64,000 bases of DNA from an uncultured Pseudomonadota bacterium (GCA_963795945.1 CAWCJN010000007.1:9193-73192), one strand, 5' to 3'. Shown: positions 1 to 64,000, counted from the first letter of the stretch. Notes: generated by a model from the letters alone, not told the origin. Made by a program: numbers and translations.

Positions 1-1
1 G

Positions 2-667
2 GCCTACGCTCCTGACAAAAGTGTTGGAATTGAGTTCAGCTCCGAACCTGAAACTCCTGGCAAGATCAACCCGAAAGCATATGGCTCCGCCTCCTACTAC
101 AATCGGGGAAATGCATTTTTTGCCGCGAACAATCTGAATGCGGCCAGTGCGCAGTTTCAGAAGGCGGTCGACCTCGATCCAACCAATGCCGATGCGTACT
201 ACGCCTGGGGTCTCACGCTCTATGCTAAGCGGGATCTGGCCGGCTCGATCGGTAAATTCCGAAGAGCCACAAGCCTAAAGCCGAATTACGCTAACGCTTA
301 CTATAATTGGGGGCTGGCGCTTTATGACTTGGGCGAAACTCGTGATGCAATATCCAAGTTTGAAAAGACTGTTAAGCTCCAACCTGATTACGCCGATGCC
401 TACTACAACTGGGGGCTGGCGTTGTCCCGCACGGCTGATCTGGACCGCGCGATAAATAAGTTTCAACAAGCCACCAATCTTAATCCTAAATATGCTGACG
501 CCTACTATGGATGGGGAGTTGCCCTTTATCACCAGCAGCGATTTGAGGAGAGCATCGCCAAATATCACAGGGCTCTAGAACTAAACCCGGCTAATCAAAC
601 TTACAAAATGGCGCTAGCGTCGGCATTAACCGCACAGCAGAATTCCAGCACAGCGCCGCAGAAATAA
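2..667 (+). CDS. TPR-repeat protein, 5' end cut by window edge
   Basis: The frame is open from position 2 and joins ORF 329..667. Five consecutive 34-aa TPR units carry a recurring DAYYNWGLAL...KF..A..L.P.YA pattern. Confidence 0.85.
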   Translation, partial: AYAPDKSVGIEFSSEPETPGKINPKAYGSASYYNRGNAFFAANNLNAASAQFQKAVDLDPTNADAYYAWGLTLYAKRDLAGSIGKFRRATSLKPNYANAYYNWGLALYDLGETRDAISKFEKTVKLQPDYADAYYNWGLALSRTADLDRAINKFQQATNLNPKYADAYYGWGVALYHQQRFEESIAKYHRALELNPANQTYKMALASALTAQQNSSTAPQK

Positions 668-1182
668 TCCTGTTCGGTGAGTTCATTCAATATCGTGGTG
701 CCGCTGCCTGAGCAGAGCCCACGCCTACTGATGTTATAGCGGATATTCTCAACTGCGCCGCCCCGATTGACGTGGATAATCTAAGCGCCATCTCGAACCA
801 GATGAGAATCTCAATAGCTCTCCATGAAAAGGCACGAAGTGCGTATGAGAAACTGTACGCTCCGCTCAGAACGTCGCCGCTCTGGGACAAGCGAAACTGG
901 TTATTATGAAGTACCCCTCAGCCGCAGATGACGTAAGATTCCTCTTTCCGAGAGTCGAGCTTTCGTGCGCTAACCCGAAGCCTGCTATTTTTATGACGGA
1001 TGTGGATTGTAGCATGAACGTTATCAGACCTTTACCCTTGAGTCTTTGAGGGCTTAGAGAGACCTATTAGATATGTTAGACCAAGTGAGTCGGATCTATG
1101 GAATGAAGTAATTCCGTTAATTTGCAGTGCATACGGAAATTAGCAGCAATAACGTACTTCTGTAAATTCGCTGACACCATCT

Positions 1183-1805
1183 TCAGTCCGCCGAGTCAGT
1201 TCCATATCCTAGATTAACGATTTGTACCCGGCGATTCTTGGCGCGACCTTCCGCGGTGTCATTATTGGCGATCGGCTGAGACATGCCAAATCCGCGTGCA
1301 TCATTCGATTTCGGTCTATGCTGTTATGTTCAGTGAGATATTCGACTACCGCTTCCGCTCGCCGTTGCGAGAGCCGTTTATTGTAGGCTGCCTTACCAAC
1401 CGAGTCAGTATAACCCTGGATTTCGAAGCAGCATGGCTTGAGTGTTGCCGAAGTAAGCGCATCCCCAAGGCTCGTCAGAACTTTTTCGTCGATCCGATTG
1501 ACTCTCGCCGAGCCAGATTCGAATTCAACGGTGAGTGCCGCAATGTCTGATTTGGGAGTGAGAACAATTCCACGCTCGGCCGCTTCGTGGAAGTGCTTAC
1601 AGGCAGATGCTACGAAAGTAAGCCCACGAGTAGTGCCGCCTATCACAGCGGGCGGTTTCTCTTTGGGTGTTAGCACGCCAATCAGCTTTTCTAGAGTAAC
1701 GGCTTGTCCAGTTAGATCGTTCACGGTTTGACTAAATGCTGACGAAGACATCAGCAGCAAGGCGCTGATGAATATCGCACGCAAACCCTGGGGCCATTGT
1801 ATCAT
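1183..1805 (-). pseudogene. OmpA-family exported protein with apparent 1-nt frameshift
   Basis: ORF 1209..1805 has a signal-like N-terminus (LLLMSSSAFSQ) and OmpA_C motifs (GYTDSVG..YNKRLSQRRAEAVVEYL). The canonical tail RGFGMSQPIANNDTAEGRAKNRRVQIV is read in another frame that stops at 1183. The shift lies near 1296-1306. Confidence 0.7.
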
Positions 1806-2130
1806 CGGCCATCCTCCTTGATCGAAATCGCGCTATATTAGCATCGATTTCGTTAGCTGAAAAAATGAGAACTACGCAAATTGTACGCCGATCCATGGAT
1901 GCGGCGAATTTAGCGTATCAGTTCTGTAACCCAAATTGCTCGTCAACAGTTCATATGCATAACGACCGGGGCTGAGATCTTCGCCGCTTTATATGCTTAA
2001 TCATACATACAGGATAGCTATCTATCGAACTATCAATAAGTAGCCAAGTACAGACGTTCTTCCTGGAATTTGATCCGGCGAAAATGGGAAAGATCGGTCG
2101 GCTGCATGCCTCGAAGGAGGGGCGGTGCTG

Positions 2131-2350
2131 ATGCGCCGACGCCGATTCACTGAGGAGCAGATCGCGTTCGGACCGAAGCAGGCGAAGACCGAAACCGCAG
2201 TGCTGCAGGTCTGTCGTAAAATGGGCGTGAGCGAACAGACTTTCTATCGCTGGAATTAGCAGTAGGGGGGCTTAGATGTATCGGAAATCAAGCGTTTGAA
2301 ACTGCTGGAGAAAGAGTCACCGGCGGCTCAAGCAGCGGTCGCGGACCTGA
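2131..2350 (+). pseudogene. IS3-family transposase OrfA fragment (degraded)
   Basis: MRRRRFTEEQIAF...VCRKMGVSEQTFYRWN is followed by an in-frame TAG at 2257. The leucine-zipper part GGLDVSEIKRLKLLEKE continues in another frame. No orfB follows. Confidence 0.7.
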
Positions 2351-2453
2351 GCCGGACGTGTGAAGCTGAAGGCGAAAACGATAAAAATTGCCGATTCGAT
2401 GATCACGATCGGCCATAGACCATACGCGTAATCCTGATGGCTCATGTTCACGA

Positions 2454-3216
2454 TTGATTTCTCCATGTCGTTTTGTGGCTAGTGCCACGAAACCGCCTTT
2501 CACAAACGAGCTTGCGCATTTGCTATACCATCCCGCAAGCGAACCACCGACGCTGCTCGAAGCGCTGGAGGGACGGCTGAAGGACGCCAGCATCGAAGAG
2601 CTTCGCGTGTACTATTCGCATTCGGTAGCAGCCTTCACCCAGACCATCCTTAAATACGAGTACCTGAATGTGATCAAGCCTCATCCGTTTTTCTCACCAT
2701 CTTCGAGCGGTCGCTGATTCGACGAGGACAGCAAGAGAACAGACAGTCGGTCTTCTACATGCCGGGCAACTTTAGCGCCATGTCCGCTGCGTTGTCAGAA
2801 ATAGGCATCGACGCGTTCATCCTTCAGGTCTCGCCTATGGATGAGACGGCTTCTTCAGTTGCGGGACTAAGGGTGATTACACAATCCCGACAGCACGAAT
2901 CGTGAAGCAACTCATCGTTGAAGTGAACCCGCGGATGCCGTGCGTCTTCAACTCGACGCTGCACATTTCTGAGGTGACCGGCATCGTGGAAACGAAAGCC
3001 TGCTGCCCGAACTGCCGGCGTGCGAGCCAGTCGATCTGGATCGCATGATCACAAGTTCATCGTCGAACTTGTGCCCGACCGCGCGACGCTACAGATCGGC
3101 ATTGGCGGAGTCCCGAATGCGGTGTGCTCGGCGCTTGTCAATCACAAGGACTTGGGTATTCACATCGAAATGATGAGCCCGGCGCTGGCCGCCCTAATAA
3201 AGTCCGGAGCCGTGAT
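2454..3216 (+). pseudogene. Acetyl-CoA hydrolase/transferase (4-hydroxybutyrate CoA-transferase-like) remnant
   Basis: Family-typical segments are spread over three frames: EPPTLLEALEGRL, IDAFILQVSPMDE, LIVEVNPRMP, VPDRATLQIGIGGVPNAVCSALVNHKDLGIHIEMMSP. The reading is cut at 3216 by the IS6 left end. Confidence 0.6.
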
Positions 3217-4043
3217 GGCATTGTCATGTTAACTTTGGTCGAACGATCTGAGCCTGGAACGGCTCGCCCCGCGCGTATTAAGTCGCGTGTTGGGCGCATG
3301 TCTCCTGTTGCCAGACATCGAATGCCGCGGACCTGCTCGCACGATATGCATTGGCTGCCAGTAGATGCCGGCGTGGATGGAAGTGGCCATGGATGAATGC
3401 GTGGGCGGAGAGGAAGTCCTGGGCCTGATCAGGCGATTTGAACCGTTGCATCTGCCGTTCTCGTCGCCGTGTCGGTCGATGTGAGTTCTCGGCATGGTTA
3501 TTCAGATATCGGCTTTGGCGATGCTCGACGCGTGGGAAGCAAGTTGGCGCTTCGCCACCCTGTAGCTTCCCAGCTTGTCGGTCACGATCACCGCGGCTAT
3601 AGTAGACCTTTCAGCAGCCGCCTGAAGAAGCGCTTGGCGGCCTTGGCATCGCGCCGTTCCTGAACGAGGATATCGAGCACAACGCCATCCTGATCCACGG
3701 CGCGCCAAAGATAATGCTGCACGCCCTGGATCCGGATGAACACCTCGTCCATGTGCCACTTGTCGCCGGGTCGTGGCCGTCGGCGGCGCAGGCGGTTGGC
3801 AAAGCTCTGGCCGAATTTCTTGCACCAGCGCCGAACGGTCTCATAGGAGACGATGACGCCACGTTCAGCCAGAAGCAGCTCGACATCCCGCAGGCTGAGG
3901 CTGAACACATGGTACAGCCAGACAGCATGGCTGATGATCTCGGCAGGAAAGCGATGGCGGTAATGCGGGTCGGGTGGTGGGTTCATGCCCCACTGTCCTA
4001 CGTCTTCGATCCCACTGCCAGAGCCGGTTACCGTGACAATGCC
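3217..4043 (-). mobile_element. IS6-family insertion sequence (827 bp)
   Basis: Terminal inverted repeats are GGCATTGTCATGTTAAC (3217-3233) and the reverse complement of 4026-4043, GGCATTGTCACGGTAAC (15/17). They enclose a single IS6/IS26-type transposase gene. Confidence 0.8.
3278..3986 (-). pseudogene. IS6-family transposase, at least two frameshifts
   Basis: The N-terminal 129 aa (ORF 3597..3986) read RFPAEIISHAVWLYHVFSLSLRDVELLLAERGV...DKWHMDEVFIRIQG. VIVTDKLGSYRVAKRQL and YLNNHAENSHRPTRRRERQMQRFKSPDQAQDFLSAH then continue in two other frames, stopping at 3278. Confidence 0.8.
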
Positions 4044-4456
4044 TCCTACGACCCTAACCGGGATAACTATCCCATCGCTGTAGAGTTGTGGCTAGGGTGC
4101 ACTGGTATAGACACCGATAGGCCGGTTTCTACATCACAAAAAGCGGCGCGATTCGAGCGCACATGGACGTGGCTAGGAGATGGCCATAGCGCAATACGAA
4201 CGCCGAATCGAAGGGCATGAGCTCCGCCATCGGGCGGATTTGGAGGAATTGAAGAGCGGAGAGAAGTTACAATTTTCCCTAAAGAGGTCTTCTAAACGCT
4301 AGGGAGAAATTATTGCGGGCGAAACGTCTCTCTCTCACCCTTGCTATTACGCTTCCTCATATGGTGTTTCTGCGCTCAGTCCAATATGCAATGGCTCGAC
4401 CGGTCACGAAAGGCCGCAATCGTGGATCACGCGCCGTTACCACTTTGCCCTTTCTG

Positions 4457-4639
4457 TCATTTCTTGAGGGTGTCGCGCGCCGCATCTTTGGTTCGCCCAG
4501 CAACATTCTGCGCCTTGCCAGCAGCCTTTTCTGCTGCACCTTTAGCTTGCGTTTTGGTATTACCGGTCATTTTACCCATGGTTTTTTTGGCAGAGCCTTT
4601 CAGCTGCTTTGCAGCGCCCTTAATCCGATCTTTGTCCAT
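4457..4639 (-). CDS. csbD: CsbD-family stress-response protein (60 aa)
   Basis: Internal ATG at 4639, preceded by GGAGAGAAGAGAG. The sequence MDKDRIKGAAKQLKGSAKKTMGKMTGNTKTQAKGAAEKAAGKAQ is a typical CsbD KGxxK repeat. The longer ORF 4457..4966 is rejected. Confidence 0.8.
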   Translation of the reverse strand: MDKDRIKGAAKQLKGSAKKTMGKMTGNTKTQAKGAAEKAAGKAQNVAGRTKDAARDTLKK

Positions 4640-4720
4640 CTCTCTTCTCTCCTTATTAGCTGTCGGTCCCAGCCACAGCGGTGTTTTCAGCATAACAGAA
4701 TAAAAGGCGCACAAAGATGA

Positions 4721-4915
4721 CGTTATCGGAAATATGCAGGAAACAGGATCGTGCTCGAACAATTCCTCACGCGGATTCCGCAGTTTGAGCTGGAGCGAAG
4801 CAAAGCGCCGAGGTGGCCCCCAGCTCAGGTGGCGGATATGGGCAATATGCCAATCGTGTTCGAGCCGGGAGAGCGGCTCGGCGAAGAACCCGCCCGGGAC
4901 AGCGTTCGCACATGA
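4721..4915 (+). pseudogene. Cytochrome P450 C-terminal remnant
   Basis: An unlisted 64-codon frame reads ...RIVLEQFLTRIPQFELERSKAPRW....MPIVFEP. This resembles the P450 L-helix-to-C-terminus stretch (compare P450cam LKEWLTRIPDFSI...LPLVWDP). No heme-loop region lies upstream. Confidence 0.45.
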
Positions 4916-5427
4916 TTGGAGCATGCGATTGCGTAGGACTCCAATCTGACGACTGTTAAGGTTCATCGGAATTGTTGGCGATATGGTTCGCGACTTGCCG
5001 CGCTGGCAAGACCAACTTAGGTAAATTCGGCACGGAGAGGATTCGGATTTTTACCACGGATAAGCTCTCCGGAGAGGCCGCTCTTCGGATCCTTTGACGC
5101 ACGGCAAAAGCGCCCCTTTCACCTGCCTTGGACGCCTGGTTTCATAACCGATCCAACCTCACCCTGCCGTCTGGCAGCGACTTGCTATAGCGCCGCGACC
5201 GAGCAATGTGTGTCGAAGGAGGCGATGGCAGCATTGAAGCTGCAATCCGCGAGGAGGGTTCCCCAGTGAAGAGCAAACCTGCGCTCCAAGCGTTCAATGG
5301 CCGCGACGAGAAAGCCGCTGATCCGTGATCCGGCCAACCCAGTTCCAGTCGATCAATCAGGGGCAGCGTCGAAGCAGGCGCCAGCGGCCAACCGCAAGCC
5401 AGAAGCACCAGCCAAGGCGAGTAAGTC

Positions 5428-5870
5428 TGGAGTTGACCCAGTTTCGGAGACGGTGTTGGGGAGAAAGGAAGCAGGAGGTAACCCAATGCCGCGAACACAT
5501 CCACCATATGCTTCGGAATACCGGCGCCGGATTATCGAGCTAGCGCATGCGGGCCGTAGCGTCGACCAGCTGGCGCGCGATTACGCGCCCTCGGCCAACG
5601 CGATCCGCCAATGGGTGAAGCAAGCAGCGCTCGATGAAGGGCTGCGCAGCGACGGCTTGACCACGGCCGAGCGCGAAGAACTCAATCGGCTGCGCCGCGA
5701 GAACCGGGTGCTGCGCGAAGAACGCGAGATATTAGCAAAAGCCGCGGCCTGGTTCGCTCAGGAGACCGGCACGAGGCCGTCGCAGCGTTCTAATTCGTGA
5801 ATGCGAATCAGGCCGAATGGAGTTACCCCGTTTCAGTAGACGGTATTGGGCTGCGGTATAAAGTCTGCTG
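5428..5870 (+). mobile_element. IS3-family element, 3'-truncated fragment
   Basis: Putative left IR TGGAGTTGACCCAGTTTCGG at 5428, then an intact orfA. orfB begins (FVNANQAEW.YPVS) in the -1 frame but breaks off within about 25 codons. The right boundary is approximate. Confidence 0.55.
5486..5800 (+). CDS. IS3-family transposase OrfA
   Basis: ATG at 5486 follows AGGAGG. YRRRIIELAHAGRSVDQLARDYAPSANAIRQWVKQ is the HTH, and TTAEREELNRLRRENRVLREEREILAKAAAWFA is the leucine zipper. Confidence 0.8.
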   Translation: MPRTHPPYASEYRRRIIELAHAGRSVDQLARDYAPSANAIRQWVKQAALDEGLRSDGLTTAEREELNRLRRENRVLREEREILAKAAAWFAQETGTRPSQRSNS

Positions 5871-5873
5871 CAG

Positions 5874-6285
5874 ATGATTCCTTTCGTAGTTGATCGGCGA
5901 CCAATAGTCGAGCGCGTCGAATTGCGGGCTGACAGGTTGCGCGTTGGCTTCAAACTGCCGCTTCTCCTTGGTGGAGCGACGGGTACGGCAGGATTATTGG
6001 TCACGCATGAGCTGCCGCTGCAGATCAGACGGCGCGGTGTGGAAAGGCGTCTAATCATACCCGGCGAGACGGCGGTCCGCGCCAGGGTTGACTAGCCGCT
6101 GCTCAAGGCGGTAGCTCGCGCCCGCTGCTGGTTCGACGAATTGGTTTCCGGTGAGACGACGTCGCTGGTGACGATTGCCGCCCGCGCCGGGGTCGGCAAA
6201 CGTTATGTCAGCCGCCTGCTGAAGTTGGCCTTTCTCGCTCCGGACTTGGTTGAGCAAATCGCCGAGGGCCGTCAGGCGCCTGAGC
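5874..6285 (+). pseudogene. Serine-recombinase-family protein, C-terminal remnant (part 1)
   Basis: VERVELRADRLRVGF...PLQIRRRGVERRLIIPG, then an in-frame TAG at 6093, then LLKAVARARCWFDELVSGETTSLVTIAARAGVGKRYVSRLLKLAFLAPDLVEQIAEGRQAPE. The frame is cut by IS481 at 6286. Confidence 0.6.
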
Positions 6286-7525
6286 TGTAAAAGCCAAGAC
6301 TTAATCTGACAATGATGGTAAGGTCCTCGGGTCCTAAGAAGGAGACGAGGGCGATGAATCAGGAAGAGAAAGTAATCCGGGTCAAGGTAGGGGTGCTGGA
6401 GCTGGCCAAGCAGCTGGGCAACGTGTCGCAGGCGTGCCGGGTAATGGGCTACAGCCGCGACAGCTTTTACCGATTCAAGGAACTCTACGACAAGGGCGGC
6501 GAGGCGGCGCTGCACGAGATCTCGCGGCGTAAGCCGGTGCTCAGGAATCGGGTAGCGCCAGAGATCGAGCAGGCGGTGGTGGCAATCGCGGTCGCCGAGC
6601 CCGCCTGGGTCAGCTGCGCGTCGCCAACGAGCTGAAGAAGCGTGCGCTGAGTGTGTCGGCGGCCGGGGTACGCTGCGTGTGGCAGCGGCACGATCTCGAG
6701 ACCCTGCCGAAGCGGCTCAAAGCATTAGAAGCTAAGAGCGCGCAGGAAGGTTTAGTGCTGAGCGAGTCACAACTGGCGGCGTTGGAGAAAGCCAAGGCCG
6801 ACAAGGAAGCGCACGGCGAGTTCGAGAGCGAATGCCCGGGCTATTGCGGGGCGCAGGATACCTTCTATGTCGGCACGCTCAAGGGCGTCGGGCGGATCTA
6901 TCAGCAGACTTTCCTTGATACCTACACGAAACTGGCGTTCGCCAAGCTCTACGACCGCAAGACCCCACTGGTGGCGGCTGACCTGCTCAATGACCGGGTG
7001 ATCCCGTTCTTCGATGAACATCAGATCCCGCTGGGGCGGGTGTTAACCGACCGCGGCACGGAGTATTGCGGCGCACCCGAACGCCACGAATATGAGCTGT
7101 ATCTGGCGGTGGAGAACATCGATCACACCCGCACCAAGGTCAAAAGCCCGCAGACCAACGGCATTGTGGAGCGCTTCCACCGGACCGTGCTCAACGAGTT
7201 CTACCGGGTGGCGTTCCGCAAGAAGATCTACTCCGGCATTGAACAGTTGCAGGCTGACCTCGACGCCTGGCTGCGCGAGTACAACGAACAGCGGCCGCAT
7301 CAGGGCCGCTGGTGTTACGGCAAGACTCCGCGGCAAACTTTCATCGACGCGGGCTCGCTGGCGCGGGAAAAGCTGCTCTCTCCCGCGGTTGCGGCGGGCG
7401 CGGAACTCTGAGTATTACTCAAGCGCGATGATCACTATGGTCGCTGCGTATAATCGGACAATCAACTTAAACCGGACACTGCGGACCTTAACCATCCACC
7501 GTCAGATCAAGTCTTAAGTTATACA
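6286..7525 (+). mobile_element. IS481-family insertion sequence (1240 bp) with 7-bp target-site duplication
   Basis: IRL is TGTAAAAGCCAAGACTTAATCTGAC (6286-6310). The reverse complement of 7501-7525 is TGTATAACTTAAGACTTGATCTGAC (20/25). CCTGAGC flanks both ends (6279-6285 and 7526-7532). Confidence 0.85.
6354..7411 (+). pseudogene. IS481-family DDE transposase, one frameshift
   Basis: ORFs 6312..6635 and 6653..7411 together give HTH ([22 protein letters not shown]) plus an rve core (DTFYVG...TDRGTEYCG...[14 protein letters not shown]). Adding one G to the GGG run at 6607-6609 restores [22 protein letters not shown]. Confidence 0.8.
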
Positions 7526-7624
7526 CCTGAGCTCACTGCGCAAACCTTAATTACCGGCGTGCTCGAAGTACCGCTCAGTTGGCAGGCCCAGCACCGCACG
7601 CTCGGTCTTGCCGCGTCAGTTTGA
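7526..7624 (+). pseudogene. Serine-recombinase remnant (part 2, tail after the IS481 insertion)
   Basis: Removing the IS and one TSD copy joins ...GRQAPE to LTAQTLITGVLEVPLSWQAQHRTLGLAASV, with a stop at 7622-7624, in the same frame. Confidence 0.6.
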
Positions 7625-7932
7625 ACCACCACTTACCTAACTTATATAAGCCGTCGAATTAGCCCTCCGTTGTTGAGGACGCCGCCGCCGTTCCGCAATT
7701 GCTGCGCCGCAGCGTCGCCCCTTTTGCATGCGCCCGCATCCAGGCTTCAGGCTGACACCGACTAGTTCATTGGCCAAGTCCACCGCCGCACTGCCCGCTG
7801 GAGAGGAAGCGGGAAATTCGCGTGATGCGACCTTTGTAGAGGGCCTCTCCGGTGCACTCAGATCGCGAAAAGTCCCGTCCGTGTGGCGATGTTATGCACC
7901 TCATAGGATGATATGGACAGCGTAAGACTCAC

Positions 7933-8024
<92 letters not shown>

Positions 8025-8105
8025 GCTAAGGCGAGGGATAGTTTATGCGGTAATCGCGCAAGCGGAAAGTCTCGCACCGATAAGCTTGGCGCGAGGGATT
8101 TCGCG

Positions 8106-9323
8106 TCAGAACATCGCAGGCATTTTGTTGACGCCGAGGAATAATCGCCCGGTTGATTCATACATCGCCGGATTCACCATCACATGCTGAGTGACTGTGT
8201 GGGCGTCGCGCATGCAGCGCTGTAGTGGATGGTCCGAAAAGATCGATGACCCGCCCCCCTGGTCGTACATTAGGTCGTACATTAGATCGACGGCGTGACG
8301 TGATTGCCATGCGGCGTTGGCCGCGGCAAGCCGCAGGTCGCGATGGAGTTCGAGCGGGATATGCTCGCCTGCTTCCGCTTTGCGCCAGGCAGCCTCAATC
8401 GCCTCAAAGAGAAACGCGCGGCCCGAGCGCAGCGCCGCCTCCGCCTGTGCAACACTCATCTGCACACGCACACTATCTCGCAGCAGGTCGCGCTCCCATG
8501 TAGGCGTTTTGTTATTCGCCAAGGTAATTAACTCATTGATCGCCCGATGTGCAATTCCCAACGAGACCGAGCAGACCCCGACCGCGAGTAATGCAAAGAA
8601 AGGCATTCGATAGAGCGGACGATCGATGGTCCGCTTCGTCATGCCCATCACGACAGTATGCTCTTCGGGGACAAACACCTCCTCGGCGCGGAAATCGTTG
8701 CTGCCAGTCCCGCGCAATCCTGAAGTGTGCCAGATATCGATGATCTCAATTTGCCTGGCCGGGAAGAAGACCGCGCGGATTTCCCGCTGACCATCGGCGC
8801 GCAACCGTGGCCGTCCCCCGGTATCGAGCACCACCGCGCCAGCCTCCCGCCAGTGACAATTTTGCGAGCCGCTGCCCCATTTCCATCGGCCCGTAACTTT
8901 GAAGCCGCCCGCGACCGGAATTGCAGTTCCTGACGGCGCCGTAGCGCCGCCAGTAATGATGGAGGGATGAGAGAAAATCTCCCGCATCGAGTTCTCCGAC
9001 AAGAACGCGGAGAGCAGGGCGTTGGTAATTCCGATCATCACGCACCAGCCGACCGAACCGTCAGCGCGCGCGAGCTCTTCAAGGACGCGCACGAAGTCAC
9101 CCGGATAGAGCTCGTATCCACCGATTTCCTTCGGCAGCGTCAGACGATAGAGGCCAGTGTCGGCAAGTTTACGAGCGAAGTCGGATGGCATCCGGCGCGC
9201 AGCCTCGAATTCTTCGGCTCGCGCGACAATCTCGTCCGCGAAGCCGCGGGCGATCTCCAGCGGCGATCCGGACGAAAGCGCGTCAGGCGAAGTATTATTG
9301 GCAATCGAGGTTCTAGCGGGCAC
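8106..9323 (-). CDS. Acyl-CoA dehydrogenase-family flavoprotein (type-2 ACAD / flavin monooxygenase-like)
   Basis: 405-aa ORF with the ACAD three-domain layout. GGFKVTGRWKWGSGSQNCHW is typical of the DszC/HpaB-related ACAD branch. Confidence 0.65.
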   Translation of the reverse strand: MPARTSIANNTSPDALSSGSPLEIARGFADEIVARAEEFEAARRMPSDFARKLADTGLYRLTLPKEIGGYELYPGDFVRVLEELARADGSVGWCVMIGITNALLSAFLSENSMREIFSHPSIITGGATAPSGTAIPVAGGFKVTGRWKWGSGSQNCHWREAGAVVLDTGGRPRLRADGQREIRAVFFPARQIEIIDIWHTSGLRGTGSNDFRAEEVFVPEEHTVVMGMTKRTIDRPLYRMPFFALLAVGVCSVSLGIAHRAINELITLANNKTPTWERDLLRDSVRVQMSVAQAEAALRSGRAFLFEAIEAAWRKAEAGEHIPLELHRDLRLAAANAAWQSRHAVDLMYDLMYDQGGGSSIFSDHPLQRCMRDAHTVTQHVMVNPAMYESTGRLFLGVNKMPAMF

Positions 9324-9334
9324 TCATCTCTCCT

Positions 9335-10531
9335 TCATTCGCTCTCGACGTTCGAGGGCGGTGGCGCTTTGAGTTGGCCGCGGTCGCGACCTTCAGTGAT
9401 CCAGTGTTCGACTTCGCGCCGTTCGCGTGCGAGGAAGTTCGCGATCGCCTTGCGTAAGCCGCCATGCTCGATGAAATGCATACTGCGGGTCAGGGCCGGG
9501 TTGAAGCCGCGCAGCCATTTGTACTCGCCGCCCGCACCGGGCTCGAAGCGCTGGATACCACTCGCGATACAATGTTCGATCGCGGCATAGTAGCAAACGT
9601 TAAAATGTAGATAGCGGACTTCCTCAAACGCGCCCCAGTAGCGTCCGTAGAAAACTCCCGATTTTTGGAAATTGATCGTTCCGGCGATTAGCTTGTGACC
9701 CTGCCATGCGCCGATAAAGCATAGATAGTGTTTGAAGTGATCACGGAGTTGGTCGAAAAAATTGGCTGTTAGATACTGGCGGCCCCAGTAGAGCTTCTGG
9801 ATCGTCGATAGATAGATTTTATAAATCGCACCGAACATGGCATCGGGGATCTCGTCGCCGACCAGCGCCCGAACCTCGATACCTTGTTCGCCTAGCGCCG
9901 CACGCTCATGCTTAACCGCGTAACGCCGCTTGCTCTTGAGCTGACCTAGATAGTCGTCGAACGTGGTGAACGACGCGTTTTGCCAGTGATACTGATAGCC
10001 GAGTCGCTCAAGAAAACCGAGGTCCTTCAGGATGGCGGCTTCATCTTCGGTGCAGAAATTTACATGCACCGACGAGATCTCATTGTCTGCACATAAGCTT
10101 CTGAGACCTTGACCGAGCGCCCGCACCATCACGTTACGATCGATTTCCGGCGCGACCAGAAAGCGCCGTCCAGTATGCGGTGTAAATGGCACGCCGACCA
10201 GCAGTTTGGGGAAATAACGGATGCCTGCGCGTTCTGCCGCGTCGGCCCATCCGTGGTCAAACACGAATTCGCCCATGCTATGGCTCTTAAGATAAAGTGG
10301 GCAGGCGGCGACGAGACGGCGGCTCAAGCGCTCGCGCACGAGCAGATGGTATGGCATCCAGCCGGTCTTGCGCGTAGCGCTCTTCGATTCCTCCATCGCA
10401 CAGAGCCAGTCCCAATCAAGGAAAGGGGTGTCGTCAGGCGCGAGCAGAGCATTCCAGTCCGCGCGCGGGATGTCCCGCATCCGTTCGATGCTGGAAATTT
10501 CGATTTCGTTCAGGGTTGGGACAGCTGGCAT
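9335..10531 (-). CDS. FemAB-like / GNAT-fold protein (DUF482 family)
   Basis: 398 aa. It carries TPFLDWDWLCAMEESKSATRKTGWMPYHLL and a C-terminal FEPGAGGEYKWLRGF, typical of PF04339-type proteins. It is co-oriented with the ACAD gene across a 12-nt gap. Confidence 0.6.
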   Translation of the reverse strand: MPAVPTLNEIEISSIERMRDIPRADWNALLAPDDTPFLDWDWLCAMEESKSATRKTGWMPYHLLVRERLSRRLVAACPLYLKSHSMGEFVFDHGWADAAERAGIRYFPKLLVGVPFTPHTGRRFLVAPEIDRNVMVRALGQGLRSLCADNEISSVHVNFCTEDEAAILKDLGFLERLGYQYHWQNASFTTFDDYLGQLKSKRRYAVKHERAALGEQGIEVRALVGDEIPDAMFGAIYKIYLSTIQKLYWGRQYLTANFFDQLRDHFKHYLCFIGAWQGHKLIAGTINFQKSGVFYGRYWGAFEEVRYLHFNVCYYAAIEHCIASGIQRFEPGAGGEYKWLRGFNPALTRSMHFIEHGGLRKAIANFLARERREVEHWITEGRDRGQLKAPPPSNVESE

Positions 10532-10689
10532 CGGGATTAACTTTAGAACTGATTCTTGGGCTTCGCTAGCAGAGCCGAATCATCAAAAGTTAGGATAACC
10601 GAACACCCGTTCAATTGTGGGCAGATCGATGCCACATCGCGATTAATCTGATAAGCTCAATGCAAGGCCAACAGTACGAAGGTCATGTG

Positions 10690-11040
10690 ATGGTTAAGTT
10701 CAGAATCATGGCGCGGGCAAACGACGGCAGTGACGACGATGGTGGGACGATAATCGAGCGTCGGACCAAGCAGCAGACCAAGACCAAAAGACCGACCCTC
10801 TATAAATGTATCCTGCTGAATGACGACTACACACCAATGGAATTTGTAGTCGAAATTCTCAAACATGTTTTTCATAAGGATACCGCCGAAGCGACGCGCA
10901 TCATGCTGCATGTTCATCAGAACGGGATGGGGGTAGCGGGAGTCTATCCGTATGAGATTGCGGAGACCAAGGTGCGCACCGTCGAGGAATTGGCGCGCGA
11001 GAATCAGTTTCCGCTCAAGTGTGTAATGGAGAAGGAATAG
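10690..11040 (+). CDS. clpS: ATP-dependent Clp protease adaptor ClpS
   Basis: [57 protein letters not shown] is the ClpS core. The start is chosen at an internal ATG; ORF 10615 is the upstream limit. Confidence 0.9.
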
Positions 11041-11091
11041 CGAGGAAGTGGGGCGCAAGCGCAACTTTCGAACCGGTATTATAATAAAATT

Positions 11092-13419
11092 ATGGCTTCA
11101 CCGGGAGTTATGATTAGCCGCGAATTGCAGGTCACGCTGCAACTCGCGATGACCGAGGCATTAAATCGGCGACACGAATACGTCTGCCTTGAACATCTGC
11201 TGTACGCGATGCTGCATGATGTAACGACTAGCAGCATTCTCGAGAACTGCGGGGCGGACCTCGCAGCGCTGCGCAAAAATTTGCGTAAGTACCTCGACGA
11301 AGAAGTCGAACGACTGCCGAAAGGCGAACAGGTCCAGCCGCATTATGCCAGCGGAGTACAGCGTGCACTACAACGTGCGGCGCTGCACGCGCAATCAGCG
11401 GGCCGCGAGGAGATCAATGGCTCGCAGGTGCTAGTTGCATTGTTCAATGAGGCGGAATCACAGGCTGTCGCGTTCCTGCAGGAGCAAGGCGTTACCCGTT
11501 TCGATGTGATCAATTTCATCTCGCATGGCGTATCGAAGACCGGGTCTGATCAGGATCGCGAGGTGCGCGGCGCTAATGACGAAGAGGCGGAAGGCGGCGC
11601 AGATACCGAGGGCGAGAGTGAAGAGGGTGGGGTGCCGAAAGTCTCGCCCGCCAAGGCGCTCAAGACCTATGCGATCAATCTCGCTGAGCGCGCTGCAAAA
11701 GGACAAATCGATCCGCTGATTGGGCGTAAGAACGAAATCGAGCGCGCGGTTCACGTACTGCTGCGGCGGCGCAAGAATAATCCGGTCTTCGTCGGTGAGG
11801 CGGGAGTCGGCAAAACTGCATTGGCCGAGGGTCTCGCGCTCGCGGTGCACGACGGCAAGGTGCCGCCCGCGCTTAAGGACATTCAGATTTTCGCGCTCGA
11901 TATGGGCGCATTGCTGGCGGGCACGCGCTTTCGCGGCGATTTCGAGCAGCGTCTCAAGGCAGTGATCAAGGCTGCGACCGGCAATAAGAATATTGTTCTT
12001 TTTATCGACGAAATTCATACAATCGTTGGCGCCGGATCGGCGTCCGGCTCGACGATGGATGCGTCGAACCTGCTCAAACCCGCATTAGCGTCAGGCGAAT
12101 TGCGCTGTATCGGCTCGACCACCTACCAGGAGTACAAACGCTCGTTTGATCGCGATAAAGCGTTGGCGCGCCGGTTCCAGCGAATTGATGTCGCCGAGCC
12201 GACGCAGGACGAGGCAATTCAAATCCTCAACGGCCTGAAAGGTCATTACGAAAAGCATCATAATGTTCGTTATACCTCCTCGGCGATCCGGGCCGCGGTC
12301 GAATTATCCGCGCGCCACATCAATGATCGTTATCTGCCGGACAAGGCGATTGATGTAATGGACGAGGCCGGAGTCGCCGGGCATCTGCGTGGCAAGAATG
12401 GCGAATCCGTCGTGGTCGGCGCGCGCGACGCCGAGCGGACTGTGGCGCGAATGGCGAAAATCCCCGAGCGCTCAGTCTCGGCTTCCGATCGGAGCCGTTT
12501 GCAGGAGCTTGAACCTGACCTTAAGCAGGTCGTGTTCGGTCAGGACTCGGCAATCGAAGCAGTGTGTCGTGCGATCAAACTCGCAAGGTCGGGGCTGGCG
12601 CATCCCGATCGTCCGGTCGGAGCATTCCTCTTTGCCGGACCGACCGGCGTCGGCAAGACTGAAGTAGCACGCCAGTTGGCCAAAGTGATGGGCGTCGAAT
12701 TTCTCCGCTTCGACATGTCAGAGTATATGGAGCGCCATACCGTTTCCCGTCTAATCGGTGCACCCCCGGGGTATGTCGGCTTCGATCAGGGCGGATTGCT
12801 TACTGACGCGATCAATAAGAATCCACATTGCGTGCTTTTGCTCGACGAGATCGAGAAAGCCCATCCGGACCTGTTCAGTATCCTGTTGCAGGTGATGGAT
12901 CACGCGACACTGACTGATAACAACGGGCGCAAGGCAGACTTCCGCAACGTGATTATCGTGATGACCACCAACGCGGGCGCGCAGGAACTATCACGTGCGA
13001 TGATCGGGTTTGGCGCAGCCATTACGACTGGCTCACCCAAGGCTGTGATCGATCGGATGTTCTCGCCGGAGTTTCGCAATCGGCTCTCGGCGACTATTGA
13101 GTTTGCACCGCTCAGCCCAGTGGTAATCGAGATGGTGGTGGATAAATTCCTCGACGAGCTCCGCGCACGCTTAGCAGTAAATAAAGTGACGCTTGAGGTT
13201 TCATCAGATGCCAAGAAGTGGCTGGCCGAGCACGGCTATGACCATCGATTCGGCGCACGGCCGCTCGGCCGTTTAATCGAGAATGAGATCGCGCGGGTGC
13301 TTGCCGACGAGGTGCTGTTCGGCAAGCTGACTAAGGGCGGCAAAGTGAGCGTCGATCTCGCGGACGCCAAGCTATCGTTCACCTATCCGGAAGCCTTAGC
13401 GGAAGTTCCAGCAGTCTAA
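11092..13419 (+). CDS. clpA: ATP-dependent Clp protease ATP-binding subunit ClpA
   Basis: 775 aa with a Clp_N domain and two AAA+ modules ([18 protein letters not shown]). It lies directly after clpS. Confidence 0.95.
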
Positions 13420-13443
13420 ATCTTCGAGGCTGCGCGGTCGCTT

Positions 13444-13794
13444 CTAGAATGGCGGCATCGCAGCTTCGAGATTGATCCGCTCAGCGCTGCGATAAGCATC
13501 AATTATCCCCCATATCCACAGTATTGGCGTGGTGAAAAAACCGATAATCACCAGCATCAGCATCCAGGAGACCAGATAGGTAAACATCATTATTAATCCC
13601 TTGGATATCTGGCCGTTGTAAATTTGCCCTAAGCCGCAAATAAAGAATGAGAGGACCGCGGCGATTCCGGGATTTTTCACGGAGTGATTCGTGATGAAGT
13701 GCGTGGGAACCATCTGAGATCGCACCGGGATAGCGCAGCTTTTGCAATATCGCGCGTCATCTACGTTCGCGACGCCACATTGCGTACAAAACAC
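13444..13794 (-). CDS. Zinc-ribbon plus TM2-like small membrane protein
   Basis: N-terminal CxxC..CxxC (MFCTQCG...YCKSC), followed by two hydrophobic helices with GLGQIYNGQ..KG. Confidence 0.6.
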   Translation of the reverse strand: MFCTQCGVANVDDARYCKSCAIPVRSQMVPTHFITNHSVKNPGIAAVLSFFICGLGQIYNGQISKGLIMMFTYLVSWMLMLVIIGFFTTPILWIWGIIDAYRSAERINLEAAMPPF

Positions 13795-13999
13795 TAAATC
13801 GCCCTCGAGCCGGAATTCAAAATTCGTCTCGGATCAAAAGAAGAATAGAGATGGATCGTTTGATGTGCAATTCCGCTCGGAGAAGATCGCTCAATGGAAC
13901 GCGCGCGTAAGATGGTCAACATTGAATTAATCGCCCAGAGCTTTTTGCGACTAACGGAGCAATTTTACTGCAGGGCAATTTGGAAACCAAAAGGTACTT

Positions 14000-14329
14000 T
14001 CAAACCCATCGTACAATTGCGATCGAAAACACGGTAATGAGAAACGAACTAATACTCAACAATATAAATGCAATCAGGGGTGTCGATATGCATGCGCCAA
14101 GCAATTCAATCAGAAGAATTCTAAACAATATGTAGATCAAATTAGTCGTGAAAGCAGGCTCTGAGACATCGGATTCCTGCTCCCATCCTGCAACCATACG
14201 GCGTGATCCCGCGGCTAGCAGTAGAACTAATCGCGTCATAAGGGTTTCCAACGAGGGTATCCATTGTCGATTTCTAATTTCACGCAGCACAGCGTCTGTT
14301 TCACTACCCAAGTCAACTAATAGTTTCAT
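14000..14329 (-). CDS. Hypothetical membrane protein (109 aa), third gene of the unknown trio
   Basis: Soluble N-terminal half, then a strongly hydrophobic C-terminal half (LIYILFRILLIELLGACISTPLIAFILLSISSFLITVFSIAIV). Its ATG overlaps the upstream stop as ATGA at 14326-14329. Confidence 0.5.
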   Translation of the reverse strand: MKLLVDLGSETDAVLREIRNRQWIPSLETLMTRLVLLLAAGSRRMVAGWEQESDVSEPAFTTNLIYILFRILLIELLGACISTPLIAFILLSISSFLITVFSIAIVRWV

Positions 14330-14682
14330 TCGGATTGCAGTTTCATCAGAGAGTGCTTGCGCCTTACGTGAATGGACCTTGGTCTCCAGCCCAACGATTT
14401 CACCCTTTGCGACTGTTTTGCTCGGCCTACTTCGATACGTACTCTTTCGATCGCGCGATTCTTAGCTACTTCACCACGAGCCCAAGCCTTGACTTTGACG
14501 GTTTGATACCAAGTATGAAAGATCGGAATCAGAAGGAGACTCAAAACCACAAAGGCGGTCCCAAGCAACGCCGCGAATTTTCCATCAGTAGGGTGCCCTA
14601 ACAAAATCACGACAATATATCCGCTGGCGGCTCCGGCCAGCACCTTAGCACCGAAACGCCCACTCACGAGGTGTTCTTTCAA
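14326..14682 (-). CDS. Hypothetical membrane protein (118 aa), second gene of the unknown trio
   Basis: Two predicted TM helices (VLAGAASGYIVVILLG, ALLGTAFVVLSLLLIPIF), then a basic tail. Translationally coupled to 14000..14329. Confidence 0.5.
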   Translation of the reverse strand: MKEHLVSGRFGAKVLAGAASGYIVVILLGHPTDGKFAALLGTAFVVLSLLLIPIFHTWYQTVKVKAWARGEVAKNRAIERVRIEVGRAKQSQRVKSLGWRPRSIHVRRKHSLMKLQSE

Positions 14683-14789
14683 TGAAATTTGCTAAAAGTT
14701 AATGCGTCGATAACCTATCGGGCTGCTGAGAAAAGTTGATTGTTGGCCAGACGAATCAAAAAGGATCAAAACTATATTTGATTTGAAAA

Positions 14790-15338
14790 TCAATCAGCTT
14801 TTGCTCCCAATTCGCAATTCAGGCGATCAGCAAAGGCCTTACTCATACCAAGCAACTGGTCAATAGTTTGATCCTTCAACTGCTGCGGCCAGTCCCTCTC
14901 CATAACATCCTGAATTTGACGCGAAGTCTGTTCCTGCAATTTGATCAAGATGCTTTGTCTTTGCCCGACATTTTTTAAACCCAACTCCGCTAGAAATTGA
15001 AGGTGCGAGTCGTTTAACTGCATCAGTACACGTTCGACCTTCGCAGTCATCTCGGCCGATTTTGCACGTACGGCCTCTTTCAGCTCGTGCCCGACCAGCT
15101 CTAATCTCGCATTGTAGTATTGCTCCCAGTGCGCCCGCGCCACTTTGCGATCGATTTGCCGGGCTCGATAACGGTCGATAATATTGCCCGGCTCGGGAGT
15201 AATAGGGGTAGGCATCGTAGTTTCAGCTGCTACTGGCGGCAGGATTTCTGGCATAATCACTTGGTTGGAGGCTTGAGAATTATCTGAGTTGCCCCTATCG
15301 CGGATAATCCTATCAACTTCGTCCCACTTACCTGCCAT
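14790..15338 (-). CDS. Hypothetical helical / coiled-coil protein (182 aa), first gene of the unknown trio
   Basis: Only long ORF in this stretch. It has a low-complexity N-terminus and then a heptad-like helical region. No family recognised. Confidence 0.5.
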   Translation of the reverse strand: MAGKWDEVDRIIRDRGNSDNSQASNQVIMPEILPPVAAETTMPTPITPEPGNIIDRYRARQIDRKVARAHWEQYYNARLELVGHELKEAVRAKSAEMTAKVERVLMQLNDSHLQFLAELGLKNVGQRQSILIKLQEQTSRQIQDVMERDWPQQLKDQTIDQLLGMSKAFADRLNCELGAKAD

Positions 15339-15370
15339 AGTTCGTCTCCGGAGAAAAATGGATTGCCAAT

Positions 15371-15396
15371 TAAAACCCGAAAATGCGTCCTTTCGG
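15371..15396 (-). terminator. Putative intrinsic terminator after nadB
   Basis: Stem CCGAAA/TTTCGG (15377-15382 with 15391-15396) and an 8-nt loop. On the minus strand it is followed by GUUUUAAUU. Confidence 0.45.
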
Positions 15397-15483
15397 AAAT
15401 TTTGCAGTATTTAAAGCAGTACGTAAAGGCGATTTGTTAATTCAATCGCAATCTTTGTATTTGTTTTATGTGGCCGCAAAAAC

Positions 15484-17091
15484 TCATAGCTCAGCTATCG
15501 ATTTGATGGCCGTATCGCACATCCAATTCAGGTCGTCGCGGTCGGGATAATCGATATTATAGTGGAGACCACGAGATTCCTTGCGGGCCATCGCACAGCG
15601 CACGATCAAATTGCCCACTGCAACGAGATTGCGTAATTCTATCAGGTCGGAATCAATCCGATGATCCCAGTAGTAGCCATGAATTTCCTCGTCGAGCATC
15701 CTGATCCGCCGCAGGGCACGCTCAAGCCGTAAATCACTGCGTACTATTCCGACGTAATTCCACATCAGGCGGCGAATCTCTTCCCAACTTTGCGTGATCA
15801 GCACGCGCTGTTCGCTTTCAATTGCGTTACCGGAGTCCCACTCGGGAAATTCGGGCGGTAAGCCGCGATCATTCTGCAGTTTTGCACTGGCGGCAGAGAA
15901 ACCTCGGCGGCCCATCACTGCGGCTTCGAGCAAAGAATTGGAAGCGAGTCGGTTTGCGCCGTGCAGCCCGGTCATCGCGACTTCACCCGCGGCGTAAAGC
16001 CGGGGAATTCCGGTTTGACCCGTGAGGTCGGTCATCACACCGCCGCACATGTAGTGTGCTGCCGGAACCACCGGAATCGGGCCGGTAGTCAAATCGAAGC
16101 CGTAACCGAGACATCGACGGTAGATGTTAGGGAAACGGTCGCGGATGTAATCCGATGGACGATGACTGATATCGAGATAAACACAATCCAGTCCGAGGCG
16201 CTTCATCTCGGAATCGATCGCGCGAGCAACCACGTCGCGTGGAGCAAGCTCGGCATCGAGATGATATCGCTTCATGAATGGTGTGCCGTCGAGCAGGCGC
16301 AGGATTGCGCCTTCGCCACGCAGTGCCTCGGAAATCAGAAATGACTTGGCGGCGGGGTGGTATAAGCAAGTCGGATGAAATTGGTAGAACTCCATGTTCG
16401 CGATTGGCGCACCCGCCCGATACGCCATCGCAACTCCATCACCCGAGGCGATCTCCGGATTAGTCGTGTAGAGATAAACTTTCCCCGCACCGCCCGTCGC
16501 GAGCATCGTGGCGCGCGCGACGATCCTGCGCACCGCCATCGTGCTCTTTTCGAGCGCATAGACGCCCCAGCAAGCGCCGCTTTTTCGGGTTCCCTCCTTT
16601 TCGATCAGCAGATCAATCGCTACGTGGTCTTCGAGAAACTGGATGTTCGGACATTCGCGCGCCGCTTCGCCCAAAGCTCGCATAATTTCGCGACCGGTTA
16701 GGTCCTGCGCATGGAGCACTCTGCGATGCGAATGGCCGCCTTCACGACCGAGGTCGTATTCGTCTTCACCGCCTTCTTCGATTCGCGTGAAGCGCGTACC
16801 AAGCTCAATCAGTTCGCGGACGACCGCCGGTCCGTCGCGCACTATCGCTTCGACTGCTTCGCGATTGCACAGACCGGCGCCTGCGCGCAATGTATCTTCG
16901 ATATGCGACTCGAACGAATCATCGACGCTCCATACGCTCGCAATACCACCCTGCGCATAAGCAGTGTTAGCTTCGCTGCTTGCTGCCTTAGTAAGCACAA
17001 TGACCGATCCGATTTTCGCGGCTTCGATAGCGAAGAGGAGGCCGGCGATACCTCCACCCACGACAAGATAGTCGCTGCTGAAAATCTTCAT
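15484..17091 (-). CDS. nadB: L-aspartate oxidase
   Basis: 535 aa with an FAD-binding N-terminus (VVGGGIAGL), HAQDLTGREI, FYQFHPT and RGEGA motifs of NadB / succinate dehydrogenase flavoprotein-like enzymes. Confidence 0.95.
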   Translation of the reverse strand: MKIFSSDYLVVGGGIAGLLFAIEAAKIGSVIVLTKAASSEANTAYAQGGIASVWSVDDSFESHIEDTLRAGAGLCNREAVEAIVRDGPAVVRELIELGTRFTRIEEGGEDEYDLGREGGHSHRRVLHAQDLTGREIMRALGEAARECPNIQFLEDHVAIDLLIEKEGTRKSGACWGVYALEKSTMAVRRIVARATMLATGGAGKVYLYTTNPEIASGDGVAMAYRAGAPIANMEFYQFHPTCLYHPAAKSFLISEALRGEGAILRLLDGTPFMKRYHLDAELAPRDVVARAIDSEMKRLGLDCVYLDISHRPSDYIRDRFPNIYRRCLGYGFDLTTGPIPVVPAAHYMCGGVMTDLTGQTGIPRLYAAGEVAMTGLHGANRLASNSLLEAAVMGRRGFSAASAKLQNDRGLPPEFPEWDSGNAIESEQRVLITQSWEEIRRLMWNYVGIVRSDLRLERALRRIRMLDEEIHGYYWDHRIDSDLIELRNLVAVGNLIVRCAMARKESRGLHYNIDYPDRDDLNWMCDTAIKSIAEL

Positions 17092-17320
17092 CGATCAACT
17101 CCGCAGAGGCTGGAGAATCGAGGGTTGTTCGGTCGTTATTTTAAGGGTGCATGAACGATGAAGGCAATACGGCAGAGCGCTGACCGATCATGTATTTACC
17201 AATTTAGCTAATTTAAACAAATTACCGCTAATGATGAGCTAGTTTAAGATAATAGTTGTCTTAAAGGCGTTTGATAAGCTACGGTATCACGCAACAGCAC
17301 GGTTGAACATTGTCCGAGTC

Positions 17321-17331
17321 GGGGGGGGGGG
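17321..17331 (+). repeat. Homopolymeric G11 tract 4 nt upstream of an ATG
   Basis: gtcGGGGGGGGGGGttacATG. The tract occupies the RBS position of the G8-domain gene, whose ATG is at 17336. Confidence 0.9.
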
Positions 17332-17751
17332 TTACATGGGTACACGGACGAGATTAAACTGGCTGATCAAAAATTTCCTACGCCTCCTCGCGGTCTTGAT
17401 CATAGTCGGAGTTGTGGTCCGCAGGACCGGCGCCGCGCTCACGGCCACATCCGCGGCAACGTGCGGTGATCCAGTTAATTCAGACTTGCAGCCCGGAACG
17501 GGCGAAGACCTCGAAATCACAACCGGCGTCTGTACTGTAGGCGCCGGAACTTACAATTACGGCAACGTCAACATATATAAAGGCGGAACGCTCAAGTTTT
17601 CTGATGCTCAAATAGATTTTTGGGCCAAATCCATCCTGATCGAAAATACCGGCGTTTTGCAGGCCGGCATTGACTGGAATGAACCCCAAAATCTGGACAG
17701 CTGGAGGCGGACGAATTGGACCGGGCGGCCGGGCTTATCGGAGGAGAGGCT

Positions 17752-18107
17752 ATGGCAAGGCACCGGAGCTTCAGCTTCGAGTTCAAGCGACAAGTGGTAT
17801 TGGACTTTCTGGAGGGCCGCGCGGAGTTGCGCGGGCTGGCACGTCAGCACAGCCTTTCACGACATCTCATCCGCCTGTGGATCCAGAAGTACGAGGCGGG
17901 GCAGCTCAATGATGAAGTGGCTGACGCCACCCGCATCGCGGAATACGAGACCACGATAGCGAGCTCGAGCGCAAGGTCGGCCAGTTGACAATGGAGGTTG
18001 ACCTCCTGAAAAAAGGGGCGCGCTGGGCACGTCGGCCGAGCGGCGAGAGTTCCTCGATCGTGAGCGGTCCGCAACCATCTCGGTTGCGGGAGGATGCCGA
18101 CTCATGA
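17752..18107 (+). pseudogene. IS3 transposase OrfA with an extra frameshift
   Basis: MARHRSFSFEFKRQVVLDFLEG...IRLWIQKYEAG is in one frame. The zipper [20 protein letters not shown] is in the next frame, with the shift near 17957-17965. The repaired frame stops at 18105-18107, overlapping the orfB ATG. Confidence 0.7.
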
Positions 18108-18904
18108 AGCTGGCGCGCTCAACCTATTATTACCGCAGCCGCCGCTCTGCGACGGAGAAAGTAGTCCTGCACCAGCGCATTGCGGAACTCAGCGCGGAAT
18201 TTCCGCGCTACGGCTATCGGCGGATTACCCATCAGCTGCGCGCCGAAAGGCTGCATATCAATCACAAGGCGGTAGCGCGGATCATGCGCGAAAACGGGCT
18301 CCAGGTGCGGCCTTTGCGTCGCTTCGTGCGCACCACCCAGAGCGACCATCAAGACCCGATCTTTCCCGACCTGACGCGCGGTTTTATTCCGACGGCACCC
18401 GATCAACTATGGGTATGCGATCTGACCTACGTGGCGATCGCGGCGGGTTTCGTGTACGTCGCCGTGATCCTCGATGCCTGGTCGCGGCGGGTGTTAGGCT
18501 ACGCACTATCGAAGCGCATCGATACGCGACTGACGCTGGCAGCGCTACGTACGGCCGTCGACTCGCGCCGGCCTCCACCCGGCTGCATCCACCATTCGGA
18601 CCGTGGCGGGCAGTACACGTCAGCCGCCTATCGACAGGCGCTGAAGGATTATGGGCTGCGGGGATCAATGGGACGGCGCGGTAATCCCTACGACAACGCG
18701 AAAGCCGAAAGTTTTATGAAAACCCTCAAGTGCGAAGAAGTCTACCTGAGTGACTACCGAACTTTCGCCGACGTGATCGAACGGCTTCCCCGTTTTATCG
18801 ACGAAGTGTACAACGCGCGCAGATTGCACTCAGCGCTGGGTTACCTGGCGCCTGTGCGATTCGAGGAGGAACACACCCGGCAGCCGGTCCAATCTCCCGC
18901 CTGA
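18104..18904 (+). CDS. IS3-family transposase OrfB (rve integrase core)
   Basis: 266 aa: LWVCDLTYV...[11 protein letters not shown]...[20 protein letters not shown]...[19 protein letters not shown], which supplies the DDE triad. Confidence 0.9.
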
Positions 18905-18962
18905 TAGGTGTCCAGCTCGAAGGGTTCACTCCATAGGTGTCCAGCTCGAAGGGTTCACTCCA
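18905..18962 (+). repeat. Perfect 29-bp tandem duplication of the IS3 right inverted repeat
   Basis: TAGGTGTCCAGCTCGAAGGGTTCACTCCA occurs at 18905-18933 and again at 18934-18962. Confidence 0.95.
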
Positions 18963-21900
18963 TAATGGGCAACAGTTTGCTTTTCCTAGTACACTTCCAG
19001 TCAGTAGCGGACCGACTCTCCCGAATGGACAGCCGATGACCAAGGCTGAGACGCGCGCGGCGGTCGGATTGCTCTCACGCAGTATCGTGATCGAATCCGC
19101 GAGCGCCTTTGGCGACAAGACCTTCGATCCAACGCCGGGCAATTTCTTCGGCGGCCATACGGTGGCGCGACAAGGATTTCTCAAATTCCAGGTGCAAGGC
19201 GTAGAATTCGCGCGGCTCGGCGAGGGTGGGAAATCGGGCATTATCCAGTGCATTTTCATATGACGCGTAAAAACCCGCCGAGCACCTTTGTTAAGGACTC
19301 TTCAATCAACGAATCGATGACGCGCTGGATTGTTTTGCACGCAACCTCCGGCGTTACCTTGCAACGCAACGTTGGGTTTGAGTCGATCGGCCACGGTTAC
19401 TATCTGGAGGACGGCATGGAGACCGACAACAAGCTCTACGCCAACCTCGGAATTTTCGCGCGCGCCGCAATCAACAATGCGCAGAACCCGAGGCAAGTTC
19501 CGGGGATTCTGGCGGCGCCCGACTACCCCATTGTCCAGACTGATAAAGGACCGCTGCAAACTGGCCCCAATACTGACGTCGTGCCGTACCATTCCGATTG
19601 GAACCATCCCTCAGTCTTCTGGATCATGAACGCCTGGAACGACTTCGAAGTCAATATGGCGGCGGGTGCCGGAACCTGCGGAATTTGTTACTGGCTGCTT
19701 CCCGGAATTATCAGTGGCGGCTCGACCATGATGACGTGGGACTCGTACGCTTCCGAGCAGAAAGGTGCGGCGCGCTCGGGCACGACTCCACTGCAAGAAT
19801 TCACCGGCAACTACTGCAGCTCGGCGATGAATTCGTTCAATACGGTCGCGAATACTACCGCCTGTTTCGGTGTACAGATCGGCCCTAATCAGGCCAACCC
19901 AATTTTTCCGGTTGTCAATCCGGTGAAAAGTACTCTTGCGCCATCCTCTAACTCGACTACCCCGGATGAGAACGGTTTTGATGCGAAGAATTTCTATCCG
20001 CAAATCGGTGGCGGCGGGCGCTTCCCGACGCGCTGTCCGGCTAGCGGAGACTGCTCTAAACAGCCGATCTGCTCCACCGGTGACGAAACCAATTGTGCAA
20101 TTACCGCCATTGATCACTATACTTCGGCGTTTCATTGGACGGAGACCAATTTCTCCTCGATTTGGTTGCGCCCACAATGGTATCTCTACATCAACAGTGT
20201 GCTCAGCGACGTGCTCAACGGGGGGATCACTTTTATTACCGGCGGCGGCTATACTCAGTCTGACGCGATTCCGGACATTGGGCGTTGGCACGTAAAAATG
20301 TATTTATCGGCAATACTCAGACAATCGCGAATAACAAGTACGCGTCAAATGCGGGTCCTTTCAATCCGGCGAGCGGGATGCGCTGCGCTCAGGCAACCAA
20401 TGGGGCAAACCCCGGCAATTACTGTCTATCAGCTGACGACGGAATCAGTATCCCACTGAGCAATTTCGGCAATAATCAGAGACTATTTAATATCTATGAT
20501 GGCCCGGCCTACGAAGACGCCAATGCCTTCCTAAATATTACCAAAACCGATATCACCGACTGTCAACCTAATACCAATGCGCCAGCGAACACCTGCTTTC
20601 AAAGTAAGTGGGGCGCCGGCGGCATAATCGGAATGCCCTACGATTCGAATGAGAAGGCGTGTTATCTGCCGAATGCCGCGATCGCCTGGAAACAGCCCAA
20701 CGGCTTCTATTATCCACCAGCCTTCCATTCGCGAAGTTTATTTTTCGATAACGTCGATATTCGTCATTTTGTGATCGAGCCGCTGTTCAAGACCACCGGC
20801 CGCTTCCAAACTGACCCTGATCAGGTGAAGGTCCGCTACTGCACCTGGAATGACGGAATGTTTACCGGCTTCACTGATGTCGATCGGCAAACTGAATTGG
20901 ATGATGATGACGGTACACTCACCGGCCTACAGGGCACCATCTCGGTGAACGAGGATCCATTTTTTAATGCTCCAGTCGAAACGCCCGAATGCCTTTCTGA
21001 CGTGGGGGTGACTCCGGCACAGGCGACCAATCCGACAAATTATCCTGGAACCGCTAAGACCAGCCCATACGACTATGTCACAACGGTTATGTTTCCCGCC
21101 TGCGCCGCCGATGGCAAAGATTGTGATGGCGCGATCTGGAACAAAGACTGCACCAATCCAGATTGTTCAGGAGTCCCGCTCTATCGCCAAAACCTGACGG
21201 CTGCCGAAAATACGATGACCCCGAAACCGACGCCTTTTATTCGCTTGATGGGCCAGGCGAAATATCAACGCAGTACGCTGACCTCAAACAATAATATCTA
21301 CTATATCGATACCACTCCGAGCGCGACACTCCAGCATGCGAATCTGCGCAACGTTTTTCAACAAGGGAATACCTACTATGTATTCCTGCTATTCGCCAAA
21401 GAGACTACCAAGCAAACCTATCGGATGTTCGTGGGCAAAGATCAAAATTTCGACGTGACCAAAAATGTGTTCCTGACCCGCGTCACGCTCCCCAGCTCGT
21501 ATCACTTTACCGCCAATGGCGCGAATCCGTGGCCTGCCGCCGCTCAACCCGGCGCCCCGGGATGGACCCGCTCGTATGATCCGGCCACCGGCATCCTGTC
21601 AGTAACGATGGACATGCAGGCGATCCCGGATTTCGCCTCGCTCTACAGTCAGACCCAACAGGAGCATTGTCAGCCCACTCATTTTGCGCATGGGACGCTT
21701 CGAGCACGACCAATAAATGCCAGTGCGTGTCGCAGACCGGCGGCGGAGTTTTGCCCGGCTTCATGGGCAGTGAATGCACGGCGCAGGACAGCGCGGTTTG
21801 CAGCTGGGCGATCAAGGATGTGGACTGTCCGGCCGGCGGATGTTTTGGTTTCGGCGTGACGCTGTCGCCATTGTTTACGACCAGCGATACACCAGTGCCG

Positions 21901-22163
21901 CCGCCGCAGGCCGATTGCTATCCGCACAACGCGGACTGGAATCTCCCGTTTGATGGGATCACGAATACGACGGACGCGTGTTTTTATCAGAACCCGCCGA
22001 CAGGCAAGTTCTGCGGCTAGCTCGAACGCCGATCCCGATTATACTTCCTCACCAGTTAGCAAAACGAAGCTGGCCGGCGAGGAGCCTGCGTTGCGACGCC
22101 CTCGAGGTTGCCATATTGTCAAAGATGTAGATAATAGCGAATCTCGCGCATTCTCGATTTCTG

Positions 22164-22751
22164 ATGATTCTCACCACGCCCAATCTGCTGACGCTTGGTC
22201 GGATCGCGATAGTGCCGGCACTGGTCTATTTGCTTCAGTTCTCCGGTCCGATTCCGTCGGCAATCGCTGCGGGAATTTTCTTTTTAGCCACCATCACTGA
22301 TTTTCTCGATGGGTATATCGCGCGGAATTATGGGTCCGGAACGATTCTCGGCAAGTTCCTTGATCCTCTTGCCGATAAGTTAATCGTCATTACGGTCTTA
22401 ATAATGCTCGCCGGGATGGCGCGAGCGCCGCGCGTACCTTCGTGGCTGGTAGTCGTGCTGGTTTCGCGAGAGCTGATTATCACCGGCTTACGCGCGATTG
22501 CTGCTGCTGAAGGTTTTGTGCTCGCGGCGGAAGAATTGGGCAAGTACAAGATGACTTTGCAATGCATTGCGCTACAAGGTTTACTGGTGCATTACACATA
22601 TTTCCATGTCGATTTCTTTGCTGCAGGTATGTTCACCCTGTGGCTGGCGACTGCCTTGAGTATCTGGTCTGGAGTCGATTACGCGGTCAGGATGCGCGCC
22701 ATCTTTGGCGCGAAGCCGGTTGCGGTGAGATCGAAGCGCGCCCTTGCGTAA
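22164..22751 (+). CDS. pgsA: CDP-diacylglycerol--glycerol-3-phosphate 3-phosphatidyltransferase
   Basis: 195 aa with the CDP-alcohol phosphatidyltransferase motif DFLDGYIARN....GKFLDPLADK, and multiple TM helices. Confidence 0.9.
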   Translation: MILTTPNLLTLGRIAIVPALVYLLQFSGPIPSAIAAGIFFLATITDFLDGYIARNYGSGTILGKFLDPLADKLIVITVLIMLAGMARAPRVPSWLVVVLVSRELIITGLRAIAAAEGFVLAAEELGKYKMTLQCIALQGLLVHYTYFHVDFFAAGMFTLWLATALSIWSGVDYAVRMRAIFGAKPVAVRSKRALA

Positions 22752-22839
22752 AATTGCGTCCAGCGGAATCGGGTCTGCTCGGGATTTGACAGCATAACGT
22801 TGAGAAGTTACAAGTTTAGCCCCCATTCGCGGCGGCAGA

Positions 22840-22915
22840 GCGGGTGTAGCTCAGTTGGTAGAGCGCGTGCTTGCCAAGCACGAGGTCGTCGGTTCGAAAC
22901 CGATCACCCGCTCCA
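22840..22915 (+). tRNA. tRNA-Gly (anticodon GCC), CCA encoded
   Basis: GCGGGTGTAGCTCAGTTGGTAGAGCGCGTGCTTGCCAAGCACGAGGTCGTCGGTTCGAAACCGATCACCCGCTCCA. 76 nt, anticodon loop TTGCCAA. Confidence 0.92.
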
Positions 22916-22917
22916 AA
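22876..22917 (+). repeat. attL-type direct repeat (3' part of the intact tRNA-Gly)
   Basis: AAGCACGAGGTCGTCGGTTCGAAACCGATCACCCGCTCCAAA, identical to 27024-27065. Confidence 0.95.
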
Positions 22918-23597
22918 GATTCTCCAATCAATTCAGCCTCTTAGAGCCGGGTTGTTCCGAGCGAGCACTCGCGCTCAGCTTTCCATCACCTACGTATCAC
23001 CTAAATTGTGCGGAAAATCCAACTCCAACCGCTCTCCGAAGCGTCGCGCCAACGTTCAGGTGTACGTCATCTACGACCAGAACGAACGCTGCATCTGCTG
23101 TCCGAATCGATCTCACGTGCGAATCTGTCTCGCTCCACGAAAGAGGCCGCTTCTGACGCTCTGCGCGGTCATCCTCGCGCGAGGTCTTCGCAACCGCGCG
23201 AGCGAATCGCTGAAGCTCATCCGCGCGCCTTGAGCGCCTCGAGCCGCTCGGCAGAGGAAGCCGCTCGAAGCCACCTGTCCTGGGCTCGGTCAATTCCGTT
23301 CCAAGTGCGGTTCATTCCGTAAGGTAGGCGAAAAGGGAGTACAGCGGTGAGTCCCCGTGGACAGCCGAGCGAGCCCATACAGGGGTGCCCGAATTGGCGC
23401 TGGCGGATGCGCGCTTGTGGAAACAACAAGGCTAGGTTCGCGAACCGATGCCTTGCGTTCCCCGCAAACCTTTCAAAATTGGTGAAAAGGTCAGCGGGGA
23501 ACGTCATTTATTGAGAGAGGGAGGGAGGAGCAGTGCGTCCAGAGCGTGTCACGCGGGGCATGGCGCGCTCCAACGCGCGACCGACCGAACAACCGAT

Positions 23598-24738
23598 CTA
23601 ATGCTGCAGGTTAACTCGGAGATTTGCGATTGGATTGCGATTAATCCAAGAATGCGGCTCCCGAAAAAAGTTCCATGTATCGAGTCCAACAAAATCAGTG
23701 ATACCTTCCAAGTATTCACGTCGCATATGAGTGAACAATCGACCCATCATTTGTTCTCTTGTATTGCTCTCGTTCGAGAGAGCAGGGTCGACGACTACGA
23801 TCCTTCGCAACGAAGCGTTATCCTGCAGCCAGCAGATATTTAAAATGAAAATCAATCGGAGGAATAGAATATCCGATGACTATAATTCGCGTAGCGTCGC
23901 GAATTAGCCCTACCGCTTCGTCCCATACAGTGGACAGGCTCTTCGTGAAAGATTTCCGCCATGTTGGTGGAATTAGGAGAGGATCTGCATCTGTCTGCAA
24001 CACCTTCGAATACTCTCCGTAAATATTTATTCTCGAATTCGCCACCAACGACCAATTTACGGAGCCATGGAGTTTTAAAACCGGAATCGCGTCTTCGTCC
24101 TTTGAGCAGCCGGCCGAAGGGTGTAGCTCCGGGTCTAGCGTTTTGCCGTATGAGAACGGCATTCCTAGCCGAGACAAAGCATCCTCCGCAATTGTGTCGT
24201 AGTTGAAGCTGATGATCGCATCGTGCCTCGTGTTGGGCCGATCGCAGAAGAAGCTCGACATCCAGCCTAAGTAAACATCGTAAAGAGGTCGACTCAGTCT
24301 TCTCTTGTTACCTTGGATATAAGTTGCGAGCGCTTCATCGGTTGGTGGCTGTTGCGACGACCAACTAACCGAAGGGTACTGACTCGCTCCGTACTTAGCC
24401 ACATCCTCTCTGCAAGCCTTTGCGTAATCCAATGTCGCGGAGATCGCGAGCGCGACGTCCACGCCACCCGTATTAATACTTGCTGACGCAAGGCTGAATA
24501 GCTCTTCGATGTTCTCTACATTCAAATGCACCCTGTATGACGCAGAGGCCGCCCTCACACGAAAGCGCAACACCTTCTCTACAGCTTCAGCCTCGCGTTT
24601 ACGATTTTTCTCAATAAGCCAAGCAAGGCTATCCCGCATGACATTTATGAAAGAAGCTACAACCGGTAAACCGGCGTCTACTGAAAAGCCCGTTCCGAGG
24701 ATGTAGACATTGTTATCGGTGAAGACAAAATGAGACAT
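23598..24738 (-). pseudogene. SIR2-like (SIR2_2 / PF13289-type) protein, one frameshift near the C-terminal quarter
   Basis: ORF 23818..24738 carries YILGTGFSVDAGLP, IISFNYDTIAEDAL, VLKLHGSVNW and RIIVIGYS. The C-terminal part LQDNASLRRIVVVDP... continues in ORF 23598..23855. The frames meet at about 23820-23835. Confidence 0.7.
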
Positions 24739-24766
24739 TTCGTTGAGTCTCTAATTCGTGAGGTCT

Positions 24767-25171
24767 CTAAATGAACCTTCCGTTCACAGACCGACGAGCG
24801 CAGGCTGCACGAGCGCGACCGCCTGCTGCATAGCGTTCGTACTCCATCCGATAGGCTTCGGATTTATTTGACTCTGGCATGAACCGACCGTCGAAGTAGC
24901 GCCAAGCAGTTCGGACGCGAGCAAGTCCACCAGCTCGCCCGCGCGGACTGGGGCGGCGCATTGCTTCGGCGAACCGTTCGATCGCAGCTCCTATGGCAGG
25001 AGCGACGACTGCCGCAGCGGTGACATTCGCCGCAAGGCTCCGCACTTGACGCTCACCTTCGACGCGTGCGCGAAGCATCGCCTGTTCGGATTCGAGACGC
25101 TGAACGCGTGCGCTTATATCGCTGGTGTACGACTCTATTGCCGACTGGATGTGGCGGCGTGTTAGCAGCAT
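24767..25171 (-). CDS. Hypothetical 134-aa protein immediately upstream of the SIR2 gene
   Basis: Helical N-terminus (SARVQRLESEQAMLRARVEGERQ), an Ala-rich centre and an Arg-rich tail. A 28-nt gap separates it from the SIR2 start. No family recognised. Confidence 0.45.
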   Translation of the reverse strand: MLLTRRHIQSAIESYTSDISARVQRLESEQAMLRARVEGERQVRSLAANVTAAAVVAPAIGAAIERFAEAMRRPSPRGRAGGLARVRTAWRYFDGRFMPESNKSEAYRMEYERYAAGGRARAACARRSVNGRFI

Positions 25172-25416
25172 GTGAATGAATTATACGCTCGCGCCAAGCG
25201 TCCAAAAAGTAGAGCGATTCCCTGAGCTTTTTGTTGTGAACAGTTCGCTGGCGTCTTAGGGGACATTGGGCTGGCTCGCTGGCGCTCGCTGGATGAGAAC
25301 AAACGGGAAATAAAGGGCAAGAAAAGGGAATCGGCTGATCGAAAAAACGAGCGCCGCGCTGGCAAGTCGATTGACTTCAATCCAAGCATGGCGTTTTCTT
25401 GTTGGTAGGTATTACC

Positions 25417-25827
25417 ATGCTCAGTTCAAATCAAAATTCACGCATAGTCAAGTCGGCCTGTAGCCTCTTCATCGATCCATGCGCAGGAACTTACCTTCGT
25501 CCCCTTGCGGGAACCCATTTCGAGCTTGTTCGCAAACTTGAGGAGTTCAAACCGGAGTCCGAAGGCGGCAATCCGCGCATCAGTCTCGCCGAGGTCGCGC
25601 GTCGAATTGGACGCGAGCGAAAGACCCTGTATTGCTGGATTGACAAGGGCGGGCTCCGTCAGGAGCACGGCCTAAAGCGGATAAACGGGCGCTGGTCGGT
25701 CGACTGGCCGATCTTCCTTGGTGCATTCGACGAGGGAAGAGTCGGCCGATGTCGTGAAGGCGAATCGCGGCTGGCTCGCGCTCGCTCATATTCCCCACCG
25801 CGGGGAGTACTTCGACGAATACCTTGA
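25417..25827 (+). CDS. HTH (excisionase/AlpA-like) DNA-binding protein
   Basis: ISLAEVARRIGRERKTLYCWIDKGGL...RINGRWSV resembles Xis/AlpA-type HTH proteins. The start is uncertain, and the 3' end overlaps the integrase start in another frame. Confidence 0.4.
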   Translation: MLSSNQNSRIVKSACSLFIDPCAGTYLRPLAGTHFELVRKLEEFKPESEGGNPRISLAEVARRIGRERKTLYCWIDKGGLRQEHGLKRINGRWSVDWPIFLGAFDEGRVGRCREGESRLARARSYSPPRGVLRRIP

Positions 25828-26937
25828 GCTGACTGATACCCGCGACAATCGCCGCGAGGCCGCACGCATCAAGCGTGCACTGGAAGCTGCGACTCTGAAT
25901 GGAACCTTCGAAACGGAATTCCGGCGACGGTTCCCGAAGTCGAAGCGGCTCGTGCGTTTCGAAGCCGCAGCGTCCGATCCGACGCTGGGCGAATTCGCTC
26001 TGGCGTGGCTCGAGGAACGTCGCACCCAAATCACGCCAGCCAGCCAGAGCCACTATCGACTTCAACTCAAAAATCATCTGCTCGGATTCCCAATCGCGAG
26101 CAGGCATGTCGCGGAAATAACTGACGGTGACGTGACTCAATTGATCGCGGCTCTGCAGGAGCAGTTTGCTGACGGTGCTTGGTCCGGAACGCGAACGATC
26201 AACATGGTGATCGCACGCTTACGATCGATCTTCGCGACGGCCAAACGGCGGAAGCTCGTCGCCGCCGACCCGATGCAATACGTCCGCAACCTGCGTCAGC
26301 CGAAGCCGGACGCTGATCCGTTCGACCTCGGCGAGGCGCTTGCGTTGGTGCGCGCTTCCGACGATTGGGAACGCGCCTTTGTCAGCGTTCTGATCTTTAC
26401 AGGGATGCGTCCGAACGAGGCGCTCGCGCTCCGCTGGTCACAGGTCGACTGGGTGCACAAGCTCATCTGCGTGCGTCAGGCGTCGGAAAAGGAGGTCGGC
26501 TCAATCTGCCGAAAACTCCGAACTCAGAGCGCGACATCGAGATGCTCGAATTCGTGCGCGACGCTCTGCAGGAGCAGAGAGCTCGTTCGCAGCTCAAGGG
26601 CGAACTGGTCTTCTCTTCAGCGAACGCAACGCTGATCGATCTCAACAACTTTCGCGCGCGAAGCTGGGCGCGAATCGTGTGTCACGCGGGCGTGCGGACG
26701 CGGACCCTTTATCAGTATCGCCACACGTTCGCGCGTCTGCTGATTGAGCAGGGAGCGACGCCGCAGCACGTCGCATCGCAACTCGGCCATGCCAGCGTGC
26801 GCATGGTCTTCGACGTGTACGGGCGTTGGCTGAACCGTCCGACGAGCGCGGCGATGGCTGCACTCGATCGCGCAATCTCTGTCACCCATGTATCACCCAA
26901 ATTTGGCGGGGACAAGAAAGGAATTGAAGGGAAATAG
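25718..26937 (+). pseudogene. int: Tyrosine recombinase / phage-type integrase, one frameshift
   Basis: ORF 25718..26635 has an arm-binding N-terminus (VKANRGWLALAH..GEYFDEYLELTDTRDNRREA) and SAM-like plus catalytic regions (FTGMRPNEALALRW). ORF 26365..26937 supplies LPKTPNSERDIEML...YQYRHTFARLLIEQG...LGHASVRMVFDVYGRW. The frames meet at about 26470-26490. Confidence 0.8.
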
Positions 26938-27023
26938 GGGAATGGTACAAGATGGGAAACAAGCCATCACGCAATTCCGCTAATAGTGGCGCGGAATTTT
27001 CGAGAGGCGGGCGAAGAACTTGC

Positions 27024-27065
27024 AAGCACGAGGTCGTCGGTTCGAAACCGATCACCCGCTCCAAA
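27024..27065 (+). repeat. attR-type direct repeat (displaced tRNA-Gly 3' fragment)
   Basis: The same 42-mer. Similarity extends 5 nt further upstream (CTTGC), with a 1-nt gap relative to the tRNA. Confidence 0.95.
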
Positions 27066-27431
27066 AGCGATCCTCGATTTCGATTTCAGTCACCAAGATT
27101 TGAGCGGATTCGCCAATCTTTGATTGGTAGACTCGCGTTAGCCGCAACTCGGCAATCAAAGAAAAGCCAGGACAGGCAATACGAATCCACCGCGAGGGCA
27201 TCACAATGGATGCAGTTTCGCGCTTGAAGCCTGACGATGATCGGCTAGTTTTTCGATTCTCAAAAATGAACGGAATTATGATCGCGAAACGGATTGCGGC
27301 TGTCTTCGTACTCCAGTGCGTGTACACTGTTAAATGACTATTGAAGTAGCTACCTATTTGTACGCAATGTATAGCTTATAGCTATTTCATACGGTCAATT
27401 TCAGTTGATGCATGTCTAAGGGGGGCCTTGA

Positions 27432-28550
27432 ATGCGCATCATCTCGTTCCCGCGAAAGCATTTCGCATGGAATCTACTTTATCTGGTTAGCTTTGCTTCG
27501 ATTGTTTTTATATTACCATCGCAAACCAAGGCTCAATCACTTTTTCAGGCTATGCCACTGATAGACTTCACCGGTGGGGAGCTTTATCAGAACAAATTCA
27601 ACGGGATGCTGTATAACAACTCAAACACATTGGCCGGTACGCAAGATGGGGATGCGCGCGCCGCCGCAGCAGCAGTTGTACTGCTGGACGCACAAGGGAA
27701 CCCCTCATTGAGTGGTAAAATCGGAGTCGTCGCGATTGGGATGTCGAACTGGACCGAGGAAATCTGTGTTGGTCCTGACGCTAACATGGATCCCTCGATG
27801 GGTTGCGCGACTGGCACCTTCATGCAACGGGCTCAACTGGCTCAACAGGCTGGAATTATCAATCCTGCAATTGTTTTTGTTGACTGCGCCCAGGCGGGTC
27901 AGGATGCTGGGGATTGGGCCGTTACGGGTTCCCCAGCTTGGAGTAAATGCCTGAATGCTCGCCTGCCAGCGACCGGATTGACGGCCAAACAAATTAAGGT
28001 GGTGTTGTGGAAGGAAGGGGATATCCAACCGGCATCCAATAATTTGAGGACGCTTGCGGCGATGATCGGGAATATTTGTACGAAGGCCGACGCGAACACT
28101 ATCGATAGTTGCTTTGACGAGCAACACACGGGCAAGGCCGCTCGGCTGATGCGCAAGAAGTTTCCATCGGTTCAGCTGATGTTTTTGCATAGCCGGATTT
28201 ATGGAGGATATGCGAATCTCGTCGGCAGCACGGAAAATCCCGAACCTTACGCGTATGAGTATGGATTCGCCACCAAATGGCTGATTGAAGCGCAAAACAA
28301 TCAGCTAAACGGTGGTGGTATTAATTCCGTCGCGGGTAACTTGAGTCTAAGGGAGTCCCCAGTGTTGGTGTGGGGACCGTACCTTTGGGCCAGCGGGACG
28401 ACTCCGCGCTCCGATGGGTTGGTGTGGTTGCAAACCGATTTCGACGCCAGCGATGGGACTCATCCGACCGAGAGCGGATGGACCAAAGTGGCCGATCTGA
28501 TGATGAACTTCTATAGTAGTAGTCCTTACGCGACGCCTTGGTTCAACTAG
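27432..28550 (+). CDS. Secreted protein, possibly an SGNH/GDSL-type hydrolase
   Basis: Signal peptide (LLYLVSFASIVFILPSQTKAQS), a block-I-like VVAIGMSNW and a C-terminal DGTHPTESGW (a DxxH-like block V). The family call is tentative. Confidence 0.35.
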   Translation: MRIISFPRKHFAWNLLYLVSFASIVFILPSQTKAQSLFQAMPLIDFTGGELYQNKFNGMLYNNSNTLAGTQDGDARAAAAAVVLLDAQGNPSLSGKIGVVAIGMSNWTEEICVGPDANMDPSMGCATGTFMQRAQLAQQAGIINPAIVFVDCAQAGQDAGDWAVTGSPAWSKCLNARLPATGLTAKQIKVVLWKEGDIQPASNNLRTLAAMIGNICTKADANTIDSCFDEQHTGKAARLMRKKFPSVQLMFLHSRIYGGYANLVGSTENPEPYAYEYGFATKWLIEAQNNQLNGGGINSVAGNLSLRESPVLVWGPYLWASGTTPRSDGLVWLQTDFDASDGTHPTESGWTKVADLMMNFYSSSPYATPWFN

Positions 28551-28596
28551 ATGACGGGACAGCCCAGCTCCTCGATTGACTACATGCTCTGCTCGG

Positions 28597-29007
28597 TCAG
28601 TTGAAGTGTCGTTCGATATAAATCAACGCGCTTTCCAGATCGGGCAGGATTTTAGTGCAAAATTTAACCATCCACGGCGAGCAATCAGCATAGCTGAGCG
28701 GACTGAAGGCGATTACGAATTTGCCGAGATCATAGCTGGCGTAGAAAACTTCCATCGCAGTGCCGAGCGAAGCCTTGCAGTAGTTGACCAGTAGCAGATC
28801 GGCTTCACGCACGTCTTGCAAATCAAAATCCACAATCTCGTTGGCGGAATCGATCTCGCGATCGCGGAAATTACGCCGCAGAGGGTCGAGTAGGATAAAA
28901 CGTCCAGCAAGACGTTCCTTGGCGCGTGTGCGCCAATCTTTGGCCGCCGATAACTCCGCGTCCATAATCGGCCCACATAGGTAGATTTTACGTACGTCCG
29001 AACTCAT
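28597..29007 (-). CDS. Nucleoside 2-deoxyribosyltransferase-like protein
   Basis: 136 aa. KIYLCGPI at the N-terminus, ADLLLVNY...LGTAMEVFYA, and overall size match the PF05014 fold pattern. Confidence 0.5.
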   Translation of the reverse strand: MSSDVRKIYLCGPIMDAELSAAKDWRTRAKERLAGRFILLDPLRRNFRDREIDSANEIVDFDLQDVREADLLLVNYCKASLGTAMEVFYASYDLGKFVIAFSPLSYADCSPWMVKFCTKILPDLESALIYIERHFN

Positions 29008-29231
29008 CGAGCGAGCGTAGCATAACCGCCAGCGTCGAATCCCGCAGCTTGAATCGCTTGTTTTGCAGAATTGTGAGCCGATTACAGGGGTCGTGCGTCT
29101 TGACGTAGTGCGCGATTTTTGTAGCGCAAACCCGGCTTCAATCCGGAAAAATCAGTGATTTCAGGTTGATGGGTTTCGCTACGCATGGCAAGCAGTTAAA
29201 AATAGTTGAGCGCCAACCTTGATTAGCTTAG

Positions 29232-30023
29232 ATGGCAAGCAGCTTAAATGTGGGCTTTGACAGCCCGGAATCCGTGATTGAGACCGCACGGGGAAAGCCT
29301 TCGCTCCAAGGCGCAGGTCTGACCAAGCGTTATTCAGGCCGTGCGGTGGTCGATAATGTTGGCGTTCGTGTGGGACACGGCGAAGTCGTCGGCCTGCTCG
29401 GTCCGAACGGCGCTGGGAAAACAACTACCTTTTACATGCTGGTGGGCCTATTGAAGCCGGACGATGGGCGTATCACCCTCGGCAGCGACGATATTACCGG
29501 ATTGCCGCTCTATCAACGGGCACGGCGCGGCATCAGTTATCTGCCACAGGAACCATCCGTCTTTCGCAAATTGACGGTCGAGCAAAACCTGCTCGCAGTG
29601 CTTGAAACCCTTCCTCTGACGGCCGAGGAGCGCCAGGCGCGACTGCAATCATTACTGGATGAACTGGATATCGCGCGGATCGCTAAATCCAAGGCTGGCG
29701 TACTCTCAGGCGGCGAACGTCGAAAAGTCGAAATCACGCGCGCGCTGGTACTGGATCCACATTTCCTATGTCTTGATGAGCCATTTGCGGGAATTGACCC
29801 AATTACCGTGATCGAGATCCAGCGAATCATCACCTATCTCAAGAAGCGCGGGATCGGCATTTTGATGTCTGATCATAATGTGCAGGAGACCCTTTCGATC
29901 ATCGATCGCGCCTATGTCATCCACGCCGGCAAGATTCTGGTACAGGGCGGACCACGAGAGATCGTGGAAAACGAGCGCGTGCGCGAAGTATTTCTGGGCG
30001 AACGTTTTCGCCTGCACCAGTGA
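29232..30023 (+). CDS. lptB: LPS export ABC transporter ATP-binding protein LptB
   Basis: GLLGPNGAGKTTTFYMLVGLLKPDDGRI, GISYLPQEPSVFRKLTV, LSGGERRKVEITRAL, FLCLDEPFAGIDP. The N-terminus is about 20 aa longer than usual, so the true start may lie downstream. Confidence 0.85.
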   Translation: MASSLNVGFDSPESVIETARGKPSLQGAGLTKRYSGRAVVDNVGVRVGHGEVVGLLGPNGAGKTTTFYMLVGLLKPDDGRITLGSDDITGLPLYQRARRGISYLPQEPSVFRKLTVEQNLLAVLETLPLTAEERQARLQSLLDELDIARIAKSKAGVLSGGERRKVEITRALVLDPHFLCLDEPFAGIDPITVIEIQRIITYLKKRGIGILMSDHNVQETLSIIDRAYVIHAGKILVQGGPREIVENERVREVFLGERFRLHQ

Positions 30024-30056
30024 GATAATCGATGCGTATATACTTATATTGGCGAG

Positions 30057-31583
30057 TTAGAGGATAGGCTGCAGGAATCGTGCGAACCACTCCTGAGTTC
30101 GTTCGAATATCGGACGCTTGCGCCAATTGGGGCGACTGATCTCTTTCGAGTCCTTCAAATCGGTTTCGAACATCTGATTCATGCGTTGACCGAAGTCCGC
30201 GCTCAACATCACCGCGTTAATTTCGTTATCACGCATGATACTCCACCAGTCGAGGTTAGATGAACCGACGGTGGACCATACTCCGTCGATGGTCGCGGTC
30301 TTGGCGTGCAGCATTTCGCCCTGCCATTCAAAAATTTTCACGCCTGCTTTGAGCAATCCGGCATAATGCGCACGCGCAGCCGAAACGACCAATGCATGAT
30401 CGCTTTGTTTCGGCAGAAGCAACTCAACGTCTACACCACGATGAGCCGCAGCTTTGAGTGCGGACTGCATTTGCCAATCTGGAGCGAAATAGGCGTCGGT
30501 TATGTAAATATTTTTTGCGGCGCTGTTGATCGCTGAAATGAGCGTTATAACTGAAATGAGCGTTATATAGATGATGCTGACTTCTTGGGCTTGGCTGCCC
30601 AACACGCGCACGATCACATTTCCGGCACGCACCGGCGTCGGAAAATAGTCCCGCGGATTGAGAGGTTTGCCTTGCTGCGCTTGCCACGTGCCGATGAAGA
30701 GCTGCTGCAATTCGGCGACTGCCGGACCCTCGATCATGACGTCGGTATCGCGCCAGTAGTCAAGATTTGCCGAACTAGGAGCGGGCTCTCCAATCGAGCT
30801 CGCGCCTGAGTAAACCGCGGCGATATTGGCCCCACCAGTGAAGGCAATCCTGCCGTCTATCGTTAGAATTTTGCGATGATCGCGATGACTGAATCCGCCG
30901 TGAAATCTCCGCTCGAATGGATTAATCGGATTGAACTCGAGTACGCGGATACCAGTAGCTCGCATCTGATTAATGAAGCTGTCAGGCGTATGAAACGAGC
31001 CAATGCTGTCATAGATTATGTTCACTTGCACACCTTGGCGCTGCTTTGCGATCAAGGTGTTGGCGAATTTCTTTCCAACCGGATCGTCTGAAAATATAAA
31101 AGTCTCAAGACAAATATTATTTTTTGCCCCCTCAATTGCCGCGAACATTGCCTTATAAGTCTCGGAGCCATTCTTCAAAAGAGTGACTTTGTTGCCGAGC
31201 ACCAGCGGCCCGCCGCCGATGGTCTGTTCGACCGCCAGATGCTGTTCAAGAATAGTTGCGCTTCCGGTATGCGTCGCAAGCTGCTTAATGATCTCATAGC
31301 TTTGCGTGGTGGATAGCGGCCCGTGAACGCCGAGGAATTCCGGCGGATGACGGTACAACCAAGCAGTGCGCAGCTGGTCAGTTACATTGGGAATGCCGGC
31401 GCATCCTTGCACGACAGTCACAATCAATAGCCAACAGAGCACTGAAACGAACGCGGGCTGGAATACAGGGTGAAGACGAGATGCTTGGCGGAATCTGCAT
31501 ATCGTAGGCTTTAACCAGCTTACGGCATTTCGGAATGAGATATAGACGAAAAATTGGCGTCGCTTGACTGATGGCCGCAACAT
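30057..31583 (-). CDS. cls: Cardiolipin synthase / phospholipase D family protein (two HKD motifs)
   Basis: HRKILTIDGRIAFTGGANI and LHAKTATIDGVWSTVGSSNLD. A possible lipobox VVQGC. The start is set at ATG 31583, because the longer ORF (to 31757) would run through the arsR start. Confidence 0.8.
   Translation of the reverse strand: MLRPSVKRRQFFVYISFRNAVSWLKPTICRFRQASRLHPVFQPAFVSVLCWLLIVTVVQGCAGIPNVTDQLRTAWLYRHPPEFLGVHGPLSTTQSYEIIKQLATHTGSATILEQHLAVEQTIGGGPLVLGNKVTLLKNGSETYKAMFAAIEGAKNNICLETFIFSDDPVGKKFANTLIAKQRQGVQVNIIYDSIGSFHTPDSFINQMRATGIRVLEFNPINPFERRFHGGFSHRDHRKILTIDGRIAFTGGANIAAVYSGASSIGEPAPSSANLDYWRDTDVMIEGPAVAELQQLFIGTWQAQQGKPLNPRDYFPTPVRAGNVIVRVLGSQAQEVSIIYITLISVITLISAINSAAKNIYITDAYFAPDWQMQSALKAAAHRGVDVELLLPKQSDHALVVSAARAHYAGLLKAGVKIFEWQGEMLHAKTATIDGVWSTVGSSNLDWWSIMRDNEINAVMLSADFGQRMNQMFETDLKDSKEISRPNWRKRPIFERTQEWFARFLQPIL
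30533..30568 (-). repeat. In-frame 18-bp tandem duplication inside cls
   Basis: CTGAAATGAGCGTTATAA / CTGAAATGAGCGTTATAT (17/18). It encodes ITLISV-ITLISA. Confidence 0.9.
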
Positions 31584-31587
31584 CTCT

Positions 31588-31603
31588 ATATTTCTGGAAA
31601 TAT
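31588..31603. promoter_or_regulatory. Palindrome ATATTTC-TG-GAAATAT overlapping the arsR start codon (candidate ArsR operator)
   Basis: Perfect 7-2-7 inverted repeat at 31588-31603. The arsR ATG is at 31602. Confidence 0.4.
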
Positions 31604-31991
31604 GGAGAAAGAAGCAGCGATCATGGCTTTGGGAGCGCTGGCGCAAGAGACGCGTCTTGAAATCTTCCGCCTGCTGGTCGGGCAGGGACCAGAGGGTTTG
31701 CCAGCGGGCGCAATCGGGGGTCGCCTGAATCTTCCGTCGCCAACGCTCTCGTTTCATCTGAATCAGCTCAGGTTTGCAGGCTTGGTAACCTCTCGCCGCA
31801 AGAGTCGCTCGATCATTTATGCGGCAAATTTCACTGTAATGAGGGAGTTGCTCGCCTATCTGACCGACAACTGCTGCGGAGGACGACCTGAGCTTTGCTT
31901 TTCCCGTCCAGTTGCCTCGCCCGAATGCGGAGCCGGTTGCGAAATCCCATCAAACGTTGAGCGTAAATCCAAACGGAGGATGCAATCATGA
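31602..31991 (+). CDS. arsR: ArsR/SmtB-family transcriptional repressor
   Basis: ALAQETRLEIFRLL...LNLPSPTLSFHLNQLRFAGLV is a winged HTH. The C-terminal Cys cluster CCGGRPELC resembles C-terminal As(III)-site ArsR types. Confidence 0.85.
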   Translation: MEKEAAIMALGALAQETRLEIFRLLVGQGPEGLPAGAIGGRLNLPSPTLSFHLNQLRFAGLVTSRRKSRSIIYAANFTVMRELLAYLTDNCCGGRPELCFSRPVASPECGAGCEIPSNVERKSKRRMQS

Positions 31992-32452
31992 ATCGATTTC
32001 ACGTCCATGTCAGAGTCGCTGATCTTGAGCAGTCGATGCGTTTTTACTCGACGCTGTTCGGGGTTGAGCCAACCGTGATCAAACCCGATTACGCCAAGTG
32101 GATGCTCGAGGATCCACGAATAAACTTTGCGATCAGCCCGAGCGTTGTAGCGCCCGGACTCGACCACCTGGGCTTGCAGGTGGAGTCAACCGAAGACCTC
32201 TCAGAAATAGCTGGACGGCTCGAAGCTGCGGGCGAATCCGTCAGAAAGCAGAAAAATGCGCAATGTTGCTATGCGCGGGGCGATAAGGGATGGACCACCG
32301 ATCCTAGCAGTATATCATGGGAGACATTTCATACCTTCGGCGAGAGCGTCGTCTATGGCAACGATCTCGCGCCCATGGATGAGCCGGAGTCCGCGTGTTG
32401 CCCAACTGATCTGCCCGGCAATACCTGCTGCGGAACAGCTCAGGCGCGCTAG
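31988..32452 (+). CDS. arsI: ArsI/CadI-family glyoxalase-fold metalloenzyme (C-As lyase-like)
   Basis: MNRFHVHVRVADLEQSMRFYSTLFG, LDHLGLQV and the vicinal-Cys segment NAQCCYARGDKGWTTDP..WETF. It overlaps the arsR stop by 4 nt. Confidence 0.75.
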   Translation: MNRFHVHVRVADLEQSMRFYSTLFGVEPTVIKPDYAKWMLEDPRINFAISPSVVAPGLDHLGLQVESTEDLSEIAGRLEAAGESVRKQKNAQCCYARGDKGWTTDPSSISWETFHTFGESVVYGNDLAPMDEPESACCPTDLPGNTCCGTAQAR

Positions 32453-32503
32453 TTATCCCGCTTCCGGATTTAAGGTCTTAGGCTGAAGCGCACGGAGAGT
32501 ACA

Positions 32504-33550
32504 GTGGTGCGTGTTGGAATCAATGGGTTCGGACGAATCGGGCGGCTCGCCTTGCGGGCCGCCTCGTGCTGGTCTGACTTCTCTGTCGTTCATATCAACG
32601 AAGTTGCAGGCGACGCGGAGACTGCTGCTCATCTGCTCGAATTCGATAGCGTACATGGTCGATGGCCGGTTCCAATCAGCGCCGAATCTGGCGCGATTAT
32701 TGTGCGCGACCAACGCATCGGCTTCAGTAATCGCGAAATCCCCGGTGAGGTTGATTGGGCTGCCGCCGCAGTTAACATTGTCATCGAATCCTCCGGAAAA
32801 TTTCGCGATTTCGATTCATTAAAGCCGTATTTTGCAGGCAGAGTCCGCAAGGTCGTGGTCGCCGCGCCGATAAAAGACCGCGCACTCAATATCGTGATGG
32901 GCGTCAACGACCATCGCTATGATGCGCGAGAACATGACGTAGTGACCGCTGCCTCGTGCACCACCAACTGCCTCGCTCCAATCGTGAAAATTGTGCATGA
33001 GCGAATCGGCATTCGACACGGCGTAATCACTACAGTGCATGACGCAACGAATACGCAGACGATTGTTGATCGTGCGCACAAGGACTTACGTCGCGCTCGT
33101 TCCGCGTTGACCTCATTGATTCCGACTACCACCGGTTCGGCCAGCGCGATCGGCTTGATCTATCCGGAGCTTGTAGGTCGTCTTAATGGCATCGCAGTTC
33201 GGGTGCCATTACTTAATGCCTCACTCACCGATTGCGTATTCGAGGTCGCGCGCGCGACTACTGTCGAGGAAGTGAACAGCTTCCTGAATGACGCGGCCTC
33301 TGGGTCACTTAAGGGGATCTTGGGATTCGAGGCGCGGCCGCTCGTCTCAGTCGATTTCGTCAACGATCCGCGCTCGGCAATCGTCGATGGCCCCTCAACC
33401 ATGGTTGTCGATGGCGCCCAGGTCAAAATTCTAGCGTGGTACGACAATGAATGGGGCTACGCCAACCGGCTGTTCGAATTGACAGCCAAAGTCGCGGCCA
33501 GCTTGCCTCAAAGACCTGCCGAAGCCGCAACGATATTGGCAAACCCATGA
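32504..33550 (+). CDS. gap: Glyceraldehyde-3-phosphate dehydrogenase (ars-cluster-associated)
   Basis: [13 protein letters not shown], the active-site SCTTNCLAP, and [14 protein letters not shown] start. The stop overlaps the arsJ ATG (ATGA at 33547-33550). Confidence 0.9.
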
Positions 33551-34793
33551 AAGCATCAGTTCGCAATTACGCATTGGTGACCTTAGCCTATTGGGGCTTC
33601 ACCTTGACCGATGGCGCGCTTCGGATGCTGGTTTTATTGCATTTTGATCGACTAGGATACAGCGCGATCGCGATTGCATTTTTGTTCCTGTTTTACGAAT
33701 TCTTCGGGATTGTTACGAATCTGCTCGGAGGATAGATTGCCGCCCGTTCCGGCCTGAAAGTCACGCTTTATGGCGGGTTGTTGCTCCAAATCGTGGCGCT
33801 CTTGATGCTTGCGCTGCTCCAGCGCGACTGGTCACGGTTGACTTCCGTCACGTACGTGATGCTCGCGCAGGGACTTTCAGGAATCGCTAAAAACCTTACC
33901 AAGATGAGCGCCAAGAGTGCGATCAAGATGGTCGTTCCCGCCGGAGAGGAGGGAACATTGTTCAAATGGGTGGCGCGACTGACGGGCTCGAAAAACGCTC
34001 TCAAGGGCGCAGGATTTTTCCTGGGTGGAGCTTTACTCGGCAGCTTGGGATATACCGGTTCCTTGCTCGCTATGGCGGGCGGACTCAGCTTCGTGCTGAT
34101 CGGGACAGTACGAGCGCTGCCCGGTTCGATGGGAAAAGCTAAATCTAAGGTCAAATTCACCGCCTTATTTTCCAAAAGTCCAGCGATCAATTGGCTTTCG
34201 GCGGCGCGCCTGTTTTTATTCGGCGCGCGCGACGTTTGGTTCGTAGTCGCATTACCGGTTTTCCTGGCCTCGGAGTTACACTGGAGTTTCTGGCAGATCG
34301 GGGCCTTCGCCGCCGCATGGTTTGTGGGATATGGAATCGTGCAGGCAATCGTGCCTGAGATTCTGCGACGTTGTGGTGCAACCGAGGGGGTCACCGGAGA
34401 CACGGCACGGCTGAGGGCCTTCGTGCTGTCGATCATCCCGGTCGGTTTGGCCCTGGCGCTCCGCCTTAACGCAAGCCCTTCCTTCGCGCTAATGATCGGA
34501 TTGGCGCTGTTTCTAGTGGCCTTTGCGATCAATTCCGCGGTGCATTCGTACCTGATTCTCGCGTATTCGGAAGAAGACAATTGGCGGTTAATGTCGGTTT
34601 TTATTATATGGCTAATGCGGGCGGGCGATTGCTCGGTACTCTTTTATCAGGATTGATCTTCGAGCTTTACGGCTTCGGCGCGTGCCTGATCGCTTCAGGC
34701 GCGATGGTCTTTGCAGCGGCAGTCTTGTCTTTCCAGCTGCCAGAGACCGGCGCGATTTCCGTCACTACCAAAATCGAGGCAGCCGAATCTTAA
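33547..34793 (+). pseudogene. arsJ: ArsJ-type MFS organoarsenical efflux permease, inactivated
   Basis: Three collinear pieces: 33547-33732, 33736-34580 and 34581-34793. There is an in-frame TAG at 33733-33735, within NLLGG*IAARSG where homologues as I recall them carry Trp. A frameshift at about 34578-34581 sits between AYSEED and (K)[24 protein letters not shown]. Confidence 0.75.
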
Positions 34794-34807
34794 ACCCAAG
34801 GATTCTT

Positions 34808-35914
34808 ATGAGTTCCGCGGTTCTTTCGATACCACACCCGCCTAAGCGCCTGTTGTCATTTTTAGATCGCTATCTCACGGTCTGGATCTTTTTGGCCATG
34901 GCGGCAGGGATTGCGCTCGGGAATCTCGCACCGGGGGTCAAGAATCTGTTCGACCGCCTGACTATCGGCACGGTTTCAGCGCCGATCGCGCTCGGATTGA
35001 TTCTGATAATGTATCCGCCGCTGGCCAAGGTGAATTACGACGAAATCGGCGACGTAATGCGCGACTGGAAAGTGCTCGGTCTGTCACTCGTCCAAAACTG
35101 GATAATCGGTCCGCTCCTGATGTTCGCCTTGGCGATCATCTTCCTGCGCCACCATCCCGAATATATGGTCGGATTGATTATGATCGGGCTCGCCCGATGT
35201 ATCGCGATGGTGATCGTGTGGAATGATCTGGCGCAGGGCGACGCGGATTATTGCGCCGGGCTGGTTGCCTTCAACTCAATTTTCCAGGTGCTTTTCTTTT
35301 CGATTTACGCCTATGTCTTTATCACCGTGCTCCCGCGATGGCTGGGGTTGGGCGGCGCGCTGGTGAATGTGACGATTCGCGATATCGCCGAAAGCGTCGG
35401 AATCTATTTGGGAGTTCCGTTCGTTGCCGGTTTCCTTACCTGGAAGATGCTCACCGGGATAAAGGGCAAGCGATGGTATCGCCAGCAATTTATCCCGAAA
35501 ATCAGCCCGCTGATGCTGGTGTTTCTGCTGTTTACGATCGTTGTGATGTTTTCGATAAAAGGCGAGGCGATTCTGCATTTGCCGCTGGAAGTGATCCAAA
35601 TTGCGATCCCGCTGTTGCTCTACTTCACCATAATGTTCGCGCTCTCATTCTTTATGAGCCAGCGGGTCGGCGCGAACTATCCACAAACGGCCACACTTTC
35701 CTTCACCGCCGCATCGAACAATTTCGAGCTTGCGATTGCGGTTGCGGTGGCCACCTTCGGGATCAACAGCGGGGCAGCGTTTGCGGCAGTAATCGGCCCG
35801 CTTATCGAGGTGCCGGTAATGATCGGTTTGGTCGATGTCGCGTTATGGGCGCAACGTAAATACTTTCCCGAATCGCGCGCGAAAGTTTCTTCCATCGAAT
35901 GCTCGATTGGCTAG
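34808..35914 (+). CDS. acr3: ACR3-family arsenite efflux permease
   Basis: Start at ATG 34808. [33 protein letters not shown] and [13 protein letters not shown] are ACR3 hallmarks. Confidence 0.9.
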
Positions 35915-35942
35915 CTCGCTCGCGCGGAGTATCTTCACTCTT

Positions 35943-36548
35943 ATGAGCATCCTTGTACCTTTCGTAGTCGAGCAGACTGGGCGTGGCGAACGTTCTTACG
36001 ACATCTATTCGCGCCTGCTCAAGGATCGAATCGTTTTCGTCGGCGGCCAGATCACTGACGAAGTTTCGAATCTGGTCACGGCGCAGCTGCTGTTTCTTGA
36101 ATCCGAAGATCCGGAAAAAGAGATCAACATGTATATCAATTCGCCGGGCGGTTCGGTTACGGCCGGTCTGGCGATGTACGACACGATGCAATTCGTAAAA
36201 CCACCCGTTTCCACCTTATGTGTGGGGCAGGCCGCGAGCATGGGTGCGGTACTGCTGGCGGCGGGGGCCAAGGGACGGCGCTATTCGTTGCCTCATTCGC
36301 GGATCATGATCCATCAGCTGTCGGGCGGGTTCGAGGGGCAAGCGGCCGATATCGATATTCAGGCGCGCGAAGCTTTGCGCTTGCGCGAGCTGCTGAACCA
36401 GATTCTCGCGCAGCACACCGGACAACCTATAAAGAAAATCGAAAAGGACACTGATCGCGATAACTTCCTCAGTGCCGCTCAAGCAATGGAGTATGGACTG
36501 ATCGACGAAGTGATCGCAGGCCGTAACATCCCGCCACGTGCGGCATAG
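35943..36548 (+). CDS. clpP: ATP-dependent Clp protease proteolytic subunit
   Basis: [36 protein letters not shown], and [16 protein letters not shown] with the catalytic Ser. Start at ATG 35943. Confidence 0.95.
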
Positions 36549-36574
36549 CTCGATGACGCAGCGCCGGTCGCCTC

Positions 36575-36601
36575 GCTGGTAAGCTGCTAGCCAGTTTTTT
36601 A
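36575..36601 (+). terminator. Putative intrinsic terminator after clpP
   Basis: Imperfect hairpin GCTGGTAAGC..GCTAGCCAG, followed by TTTTTTAT. Confidence 0.5.
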
Positions 36602-36745
36602 TCGCGAGTGCGGCTCGACAGGCCGGATCGTGCTTTGTTCTTTCCTGCCTCTGCCGCTTATTTAATCTTCCGTTTGCGATCGTGTGTAGCTTCGTTTCGA
36701 TTCTCAGGCGAGACTTAAGGCATCACGCAAGCCGGCACGATCACG

Positions 36746-37939
36746 ATGAGGATACTGGTCTTCAACTGCGGAAGCTCGTCTCTGAAATTCGCGTTCTTTG
36801 AGTTGGGCGACGACCAATCCGAACGAGTTCTTTTACGCGGCGAGTTCGAGGAGATCGGCAATCCTGAATCTTCTTTGACGCTCGAAAGAGAGGGGAAAAA
36901 AACCAAAAAGCCGAGTGTCGGAACAGATTACGCGAGCGCCACAAAAGCAATTCTAGCCGAAGTTGCCAAGGCGATCGAGGGAGCGACGCCGGACGCGATC
37001 GCGCATCGCGTGGTCCATGGTGGGCCAAAAATTTCCGCTCCGTGCCTGCTCGATCAGTCCGTCTTGCGCGAGCTTACGGACGCCTCAATCTTTGCGCCGC
37101 TCCACAATCCGCCGGCTTTGGAGACGATTCGCGCGGTCGGCGAGCATTTGCCCGAAGTTCCCCAAATCGTGGCGACCGATACGGCCTTCCACCAGACGAT
37201 GCCGCCCGCCGCGCGAACCTACGCGATTCCATGGGAGATGACCGAGCGAGACGGTATCCGGCGCTTCGGCTTCCACGGCATTGGCCACGCTTGGATGATG
37301 CAGAACTATGTCGAGCTTGCCAACAAGAGCCTCGACAGAGTCAATCTGATCACGCTGCAACTCGGTGCTGGATGTTCTGCCTGCGCGATTCGCGACGGAC
37401 GTTCGGTTGATACCTCGATGGGACTGACGCCGCTCGAAGGTCTGATGATGGCGACCCGTTCAGGAGACCTCGATCCAGCGATTTTTCCCTATCTTGCCGA
37501 GCGAGAACATCTCGCGCCGCGCGACCTGGAAAAGCAATTGAATCGCCGCTCCGGACTGCTGGGCGTGTCTGGCATATCCGGCGACATGCGTGAAGTGATG
37601 CAGGCTGAGACCGGTAATGAACGGGCAGCCTTGGCGATCGAGATGTTTTGCGATCGGGTGCGCAAGTGTATCGGCGCATATCTCGCGGTTCCCGGCAAGG
37701 TCGAGGCGGTTATTTTCGGCGGCGGAATTGGCGAGCATTCCGCGGAGATTCGCGCGCGCATCTGCCGCGGCCTCGAGCACCTCGGAATCGTGTTAGATGA
37801 GAATTGTAATCGCGATCTGACCAGCAGAGGAGGGCGCTTCAGTACCTTCGATTCCACCATCGCATTATGGGTTATCCCGCTGCAAGAGGAACTTTATATC
37901 GCGCGCGCGACGACCCGCCTGCTACGCCCCATCAATTAA
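36746..37939 (+). CDS. ackA: Acetate kinase
   Basis: [29 protein letters not shown], and the C-terminal FGGGIGEHS. Confidence 0.92.
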
Positions 37940-37956
37940 CCGCATCGGAGAGAGTA

Positions 37957-40338
37957 ATGGCAAAAGCCGAATCGGCCATCGTCCTGACCACCGAGGAACT
38001 GAACCAGATCAATGACTATTGGCGCGCGGCTAACTATCTTTGCGCCGGGATGCTTTATCTACGCGATAATCCGTTGCTCCGCGAACCGCTCAAACGCGAA
38101 GACATCAAATACCGTCTGCTTGGCCATTGGGGCACTGATCCCGGCCAGAATCTCGTTTGGGTTCATCTGAATCGAGTCATCAAAAAATACGATCTGAATG
38201 TCCTTTACGTTTCGGGGCCGGGTCATGGCGCGCCCGCGATGCTGGCGAATTCATACCTAGAGGGTGTCTATTCCGAAGTATATCCCGATCGCAGTCAGGA
38301 CCTCGAAGGACTGCGGCAGTTCTTCAGACTCTTTTCTTTTCCGGGCGGGATTGGCAGTCATTGCACGCCTGAAACTCCCGGCTCAATTCACGAAGGCGGG
38401 GAGTTAGGCTATAGCATCTCGCACGCCTTCGCCGCCGCCTTCGATAATCCGAATCTGCTGGTAGTCCCCGTCGTTGGCGATGGCGAGGCTGAAACTGGTC
38501 CGCTGGCCGCTTCGTGGCATTCGAACAAGTTTCTCAATCCGATCCGTGACGGCGCGGTGCTACCCATTTTGCATCTCAATGGGTACAAAATCGCCAATCC
38601 TACGATCTTGGCGCGAATTCCGCCGGAAGAGCTGCACAGTCTATTTGTTGGCTATGGCTACGAGCCATTAGTGGTCGAAGGCGGCGATCCGATGCGCGTG
38701 CATCAGCAAATGGCCGAGGTCCTCGAGCGCTGCGTTCTTAAAATAAAGCAGATTCAGGCCGATGCTCGCAGTCAAAAAGAGGCAAGTCGGCCACGCTGGC
38801 CGATGATCATCATGCGAACCCCAAAGGGTTGGACCGCGCCCAAGGAAATCGATGGGCATAAGCTCGAAGGCTCCTGGCGGGCCCATCAGATGCCAATTGG
38901 AGACGTAACCTCCAATCCTGAGCGCTTCAAATTGCTCGACGAATGGTTGCATAGCTATCATCCGGAAGAACTGTTCACCGATGAGGGTCACTTTCGTCTC
39001 GACCTGCAAGCCCTCGCTCCGACCGGCGACTCCCGCATCAGTGCCAACCCGCATGCGAACGGCGGACGATTACGCAAGCCATTGCGGATGCCGGACTTTC
39101 GCGAGTATGCGCGCAAGGTCGATAAACCTACCTATAATTCCGAATCGAACACTCAGATTGCCGGGCAGTTTCTACGTGATGTGATGCGCGAGAATATGGA
39201 TCAGTTTCGCGTGTTCGGACCCGACGAGACGGCTTCGAACAGACTGGAGGCGATCTATAAAGCCAGCGAGAAAACCTGGTTGGCCAAGTACCTGCCCGAG
39301 GATGCCGACGGCACTTTTCTGTCGATGGACGGGCGTGTCATGGAGATGCTCAGTGAGCATACGTTGGAAGGATGGCTGGAAGGCTATCTGCTCACCGGGC
39401 GGCACGGATTAATTAACAGCTACGAAGCGTTTGCTCACATCATCGACTCGATGGTCAATCAACATGCCAAATGGCTGGAGAAGTGTATTACCGAGGTTGA
39501 ATGGCGCGCGCCTATCTCGTCCCTCAATATTCTGCTCAGTTCGACAGTCTGGCGTCAGGATCATAATGGCTTTACCCATCAGGACCCCGGCTTCATCGAT
39601 GTCGTTACGAATAAAAGTCCGAGAGTTACTCGAATCTATTTGCCGCCCGATGCTAACTGCCTGCTGTCAGTAGTCGATCATTGTCTACGTAGCGTTAATT
39701 ACGTGAACGTGATTGTGGCTGATAAGCAACCTCATCCGCAGTATCTCGACATGGAATCGGCGATAAATCATTGCACGAAAGGTGTAGGAATGTGGGAGTG
39801 GGCGTCGAATGATCAGGGAGTAGTACCCGATGTAGTGATGGCCTGCGCCGGCGATACGGCAACGATCGAGGCGCTTGCGGCGACCGCTATTCTGCGTGAA
39901 AAGCTTCCGGAGCTCAAAATCCGATTTGTAAATGTTGTTGATTTGTTTCGCCTTCAACCTGCCACAGAGCATCCGCATGGGATGTCCGAGAGAGACTTCG
40001 ATAGCCTTTTCACCACCAGTCAGCCGGTCATTTTCAATTTTCACGGATATCCTGCGCTGATTCATAAGCTGACTAATCAGCGAGCCAATCATAAGAATTT
40101 CCATGTGCGCGGCTATCTTGAGTTCGGCAGCATCAACACGCCGCTACAACTCGCGATCAACAATCGGTCGGATCGTTTTCATCTGGCGATCGATATGATC
40201 GATCATGTGCCGGCGATTCGAGACTCGGCTGCTCACCTTAAGGATTCGCTTAAAGACCAACTTACTGAGCATCTGCGCTATGCGATGGAGTATGGCATCG
40301 ACCAGCCGGAGATTATCAATTGGAAATGGCCTTTATAA
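37957..40338 (+). CDS. xfp: Phosphoketolase (xylulose-5-P/fructose-6-P)
   Basis: About 793 aa from ATG 37957 (RBS GGAGAGAG). [34 protein letters not shown], and the TPP-binding GDGEAETG. Confidence 0.95.
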
Positions 40339-40546
40339 CCGATACCCAAGAAAGGCTTACGAGTAGCCGATGGATGCCCGGCGTGAATTACACATTGCCG
40401 ATTGCTGCTGTGATATTCCCCGTTGTTGGCGCACATCGACAGCGCCTAATTGAAGTTTTAGATACATTTTCGAGCAATAATCCTGGCGTCGCGAAGGCCT
40501 AAATTTTGCGGTTATTATTAGGATGGATCATCGCTGAGGGCTAAAT

Positions 40547-41725
40547 ATGAAAGCTTTATGCTGGCATGGGACGGAAGATGTGCGCATCGATGTCGTTCCT
40601 GATCCGAGGATCCAGAATCCATCCGATGCAATTATAAAAATAACCTCCACCGCGATCTGCGGCTCGGATTTGCACCTTTATGATGGTCTTGTTCCTACGA
40701 TGCGGGATGGGGACGTGCTCGGCCATGAGCCGATGGGCGAGGTGGTAGAAGTTGGCAGCGATGTTCATAAGTTGAAGAAGGGCGATCGGGTGGTTGTGCC
40801 CTTCACGATCTCATGCGGACAATGCTTCTTCTGTAAGAAAGGCATGTTCTCTCTATGTGATAATTCTAATCCGAATGCGGAAATCGCGCGCAAAGTGATG
40901 GGTCAGTCATCGGCTGGACTCTTTGGCTACTCTCATATGTTAGGCGGTTTTGCTGGAGGGCAGGCGGAGTATCTTAGAGTGCCGTTTGCCGACGTTGGTC
41001 CAATAAAAATTCCGGAAAGTCTCAGCGATGAGCAAGTGCTTTTTCTCTCGGATATTTTTCCGACTGGCTATATGGCGGCAGAGAACGCCGAGATTCAGCC
41101 TGGCGATACTGTAGCTATCTGGGGCGCTGGACCAGTTGGACAGTTCGCGATTAAAAGCGCCTGGATATTGGGCGCAGAGCGCGTCATCTCCATTGATCGC
41201 GTTCCAGAACGGTTGCAGATGGCTGCTCAGCAGGGTCGCGCCGAGATAATCAATTTCGAGGAGACCGGTGTTTATGATCGGCTGATGGAGATGACCGCGG
41301 GACGGGGACCGGATCGATGTATTGATGCGGTTGGCACCGAGGCTCATGCGAGGGGCAGTATCGACGCGTGGCTGGATAGCATCAAGTCGTCAGTCTATCT
41401 GGCGACCGATCGTGCTCATGTGTTGCGTGAGGCTATTATGTGCTGCCGCAAAGGCGGCACTGTTTCAGTCCCGGGCGTTTATGTAGGACTTCTGGATAAG
41501 GTACCCTTTGGGGCAGCGATGAACAAAGCGCTTACAATCAAATCGGGACAAACACATGTGCAACATTACACCGAGCCATTGCTCAAGAAAATTGAGGACG
41601 GCGAAATCGATCCATCCTTTGTCATTACGCACCGCCTGAGCCTAGATGAAGCGCCAGGTGCATATAAGACCTTTCGCGACAAGCAAGATGGCTGCATCAA
41701 GGTAGTACTCAAACCTGGCGGATAG
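40547..41725 (+). CDS. Zinc-dependent alcohol / formaldehyde dehydrogenase family (MDR)
   Basis: [21 protein letters not shown], the structural-Zn [15 protein letters not shown], and the Rossmann GAGPVGQ. Confidence 0.85.
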
Positions 41726-41770
41726 AAGTGGATTTTCGGACGACTCCCATTTTAACGGGAGCACGTTGAT

Positions 41771-41824
41771 CCGGTGGGGATCCGATAAGATTTATATCGA
41801 TGTGCCTGAATGGATCCCCACCGG
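41771..41824. repeat. 13-bp perfect inverted repeat with 28-nt spacer between convergent genes
   Basis: CCGGTGGGGATCC (41771-41783) pairs with GGATCCCCACCGG (41812-41824). Confidence 0.85.
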
Positions 41825-41839
41825 TGAAGAAGCGCGGGC

Positions 41840-42067
41840 CTATTTTGTCGCGGCCGCAATTGCTTTGCGGCTGATAGGAAGTAGAGCCTCCCGAACTTCA
41901 TTCCTGAATTGTGGTGACAAGCGTTCGGCTAATCCGTTGGTAGCGGTAATTGCAACTACATCGGAGACAAATTCGAGCTGTTCCGGAGGCGGATCAGGAA
42001 GTGTTAAGAGGATTTTTATCCAGTCAGCCAAGACTGACCAAAGCGGTGAGTTCACTTCGATTGCCAT
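41840..42067 (-). CDS. Hypothetical 75-aa protein
   Basis: The ATG at 42067 is preceded by AAGAGGAGAACACG, a good RBS. The overlapping plus-strand ORF has no RBS. Confidence 0.5.
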   Translation of the reverse strand: MAIEVNSPLWSVLADWIKILLTLPDPPPEQLEFVSDVVAITATNGLAERLSPQFRNEVREALLPISRKAIAAATK

Positions 42068-42284
42068 CGTGTTCTCCTCTTAGGATAATAAAAACTGTGG
42101 TAGTAAAGATCCAATGCAATCGTCGTACCCGTCCTAAAATCACCTCTGATCTTCTAAAACGCTGCTAAAGTTAGATACGCAATACATTTGCGTTAGTTCC
42201 TCTTAGTGTCTGCCAATTGATCTTTGCACCTCGACTAATCCCATTGCGGAACACTTGCTCGAAAAGGCGCACACGGCGTAATGT

Positions 42285-42776
42285 TTGAATGTGCCGACTT
42301 TCAACAAAATTCTTTCGCCGACCGACTTCTCCGATGACTCCAAACACGCCCTTGGCTACACGATCGAGCTCGCCCAGAAATTCAGCGCCGAAGTGATCGT
42401 GATGCATGTCGATCAGCCTTTGGCGCCGGTGATGGTCGGTGATTTAAGTCCGGGTCTTGATATGGGCACTGTCAATCGAATCGCGGAAGAGCAGCGCTTG
42501 ATGGCACTTAAGGAACTCGATCAGGTGATCGCCCGATTGCGTGAGGCGGGATTGAAGGCGCGGAGTCTGATGCGGGTTGGCGCGCCTTTTCTTGAAATCA
42601 TCCACGCGGCTCAGGCCGAAGCCACTGACCTCATCGTGATGGGTACTCATGGACGGTCCGGCCTTGCTCATGTTCTGATGGGCAGTGTGGCCGAACGCGT
42701 CGTTAATAAAGCTCCCTGTCCGGTGCTGACGATCCGGCATCCGGATCGCAAGTTCAAGCATCCTCTCGACAAATAA
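42285..42776 (+). CDS. Universal stress protein (UspA family)
   Basis: ILSPTDFSDDSKHAL, VIVMHV, and the C-terminal GTHGRSGLAHVLMGSVAERVVNKAPCPVLTI. TTG start per the ORF track. Confidence 0.85.
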   Translation: MNVPTFNKILSPTDFSDDSKHALGYTIELAQKFSAEVIVMHVDQPLAPVMVGDLSPGLDMGTVNRIAEEQRLMALKELDQVIARLREAGLKARSLMRVGAPFLEIIHAAQAEATDLIVMGTHGRSGLAHVLMGSVAERVVNKAPCPVLTIRHPDRKFKHPLDK

Positions 42777-42779
42777 GCG

Positions 42780-42798
42780 AGCAGGCTTCAAGCCTGCT
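42780..42798. terminator. Hairpin between convergent usp and enoyl-CoA hydratase genes
   Basis: AGCAGGCT-TCA-AGCCTGCT, an 8-bp perfect stem. No strong U-tract. Confidence 0.4.
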
Positions 42799-42805
42799 GA
42801 AACCC

Positions 42806-43624
42806 TTACTTGCCGGTGAACTTCGGGGCGCGCTTCTCCATAAACGCCTTAATGCCTTCCTTGAAATCGTCGGATTTTAACAGTTCGCCCGCACTCTGAT
42901 CGTCATCGAACAGCGCCGTCGAAAGATCAGTAAACAGATGGCTGTACACCAACCGTTTGACGTGAGAAATGCCTAGCGATGAGCACTGGCTCGCGATCTC
43001 GGCAGCTAACGCTCGCGTCGCGGACATTAGTTCAGCATCCGGTACAACCTTGGCCACGAGTCCCATCCGCAACGCCTCGTTTCCATCGATCAGACGGCCT
43101 GTCACCGCCAAATCCATCGCATTCGCGATACCGACGATGCGCGGCAGCATCCACGAGCTGCCGAATTCGATTCCGAGGCCGCGCCGCGTGAAGATCAATC
43201 CCATCCGCGCTTTGTCCGACGCTACCCGGATATCGCAATAGAGTGAATTGGCAAAGCCCATTCCTACCGCCGGACCGTTGATCGCGCCGATAACCGGCTT
43301 CTTGAGCGCCATCATCCATGAAAAGCGCCCGCGGAAATTCGGATTCAGCTCCTCGGTTCCCGGTAGCGGCCGGCCAGCTTCGCCCAACTGATCCGTTCCC
43401 TGCGCCAGATTATTGAGGCTTTGCATATCCGCGCCGGCGCAAAATGCGCGGCCCGCGCCGGTCAGGATAATCGCGCCGATATTCGGATCCTTGTCGGCAT
43501 CGAGCATTGCTTGTCGCGCCTCTTCGCCCATCTTCATTGTCCAGGCGTTCATCCGCTCAGGACGGTTGTAACTGACGACGGCCACCCGCTCGGATTTTTC
43601 GTAAGTGATTTCCTTGAACTCCAT
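42806..43624 (-). CDS. Enoyl-CoA hydratase/isomerase (crotonase) family
   Basis: YNRPERMNAW, ILTGAGRAFCAGADM and INGPAVGMG. Start chosen at MEFKEITYE. Confidence 0.85.
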   Translation of the reverse strand: MEFKEITYEKSERVAVVSYNRPERMNAWTMKMGEEARQAMLDADKDPNIGAIILTGAGRAFCAGADMQSLNNLAQGTDQLGEAGRPLPGTEELNPNFRGRFSWMMALKKPVIGAINGPAVGMGFANSLYCDIRVASDKARMGLIFTRRGLGIEFGSSWMLPRIVGIANAMDLAVTGRLIDGNEALRMGLVAKVVPDAELMSATRALAAEIASQCSSLGISHVKRLVYSHLFTDLSTALFDDDQSAGELLKSDDFKEGIKAFMEKRAPKFTGK

Positions 43625-43767
43625 CGGATTCCTCCGTCTCACGCACGCGTAGTCAACAGGTTTGCCCCCATCAAAGCACTGCGCAGGAAACGCTTCAACT
43701 TTGCGCGCCAGATTTGTTCCATGTCTATCGCTTTTCTCGGCGCGCTGGCGCTGTTAGGTAACTGCCC

Positions 43768-45483
43768 ATGTTTTGTACTCAAAAACGCTATAAGGATGCT
43801 AAATCGAATTCTACAGCAGCACATAAGCGCGCAGCGCAATTTGCGATCCTGCTCGGCGCCGCTCTTATCCTCCTCCTTGCACGACCGATTGCGATTACTG
43901 CCGCGGATGCGCATCACGCGATGGTCGCGGCGGAAGGCGATCAGGCAGCGCAAGTCGGTCTCGACGTGCTCAAGCGCGGCGGCAATGCAGTCGATGCGGC
44001 CGTCGCAATCTCATTGGCGTTGGGCGTCACCAACTCAGGCTCGTGTGGGATCGGAGGCGGCGGCTTCATGCTGATCTACTGGGCACATGATCATAGGTTT
44101 TATGCGCTCGACTATCGCGAGGTTGCACCCTACGCGGCGAGTCCCTCGATGTATATTCGCGATGGCAAGCCGGTCGAGGAACTTGCACGCAGCGGACCGC
44201 TCGCCGTTGCCGTTCCAGGGGAAATTGCGGGACTCGATGCAGCGCTCAAACGATTTGGCACAATGAAGTTCTCTACTTTGGCGGCTCCCGCGATTCGCCT
44301 TGCCGAAAATGGCTTTTCCCTGAGTCCGCACATGGCGCACGACGTGACGTACTCTGCCGATCGAATCAAGCGCGATCCCGGTTTCACCGCTACCTTCTTT
44401 AAGCCCGACGGGGCCCCACTAAAGGCTGGCGACATGGTCCATGCAAAACCGCTAGCCAACCTGATGCGCTCGCTCGGCGACGATCCAGTTAATCGTTTCT
44501 ATCGCGGCGCGATCGCGGATCAGATCGTTCGCTACATGCAGGCACATCAGGGCCTGATCACTGCGCAGGACCTCTCTGACTACCATCCAATCTGGCGCGA
44601 TCCACTCCGCTTCGACTATCGCGGATATGATCTTTACACGATGCCGCCGCCGTCGTCCGGCGGAGTCGTCCTCGAGATGCTCGGGATGCTCGCGCCGGGC
44701 CATGTCGAAGGTCTCGGCTTCAACTCGCCAGCCTACTTGGCCCAGCTAATCCAGATCATGCATATGGGATTCGTTGATCGCGATTCGTACGCTGACCCAG
44801 CCTTCGTTAAGGTTCCGATTGCGCAATTACTTTCGCCGGGTCATCTCGCTCAAGCCCGCAAGATTGCACTCCACGGCCATACAATGCCGCCGCTCACGGC
44901 AGCACACGATCATGGAACCTCGAACTTCTGCGTCGTCGATAGGGACGGCAACATCGTCGATGTGACCACGACAGTCAACACGATTTTCGGCGCGAAGATC
45001 ATGATCCCTGCTCTGGGACTAATCCTGAATAACGAGATGGACGATTTCGCGATCGCACCGGGCGTGCCCAATGCCTTTAAGTTGGTACAGGCCAAGGCCA
45101 ACGAAATTGAGCCAGGCAAGCGGCCCCTATCAAGCATGTCGCCGCTGATCGCGATGCGTCACGGCGCTCCGGTGATGGTCGCAGGCGGCTCCGGCGGTCC
45201 GACCATCATAACCGGCGTTGCGCAGATCGCGCTCGACCGGCTCGATTTTAAGATGGAGGCGCAGCACGCTGTTGAAGCGCCCCGAATTCATCATCAGGCC
45301 GAGCCGGTCACGGTCTTTGCCGAAAAGGCTCTCGATCCGAAAACGATCGGAGCGCTAGCCCAAATGGGCTTCCAAATGAAAGTAGTGCCCGAACTTGGCG
45401 CAGTGACTGCGATCAAGATTTCGCCCGGCAATCTCGACGGTGGTTTTGATCCGCGCAAAGGCGGCGCTGCGCTCGGTTACTGA
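43768..45483 (+). CDS. ggt: Gamma-glutamyltransferase
   Basis: 571 aa with an N-terminal signal/TM, GGNAVDAAVA, and the autoprocessing-site region HGTSNFCVVDRDGN. Confidence 0.9.
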   Translation: MFCTQKRYKDAKSNSTAAHKRAAQFAILLGAALILLLARPIAITAADAHHAMVAAEGDQAAQVGLDVLKRGGNAVDAAVAISLALGVTNSGSCGIGGGGFMLIYWAHDHRFYALDYREVAPYAASPSMYIRDGKPVEELARSGPLAVAVPGEIAGLDAALKRFGTMKFSTLAAPAIRLAENGFSLSPHMAHDVTYSADRIKRDPGFTATFFKPDGAPLKAGDMVHAKPLANLMRSLGDDPVNRFYRGAIADQIVRYMQAHQGLITAQDLSDYHPIWRDPLRFDYRGYDLYTMPPPSSGGVVLEMLGMLAPGHVEGLGFNSPAYLAQLIQIMHMGFVDRDSYADPAFVKVPIAQLLSPGHLAQARKIALHGHTMPPLTAAHDHGTSNFCVVDRDGNIVDVTTTVNTIFGAKIMIPALGLILNNEMDDFAIAPGVPNAFKLVQAKANEIEPGKRPLSSMSPLIAMRHGAPVMVAGGSGGPTIITGVAQIALDRLDFKMEAQHAVEAPRIHHQAEPVTVFAEKALDPKTIGALAQMGFQMKVVPELGAVTAIKISPGNLDGGFDPRKGGAALGY

Positions 45484-45512
45484 TCCGCTCGCCTCCAATT
45501 CAATCGGAGCGG

Positions 45513-46409
45513 CTACTGCAGCGGCGCAGCCATGCCGGCTTGCTCGCAGGTGTTCGCGATATCTGAAACCGTCGCACGATGCAGGTCGCGAACCCAGCGC
45601 AGATCGTCATAGTCCTGCCCGCGATGCATCGTGCAGCGGTCGTCCCACATCACGAGGTCATGCTTGCGCCATCGATGGATATAGACGAAGCGCGACTGTG
45701 TCGCGTGCGCGATCAGTTTGTCCACGAGGGCGCGCGCCTGCTCGTCAGGCATTCCCGCGATCCGCCCGATATGCGAGGCGAGATACAACGTCTTCCGGTG
45801 ATTCTCGGGGAGCGTGCGGACCATCGTCTGAGGCACCGGCCGCAGATTCGCGCGTTCTTCCTCGGTGAAGTTAGTGAAGCCGGTGCGTTCTCGCGAATAC
45901 ATCAAGGAGTGCTCTGCGATCAGCCCTTCGAGCTCCCGCTGCATCCCCTCTGGAAGCGCGTCGTAAGCCGCTCGGAGATCAGTAAATTCGGTGTGACCAC
46001 CCACCGGCGGAATCTCGCGCGCATACAGTAGGGAGGCCCGCGCTGGTAAATATTTGAACGAACTGTCCGTATGCCATAGACGGTTGCCCGCCGCGATCAT
46101 CCGCAAGCGGCCTTCATCGCGCCAGATCTCGCCACGATGATTCAAATTCGATACGTCGGCCAACTCCGGACGCAGCCGCAGCTTCACGTTCATCTTGAGA
46201 AAGACAACCTGTTCTAGTGGCCCGAACTGATTTGCGAAACTCAGATGCTGCTCCTCGGATAACTTCTGTCCCGGGAAGACCAGCACGGCGAAATCCCAGA
46301 ACGCCTGCTTAATTGCCGCTAAATCCTGCTCGCTCAATTCCGACGCGAGATCGACATCGCCTATTTCCGCCGCAAAGCCCTCAGTCACTGGCCATATCGT
46401 GATACCCAT
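45513..46409 (-). CDS. TauD/TfdA-family Fe(II)/2-oxoglutarate dioxygenase
   Basis: 298 aa. It has LWHTDSSF (HxD), HRWRKHDLVMWDDRCTMH, and the family-typical length. Confidence 0.8.
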   Translation of the reverse strand: MGITIWPVTEGFAAEIGDVDLASELSEQDLAAIKQAFWDFAVLVFPGQKLSEEQHLSFANQFGPLEQVVFLKMNVKLRLRPELADVSNLNHRGEIWRDEGRLRMIAAGNRLWHTDSSFKYLPARASLLYAREIPPVGGHTEFTDLRAAYDALPEGMQRELEGLIAEHSLMYSRERTGFTNFTEEERANLRPVPQTMVRTLPENHRKTLYLASHIGRIAGMPDEQARALVDKLIAHATQSRFVYIHRWRKHDLVMWDDRCTMHRGQDYDDLRWVRDLHRATVSDIANTCEQAGMAAPLQ

Positions 46410-46596
46410 GCTCGACTCCGTATCGCTTCGCTATGCTTCTGATCTATGCGAAGGCTGGCGAGATGCCAATCGTCGAAGATCATCATTCACGTCCGTCACA
46501 ATGTTTCTCGAAACCCTTCGGGAATGCTAATGAAATTTGCCGCTGTGCGATTGTCGGGCCTGCTCTATGCTCGACGAAAGCAAAGGGGATAAAAAG

Positions 46597-47379
46597 ATGA
46601 TCCGGCTTACATTCGTATTGCGTCGCAAGCAAGGTTCCTCGCTGACGGAATTCCAGCGCTACTGGCGTGAAGTTCATGGGCCATTAGTCGCCCGTCATTC
46701 CGTCGATTTGAACATTCTTCGCTATGTGCAGCTTCACACACTCGAAGACCCGATCAACAATCAACTTGCTGCAGCCCGCGGCGGAATGGAACCTCCTTAC
46801 GACGGCGTTGCCGAGCTATGGTGGACCAATCGCGAGGCGCTGGCGTCTAGCGTCGGCACTGCTGCCGGTCGGTCGGCCGCTAAGGAATTAGTCGAGGACG
46901 AAACGCGGTTCATCGATTTGCCTAACTCACCTCTCTGGCTTGCCTACGAATATCCGCAGGTCAACCCGACTCCCGAAGAGCTTGTCGCGCGCGAGCATAG
47001 TCCGTTAGTCAAGCTCTTCTTCTGCCTGCGCCATCCGTCCGGTCAGAGTATCGAGGAAGGACAACTCTACTGGCGCACCAATCACGGGCCAACGATTCGC
47101 GGCGTCGCCCGCGCGATGCGAATGCGGCGCTATCTTCAAGTGCATCGGTTCGATGATCCAATCGAATCCCAGTTACGTGCGGAGCGGAAAACCGTAGTCG
47201 AACCATATACCGGCCACGCCGAAGCCTGGTTCGATCGCGCCGACCTCGCCGCAGCTTCGAGCACTCCCGAGGGACAGCGCGCGATGGCGATTGCGGTCGA
47301 AGACGAACGCAAATTCATCGATTTCTCGCGCTCGTCGATGTGGATCGGCAAAGAGCGCGTTTTCATCGACCGCCGCTAG
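46597..47379 (+). CDS. Tandem EthD-domain protein
   Basis: Two copies of the pattern (I/V)(R/K)L.F.LRR..G.S..EF..YWR..HGP. Start at ATG 46597. Confidence 0.65.
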   Translation: MIRLTFVLRRKQGSSLTEFQRYWREVHGPLVARHSVDLNILRYVQLHTLEDPINNQLAAARGGMEPPYDGVAELWWTNREALASSVGTAAGRSAAKELVEDETRFIDLPNSPLWLAYEYPQVNPTPEELVAREHSPLVKLFFCLRHPSGQSIEEGQLYWRTNHGPTIRGVARAMRMRRYLQVHRFDDPIESQLRAERKTVVEPYTGHAEAWFDRADLAAASSTPEGQRAMAIAVEDERKFIDFSRSSMWIGKERVFIDRR

Positions 47380-47477
47380 CAGTTCGATACTTCAGTTATG
47401 GCAAGTCCACCAAGGGCCTTTGTTCAAAACCGCCCAACAGCGGATAATAAGATTATCATCTGAGTTCTCCGTATAGA

Positions 47478-48821
47478 TTGGAGCATCAGCCTTTGAACGC
47501 ATCTGTAAGCCAAACTGAGACTCGGGAAATGTTCGCTACGCGTCGCCGCCGCTTTTGTAACGCGATTAATGGCGCAATTGCTATTTTGCCCGGCGCGCCG
47601 GTCGCACTCCGCTCCGGCGACGTAGAATTCACCTATCGACAGGATAATGATTTTTATTACCTGACTGGTTTTGCGGAACCCGAGTCGATCGCTTTGTTCG
47701 CGCCCGGCCAGAGCGACGAATTTATCGTGTTCGTCCGTCCTCGTGACAAGGAACGCGAGACCTGGACGGGGCGGCGCGCCGGTATTGAAGGCGCAATGGC
47801 CGATTTCGGCGCGAACCGCGCGTACACTATCGACGAATTCGACCGCATTCTCCCTCGCTTTTTGGAGCGCGCCGAGCGCGTCTATTTCCCTCTCGGCGTC
47901 AATCCGCGGATCGAAACGCGCCTGCTCGATATGTTGAAAGCATCGGCTGCAATGCGTCCGCGGCTCGGCACTGGTCCGAACGCACTGCTCGATCCTCGCG
48001 AAATCCTGCATGAGATGCGGCTTTTTAAGAGCCCTGAAGAACTCGCCACGATGCGCCGTGCGATCGCGATCTCCAAGCAAGCTCACGAAGCGGCGATGCG
48101 CGAAGCGCGCGGCGGGATGATGGAGTGGGAAATCGAGGCGCTGGTCAACTACACCTTCCGCAAACAGGGCGCCGAAGGTCCCAGTTATCCGTCGATTATC
48201 GCGTCGGGTCCGAATGCCGCGACCCTGCATTACATCAACAACGATCGTTCGATGCGTACCGGCGAGCTGCTATTGATCGATGCGGGCTGCGAGTACAATT
48301 TTTACGCCTCCGACATTACTCGCACTTTCCCGATTGGCGCGAACTTCACGCCGCTTCAGCGCGATCTTTACGAAATTGTCCTTGCGGCTCAGCTCAAGGC
48401 CATTGAGACCGTTCGGCCGGGTGTCCGTTTCGATAACCCGCACGAAGCCGCAGTCGGCATCCTGATTGATGGGATGCGCTCGGTTGGTCTTCTTAAGGAA
48501 TCGACCGAGGAGGCGTTGCAGCAGGGCGCCTATCGACGGTTTTACATGCATCGCACGAGTCATTGGCTCGGGATGGATGTCCATGATGTCGGCCTCTATC
48601 GCGTCAATGGGGCTTCGCGCACCCTCGAACCCGGAATGATTCTGACCGCTGAGCCGGGTATTTATATCGCGCCCGATGATGATTCCGTCGCAGAGGAGTT
48701 TCGCGGCATCGGTATCCGAATCGAGGACGATGTACTAGTGACTCCCGATAGTCACGAAGTAATGACCGCCGCCGTCCCTAAATCGATCAGCGAAGTAGAA
48801 GCACTCACTACTTCGAGGTAA
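47478..48821 (+). CDS. pepP: Xaa-Pro aminopeptidase
   Basis: AMP_N region (YRQDNDFYYLTGF) and a pita-bread core (DAGCEYNFYASDITRTFP, HWLGMDVHD, EPGIYI, GIRIEDD). The true start may be ATG 47529. Confidence 0.9.
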   Translation: MEHQPLNASVSQTETREMFATRRRRFCNAINGAIAILPGAPVALRSGDVEFTYRQDNDFYYLTGFAEPESIALFAPGQSDEFIVFVRPRDKERETWTGRRAGIEGAMADFGANRAYTIDEFDRILPRFLERAERVYFPLGVNPRIETRLLDMLKASAAMRPRLGTGPNALLDPREILHEMRLFKSPEELATMRRAIAISKQAHEAAMREARGGMMEWEIEALVNYTFRKQGAEGPSYPSIIASGPNAATLHYINNDRSMRTGELLLIDAGCEYNFYASDITRTFPIGANFTPLQRDLYEIVLAAQLKAIETVRPGVRFDNPHEAAVGILIDGMRSVGLLKESTEEALQQGAYRRFYMHRTSHWLGMDVHDVGLYRVNGASRTLEPGMILTAEPGIYIAPDDDSVAEEFRGIGIRIEDDVLVTPDSHEVMTAAVPKSISEVEALTTSR

Positions 48822-48887
48822 CCGTCGGAAGATGGTATAGCAGTCACGCCTAATTGTGCCGAACCACCCGGAGATGAAGATTAGCAT

Positions 48888-49703
48888 ATGGGATTGTGCA
48901 GCCTTTGCCGAAAGATCCGGCCTTTGAAGAAGAGCCACTTTCTAAGTGCTGCTTTGTGGAAAGGCGCAAGAGACCCGCGACTCAAGAATCCCAATCCGGT
49001 GGCTATGACGCGAACGGCCTCCAAAACCAGTTCGAGGCAGATGACAGCTCTTCTGTTATGCGAGGAGTGCGAAGACCTTCTGAACAAAAATGGTGAACGT
49101 TACGTGCTCGATTGGCTGGCCCCCACGCAAGTTGTTAATGGGGGCTTTCCGCTTCTAGAGCGAATGGCTGTTGCCATCGCCCGCTCGGAGACTCCTCACC
49201 TGATTACTTACTCGGGCGCTGACATCGGTATTGATACCGAAAAATTTGCGTATTTCGCGTTGAGTATTTTGTGGCGTGCCTCAGTCCACAGATGGCAATT
49301 GCCCGATGGCAGCTTTGCAAGTCAGATTTCATTGAACGATTACGCGGAACCTGTCAGGAGGTATCTACTCACTGAGGTGCCGTTTCCACATGATATTGCA
49401 GTCGTTCTCACAGTTTGCTCAGACCCGGAGTCGCGTTCTTGCTTATTTAGTCCCTCTCGCCGCGGCGAAACGCCCGTTCGGACTTATAGCTTTCTAGCGC
49501 TGGGCGTTTTCTTTGACATTCTCATTCGACCTAATCTTCCAGATGATTCACGGGAGCTGCCGTGCTGCTTTAACTCCAAAGAAAAGTGGATATTTAGGCG
49601 AGACTGCAGCAACAGAACTTTCCGAGCCTTCGCCTTCCTAGCTGCCACGAGCAGGCCGGCGGCTAATCTATCGCGTCTCAAAGTCTTTAATCGGCGAGAT
49701 TGA
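48888..49703 (+). CDS. Orphan Cys-rich hypothetical protein (271 aa)
   Basis: The N-terminal CSLC....SH and a second CEEC pair suggest a split zinc ribbon. No family recognised. It converges on the maoC-like gene with 1 nt between their ends. Confidence 0.5.
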   Translation: MGLCSLCRKIRPLKKSHFLSAALWKGARDPRLKNPNPVAMTRTASKTSSRQMTALLLCEECEDLLNKNGERYVLDWLAPTQVVNGGFPLLERMAVAIARSETPHLITYSGADIGIDTEKFAYFALSILWRASVHRWQLPDGSFASQISLNDYAEPVRRYLLTEVPFPHDIAVVLTVCSDPESRSCLFSPSRRGETPVRTYSFLALGVFFDILIRPNLPDDSRELPCCFNSKEKWIFRRDCSNRTFRAFAFLAATSRPAANLSRLKVFNRRD

Positions 49704-49704
49704 T

Positions 49705-50583
49705 CTACAACTCGATTGCGCTGGCTGTTCCGACGATCGTCTTTGTCCCGTCGGCCTTCTCGCACCAGACCTCGACCTCGGCGCGAGTGCGTGATCCCTC
49801 TGGGTGCCGCTCGATAATCCGCCCTTTCGCGCCGGAGATTTCGTCGGCCCACAGCACATTGACCAGCCGCAGATCGAATCTGCCACCCACGATAAATCCT
49901 AAACCGAACCGCCGCGTCATCATCTCGGCAATTAGGCACACCGACCACATCCCCTGCACTACGATTTCGGGAAATCCCAATTTATGCGCCGCTTCGCGAT
50001 CGGTGTGATAGTTGAGCGACGGACCGGAGAACGCCATGCACATCGGCTGGGTGATCTGACGTATCGGCGTTTCGATTGCCTCGCCCTCGCGCTTGCCCAC
50101 TTTGAACGTGCGCGCCTTTGACTTCTCGCGTTCACGATCAACCGCAAAGCCACCACTATTCGCCTCAATCAAAAAGCTCTGATGAGTCCGGCTCCGTTGA
50201 ACTACTTGTCCCTCGGCATTCAGTATTAGGCACTCATTCACTATGTATTCGCGATCGCGCTTGACATAGCGATCGACAATTACCGAGCGCGTATGCAGCC
50301 GTTCGCCTTCGCGTATTGGCGCGAAACCCTGCCATTCCTGGCGCACGTGCAGGTTCCCGAAAATATTCGGCAGATACCAGGCCTGCGTGCGGAATACGGC
50401 TGAGTGCATAATCAGCGCCGGGGCAATCACATATCCCAAGGGCGAATTGTCGTGGTACAAGGGATTATCGTCGCCCGTTGACGCAACATAATTCTCGATC
50501 GCGCCGCGATCGATTAATGCTTCAAAGCCGGAATAATCTCGCCCGACATACACTTCGTCCTGCCGATAAACTTCAGTAACCAT
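49705..50583 (-). CDS. MaoC-like (double hot-dog) dehydratase
   Basis: 292 aa. The N-terminal half carries DDNPLYHD, and the C-terminal half carries MCMAFSGPSLNYHTDREAAHKLGFPEIVVQG. Confidence 0.7.
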   Translation of the reverse strand: MVTEVYRQDEVYVGRDYSGFEALIDRGAIENYVASTGDDNPLYHDNSPLGYVIAPALIMHSAVFRTQAWYLPNIFGNLHVRQEWQGFAPIREGERLHTRSVIVDRYVKRDREYIVNECLILNAEGQVVQRSRTHQSFLIEANSGGFAVDREREKSKARTFKVGKREGEAIETPIRQITQPMCMAFSGPSLNYHTDREAAHKLGFPEIVVQGMWSVCLIAEMMTRRFGLGFIVGGRFDLRLVNVLWADEISGAKGRIIERHPEGSRTRAEVEVWCEKADGTKTIVGTASAIEL

Positions 50584-50639
50584 TACTTACTCCGGTATTA
50601 GCTGACGACGGTGATTCTTATGTGTCCGCCGAGATGATC

Positions 50640-51038
50640 TCACTTGCTCTTGACCTTCGCCTCGAAGCGCTGATCGAATTTCGCCCGCTCCAGCACGGCC
50701 CGCGTATGCGTCCCTTCGCCGATCTGCTCCTTCTCATCGAAAGCGCGCACGACGTACTCGACTCGCCGCCCTTCACCGCCGGTAACTTCTGCTTCGGCCC
50801 GCACTTTCCATCCTTCGGGCGTCGCCGCCGTATGCGTTACGTTGACCATCGAGCCGACTGAGAACTCTCCTGGTTCTAGATAGGGCGTAAGGGCGTTGAT
50901 CGCCGCCAGCTCCATCGCGAGGCTCATTTTCGCCGTCGCCAGTACCATCGGCAGCGTCGGCTCGACGGTACCGGCCAAATCCTCGTGCTTAACGATAAAC
51001 TCATAGGCGCCTTTTGCGCCTTTCGATACCGCTTTCAT
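50640..51038 (-). CDS. Hot-dog-fold thioesterase-like protein
   Basis: 132 aa. VLATAKMSLAMELAA...SVGSMVNVTHTAATPEG resembles the FlK/4HBT-like thioesterase arrangement. Confidence 0.55.
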   Translation of the reverse strand: MKAVSKGAKGAYEFIVKHEDLAGTVEPTLPMVLATAKMSLAMELAAINALTPYLEPGEFSVGSMVNVTHTAATPEGWKVRAEAEVTGGEGRRVEYVVRAFDEKEQIGEGTHTRAVLERAKFDQRFEAKVKSK

Positions 51039-51060
51039 CTCGATTTCCCTTTCACGAAGT

Positions 51061-51672
51061 TTACGGCTCGCGACGCAAGCCCATCGCGTCGAGCTTTTTG
51101 ATTATCCATGGAATCCGATCGTTGCCCCAGAACGGCTCACCCGCGACCAAGAGCAGCGGTACGCCGAAGACTCCGTCGCGCTCACCCTCCGCTAAGGCAT
51201 CAGCCAATGCTGCCTGACCTTCGGTCGGGGCGAACCGCCGGAATTCATCCGCATCCATACCCATTTCGGCGATCATTGCGGCGAGGGCATTGACATCTTC
51301 GATATTCAATTCACGCAGAAAGAAGCGCCGGAAAACCTCCGCCGCATACGTGCGAAATTTCCCTTGCCGCTCGGCAAATAAACCGCTGATCAACGCAGTC
51401 CGGCTATCGAACAGCTTCTGCAGCCCGCGGATTATGATCCCACGTTCGCGCGCGAATCGTCGTGCATCATGGTAAAGATAGCGGACCTTGTGCCAATCAC
51501 GCTCCGCGCGCCGCTCCAACGCTCCGCCATATGCGACGAAATCAAAGACATGCGGCACGAACCGGATTTCCACGTGATGCGTTTTCTCCAGCTCGAGTGC
51601 CGGACCGAACGCCAGATAGGTAAACGGACTTTTGAAGTCGTAATAAAATTTGATGGTCTCGGCAGCGGACAT
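51061..51672 (-). CDS. DsbA-like thioredoxin-fold protein (2-hydroxychromene-2-carboxylate isomerase family)
   Basis: IKFYYDFKSPFTYLA at the N-terminus and GVFGVPLLLVAGEPFWGNDRI at the C-terminus. Confidence 0.75.
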   Translation of the reverse strand: MSAAETIKFYYDFKSPFTYLAFGPALELEKTHHVEIRFVPHVFDFVAYGGALERRAERDWHKVRYLYHDARRFARERGIIIRGLQKLFDSRTALISGLFAERQGKFRTYAAEVFRRFFLRELNIEDVNALAAMIAEMGMDADEFRRFAPTEGQAALADALAEGERDGVFGVPLLLVAGEPFWGNDRIPWIIKKLDAMGLRREP

Positions 51673-51804
51673 TGTTCTATCGATAGCCGAAATTCGCCTG
51701 CCGCACAAAACTGGTTCGACAGACTTCTATTCACGCGCACGCCGATTCGGTAGCCTGCCGCGCATGTCTAAGTGTATTAACCTGCTGACCGCTTGTTCGT
51801 ATCA

Positions 51805-52770
51805 ATGAAGATTCGCGCGCTCGATCCATCCCGCGCGACGACCCGCAAGCTCGCGACGCTCTCGCGCAAGGTCGAGCGCAACCAGTTCGCAATTCCCCTT
51901 GCAGCCGGCGCATCGCTCGCCGATTTTTTCGCCGCATTGCCTGATGTCCTCGCGGCACGCGACCTTCGCGATCTCGCTCGCCGCGTCGCGACCGCTCATC
52001 GCGCCAAGCGGATGGTGCTGCTGCAAATGGGCGCGCATCCGATCAAAGTCGGCCTCGGTCCAATTATCTGCTCGATGATTCGCGATGGCATCATCACCGG
52101 TTTCGCCGCCAACGGCGCAGCTATGATCCATGACTTCGAGCTGGCCTATGCTGGCCGGACTTCGGAAGATGTCGGCGCCGGGCTGGTCGATGGCAGCTTT
52201 GGAATGGCTGAAGAAACCGGCGCTTTGCTGAATGAATTCGCAAAGTCCGCCCATCAGGAGGGGCGCGGTTATGGCGAGGTCGTCGGGCGAGAAATTCTAA
52301 AGCGCAACTTTAAGTTTTGCCGTACCAGCATTTTCGCCACGGCGTACGAAGTCGGCATCCCGGCGACAATTCACGTCGCGCTCGGCTCTGACATTATTCA
52401 TATGCATCCCGCGGCTGACGGCGCGGCGATCGGTGCGGCGACAATGGCGGATTTTCATCGTCTTGCCGCGACCGTGAGCAAACTCTCTCGCGGCGTCGTG
52501 ATCAATCTTGGCTCGGCGGTGCTCATGCCTGAGGTCTTTATGAAGGCCTTGAATCTCGCGCGTAATCTCGGTCGTAAAATCGATTCGTTCACCGCGGCCG
52601 ACATGGATTTCATCCGTCAGTACCGCCCGCGCATGAACGTGGTCGAGCGCCCGACCATAGGCGGCGGCAAAGGTATCATGCTCACCGGTCATCACGAGCT
52701 GATGTTCCCGCTGCTCGCCGCCGCCATCAGGGAGGAAATGTCCCGCCCTCCCGCACGCCCGGGAAAATAA
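51805..52770 (+). CDS. Conserved hypothetical protein (family not recognised)
   Basis: A 321-aa clean ORF with coding-like composition. I am not confident in the weak resemblance to DHS-like/Rossmann proteins. Confidence 0.5.
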   Translation: MKIRALDPSRATTRKLATLSRKVERNQFAIPLAAGASLADFFAALPDVLAARDLRDLARRVATAHRAKRMVLLQMGAHPIKVGLGPIICSMIRDGIITGFAANGAAMIHDFELAYAGRTSEDVGAGLVDGSFGMAEETGALLNEFAKSAHQEGRGYGEVVGREILKRNFKFCRTSIFATAYEVGIPATIHVALGSDIIHMHPAADGAAIGAATMADFHRLAATVSKLSRGVVINLGSAVLMPEVFMKALNLARNLGRKIDSFTAADMDFIRQYRPRMNVVERPTIGGGKGIMLTGHHELMFPLLAAAIREEMSRPPARPGK

Positions 52771-52826
52771 CTTGGCGACGTTACTTTAGGATCTTTTGCT
52801 TCTGAATGGAGTGAGCATTTCGACCG

Positions 52827-53662
52827 ATGAAGCTGCCGACCTATGATAAACTGCTTTGGCCAACCCTTCTGGTCCTTCGACAAACCGGCGGCTCAGCTTC
52901 GAATCAGGAGCTACTGACCCGCGTCGTCGAAATCATGAACTTGCCCGAAGAAGTCCAAAACACACTTCACAGCGACGGACCAATGACCGAGGTTAATTAC
53001 CGCCTTCATTTGGCTCGAACTTATGTGCGAAAGGTGAACGCTATCGAGAGTAGTCAGCGAGCAGTGTGGAGTATTATTCCATACGGCCAAACATTGACCG
53101 AAGCCGATTGCTGCAAGATCCCTGTACGAGTGCGCCAGCTGGATCGGCAAACTCCCCCAGCGCAGAAGAAGAGAGCGATGGTGAAGGTGAGGAGACCTGG
53201 AGAGAGCGCCTGTTATCTGCGCTCCAAGCCATAACGCCCGGTGCGTTCGAGCGCCTCGCCCAACGGATTCTACGCGAGTCGGGGTTCGTGACCGTCGAGG
53301 TTGCGGGAAAATCAGGGGACGGCGGCATCGACGGAATCGGCGTACTTCGTGTCAATTTACTTTCGTTCCGCATGTTGTTTCAGTGTAAGCGTTATAGTGG
53401 ACCCGTAAGCGCCGGAGCTATCCGCGATTTTCGCGGCGCAATGGTCGGACGTACGGACAAGGGTATCGTGATAACAACCTCGAGCTTCTCAGCCGACGCG
53501 AAGAAGGAAGCTACTCGCGACGGGGCACCGCCTATCGACCTGATCGACGGCGAACAACTCTACGATCTGCTCAAGGCTCTTAGACTCGGTGTACGCATAG
53601 AACAGGTCGAGCGTATAAGCGTAATGCCGGACTCGTTCAAGCAATTTGAGGACGCAAGGTGA
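52827..53662 (+). pseudogene. mrr: Mrr-type restriction endonuclease, frameshifted in the linker
   Basis: The Mrr_N winged helix (MKLPTYDKLLWPTLLVL) is in ORF 52827..53234. The Mrr_cat core (FERLAQRILRESGF..SGDGGIDGIG...FQCKRY) is in ORF 53066..53662. One extra C in the C5 run at 53154-53158 would join them. Confidence 0.8.
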
Positions 53663-53729
53663 TCATTATGAAAAGATCGAGTTAGGCAACTACTATGTAC
53701 TAACATGGATATTAGCTCACTGCTGCTAA

Positions 53730-56168
53730 TCAGGGATTACTTACCGTTACCGAGATCGATGAAGACCCCATGATTGTGCCGGTGCCCTCCTGATGCGCCC
53801 GCACCGTCAACGTATGCGCTCCATTGCCGACCTTCGTCGAGTCCCATGTGATCTGCTGGTAATGGCCCGCGTCATTGAGGCCGGTAGATACCCCATCCAC
53901 CTGCAGTTCATTCCACCAGTCATTAGTAACCGAGAGATTAGTCGATATCGTTACGCTCACTGAACCTGATATCGACCGCCATTAAGCGGTGCGATGATTT
54001 GATAAGTCGATACAGGTGTTCCTGTCGGCGTTGGAGTCGGTACACCATTGCTGATCGTCACTGAGATAGACGCTGAAGCTATAACAGCGCCGGTGCTCTC
54101 CTGATACGCACGTAAAGTCAACGTGTGAAGCCCATTACTCACTTTGGTCGAATCCCAGATGATTTGCTGATAATGTCCAGTATCTGTCAGTCCCGTTGAT
54201 ACGCCGTCCACCTGCAGATCGTTCCACCAATCATTAGTTAGTGATAAGGTGGTCGAAATCGTGATATTGACCGAACCGGATGTCGTTGCGCCATTGAGCG
54301 GCGCAGTAATCTGATACGTCGAATTCGGTGTACTCGTTGGTGTTGGAGTCGGAGTCGGGCCGCCATTGCTGACCGTTACTGAAATTGAAGTAGATGCCGT
54401 TATAGTTCCAGTGCTCTCTTGATGCGCCAGCACCGTCAAGGTGTGCTGGCCATTGGGTACCGTGGTCGAGTTCCAGATGATCTGTTGATAATGTCCGGCA
54501 TCGTTTAGGCCGGTCGATACCCCATCTACCTGCAGTTCATTCCACCAGTCATTGCTTGTCGAAAGATTAGTTGAAATCGTAATCGTAGCGGAGCCTGAAA
54601 TCGTTGCACCACTCACCGGCGAGGTGATCTGAAAGGTCGTACCCGTGCTGCTGGTAGATGTAGGCGTTGGCGTGGAACCATTGATGCTCGAAGTGGAGAT
54701 TAGTTGATTGATTACGTTGCGGGTGATCTGCTGCGCAACGGCATTTACCAGCGAGGTTGATGAACCCCCTGGGCTGATATCGCTCAACCCCCACTCCCAT
54801 TCGATGCTCCCGAAGTCAAAGACGGTTGAACCGCTTGCCGAGGAGTACACTGTCATGTCACCGTAATAGGTCGCGCCATTCAGGGTATATGGCGAGTGAG
54901 TCACTAGCTGTGTGTTCACCGGCGTGGTCGCATCCGCAACCATCTCGTCCACTTCGTAACCAAGAAGTCCGGCAAGCATGTTGCCGTTATTCAGCCCGGT
55001 GTTGGCAAATACCCAGCTCGGTGACAAGCCGCTAATCAGCACGTTTCCGTTTACCGGCTCGAATCCATTATACATCTCGCCCAACAGAGCGTCTTCAGGT
55101 AACGCGGGCGCGCTCATATATCCTTCGCGCCACATATTCGTCACCAGGTAATAAGTTGCCGGATTGGCCGTATTGGGATCACTCGACAAATTCTTATCCT
55201 TGTAACAGACCACCACTCGATCGGTAGCGCCGGTAGCCACGCTCGGCTCCAGACGAATTCTCCAGTAAACGTCGTTCGCGCCCATAAAGCCGAGGCTGAC
55301 GCCGGAATCGCGTGCGCTCTGCACGTTTTGCCGCATCTGCCACGACCAATACTCGTCATGCCCAATCGTTAGAAATACCTTATGTAGCAATAGGCTCTGC
55401 GCGTTTTCGTGGGTATCGATGCTGGTTGAATAGGTTACGTCGTCGCCGTCCTCTTCCAGGAAAGCGATCCCGTCGAACTCGTAGCTTAGAAAATTCCCGG
55501 TACCCCATCCATTATCGTATGGGCGATTGAACGAAACTTTGACAGCTTCAGAATTGTTGCTGCTGTTGAAGTCATAAAGCGACTTGCTACCATAGGCATT
55601 ATACGCTTCAGAAGTGATCGCTGGCTCCTGCATCAAGATGTTTGAGGCTCGGCTGTCTTCGAACGACAAAAATTATGTAGCTCTGCTTTCCGGAGTTCGT
55701 CCCAGTGAGCTTGGCTAGATAGATGCCGCTTAACCACTTCGATGAATCCGAAGGGTCCTGCGTAGTGACTGTATATGGATTAGTCCAGTTGCAATCGACT
55801 ACCCCTGTGACTGGATCGGGCGCGGGCACTATCTGCTGAATTCCCGTTCGCGTTACCGCCGTGGTCATCCGCCGTCCACCTAATCCTCCATACCAGCCGT
55901 TCGAAAAATCTCGATCGTGTATGACGGATCAGTAGTGTTCACAAAGAAGCTGATCTGACTCCTGCGATTGACGCTGGTATGAGGCGTATCCTTCAATCTC
56001 ATGATTGCTGGCCGGATTCGACAGCATCCAATCTGTGGTCCCGGGCAGCGCATTCTCGATCTGAATCAGATTGCTACTCTGCTGCCCGCCCGCCGCCAAT
56101 GTCAGAAAGGTGAGAAGGATAAGTATTAGCGCGACAGCAAAACGACGAGACCCCGCATTCCACGTCAT
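53730..56168 (-). pseudogene. Secreted N,N-dimethylformamidase-beta-subunit-like domain protein with C-terminal Ig-like repeats, at least 4 frameshifts
   Basis: Signal peptide, then IENALPGTTDW..HEIEGYAS, (shift) TSVNRRSQISFFVNTTDPSYTIEIF, (shift) GWYGGLGGRR...YLAKLTG..QSYIIFVVR, (shift) SRASNILMQEPAITSEAYNAYG...GHDEYWSWQMR, and three repeats with a further shift near 53975-53982. Confidence 0.65.
53733..54637 (-). repeat. Three tandem coding repeats of about 312-318 bp (Ig-like modules with PT-rich linkers)
   Basis: Units start at 54637, 54319 and 54007 on the minus strand. Each encodes T(F/Y)QI..P..G...SGS..ITIST.L...NDWWN.LQVDGVSTGL.D.GHYQQI.W.ST.V.NG.HTLT..A.QE.TG, followed by TPTPT. Confidence 0.85.
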
Positions 56169-56182
56169 CCTCTCCACCTTCC

Positions 56183-56224
56183 TCCGCCACTACTCAAACG
56201 AGATCCGCCACTACTCAAACGAGA
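56183..56224. repeat. Perfect 21-bp tandem duplication in the leader of the DMF-like gene
   Basis: TCCGCCACTACTCAAACGAGA occurs twice (56183-56203 and 56204-56224), 15 nt upstream of the ATG at 56168. Confidence 0.95.
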
Positions 56225-56505
56225 GCTGAACGGTTGCTAATCTATATACTCGATATTCCACAGAGTTTAAGTGATGGAGATAAGAATCGTAAAGAATTTA
56301 ATGTTATTTGTAACGTTAAAATCAGCCCTAAGAATTTGTTTTAACGCGCGCCGCAAAAATCTAGTTCGCGTCTGTTCAGAAGAGACCGCAGCGGCGTGAC
56401 CTACCCAAAAATGTATCGATGCCGGCAATCGACCCGCAAAATCGTATATAAGATTCTATCATCGCTATTCCGCCGCGATGTCGAGCCTGTCAGATTAGAT
56501 TCTCG

Positions 56506-56988
56506 ATGAGCTCGCAACGCCCTTCATGGGATCAATACTTTATGACGATCACGCAGCAGGTCGCGGAACGCTCGACCTGCACGCGCGCCAAAGTCGGCGC
56601 AGTGATCGTCCGTGACCGCAGCATTCTCGCGACCGGCTATAACGGCGCACCCGCCGGATTATCCCACTGCCTCGACGTTGGATGTTTAATTTATGAGTCG
56701 CGCACGCCGGATGGCGAAATTGAGCAGAATTGCTATCGCACAATTCATGCGGAGATCAACGCGATCACGCAGGCGGCGCGTAATGGTAGCGCGATCCGCG
56801 ACGCCGACATCTATATCACCCATACCCCCTGCATTCATTGCCTTAAGGTCTTGATTAACACTAGTATCCGCAACGTTTATTACGAGAAGCCCTACAAGCT
56901 GCATACTATTTCCGATCTGCTTGCCCACGCGCGAATCAAATTGGTTGAGATCGAACCCGGACCCGGACTTTCAGATGTCTCCCGATAA
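56506..56988 (+). CDS. Deoxycytidylate (dCMP) deaminase
   Basis: [21 protein letters not shown] and PCIHCLKVL form the CDA zinc motifs. Confidence 0.9.
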
Positions 56989-57448
56989 TCTCACCCCAAA
57001 TTGCGGCATCTGCGCGCTGATCGAGCGCATCCGTGCCGGAGCATTTCCTGACTTCATCGCAGAACTTCCAAGAAGTTGGATGATCCTCGGTGACGCGCAA
57101 TTCTATCGCGGATATTGTGTACTGTTTGCCAAGCGCCATGTCACCGAGCTTCACTTGATGCCTCGTGGCGAAACCTACGAATTACTTGACGAGATGTTGG
57201 CCACAGGTCGCGCGATCAGCGCCATTACTTCGCCGCTCAAACTAAATTACGAATGTCTCGGTAATCAAGAGCCGCACGTCCATTGGCACATTTTTCCGCG
57301 ATATTCGGATGATCCCATGCGCCTGCAGCCGGTCTGGTTGCGACCTGAATCGGAACGCAAAGTAATACTTGAAGATTTTGCGCGTGACCAGTTGCGCGCG
57401 GTGCTCCGCACCGAATTGATGCGTATTCTCCCGACCGCTCGCTGGTAA
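56975..57448 (+). CDS. HIT-family hydrolase
   Basis: Histidine-triad variant [10 protein letters not shown]-terminal CGICALI. It overlaps the deaminase end by 14 nt. Confidence 0.8.
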
Positions 57449-57490
57449 GTTGCCGTCCGTCCCGTCTTACTCAAAGCCTTCGAAGCCAAT

Positions 57491-57772
57491 ATGGTGAAGA
57501 AGCTTTTTTGGATACTTATTACAGGATTAGGTGTGCTGCTCGGTTGCGCGAAATCGATGCCGGATCAAAGATCACCCGGAGCGCAACTGTACCTCACCCG
57601 CTGCGGTTCATGTCATCAACCCTATGCACCGCAGTCACTTACGGCGGCAATGTGGGAAATACAGATTGCAGCGATGCAGGATAAAATCATCGCCGCCGGA
57701 CAGTCACCGCTCACTTCCACTGAAAAGGCGGGAATTTTGGAATATCTGAAGCGTAATGCCGGAACCCAGTGA
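57491..57772 (+). CDS. Small c-type cytochrome lipoprotein
   Basis: Lipobox LLGC and a single CGSCH heme-binding motif. 93 aa. Confidence 0.65.
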   Translation: MVKKLFWILITGLGVLLGCAKSMPDQRSPGAQLYLTRCGSCHQPYAPQSLTAAMWEIQIAAMQDKIIAAGQSPLTSTEKAGILEYLKRNAGTQ

Positions 57773-57850
57773 CCTGAATTTCATTATGCATCCGCCTTCA
57801 TAGTAATCTGTGCTACGACTGAATAAGTCTTCGCCTCCAGAGGGATCACT

Positions 57851-58722
57851 ATGAAGCTCGTCACCTTCACCCATCGAGACTCGACGCGTGTCGGCGTCGT
57901 CAAAGACGATTCCATTGCTGATATTTGCACCACCGATCCAAGTATCCCCCGCGACATGATCAATTTCCTGAGTGGCGGCAATTTGATGCTGGCGATGGCT
58001 CGCCGCGCTGCCGCAAGTGCCTCAACGGTTCCGCTCGCCAGCGTTAAGCTTGAAGCGCCCGTGCGCCGTCCCCTGAGTTTCTTGCCGTCGGACTAAATTA
58101 CGCTGATCACATCGCTGAGACCGGGATGGCCAAGCCCACATTTCCGATCTTCTTTAACAAGCAATCCAGTTGCGTTAATCCCCCTTACGATCCCATCCAA
58201 TTACCGCGCGCTTCCGAGGCGCTTGATTATGAAGGCGAACTCGGGTTTGTGATAGGCCGGCGATGCCGCCACGTGCCCAAAGATCGCGCGCATGAAGTGA
58301 TCGCGGGCTATTTCATCGTCAATGACGTGAGTGTTCGGGACTGGCAGCGCCGTGCGCAAACCATGACATTGGGGAAATCTTTTGATACTCACGGGCCGAC
58401 TGGACCGTGGATCGTAACGCCTGACGAAATTGACGATCCGCATGCGCTCGAGCTCAAGACCTTCGTCAATGGCGAACTGCGCCAGCATTCCAACACGCGC
58501 AATTTAATCTTCAGCTGTTTCGAGCAGGTCGAGATTCTCTCGACGGTTTTCACGCTGGAACCCGGTACCTTGATCTCAACCGGCACGCCAAGCGGCGTCG
58601 CGGCGGCTATGAAGCCGCCGAAATGGCTCAAAGCCGGCGACGTCGTCCGCATCGAAATCGAGAAGATCGGTCATTTGGAGCATCACGTCATTGCGGAGCC
58701 GGCCGACAGCGCGCGAATCTGA
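57851..58722 (+). pseudogene. Fumarylacetoacetate hydrolase (FAH) family protein, single frameshift
   Basis: ORFs 57851..58096 and 58126..58722. One extra C in the C4 run at 58070-58073 gives ...VRRPPEFLAVGLNYADHIAETGMAKP..., continuous with DYEGELGFVIGRR and GTPSGV. Confidence 0.8.
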
Positions 58723-58747
58723 CGCCGGTAGGTGGTTCTGCGTTGGC

Positions 58748-59305
58748 TCACAGCCTGAGCGCGGACTGACCGCCATCGTAAAAGAGTCGGCCATCGCGGA
58801 CCGTCGCAAAATCCGGCAATTCGTGTGATGCTAGTTTGCCACCAGGTAAGATGTGTTCGACCTCCCATCCGGCGATTAGCAGATGGTCCGCGATGATCCG
58901 TCGATGGCATTGCCACCATAGGCCTTCCGAACACATTATCGCAGTGGGATGTCGGGCGGCGGTTCGGGTCAAGTTGGCAAGCCCGTCGGAGAATTCCGGT
59001 CCGTCGGCGTAATCGGCGTACGCACGGAAGGCCGCGACTTTCCACGCTGAATGCGGCGAATCGACGCGCTTCGACCGACGCCGCCCGCCCAGCAATTTTA
59101 ACCATTGATACTCGATGTTGATACTGCCGAGAGCTTCCCGCAGTGCATCCTGGTTGAACTGCGGCCAGCGCCGCGATGATGGATAGGAGCGCGCGTCAGC
59201 GAGGACTTCGATCTGATGCTGCCTGAGCAGCTCGGTGAACTCTTCGATCGGATGAGTCGAATGGCCGATGGTATAGAGGATTTTGCGATTCGTTGAGCGT
59301 GGCAT
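58748..59305 (-). CDS. DUF488-family protein
   Basis: ILYTIGHSTHPIEEF..LL....I..L.D.R and CSEGLWWQCHRR are DUF488 signatures. Confidence 0.8.
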   Translation of the reverse strand: MPRSTNRKILYTIGHSTHPIEEFTELLRQHQIEVLADARSYPSSRRWPQFNQDALREALGSINIEYQWLKLLGGRRRSKRVDSPHSAWKVAAFRAYADYADGPEFSDGLANLTRTAARHPTAIMCSEGLWWQCHRRIIADHLLIAGWEVEHILPGGKLASHELPDFATVRDGRLFYDGGQSALRL

Positions 59306-59323
59306 CTTGCCTCGCTCCATTCC

Positions 59324-60112
59324 TCAAATAAGCAGAGCAAGGCCACCGGCGAGCATCGCGATTCCACTTCCACGTGCGATCAGACGACCGGCCGGCAATG
59401 ATTTCTCGAGGATGACGAAGATGCTCAGCACTGCAACCCATACTAGGTTCATCACGCCGAAGACAAACAGCAACAGCATCAGCATCCAACAGCATCCGAC
59501 GCACATCACGCCATGACGCATTCCCATTACGAACGCGCCACGCGCTCCCTCCCGCCATTCCGTCATCAGAAATCCCAGCGGCGTGCGGCACCTCGTGAGG
59601 CATAGATTCTTTAAAGGTGTCAATTGATAGACACCCGCGACGATTAGCATCAGCGCACCGAGCGCAGGTGCTGCGATCAAGGCGCTGCTGATTGCGCCAC
59701 TTCGCTGCAATATCAACTGGGCGGCAGTGGCTGCGACGCTGAAAGCTGTCCACGCAACCAAATATCCCGCACCGAATAATGTTACTCGAGAAGTTGACGA
59801 TGATGGTTCACGCGAGCAAACAATTTGCGCGTAGGTATCGATCATCGGTGCGGCGCTCGGCAGCATCATCGCGACCATCATCACCGCCCACATTAGGAAC
59901 ATCAAAACAGCATCGCTCAGTCCCGGCGCCATGGTCGCGAAGATTCGCGAGCCGAACGTACCGAAATCGCTCGACGACATCGGCATCCAGGCAAGATATA
60001 GCCAGGCAATAGCGGTAATCCCCGCCAGCGCCGCCCAGATGATCGCGCGATCGCGCCAGCGGCTATAAATGGTGCGCGAGAGCGGTCGTGAGACTGCTTC
60101 GTTATTTGGCAT
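59324..60112 (-). CDS. DUF2182-family predicted metal-binding membrane protein
   Basis: Polytopic protein with MWAVMMVAMMLPSAAP, and CVGCCW near the C-terminus. The start is at ATG 60112 or 60142. Confidence 0.7.
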   Translation of the reverse strand: MPNNEAVSRPLSRTIYSRWRDRAIIWAALAGITAIAWLYLAWMPMSSSDFGTFGSRIFATMAPGLSDAVLMFLMWAVMMVAMMLPSAAPMIDTYAQIVCSREPSSSTSRVTLFGAGYLVAWTAFSVAATAAQLILQRSGAISSALIAAPALGALMLIVAGVYQLTPLKNLCLTRCRTPLGFLMTEWREGARGAFVMGMRHGVMCVGCCWMLMLLLFVFGVMNLVWVAVLSIFVILEKSLPAGRLIARGSGIAMLAGGLALLI

Positions 60113-60722
60113 TCGACCAGGTAATCGAGGAAAAGTGTCCATTGCGGCCCGAGTTATCGAAATTGAGCGTATGATCCTTGTAGTGACTGGTGCTTGCTTT
60201 CGCCGCCGCAAGCCGTCGCGAGAACGGATGGCCAACGTTCTCCAGCCAAATCACCCGGTTGTTTGCTCCGGTGACGCCTTCGACAGTCACGTCCGTGATT
60301 CCTTCGATTGAGAGTTTGAAAGTATTGTCTTTTGATTCGAAGCTAATCGGGACGGTTTTCGTCGGCAAACGATGCGCAATCATCCCGGCCATCAGCGAAG
60401 GCGGCCCGCCGGCATCGCCGGTAAAGATCAGCTCGAGCGCGCCGCGCTGCGCATCATTCGCCCGCGCATCAAGATAGACCGCAAGCGTCCCGTTGCCCTG
60501 GGACATCGGCCCCGGAGTGGTGAGCGCCTGAACCGCATTGAGACCCGAAAGGTCCACAGTGTCGTCCCAATGGCCGTCTGCGATATGGATTGCCAATACT
60601 ACGTCGCAATGCGTATCAGTAGGGCTGGCCTGCGCGTGCGAGAGCAGGCAAGGGCACAGCAATTCGCAATTGCAGGATTCGAAATATTCGCCATCGATGT
60701 GCCAATTTTTGGAGTTCGCCAT
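60102..60722 (-). CDS. DUF1326-family protein
   Basis: N-terminal W.I.GEYFESCNCELLCPCLLS is the DUF1326 Cys motif. 206 aa. Confidence 0.75.
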   Translation of the reverse strand: MANSKNWHIDGEYFESCNCELLCPCLLSHAQASPTDTHCDVVLAIHIADGHWDDTVDLSGLNAVQALTTPGPMSQGNGTLAVYLDARANDAQRGALELIFTGDAGGPPSLMAGMIAHRLPTKTVPISFESKDNTFKLSIEGITDVTVEGVTGANNRVIWLENVGHPFSRRLAAAKASTSHYKDHTLNFDNSGRNGHFSSITWSNAK

Positions 60723-61016
60723 TTTGCGCCTCTCAAGACATAAGCCTTAATACAACGTACCGCCGCATTCTTCGAATTATCAAGTCGTTCCTCTGAGCGC
60801 CGCGAAACGCGACGCGCTGGATGTTCCGTTTTGCGACAGACGGACGCAAAAACGCGGACTTCGTTGATATAAGAACTACTTTCTATGGCACGCCATCTGC
60901 TCTGCTACTCATCGCATCGGTTGGAGCAGCCAAACTCGCAGAACTATCTATAACTTTTTGGAAATCGGCGAAGGCTTGGTAGGCGAGCCAACGAAACAGC
61001 AAAGGGAGGATTTTCA

Positions 61017-61202
61017 ATGACCAGTTTTCTAACCATGGCGCGCGCGCGGCTGCGCAGCATAAAAAGAGGCCAGACTATGACTGAGTATGCACTGATACTC
61101 GCTGCAGTGGCGGTCGTAGTATTCGCAACCTACCATGTCATGGGACAGGATATCGTGAATCTGCTGACCAAGGTCAGCAGCTCTCTGACCGCCGCCAAGT
61201 AG
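61017..61202 (+). CDS. flp: Flp/Fap-family type IVb pilin
   Basis: Leader ending in ...IKRG, followed by QTMTEYALILAAVAVVV, which carries the Flp G/xxxxEY processing motif. Confidence 0.85.
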   Translation: MTSFLTMARARLRSIKRGQTMTEYALILAAVAVVVFATYHVMGQDIVNLLTKVSSSLTAAK

Positions 61203-61370
61203 TTAGCGCGAACGCGCCAATCGATTAAGTAACTAATTAAGTAACTAATGAAGCTGAATGATCGGTTGCTGCAACAGCACGGCCTCCCCGACGCCGAAGA
61301 CCTGCCGTCTTCGATGATCGGGGGGACCCTGGCGCGCCGCCGCTTCTAGGCGATCGAGGGTACCCGCCGA

Positions 61371-62624
61371 TTGCGCACACTGGTGCATAATCGCCTGCTC
61401 GAAACGCTCGATGTAGCCAAGCTCGACGCTCTCGAACCGGCAGCGATGGCGTCGAAAGTGACTGCCGCAATCAATGACGTGCTCGACCGCGAGGGTCGTC
61501 TGCTGACCGAAGCTGATCGTGCACGACTGGTTAGCGAGATTAAAAACGAGTTGCTTGGGCTGGGTCCGCTTGAGCCGCTGCTTCGCGACGACGCCGTGAC
61601 GGATATTCTCGTTAACGGACACGATCAGGTTTTTGTCGAGAAATTCGGCAAGCTCCAGCCGACCGGCGTGACCTTTCAGGACGATCAGCACTTGATGCTG
61701 ATTATTGGCCGCATCGTGGCGCAGGTCGGACGGCGCGTGGACGAGGCTTCGCCGATGGTTGATGCGCGGCTGCGCGATGGTTCGCGAATCAACGCAATTA
61801 TCCCGCCGCTTGCGCTGAATGGACCCGCGCTCTCAATCCGGCGTTTCGGGCGCCATCGCTTCGATATCGAAGGCTTGATCACGAAGGGCACGCTGACACG
61901 CGAAGTGCTCACCTTACTCGAAGCGACCGTCAAGGCGCGGCTGAATATTCTGGTGTGCGGCGGGACTGGCTCAGGAAAAACCACGATGCTGAATTGCTTG
62001 TCAGCCTGCATTCCGGCGGACGAGCGGATAGTCACGATCGAGGATTCGGCGGAATTATCTTTGCAACAGCCGCACGTAGTCCGTCTGGAAACCCGTCCTA
62101 CCAATCTGGAAGGCAAAGGCGAGATTACCGTTCGCGACCTCGTGAAAAACTCATTGCGAATGCGGCCTGATCGCATCATTGTCGGCGAAGTACGCGGCTC
62201 TGAGGTGCTCGATATGTTGCAGGCCATGTCAACGGGACATGACGGCTCGATCGCAACAATCCACGCGAATAGCCCGCGCGAATGTCCGGGACGACTCGAA
62301 ATGATGATGCTGCTGGCGGGTTATGCGATCCCGCAGCGCGCGATGCGCCAGCAGATAGCCGCGTCGATAAATTTGATCATTCACGTTTCGCGTCTATCAG
62401 ATGGCTCGCGCAAGGTGATGCGGATTACTGAGATCACGGGACTCGAAGGCGACGTCATCATGATGCAGGACCTGTTCGAGTTCGTGCGGACGGGCGTGAG
62501 TGCGGACGGCAAGGTAAATGGACAACTTCGCTCGGCCGGCGTTCGTTCGCTCTATGTCGAGCAACTCGAGTTGGCTGGGTTCAAATTCGAGGCGAAGACC
62601 GGTCGGATCACGCGCTCGCGCTGA
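61371..62624 (+). CDS. cpaF: CpaF/TadA-family pilus assembly ATPase
   Basis: Walker [10 protein letters not shown], Walker B/Asp box [11 protein letters not shown], and His box [12 protein letters not shown]. The coordinates use the TTG start from the ORF track. The same frame is open from ATG 61248 apart from a TAG at 61347-61349. Confidence 0.85.
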
Positions 62625-62628
62625 ATCG

Positions 62629-63591
62629 ATGGACCCGATTGCCGTCAGCGGATTGATCGCTGTGATCCTGATCGGGTTTTGGGTCCTGATCGTCGATACC
62701 GGTGGCAGAATCGACCAAGCGACAATCGCTGAGCGCCTCGCCGAGATAGCGCCGGACCCAACAAGAAATGAACCCGATGAAGTGATCCGGGCTGGGATGC
62801 CCTTGCAGGTTAGTGTCGGTCGTCTAGTCGCGACATTGCGGGAGGTGCGCTTTCTCGCAAAGCTCGAACAAACTATGTGGCAGGCGGGCGTTCACCTATC
62901 GCTCCCTTCGATGCTCGAGATGATGCTCGGGTTGGTCGCCGTGGGTTATCTGGCAGGGCGATTCCTCGCGCATGATGTTACGCTTGCGATCGTAACCGGG
63001 GCAGCGCTCGGTCTCGTCCCATTGTTCTATGTACGCTGGTGCGCTGAAAGACGCCGGCAGGCGTTCGTGCGACAATTGCCGGCGGCGCTCGATTTCGTCA
63101 AGTCGGCGCTCGAAGCCGGACACCCGCCATTGCGTGCACTACAGGTGCTTGCGAATGAATTTGCTGATCCACTTGGCGGCGAATTTCGGATGGTGGTGGA
63201 ACAGGCTCAACTTGGGATGCCGCTGCCGCGGGCCTTCGAATTATTGCGCCGAGTCGCCGAATCTGATCTGAGGCTTCTCGCAATAGCAATCCGTGTCCAA
63301 AGCGAGTCGGGCAGCAGTTTGGCTGAAGTAGTGGGCCGTCTCGCAGAAATCGTGCCCGCGCGTCAGCGGCTTCAGGTACAAATTCGCTTGATGACCGCGC
63401 AATCCCGCAGCAGCGCTATGATCGTCGCGTTATTACCGGTGGTAATGTTGGCAATATTCGCTGTGATCCAGCCTGCGTATGTTCATATTCTGTTTTACGA
63501 TCCCACGGGCGTCAAAGTTCTCAAAGCGGCCGCCGTAATGGACGTGCTGGCGTTCATTACAATTCGCCGCATTCTCGCGGTGAATTACTGA
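62629..63591 (+). CDS. tadB: TadB-like type II secretion system F-family membrane protein
   Basis: ATG at 62629, 5 nt after the cpaF stop. T2SSF domain (LPAALDFVKSALEAGHPPLRAL) and terminal TM helices. Confidence 0.8.
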   Translation: MDPIAVSGLIAVILIGFWVLIVDTGGRIDQATIAERLAEIAPDPTRNEPDEVIRAGMPLQVSVGRLVATLREVRFLAKLEQTMWQAGVHLSLPSMLEMMLGLVAVGYLAGRFLAHDVTLAIVTGAALGLVPLFYVRWCAERRRQAFVRQLPAALDFVKSALEAGHPPLRALQVLANEFADPLGGEFRMVVEQAQLGMPLPRAFELLRRVAESDLRLLAIAIRVQSESGSSLAEVVGRLAEIVPARQRLQVQIRLMTAQSRSSAMIVALLPVVMLAIFAVIQPAYVHILFYDPTGVKVLKAAAVMDVLAFITIRRILAVNY

Positions 63592-63600
63592 ATTCCTCTG

Positions 63601-64000
63601 ATGAGCGCCGAGATTGCCTGCATTCTGATTTTTCTGTTGCTCGGAATCGCACTGTGCTCAATCTACGAGGCGCTATATGGAACTCGTCGCATGATCGACG
63701 AGCGCCTATCAGCGGTGCAGCTTCGTTTCGCGGCGACGCGTCCAGGATCAGTTCAGCCTGCTCAGTCGTCAGCCAACGAGTCTCTCTGGCAAAAAGTCGC
63801 GACGCGATTTTCAATCGCTAAGACCGGACCACGTGCAACGCGACAAGCCGAACTTTTAAGCCGCGCTGGTTTGGCCCATCTGAACGCCGCGTCTGCATTG
63901 CCACTGATCCGGGGAATTCTGGCGACGACTTTTGGAGTGCTCGGTTGTGCCGCGGGGCTCGCGTTCGGTTGCGCGATCATGAAGCTGATATTGCTCGCGA
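63601..64000 (+). CDS. tadC: TadC-like membrane protein, 3' end cut by window edge
   Basis: The frame is open from ATG 63601 to the window end; it is absent from the ORF track because it has no stop. N-terminal TM helix, in the position expected for tadC. Confidence 0.6.
   Translation, partial: MSAEIACILIFLLLGIALCSIYEALYGTRRMIDERLSAVQLRFAATRPGSVQPAQSSANESLWQKVATRFSIAKTGPRATRQAELLSRAGLAHLNAASALPLIRGILATTFGVLGCAAGLAFGCAIMKLILLA

Follow-up and report, generated by a model that had tools for sequence, protein, structure and literature searches.

The 4.2-kb islet at 22840-27065 of the window (the whole 64,000-nt stretch of DNA that was analysed) very probably belongs to a family of tRNA-Gly islets built on a backbone that includes the 134-aa gene p134, its decayed SIR2 gene sitting in a variable slot and p134 being no SIR2-specific partner. 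A preliminary description had proposed that p134 and SIR2 could form an undescribed two-gene SIR2 module. The two genes do not co-occur elsewhere, and a two-gene SIR2 defence system is therefore unsupported: p134 is a backbone gene of the islet family, since the gene downstream of it differs from locus to locus and no linkage to SIR2 is seen.

Anatomy of the islet

The islet comprises a tyrosine integrase gene, an HTH_17 gene, p134 and a SIR2_2 gene (Table 1). It is bracketed by a perfect direct repeat tied to the 3' half of tRNA-Gly(GCC), as the preliminary description had recognised; the length of 42 nt given there has to be corrected to 43 nt, starting at the final base of the anticodon and ending 2 nt beyond the tRNA. 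The attL core contributes the 3' part of the intact tRNA. Exactly two copies of a 32-nt core of the repeat are present in the window (none expected, 100 shuffles), and a search of the window for further degenerate att copies found none. A 22-nt degenerate arm-type motif occurs once in each att arm and nowhere else (none expected), the left copy consisting of tandem GGTGA(T) units on the opposite strand. The sister islets L012, L003 and L032 have homologous tandem GGGTGAT repeats in each arm, that of the attR arm at the equivalent position; the left repeat of the window is presumed to be a binding site for the Arm domain of the integrase. The tRNA (ARAGORN and Rfam), the repeat, the gene content and the arm repeats all agree with the earlier picture of a minimal tRNA-Gly integrative islet. 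That the islet is mobile is inferred solely from its anatomy, because neither an empty attB nor an excised circle was found. The proteins of the window's right flank have a counterpart in none of the fetched p134 loci.

Table 1. Features of the islet, in window coordinates.
Feature	Position	Strand	Evidence
tRNA-Gly(GCC), intact integration target	22840..22915	+	ARAGORN; Rfam RF00005, 71.5 bits
attL core, left copy of the 43-nt direct repeat	22875..22917	.	repeat search, 100% identity
Arm-type repeat of the attL arm, TCACCTACGTATCACCTAAATT	22986..23007	+	22-nt degenerate motif
Conserved non-coding backbone segment, ~350 nt, GC-rich, hairpins	23226..23594	-	sister-locus alignment
SIR2_2 cargo gene, probable pseudogene	23598..24738	-	PF13289 and PADLOC SIR2 domain matches
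p134, conserved core gene, first in cargo operon	24767..25171	-	homologues, alignment, 47 loci
Divergent intergenic region, p134 versus HTH-integrase genes	25172..25398	.	gene geometry
HTH_17 protein, excisionase-/AlpA-like	25399..25827	+	PF12728, E 3e-4; PHROG 66, E 1e-3
Tyrosine integrase, two frames (25718..26635 and 26365..26937)	25718..26937	+	Pfam matches on both pieces
Arm-type repeat of the attR arm, TCACCCATGTATCACCCAAATT, within integrase 3' end	26882..26903	+	22-nt degenerate motif
attR core, right copy of the 43-nt repeat, tRNA 3'-half pseudo-copy	27023..27065	.	repeat search

The integrase has Arm-DNA-bind_2, SAM-like and catalytic (Phage_integrase) domains; its R, HxxR and Y motifs are legible, with the box motifs TGMRPNEAL and YRHTFA...LGHASVRMVFDVY in the translation, and its true start is likely a GTG near 25752. 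The single frame break reported for this gene is real in the sequence (1 nt in an A4 run at ~26487-26490) and, because it is located in an A-run, could be a sequencing error. Intact orthologues of 395-410 aa are present in L040, L012 and L003. For the HTH_17 protein, the PF12728 match falls short of the Pfam cut-off, and PHROG 66 is annotated as 'excisionase and transcriptional regulator'; the ORF is ~25 aa longer than its homologues (those of sister islets end ...CS) and overlaps the integrase start. The divergent layout of p134 and the HTH-integrase genes is also seen in L003, L009, L012, L032 and L040, and the region between them is presumed, from this geometry, to carry predicted promoters and an operator. 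A promoter and terminator scan gave counts not above those of shuffled sequences.

The 680-bp stretch from SIR2 to the tRNA is occupied by the left arm-type repeat and the conserved non-coding segment, the latter bounding the cargo slot on the right. This segment shares 72-75% identity with L007, L047 and L014, the alignments showing indels of 1, 2, 4 and 8 nt, and its start was also detected by nhmmer in L040. It has no Rfam match at E<=1, the tRNA being the only Rfam hit over 21000-29000 at that threshold. RNAalifold found compensatory changes in 6 of 87 pairs, with four sequences too few to judge. The segment could be a non-coding RNA, an origin (oriT or ori) or a regulatory region. Descent from a decayed gene was considered and rejected: tblastn found nothing left in the window of the large tRNA-Gly-adjacent ORFs of L003, L017 and L012.

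Sister islets, p134 and the cargo slot

At least 222 homologues of p134 were found (60-70% identity), and there are 47 independent loci besides the window, many adjoining tRNA-Gly; in L003, L004, L007, L008, L012, L014, L017 and L021 p134 is followed after 1-4 kb by the tRNA, encoded on the other strand. Genome loci come from MAGs labelled Binataceae or 'delta proteobacterium' (15 of 15), and the islet family is so far confined to Candidatus Binataceae-type MAGs. L012, L003, L032 and L005 are sister islets in complete form, with arm repeats and with direct repeats derived from the tRNA, and the orthologous pgsA-tRNA-Gly(GCC) site is occupied by L007, L012, L014, L048 and L066. Because an integrase and HTH gene divergent to p134 are kept in only 11 of 35 informative loci, many p134 copies reside in immobile remnants.

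The p134 protein had no match in Pfam, PADLOC, PHROG or NCBIfam, and a PDB sequence-profile search returned coiled-coil noise only. Its confident AF2 model (pLDDT 86) has a long N-terminal helix and two Arg-rich helix-hairpin repeats and found no match with Foldseek. The 181 representatives from an exhaustive profile search are all short, the two longer ones carry no Pfam domain, and no informative fusion is among them; a scan of viral contigs gave no relatives. The role of p134 may be unrelated to island biology.

The cargo slot begins right after the p134 stop codon and is variable (0.4-3.6 kb): the window's GCC subgroup has one ORF there, and outside that subgroup there may be several genes. 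The first ORF starts anywhere from a 4-nt overlap to 70 nt beyond the p134 stop. It encodes SIR2 in the window, a cytochrome c in L047, a GT87 protein in L040, an FHA protein in L012, and small membrane, lipoprotein-like or secreted proteins in L003, L021, L041/L053 and L048. Deeper in the slot are a HEPN_RiboL-PSP gene (L032, 243 nt downstream) and a DUF3800 gene (L003, opposite strand).

A family of this kind would use its tyrosine recombinase to insert site-specifically in the 3' half of tRNA-Gly genes (GCC or CCC). Its backbone would consist of the integrase, the HTH_17 (Xis/AlpA-like) gene, the divergent p134 and GGGTGAT arm repeats in both att arms, to which the GCC subgroup would add the 350-nt segment near attL, and cargo would be transcribed from the p134 promoter.

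The SIR2 gene

The first reading frame of the SIR2 gene (24738..23818) codes for 306 aa before reaching a stop codon at 23818-23820, and the remaining ~78 aa follow in another frame to 23598. Searches with Pfam and PADLOC, which the preliminary description had suggested, support its SIR2_2 assignment: PF13289 scores 26.4 bits on the 306-aa piece (Pfam gathering cut-off 24.5), and the PADLOC models Aga_SIR2 (E 4.5e-11, domain-level only) and generic SIR2 (E ~1e-10) match. The GTGFS, NYD, LHGS and IGYS motifs listed there are all found. The catalytic Asn/Asp/His set is kept, G15-x-G17-F-S, N179-Y-D181 and H224-G-S being invariant in the alignment and retained in the window copy, together with the invariant KLHGSxNW.

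The family (proteins of 380-460 aa, with members of 364-500 aa) has >1,100 matches, and homologues carry precomputed PF13289; the repaired window protein (382 aa) spans 98% of the 380-460-aa homologues. Viral contigs gave only distant, uninformative relatives (22-31% identity). The AF2 model (pLDDT 85, pTM 0.88) has its best PDB matches in the SIR2 subunits of SIR2-HerA (profile E 2e-11; Foldseek E 6e-8 over ~400 columns), followed in the Foldseek ranking by ThsA (E 1e-3), with canonical sirtuins far lower. Six independent contexts, out of the >1,100 homologues, were surveyed for neighbours: they contain no p134, no HerA and no common partner. Surroundings of homologues include PIN/PhdYeFM pairs, DUF4062 and methylase-plus-ResIII genes; one homologue is located within a metabolic operon, beside a small DUF6883/DUF4926 pair. 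The family appears to be standalone, and the window protein is predicted by homology to be, most likely, an NAD+-consuming effector of the abortive-infection type. A named standalone short SIR2 system was not found in the literature, which does not prove that there is none.

The frame break that had been described in SIR2 is real. Eight nt are deleted at ~23822-23829 between CTGCAGG repeats, the expected undeleted form of the site being the 18-nt GCTGCAGGNCTGCAGGAT. The break interrupts the invariant LLAAGLQxNxSL block at LLAAG|LQDN, and the two pieces are in frame and contiguous in homologues. Slippage that deleted these 8 nt would have deprived the gene of its C-terminal ~78 residues, and this copy is probably dead because those residues are removed. 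The islet, its slot filled by one standalone SIR2_2 gene of lower G+C than the backbone, would be a recently integrated passenger, probably decaying because SIR2 has lost its C-terminus and the integrase carries a 1-nt frame break.

It could be argued that both breaks are assembly artefacts and the islet fully functional, given that the integrase break is one base in an A4 run and that related MAGs stem from long-read projects. A loss of 8 nt between two repeats is no homopolymer error, however, and the identical SIR2 break occurs in L016, a separate Logan k-mer assembly (a partial confirmation only, because its reads may be from the same sample); the artefact explanation is thus improbable. 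Somewhat more room, if still on the unlikely side, is left for SIR2 being no immune NADase at all: it could deacylate proteins, transfer ADP-ribose or be a toxin-like selfish gene on mobile DNA. The protein has neither sensor domain nor partner, and the homologue in the metabolic operon would fit. Against this, the match is of the PF13289 type and not that of a canonical sirtuin, the nearest structures are defence SIR2s, and homologues stand among the defence-island-like genes named above.

The proposed p134-SIR2 pair and known systems

The idea of a dedicated p134-SIR2 defence system, in which p134 would regulate the NADase or act as its sensor, was suggested by the geometry of the two genes (p134 upstream on the same strand, just 28 nt away), by the lack of a match of p134 to any known family, and by the fact that known SIR2 effectors mostly require a partner, as KomC requires KomB (bioRxiv 10.1101/2024.12.20.629578). 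The missing co-occurrence has already largely refuted it: no SIR2 was found by tblastn or family-profile hmmsearch (E<=1) near p134 in any of the 34 independent loci, out of 47, that have >=1.2 kb downstream, and p134 is in 0 of 6 SIR2 contexts. Other islets place unrelated genes (cytochrome c, GT87, FHA, small membrane or secreted proteins) after p134 at equally tight, operon-like spacing. The two genes also differ in composition (61% G+C for p134 and 59-61% for the backbone versus 48.6% for SIR2) and in divergence, the nearest SIR2 relative being only 45-47% identical versus 60-70% for p134 relatives. A dedicated pair is accordingly extremely unlikely. A broader idea, that p134 is a generic platform acting as conserved regulator, adaptor or sensor for whichever cargo is downstream, draws on cargo that in every case lies behind p134, co-oriented and separated by a very short gap, on p134 being intact even where the integrase is lost (e.g. 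L017, L021) and on the defence-like part of the cargo (SIR2, HEPN_RiboL-PSP). Yet cytochrome c, a GT87 glycosyltransferase and secreted or lipoprotein-like proteins are not effector-like, and the model of p134 shows a plain coiled coil plus basic repeats with no fold match, which makes this idea quite unlikely. It is also doubtful, though conceivable, that the family is a dedicated docking platform, p134 and the structured 350-nt element delimiting a slot that repeatedly captures ORFs (SIR2 and HEPN included) and either or both of them aiding expression, capture or mobilisation of the cargo; if so, a HEPN RNase and a standalone SIR2 NADase not characterised before would be among the captured immune effectors.

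The preferred reading, a backbone p134 with SIR2 as variable cargo, places the islet beside P4-int/AlpA-type tRNA islands. Common to both are insertion in the tRNA 3' half with the tRNA regenerated by the direct repeat, an arm-binding integrase, a small HTH_17 Xis/AlpA-like gene, arm repeats in each att arm and, between conserved core genes, variable genes of an accessory or defence kind. Unlike those islands, the window islet is only 4.2 kb, lacks replication, transfer or capsid genes, has the uncharacterised 134-aa gene and the conserved 350-nt non-coding segment in its core and a single-ORF slot, and belongs to a family seen in Binataceae-type MAGs only.

The SIR2 protein is closest to the SIR2 subunit of SIR2-HerA (Nezha; PDB 8sub, 8j4u, 8w9l, 8yhx), which it resembles in size (~380-430 aa), in nearly full-length best profile and Foldseek matches and in NYD and LHGS, but with only 13-16% identity and a TM of ~0.5. 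As had been stated earlier, the islet has no ORF for a TIR, HerA or pAgo partner, and no HerA/DUF87 is in the Pfam lists of the six SIR2-homologue contexts. ThsA, DSR1/DSR2, the SIR2-APAZ of SPARSA and KomC have a SIR2/SIR2_2 catalytic domain in common with the window gene. Thoeris combines ThsA (SIR2 fused to a SLOG domain) with the TIR-domain protein ThsB; here the SIR2 domain stands alone over 382 aa, with no SLOG. DSR1 and DSR2 are single ~1000-aa proteins that start with SIR2 and carry a sensor region towards the C-terminus, an extension seen neither in the repaired protein nor in its family (364-500 aa). SPARSA pairs a short pAgo with SIR2-APAZ; the window protein has no APAZ, and the SIR2-homologue contexts have no pAgo ORF. 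In Kongming (KomABC), genes for the adenosine deaminase KomA and the HAM1-like KomB are adjacent to KomC (bioRxiv 10.1101/2024.12.20.629578); both are absent from the islet and from the Pfam neighbour lists of the six contexts.

These results remove a false lead, there being no new two-gene SIR2 system at this islet, and document a very small tRNA-Gly islet family in the poorly studied Binataceae, with a conserved core gene of unknown function and a slot that samples defence-like (SIR2, HEPN) and ordinary accessory genes. They also document a large standalone SIR2_2 family of ~400 aa, structurally nearest the SIR2 of SIR2-HerA but without HerA, which in its defence-island-like surroundings is a reasonable candidate for single-gene NADase defence.

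The islet and its recombination sites

The element in the window is of an ordinary kind, a tRNA-integrating tyrosine-recombinase islet, and its features are collected in the table. The preliminary description had it bracketed by a 42-bp repeat of tRNA-Gly sequence; the bracketing is real and the repeat is 43 nt long: it starts at the last base of the anticodon and extends 2 nt past the tRNA end, with a 32-nt core that occurs exactly twice in the 64 kb against 0 expected. Pfam finds Arm-DNA-bind_2 plus Phage_integrase across both pieces of the integrase, HTH_17 (E 3e-4) in the HTH ORF and SIR2_2 (26.4 bits, cut-off 24.5) in the SIR2-like ORF. PADLOC returns only domain-level SIR2 and Aga_SIR2 matches for the latter (near E 1e-10) and no match for p134, the 134-aa protein encoded just upstream of it. 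All homologues of the HTH_17 protein end at ...CS*, whereas the window ORF continues for about 25 aa more and extends about 75-110 nt into the integrase gene; a stop codon may have been lost.

A second repeat, made of tandem GGGTGAT units 11 nt apart, lies in both arms of sister islets and has its counterpart in the window. Given this placement and the Arm-DNA-bind_2 domain of the integrase, the repeats are read most simply as arm-type integrase sites, which they probably are. To the right of the islet, G+C is low (0.46-0.47 at 27000-27750) and none of the genes is syntenic with other islet loci; this flank may be older horizontally acquired DNA.

Features of the window and of comparison loci (L numbers: other genome or metagenome loci)
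Locus	Feature	Position	Strand	Basis or remark
Window	tRNA-Ser(GCT), second tRNA gene	7933-8024	-	
Window	tRNA-Gly(GCC), intact	22840-22915	+	ARAGORN; Rfam concordant
Window	Perfect 43-nt direct repeat	22875-22917 and 27023-27065		Repeat search
Window	GGGTGAT-type tandem repeats	22986-23007 and 26882-26903		0 expected by chance
Window	Conserved ~350-nt segment	23226-23594	-	
Window	SIR2-like ORF	24738..23818	-	306 aa; other frame carries on to 23598
Window	p134 ORF	25171..24767	-	134 aa; 28 nt upstream of SIR2-like ORF
Window	HTH ORF	25399..25827	+	ORF list, translation
Window	Integrase, split over two frames	25718..26635 and 26365..26937	+	ORF list
Window	Right-flank secreted 372-aa protein	within 27066-31757		No Pfam match
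Window	Right-flank nucleoside 2-deoxyribosyltransferase-like, 136 aa	28597-29007		
Window	Right-flank PLD-like protein, 566 aa	30057-31757		
L007	Conserved ~350-nt segment	8836-9261		
L047	Conserved ~350-nt segment	807-1238		
L014	Conserved ~350-nt segment	8954-9267		
L040	Conserved ~350-nt segment	5028-5096		
L012	GGGTGAT-type tandem repeats	6167-6198 / 11381-11412		
L003	GGGTGAT-type tandem repeats	6222-6247 / 11968-11993		
L032	GGGTGAT-type tandem repeats	5147-5186 / 9031-9070		

p134 and the tRNA-Gly islet family

p134 is a real, strongly conserved protein. Its homologues number at least 222, are 60-70% identical to it and share the invariant motifs PRGRAGG...WR..DG.F and ER.A.GGR. It had been proposed that p134 and the SIR2 protein form an undescribed two-gene module, and a search for homologues of p134 linked to SIR2 genes elsewhere does not support this. 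Scans of genome and metagenome collections gave 57 p134 loci, 47 of them independent (besides the window) after de-duplication, and the named genome records were all Candidatus Binataceae or 'delta proteobacterium' MAGs. Where 1.2 kb or more of sequence follows p134, at 34 independent loci, neither tblastn with the window's SIR2 protein nor hmmsearch with the family profile (E<=1) detected a SIR2 gene, and p134 and islet-type HTH or integrase genes are absent from all six independent SIR2-homologue neighbourhoods.

What p134 does accompany is the islet, of whose family it is a backbone gene, as follows from the tRNA geometry, the divergent HTH-integrase pair and the sister islets. Eight loci (L003, L004, L007, L008, L012, L014, L017, L021) share the window layout, with a tRNA-Gly (CCC or GCC) on the strand opposite p134 and 1-4 kb downstream of it; at 11 of 35 informative loci the HTH-integrase pair sits upstream of p134 and diverges from it, again like the window; and four complete sister islets (L012, L003, L032, L005) carry direct repeats of 31-66 nt derived from the tRNA. 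L007, L012, L014, L048 and L066 occupy the orthologous pgsA-tRNA-Gly(GCC) site, and p134 is intact even at loci from which the integrase has been lost. The AF2 model (pLDDT 86) consists of a 70-residue helix and, after it, two Arg-rich helix-hairpin repeats; p134 has no fold or profile match, no informative fusions among its homologues and no relatives among viral contigs. We would guess, with low confidence, that p134 acts as a dimeric nucleic-acid-binding regulator or islet accessory factor and that its promoter also drives the cargo.

Other genes adjoin the tRNA end in some islets. ORFs of 351-381 aa without a Pfam domain are found there in L003 (10979-12034, minus strand), L017 (10107-11252, minus) and L012 (10239-11360, minus), those of L003 and L017 being 85% identical and that of L012 unrelated; a replication initiator was suspected and nothing supports it, and the window holds no remnant of these ORFs. 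In other islet subgroups a small ORF adjoins the tRNA-side repeat (L066:3166-3399, L032:8446-8694, L048:1155-1715 and L053:2000-2182, all minus strand). This ORF is conserved, is 77-82 aa long in L066 and L032, contains Cys and His (...F.ERF.R.G.PT.FC..H..EF..L...Q.KDWG..RD.RDVRF.Y.S.RGF) and sits where the window has its non-coding segment.

A variable cargo slot with a conserved border

The ORF after p134 starts anywhere from a 4-nt overlap to 70 nt past the p134 stop and is unrelated between loci. It encodes SIR2 in the window, a cytochrome c in L047, a GT87 glycosyltransferase in L040, an FHA protein in L012 and small membrane, secreted or lipoprotein-like proteins in L021, L041/L053 and L048; L003 has a 90-aa ORF with no Pfam match (and a DUF3800 gene deeper in the slot on the opposite strand), L032 has a HEPN_RiboL-PSP gene 243 nt downstream of p134, and the L007 slot consists of 425 nt only, with no convincing ORF. 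In the subgroup at tRNA-Gly(GCC) (the window, L007, L047, L014, L040) the slot ends on its far side at a conserved segment some 350 nt long; in the window the repaired SIR2 stop directly adjoins this segment, and in L040 the GT87 ORF stops 8 nt short of it. Identity across loci is 72-75%, and indels of 1, 2, 4 and 8 nt indicate that the segment is non-coding. Within it are a GC hairpin (GCCACG-CAGC-GTGGC), a polypyrimidine run and another hairpin, in which two changes are compensatory. It matches no Rfam family; candidate roles are those of an ncRNA, of an oriT or ori, and of a regulatory region. That p134 and this element together form an active cargo-docking or expression platform seems to us improbable. 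The G+C of the SIR2 gene (48.6%, versus 59-61% for p134, the integrase and the segment on the tRNA side) argues for a separately acquired single-gene passenger.

A standalone SIR2 family and its broken copy

The SIR2 family is large (over 1,100 hits), and identity to the window protein peaks at 45-47% once the self match is set aside. Its alignment retains GxGFS, NYD, KLHGSxNW, PPTWRK and G(Y/F)SxPxxDxHFKYLLAAGLQ, and the AF2 model is confident (pLDDT 85, pTM 0.88). The nearest solved relatives are the SIR2 subunits of SIR2-HerA (Nezha), both in a profile search (E 2e-11) and in Foldseek (E 6e-8, ~400 columns, TM ~0.5, 13-16% identity), with ThsA and canonical sirtuins scoring far lower; yet the islet and the six SIR2-homologue neighbourhoods hold no HerA, and TIR, pAgo and KomA/B are missing as well, as is any other gene that recurs. 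Around the homologues lie PIN/PhdYeFM pairs, a DUF6883/DUF4926 pair, DUF4062, transposase genes, and an N6_N4 methylase together with a ResIII helicase. In one context (L094:4397-7156) an operon of xanthine or CO dehydrogenase-like type is interrupted, between its MoCoBD gene and its FAD-binding subunit gene, by a SIR2 homologue and the small DUF6883/DUF4926 pair, and this wedge in a metabolic operon suggests that the SIR2 gene travels independently, as a very small unit. In a Binataceae MAG (L096/L097:5001-11377) a 458-aa homologue directly precedes an N6_N4 methyltransferase of 924-950 aa, with a ResIII helicase of more than 1000 aa also downstream; this could be a composite defence locus.

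The frame breaks noted in the SIR2 gene and the integrase were both located. At every homologue locus a single uninterrupted frame spans what are two SIR2 pieces in the window, and the repaired protein of 382 aa covers as much as 98% of homologues 364-500 aa long. The break falls between KYLLAAG and LQDNASL, within a nearly invariant block, where the observed DNA, GCTGCAGGATAAC, can be read as AAG or, in the second frame, as LQD. Because the same bases serve both, we infer the ancestral sequence to have been GCTGCAGGNCTGCAGGAT, and the break would be an 8-nt deletion between two CTGCAGG repeats. Such a loss is of the slippage type and differs from a homopolymer error; L016, a separate Logan assembly, shows the identical break. 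Truncation removes the invariant G306, N310, S312 and L313 together with one or more core strands of the modelled fold, so the window copy is probably inactive. The integrase break is a single base in an A-run (~26487-26490, by reference to intact orthologues in L040, L012 and L003) and could have arisen either by genuine mutation or through an error in sequencing.

Among characterised defence SIR2s, Sir2-HerA and KomC (bioRxiv 10.1101/2024.12.20.629578) hydrolyse NAD+ and thereby arrest growth; by analogy this would be the likely chemistry of the present family. Our literature search found no named standalone short SIR2 system. The islet belongs to a tRNA-Gly islet family that seems to be previously undescribed, and its SIR2 gene is a pseudogene from a standalone SIR2 family that is itself uncharacterised.
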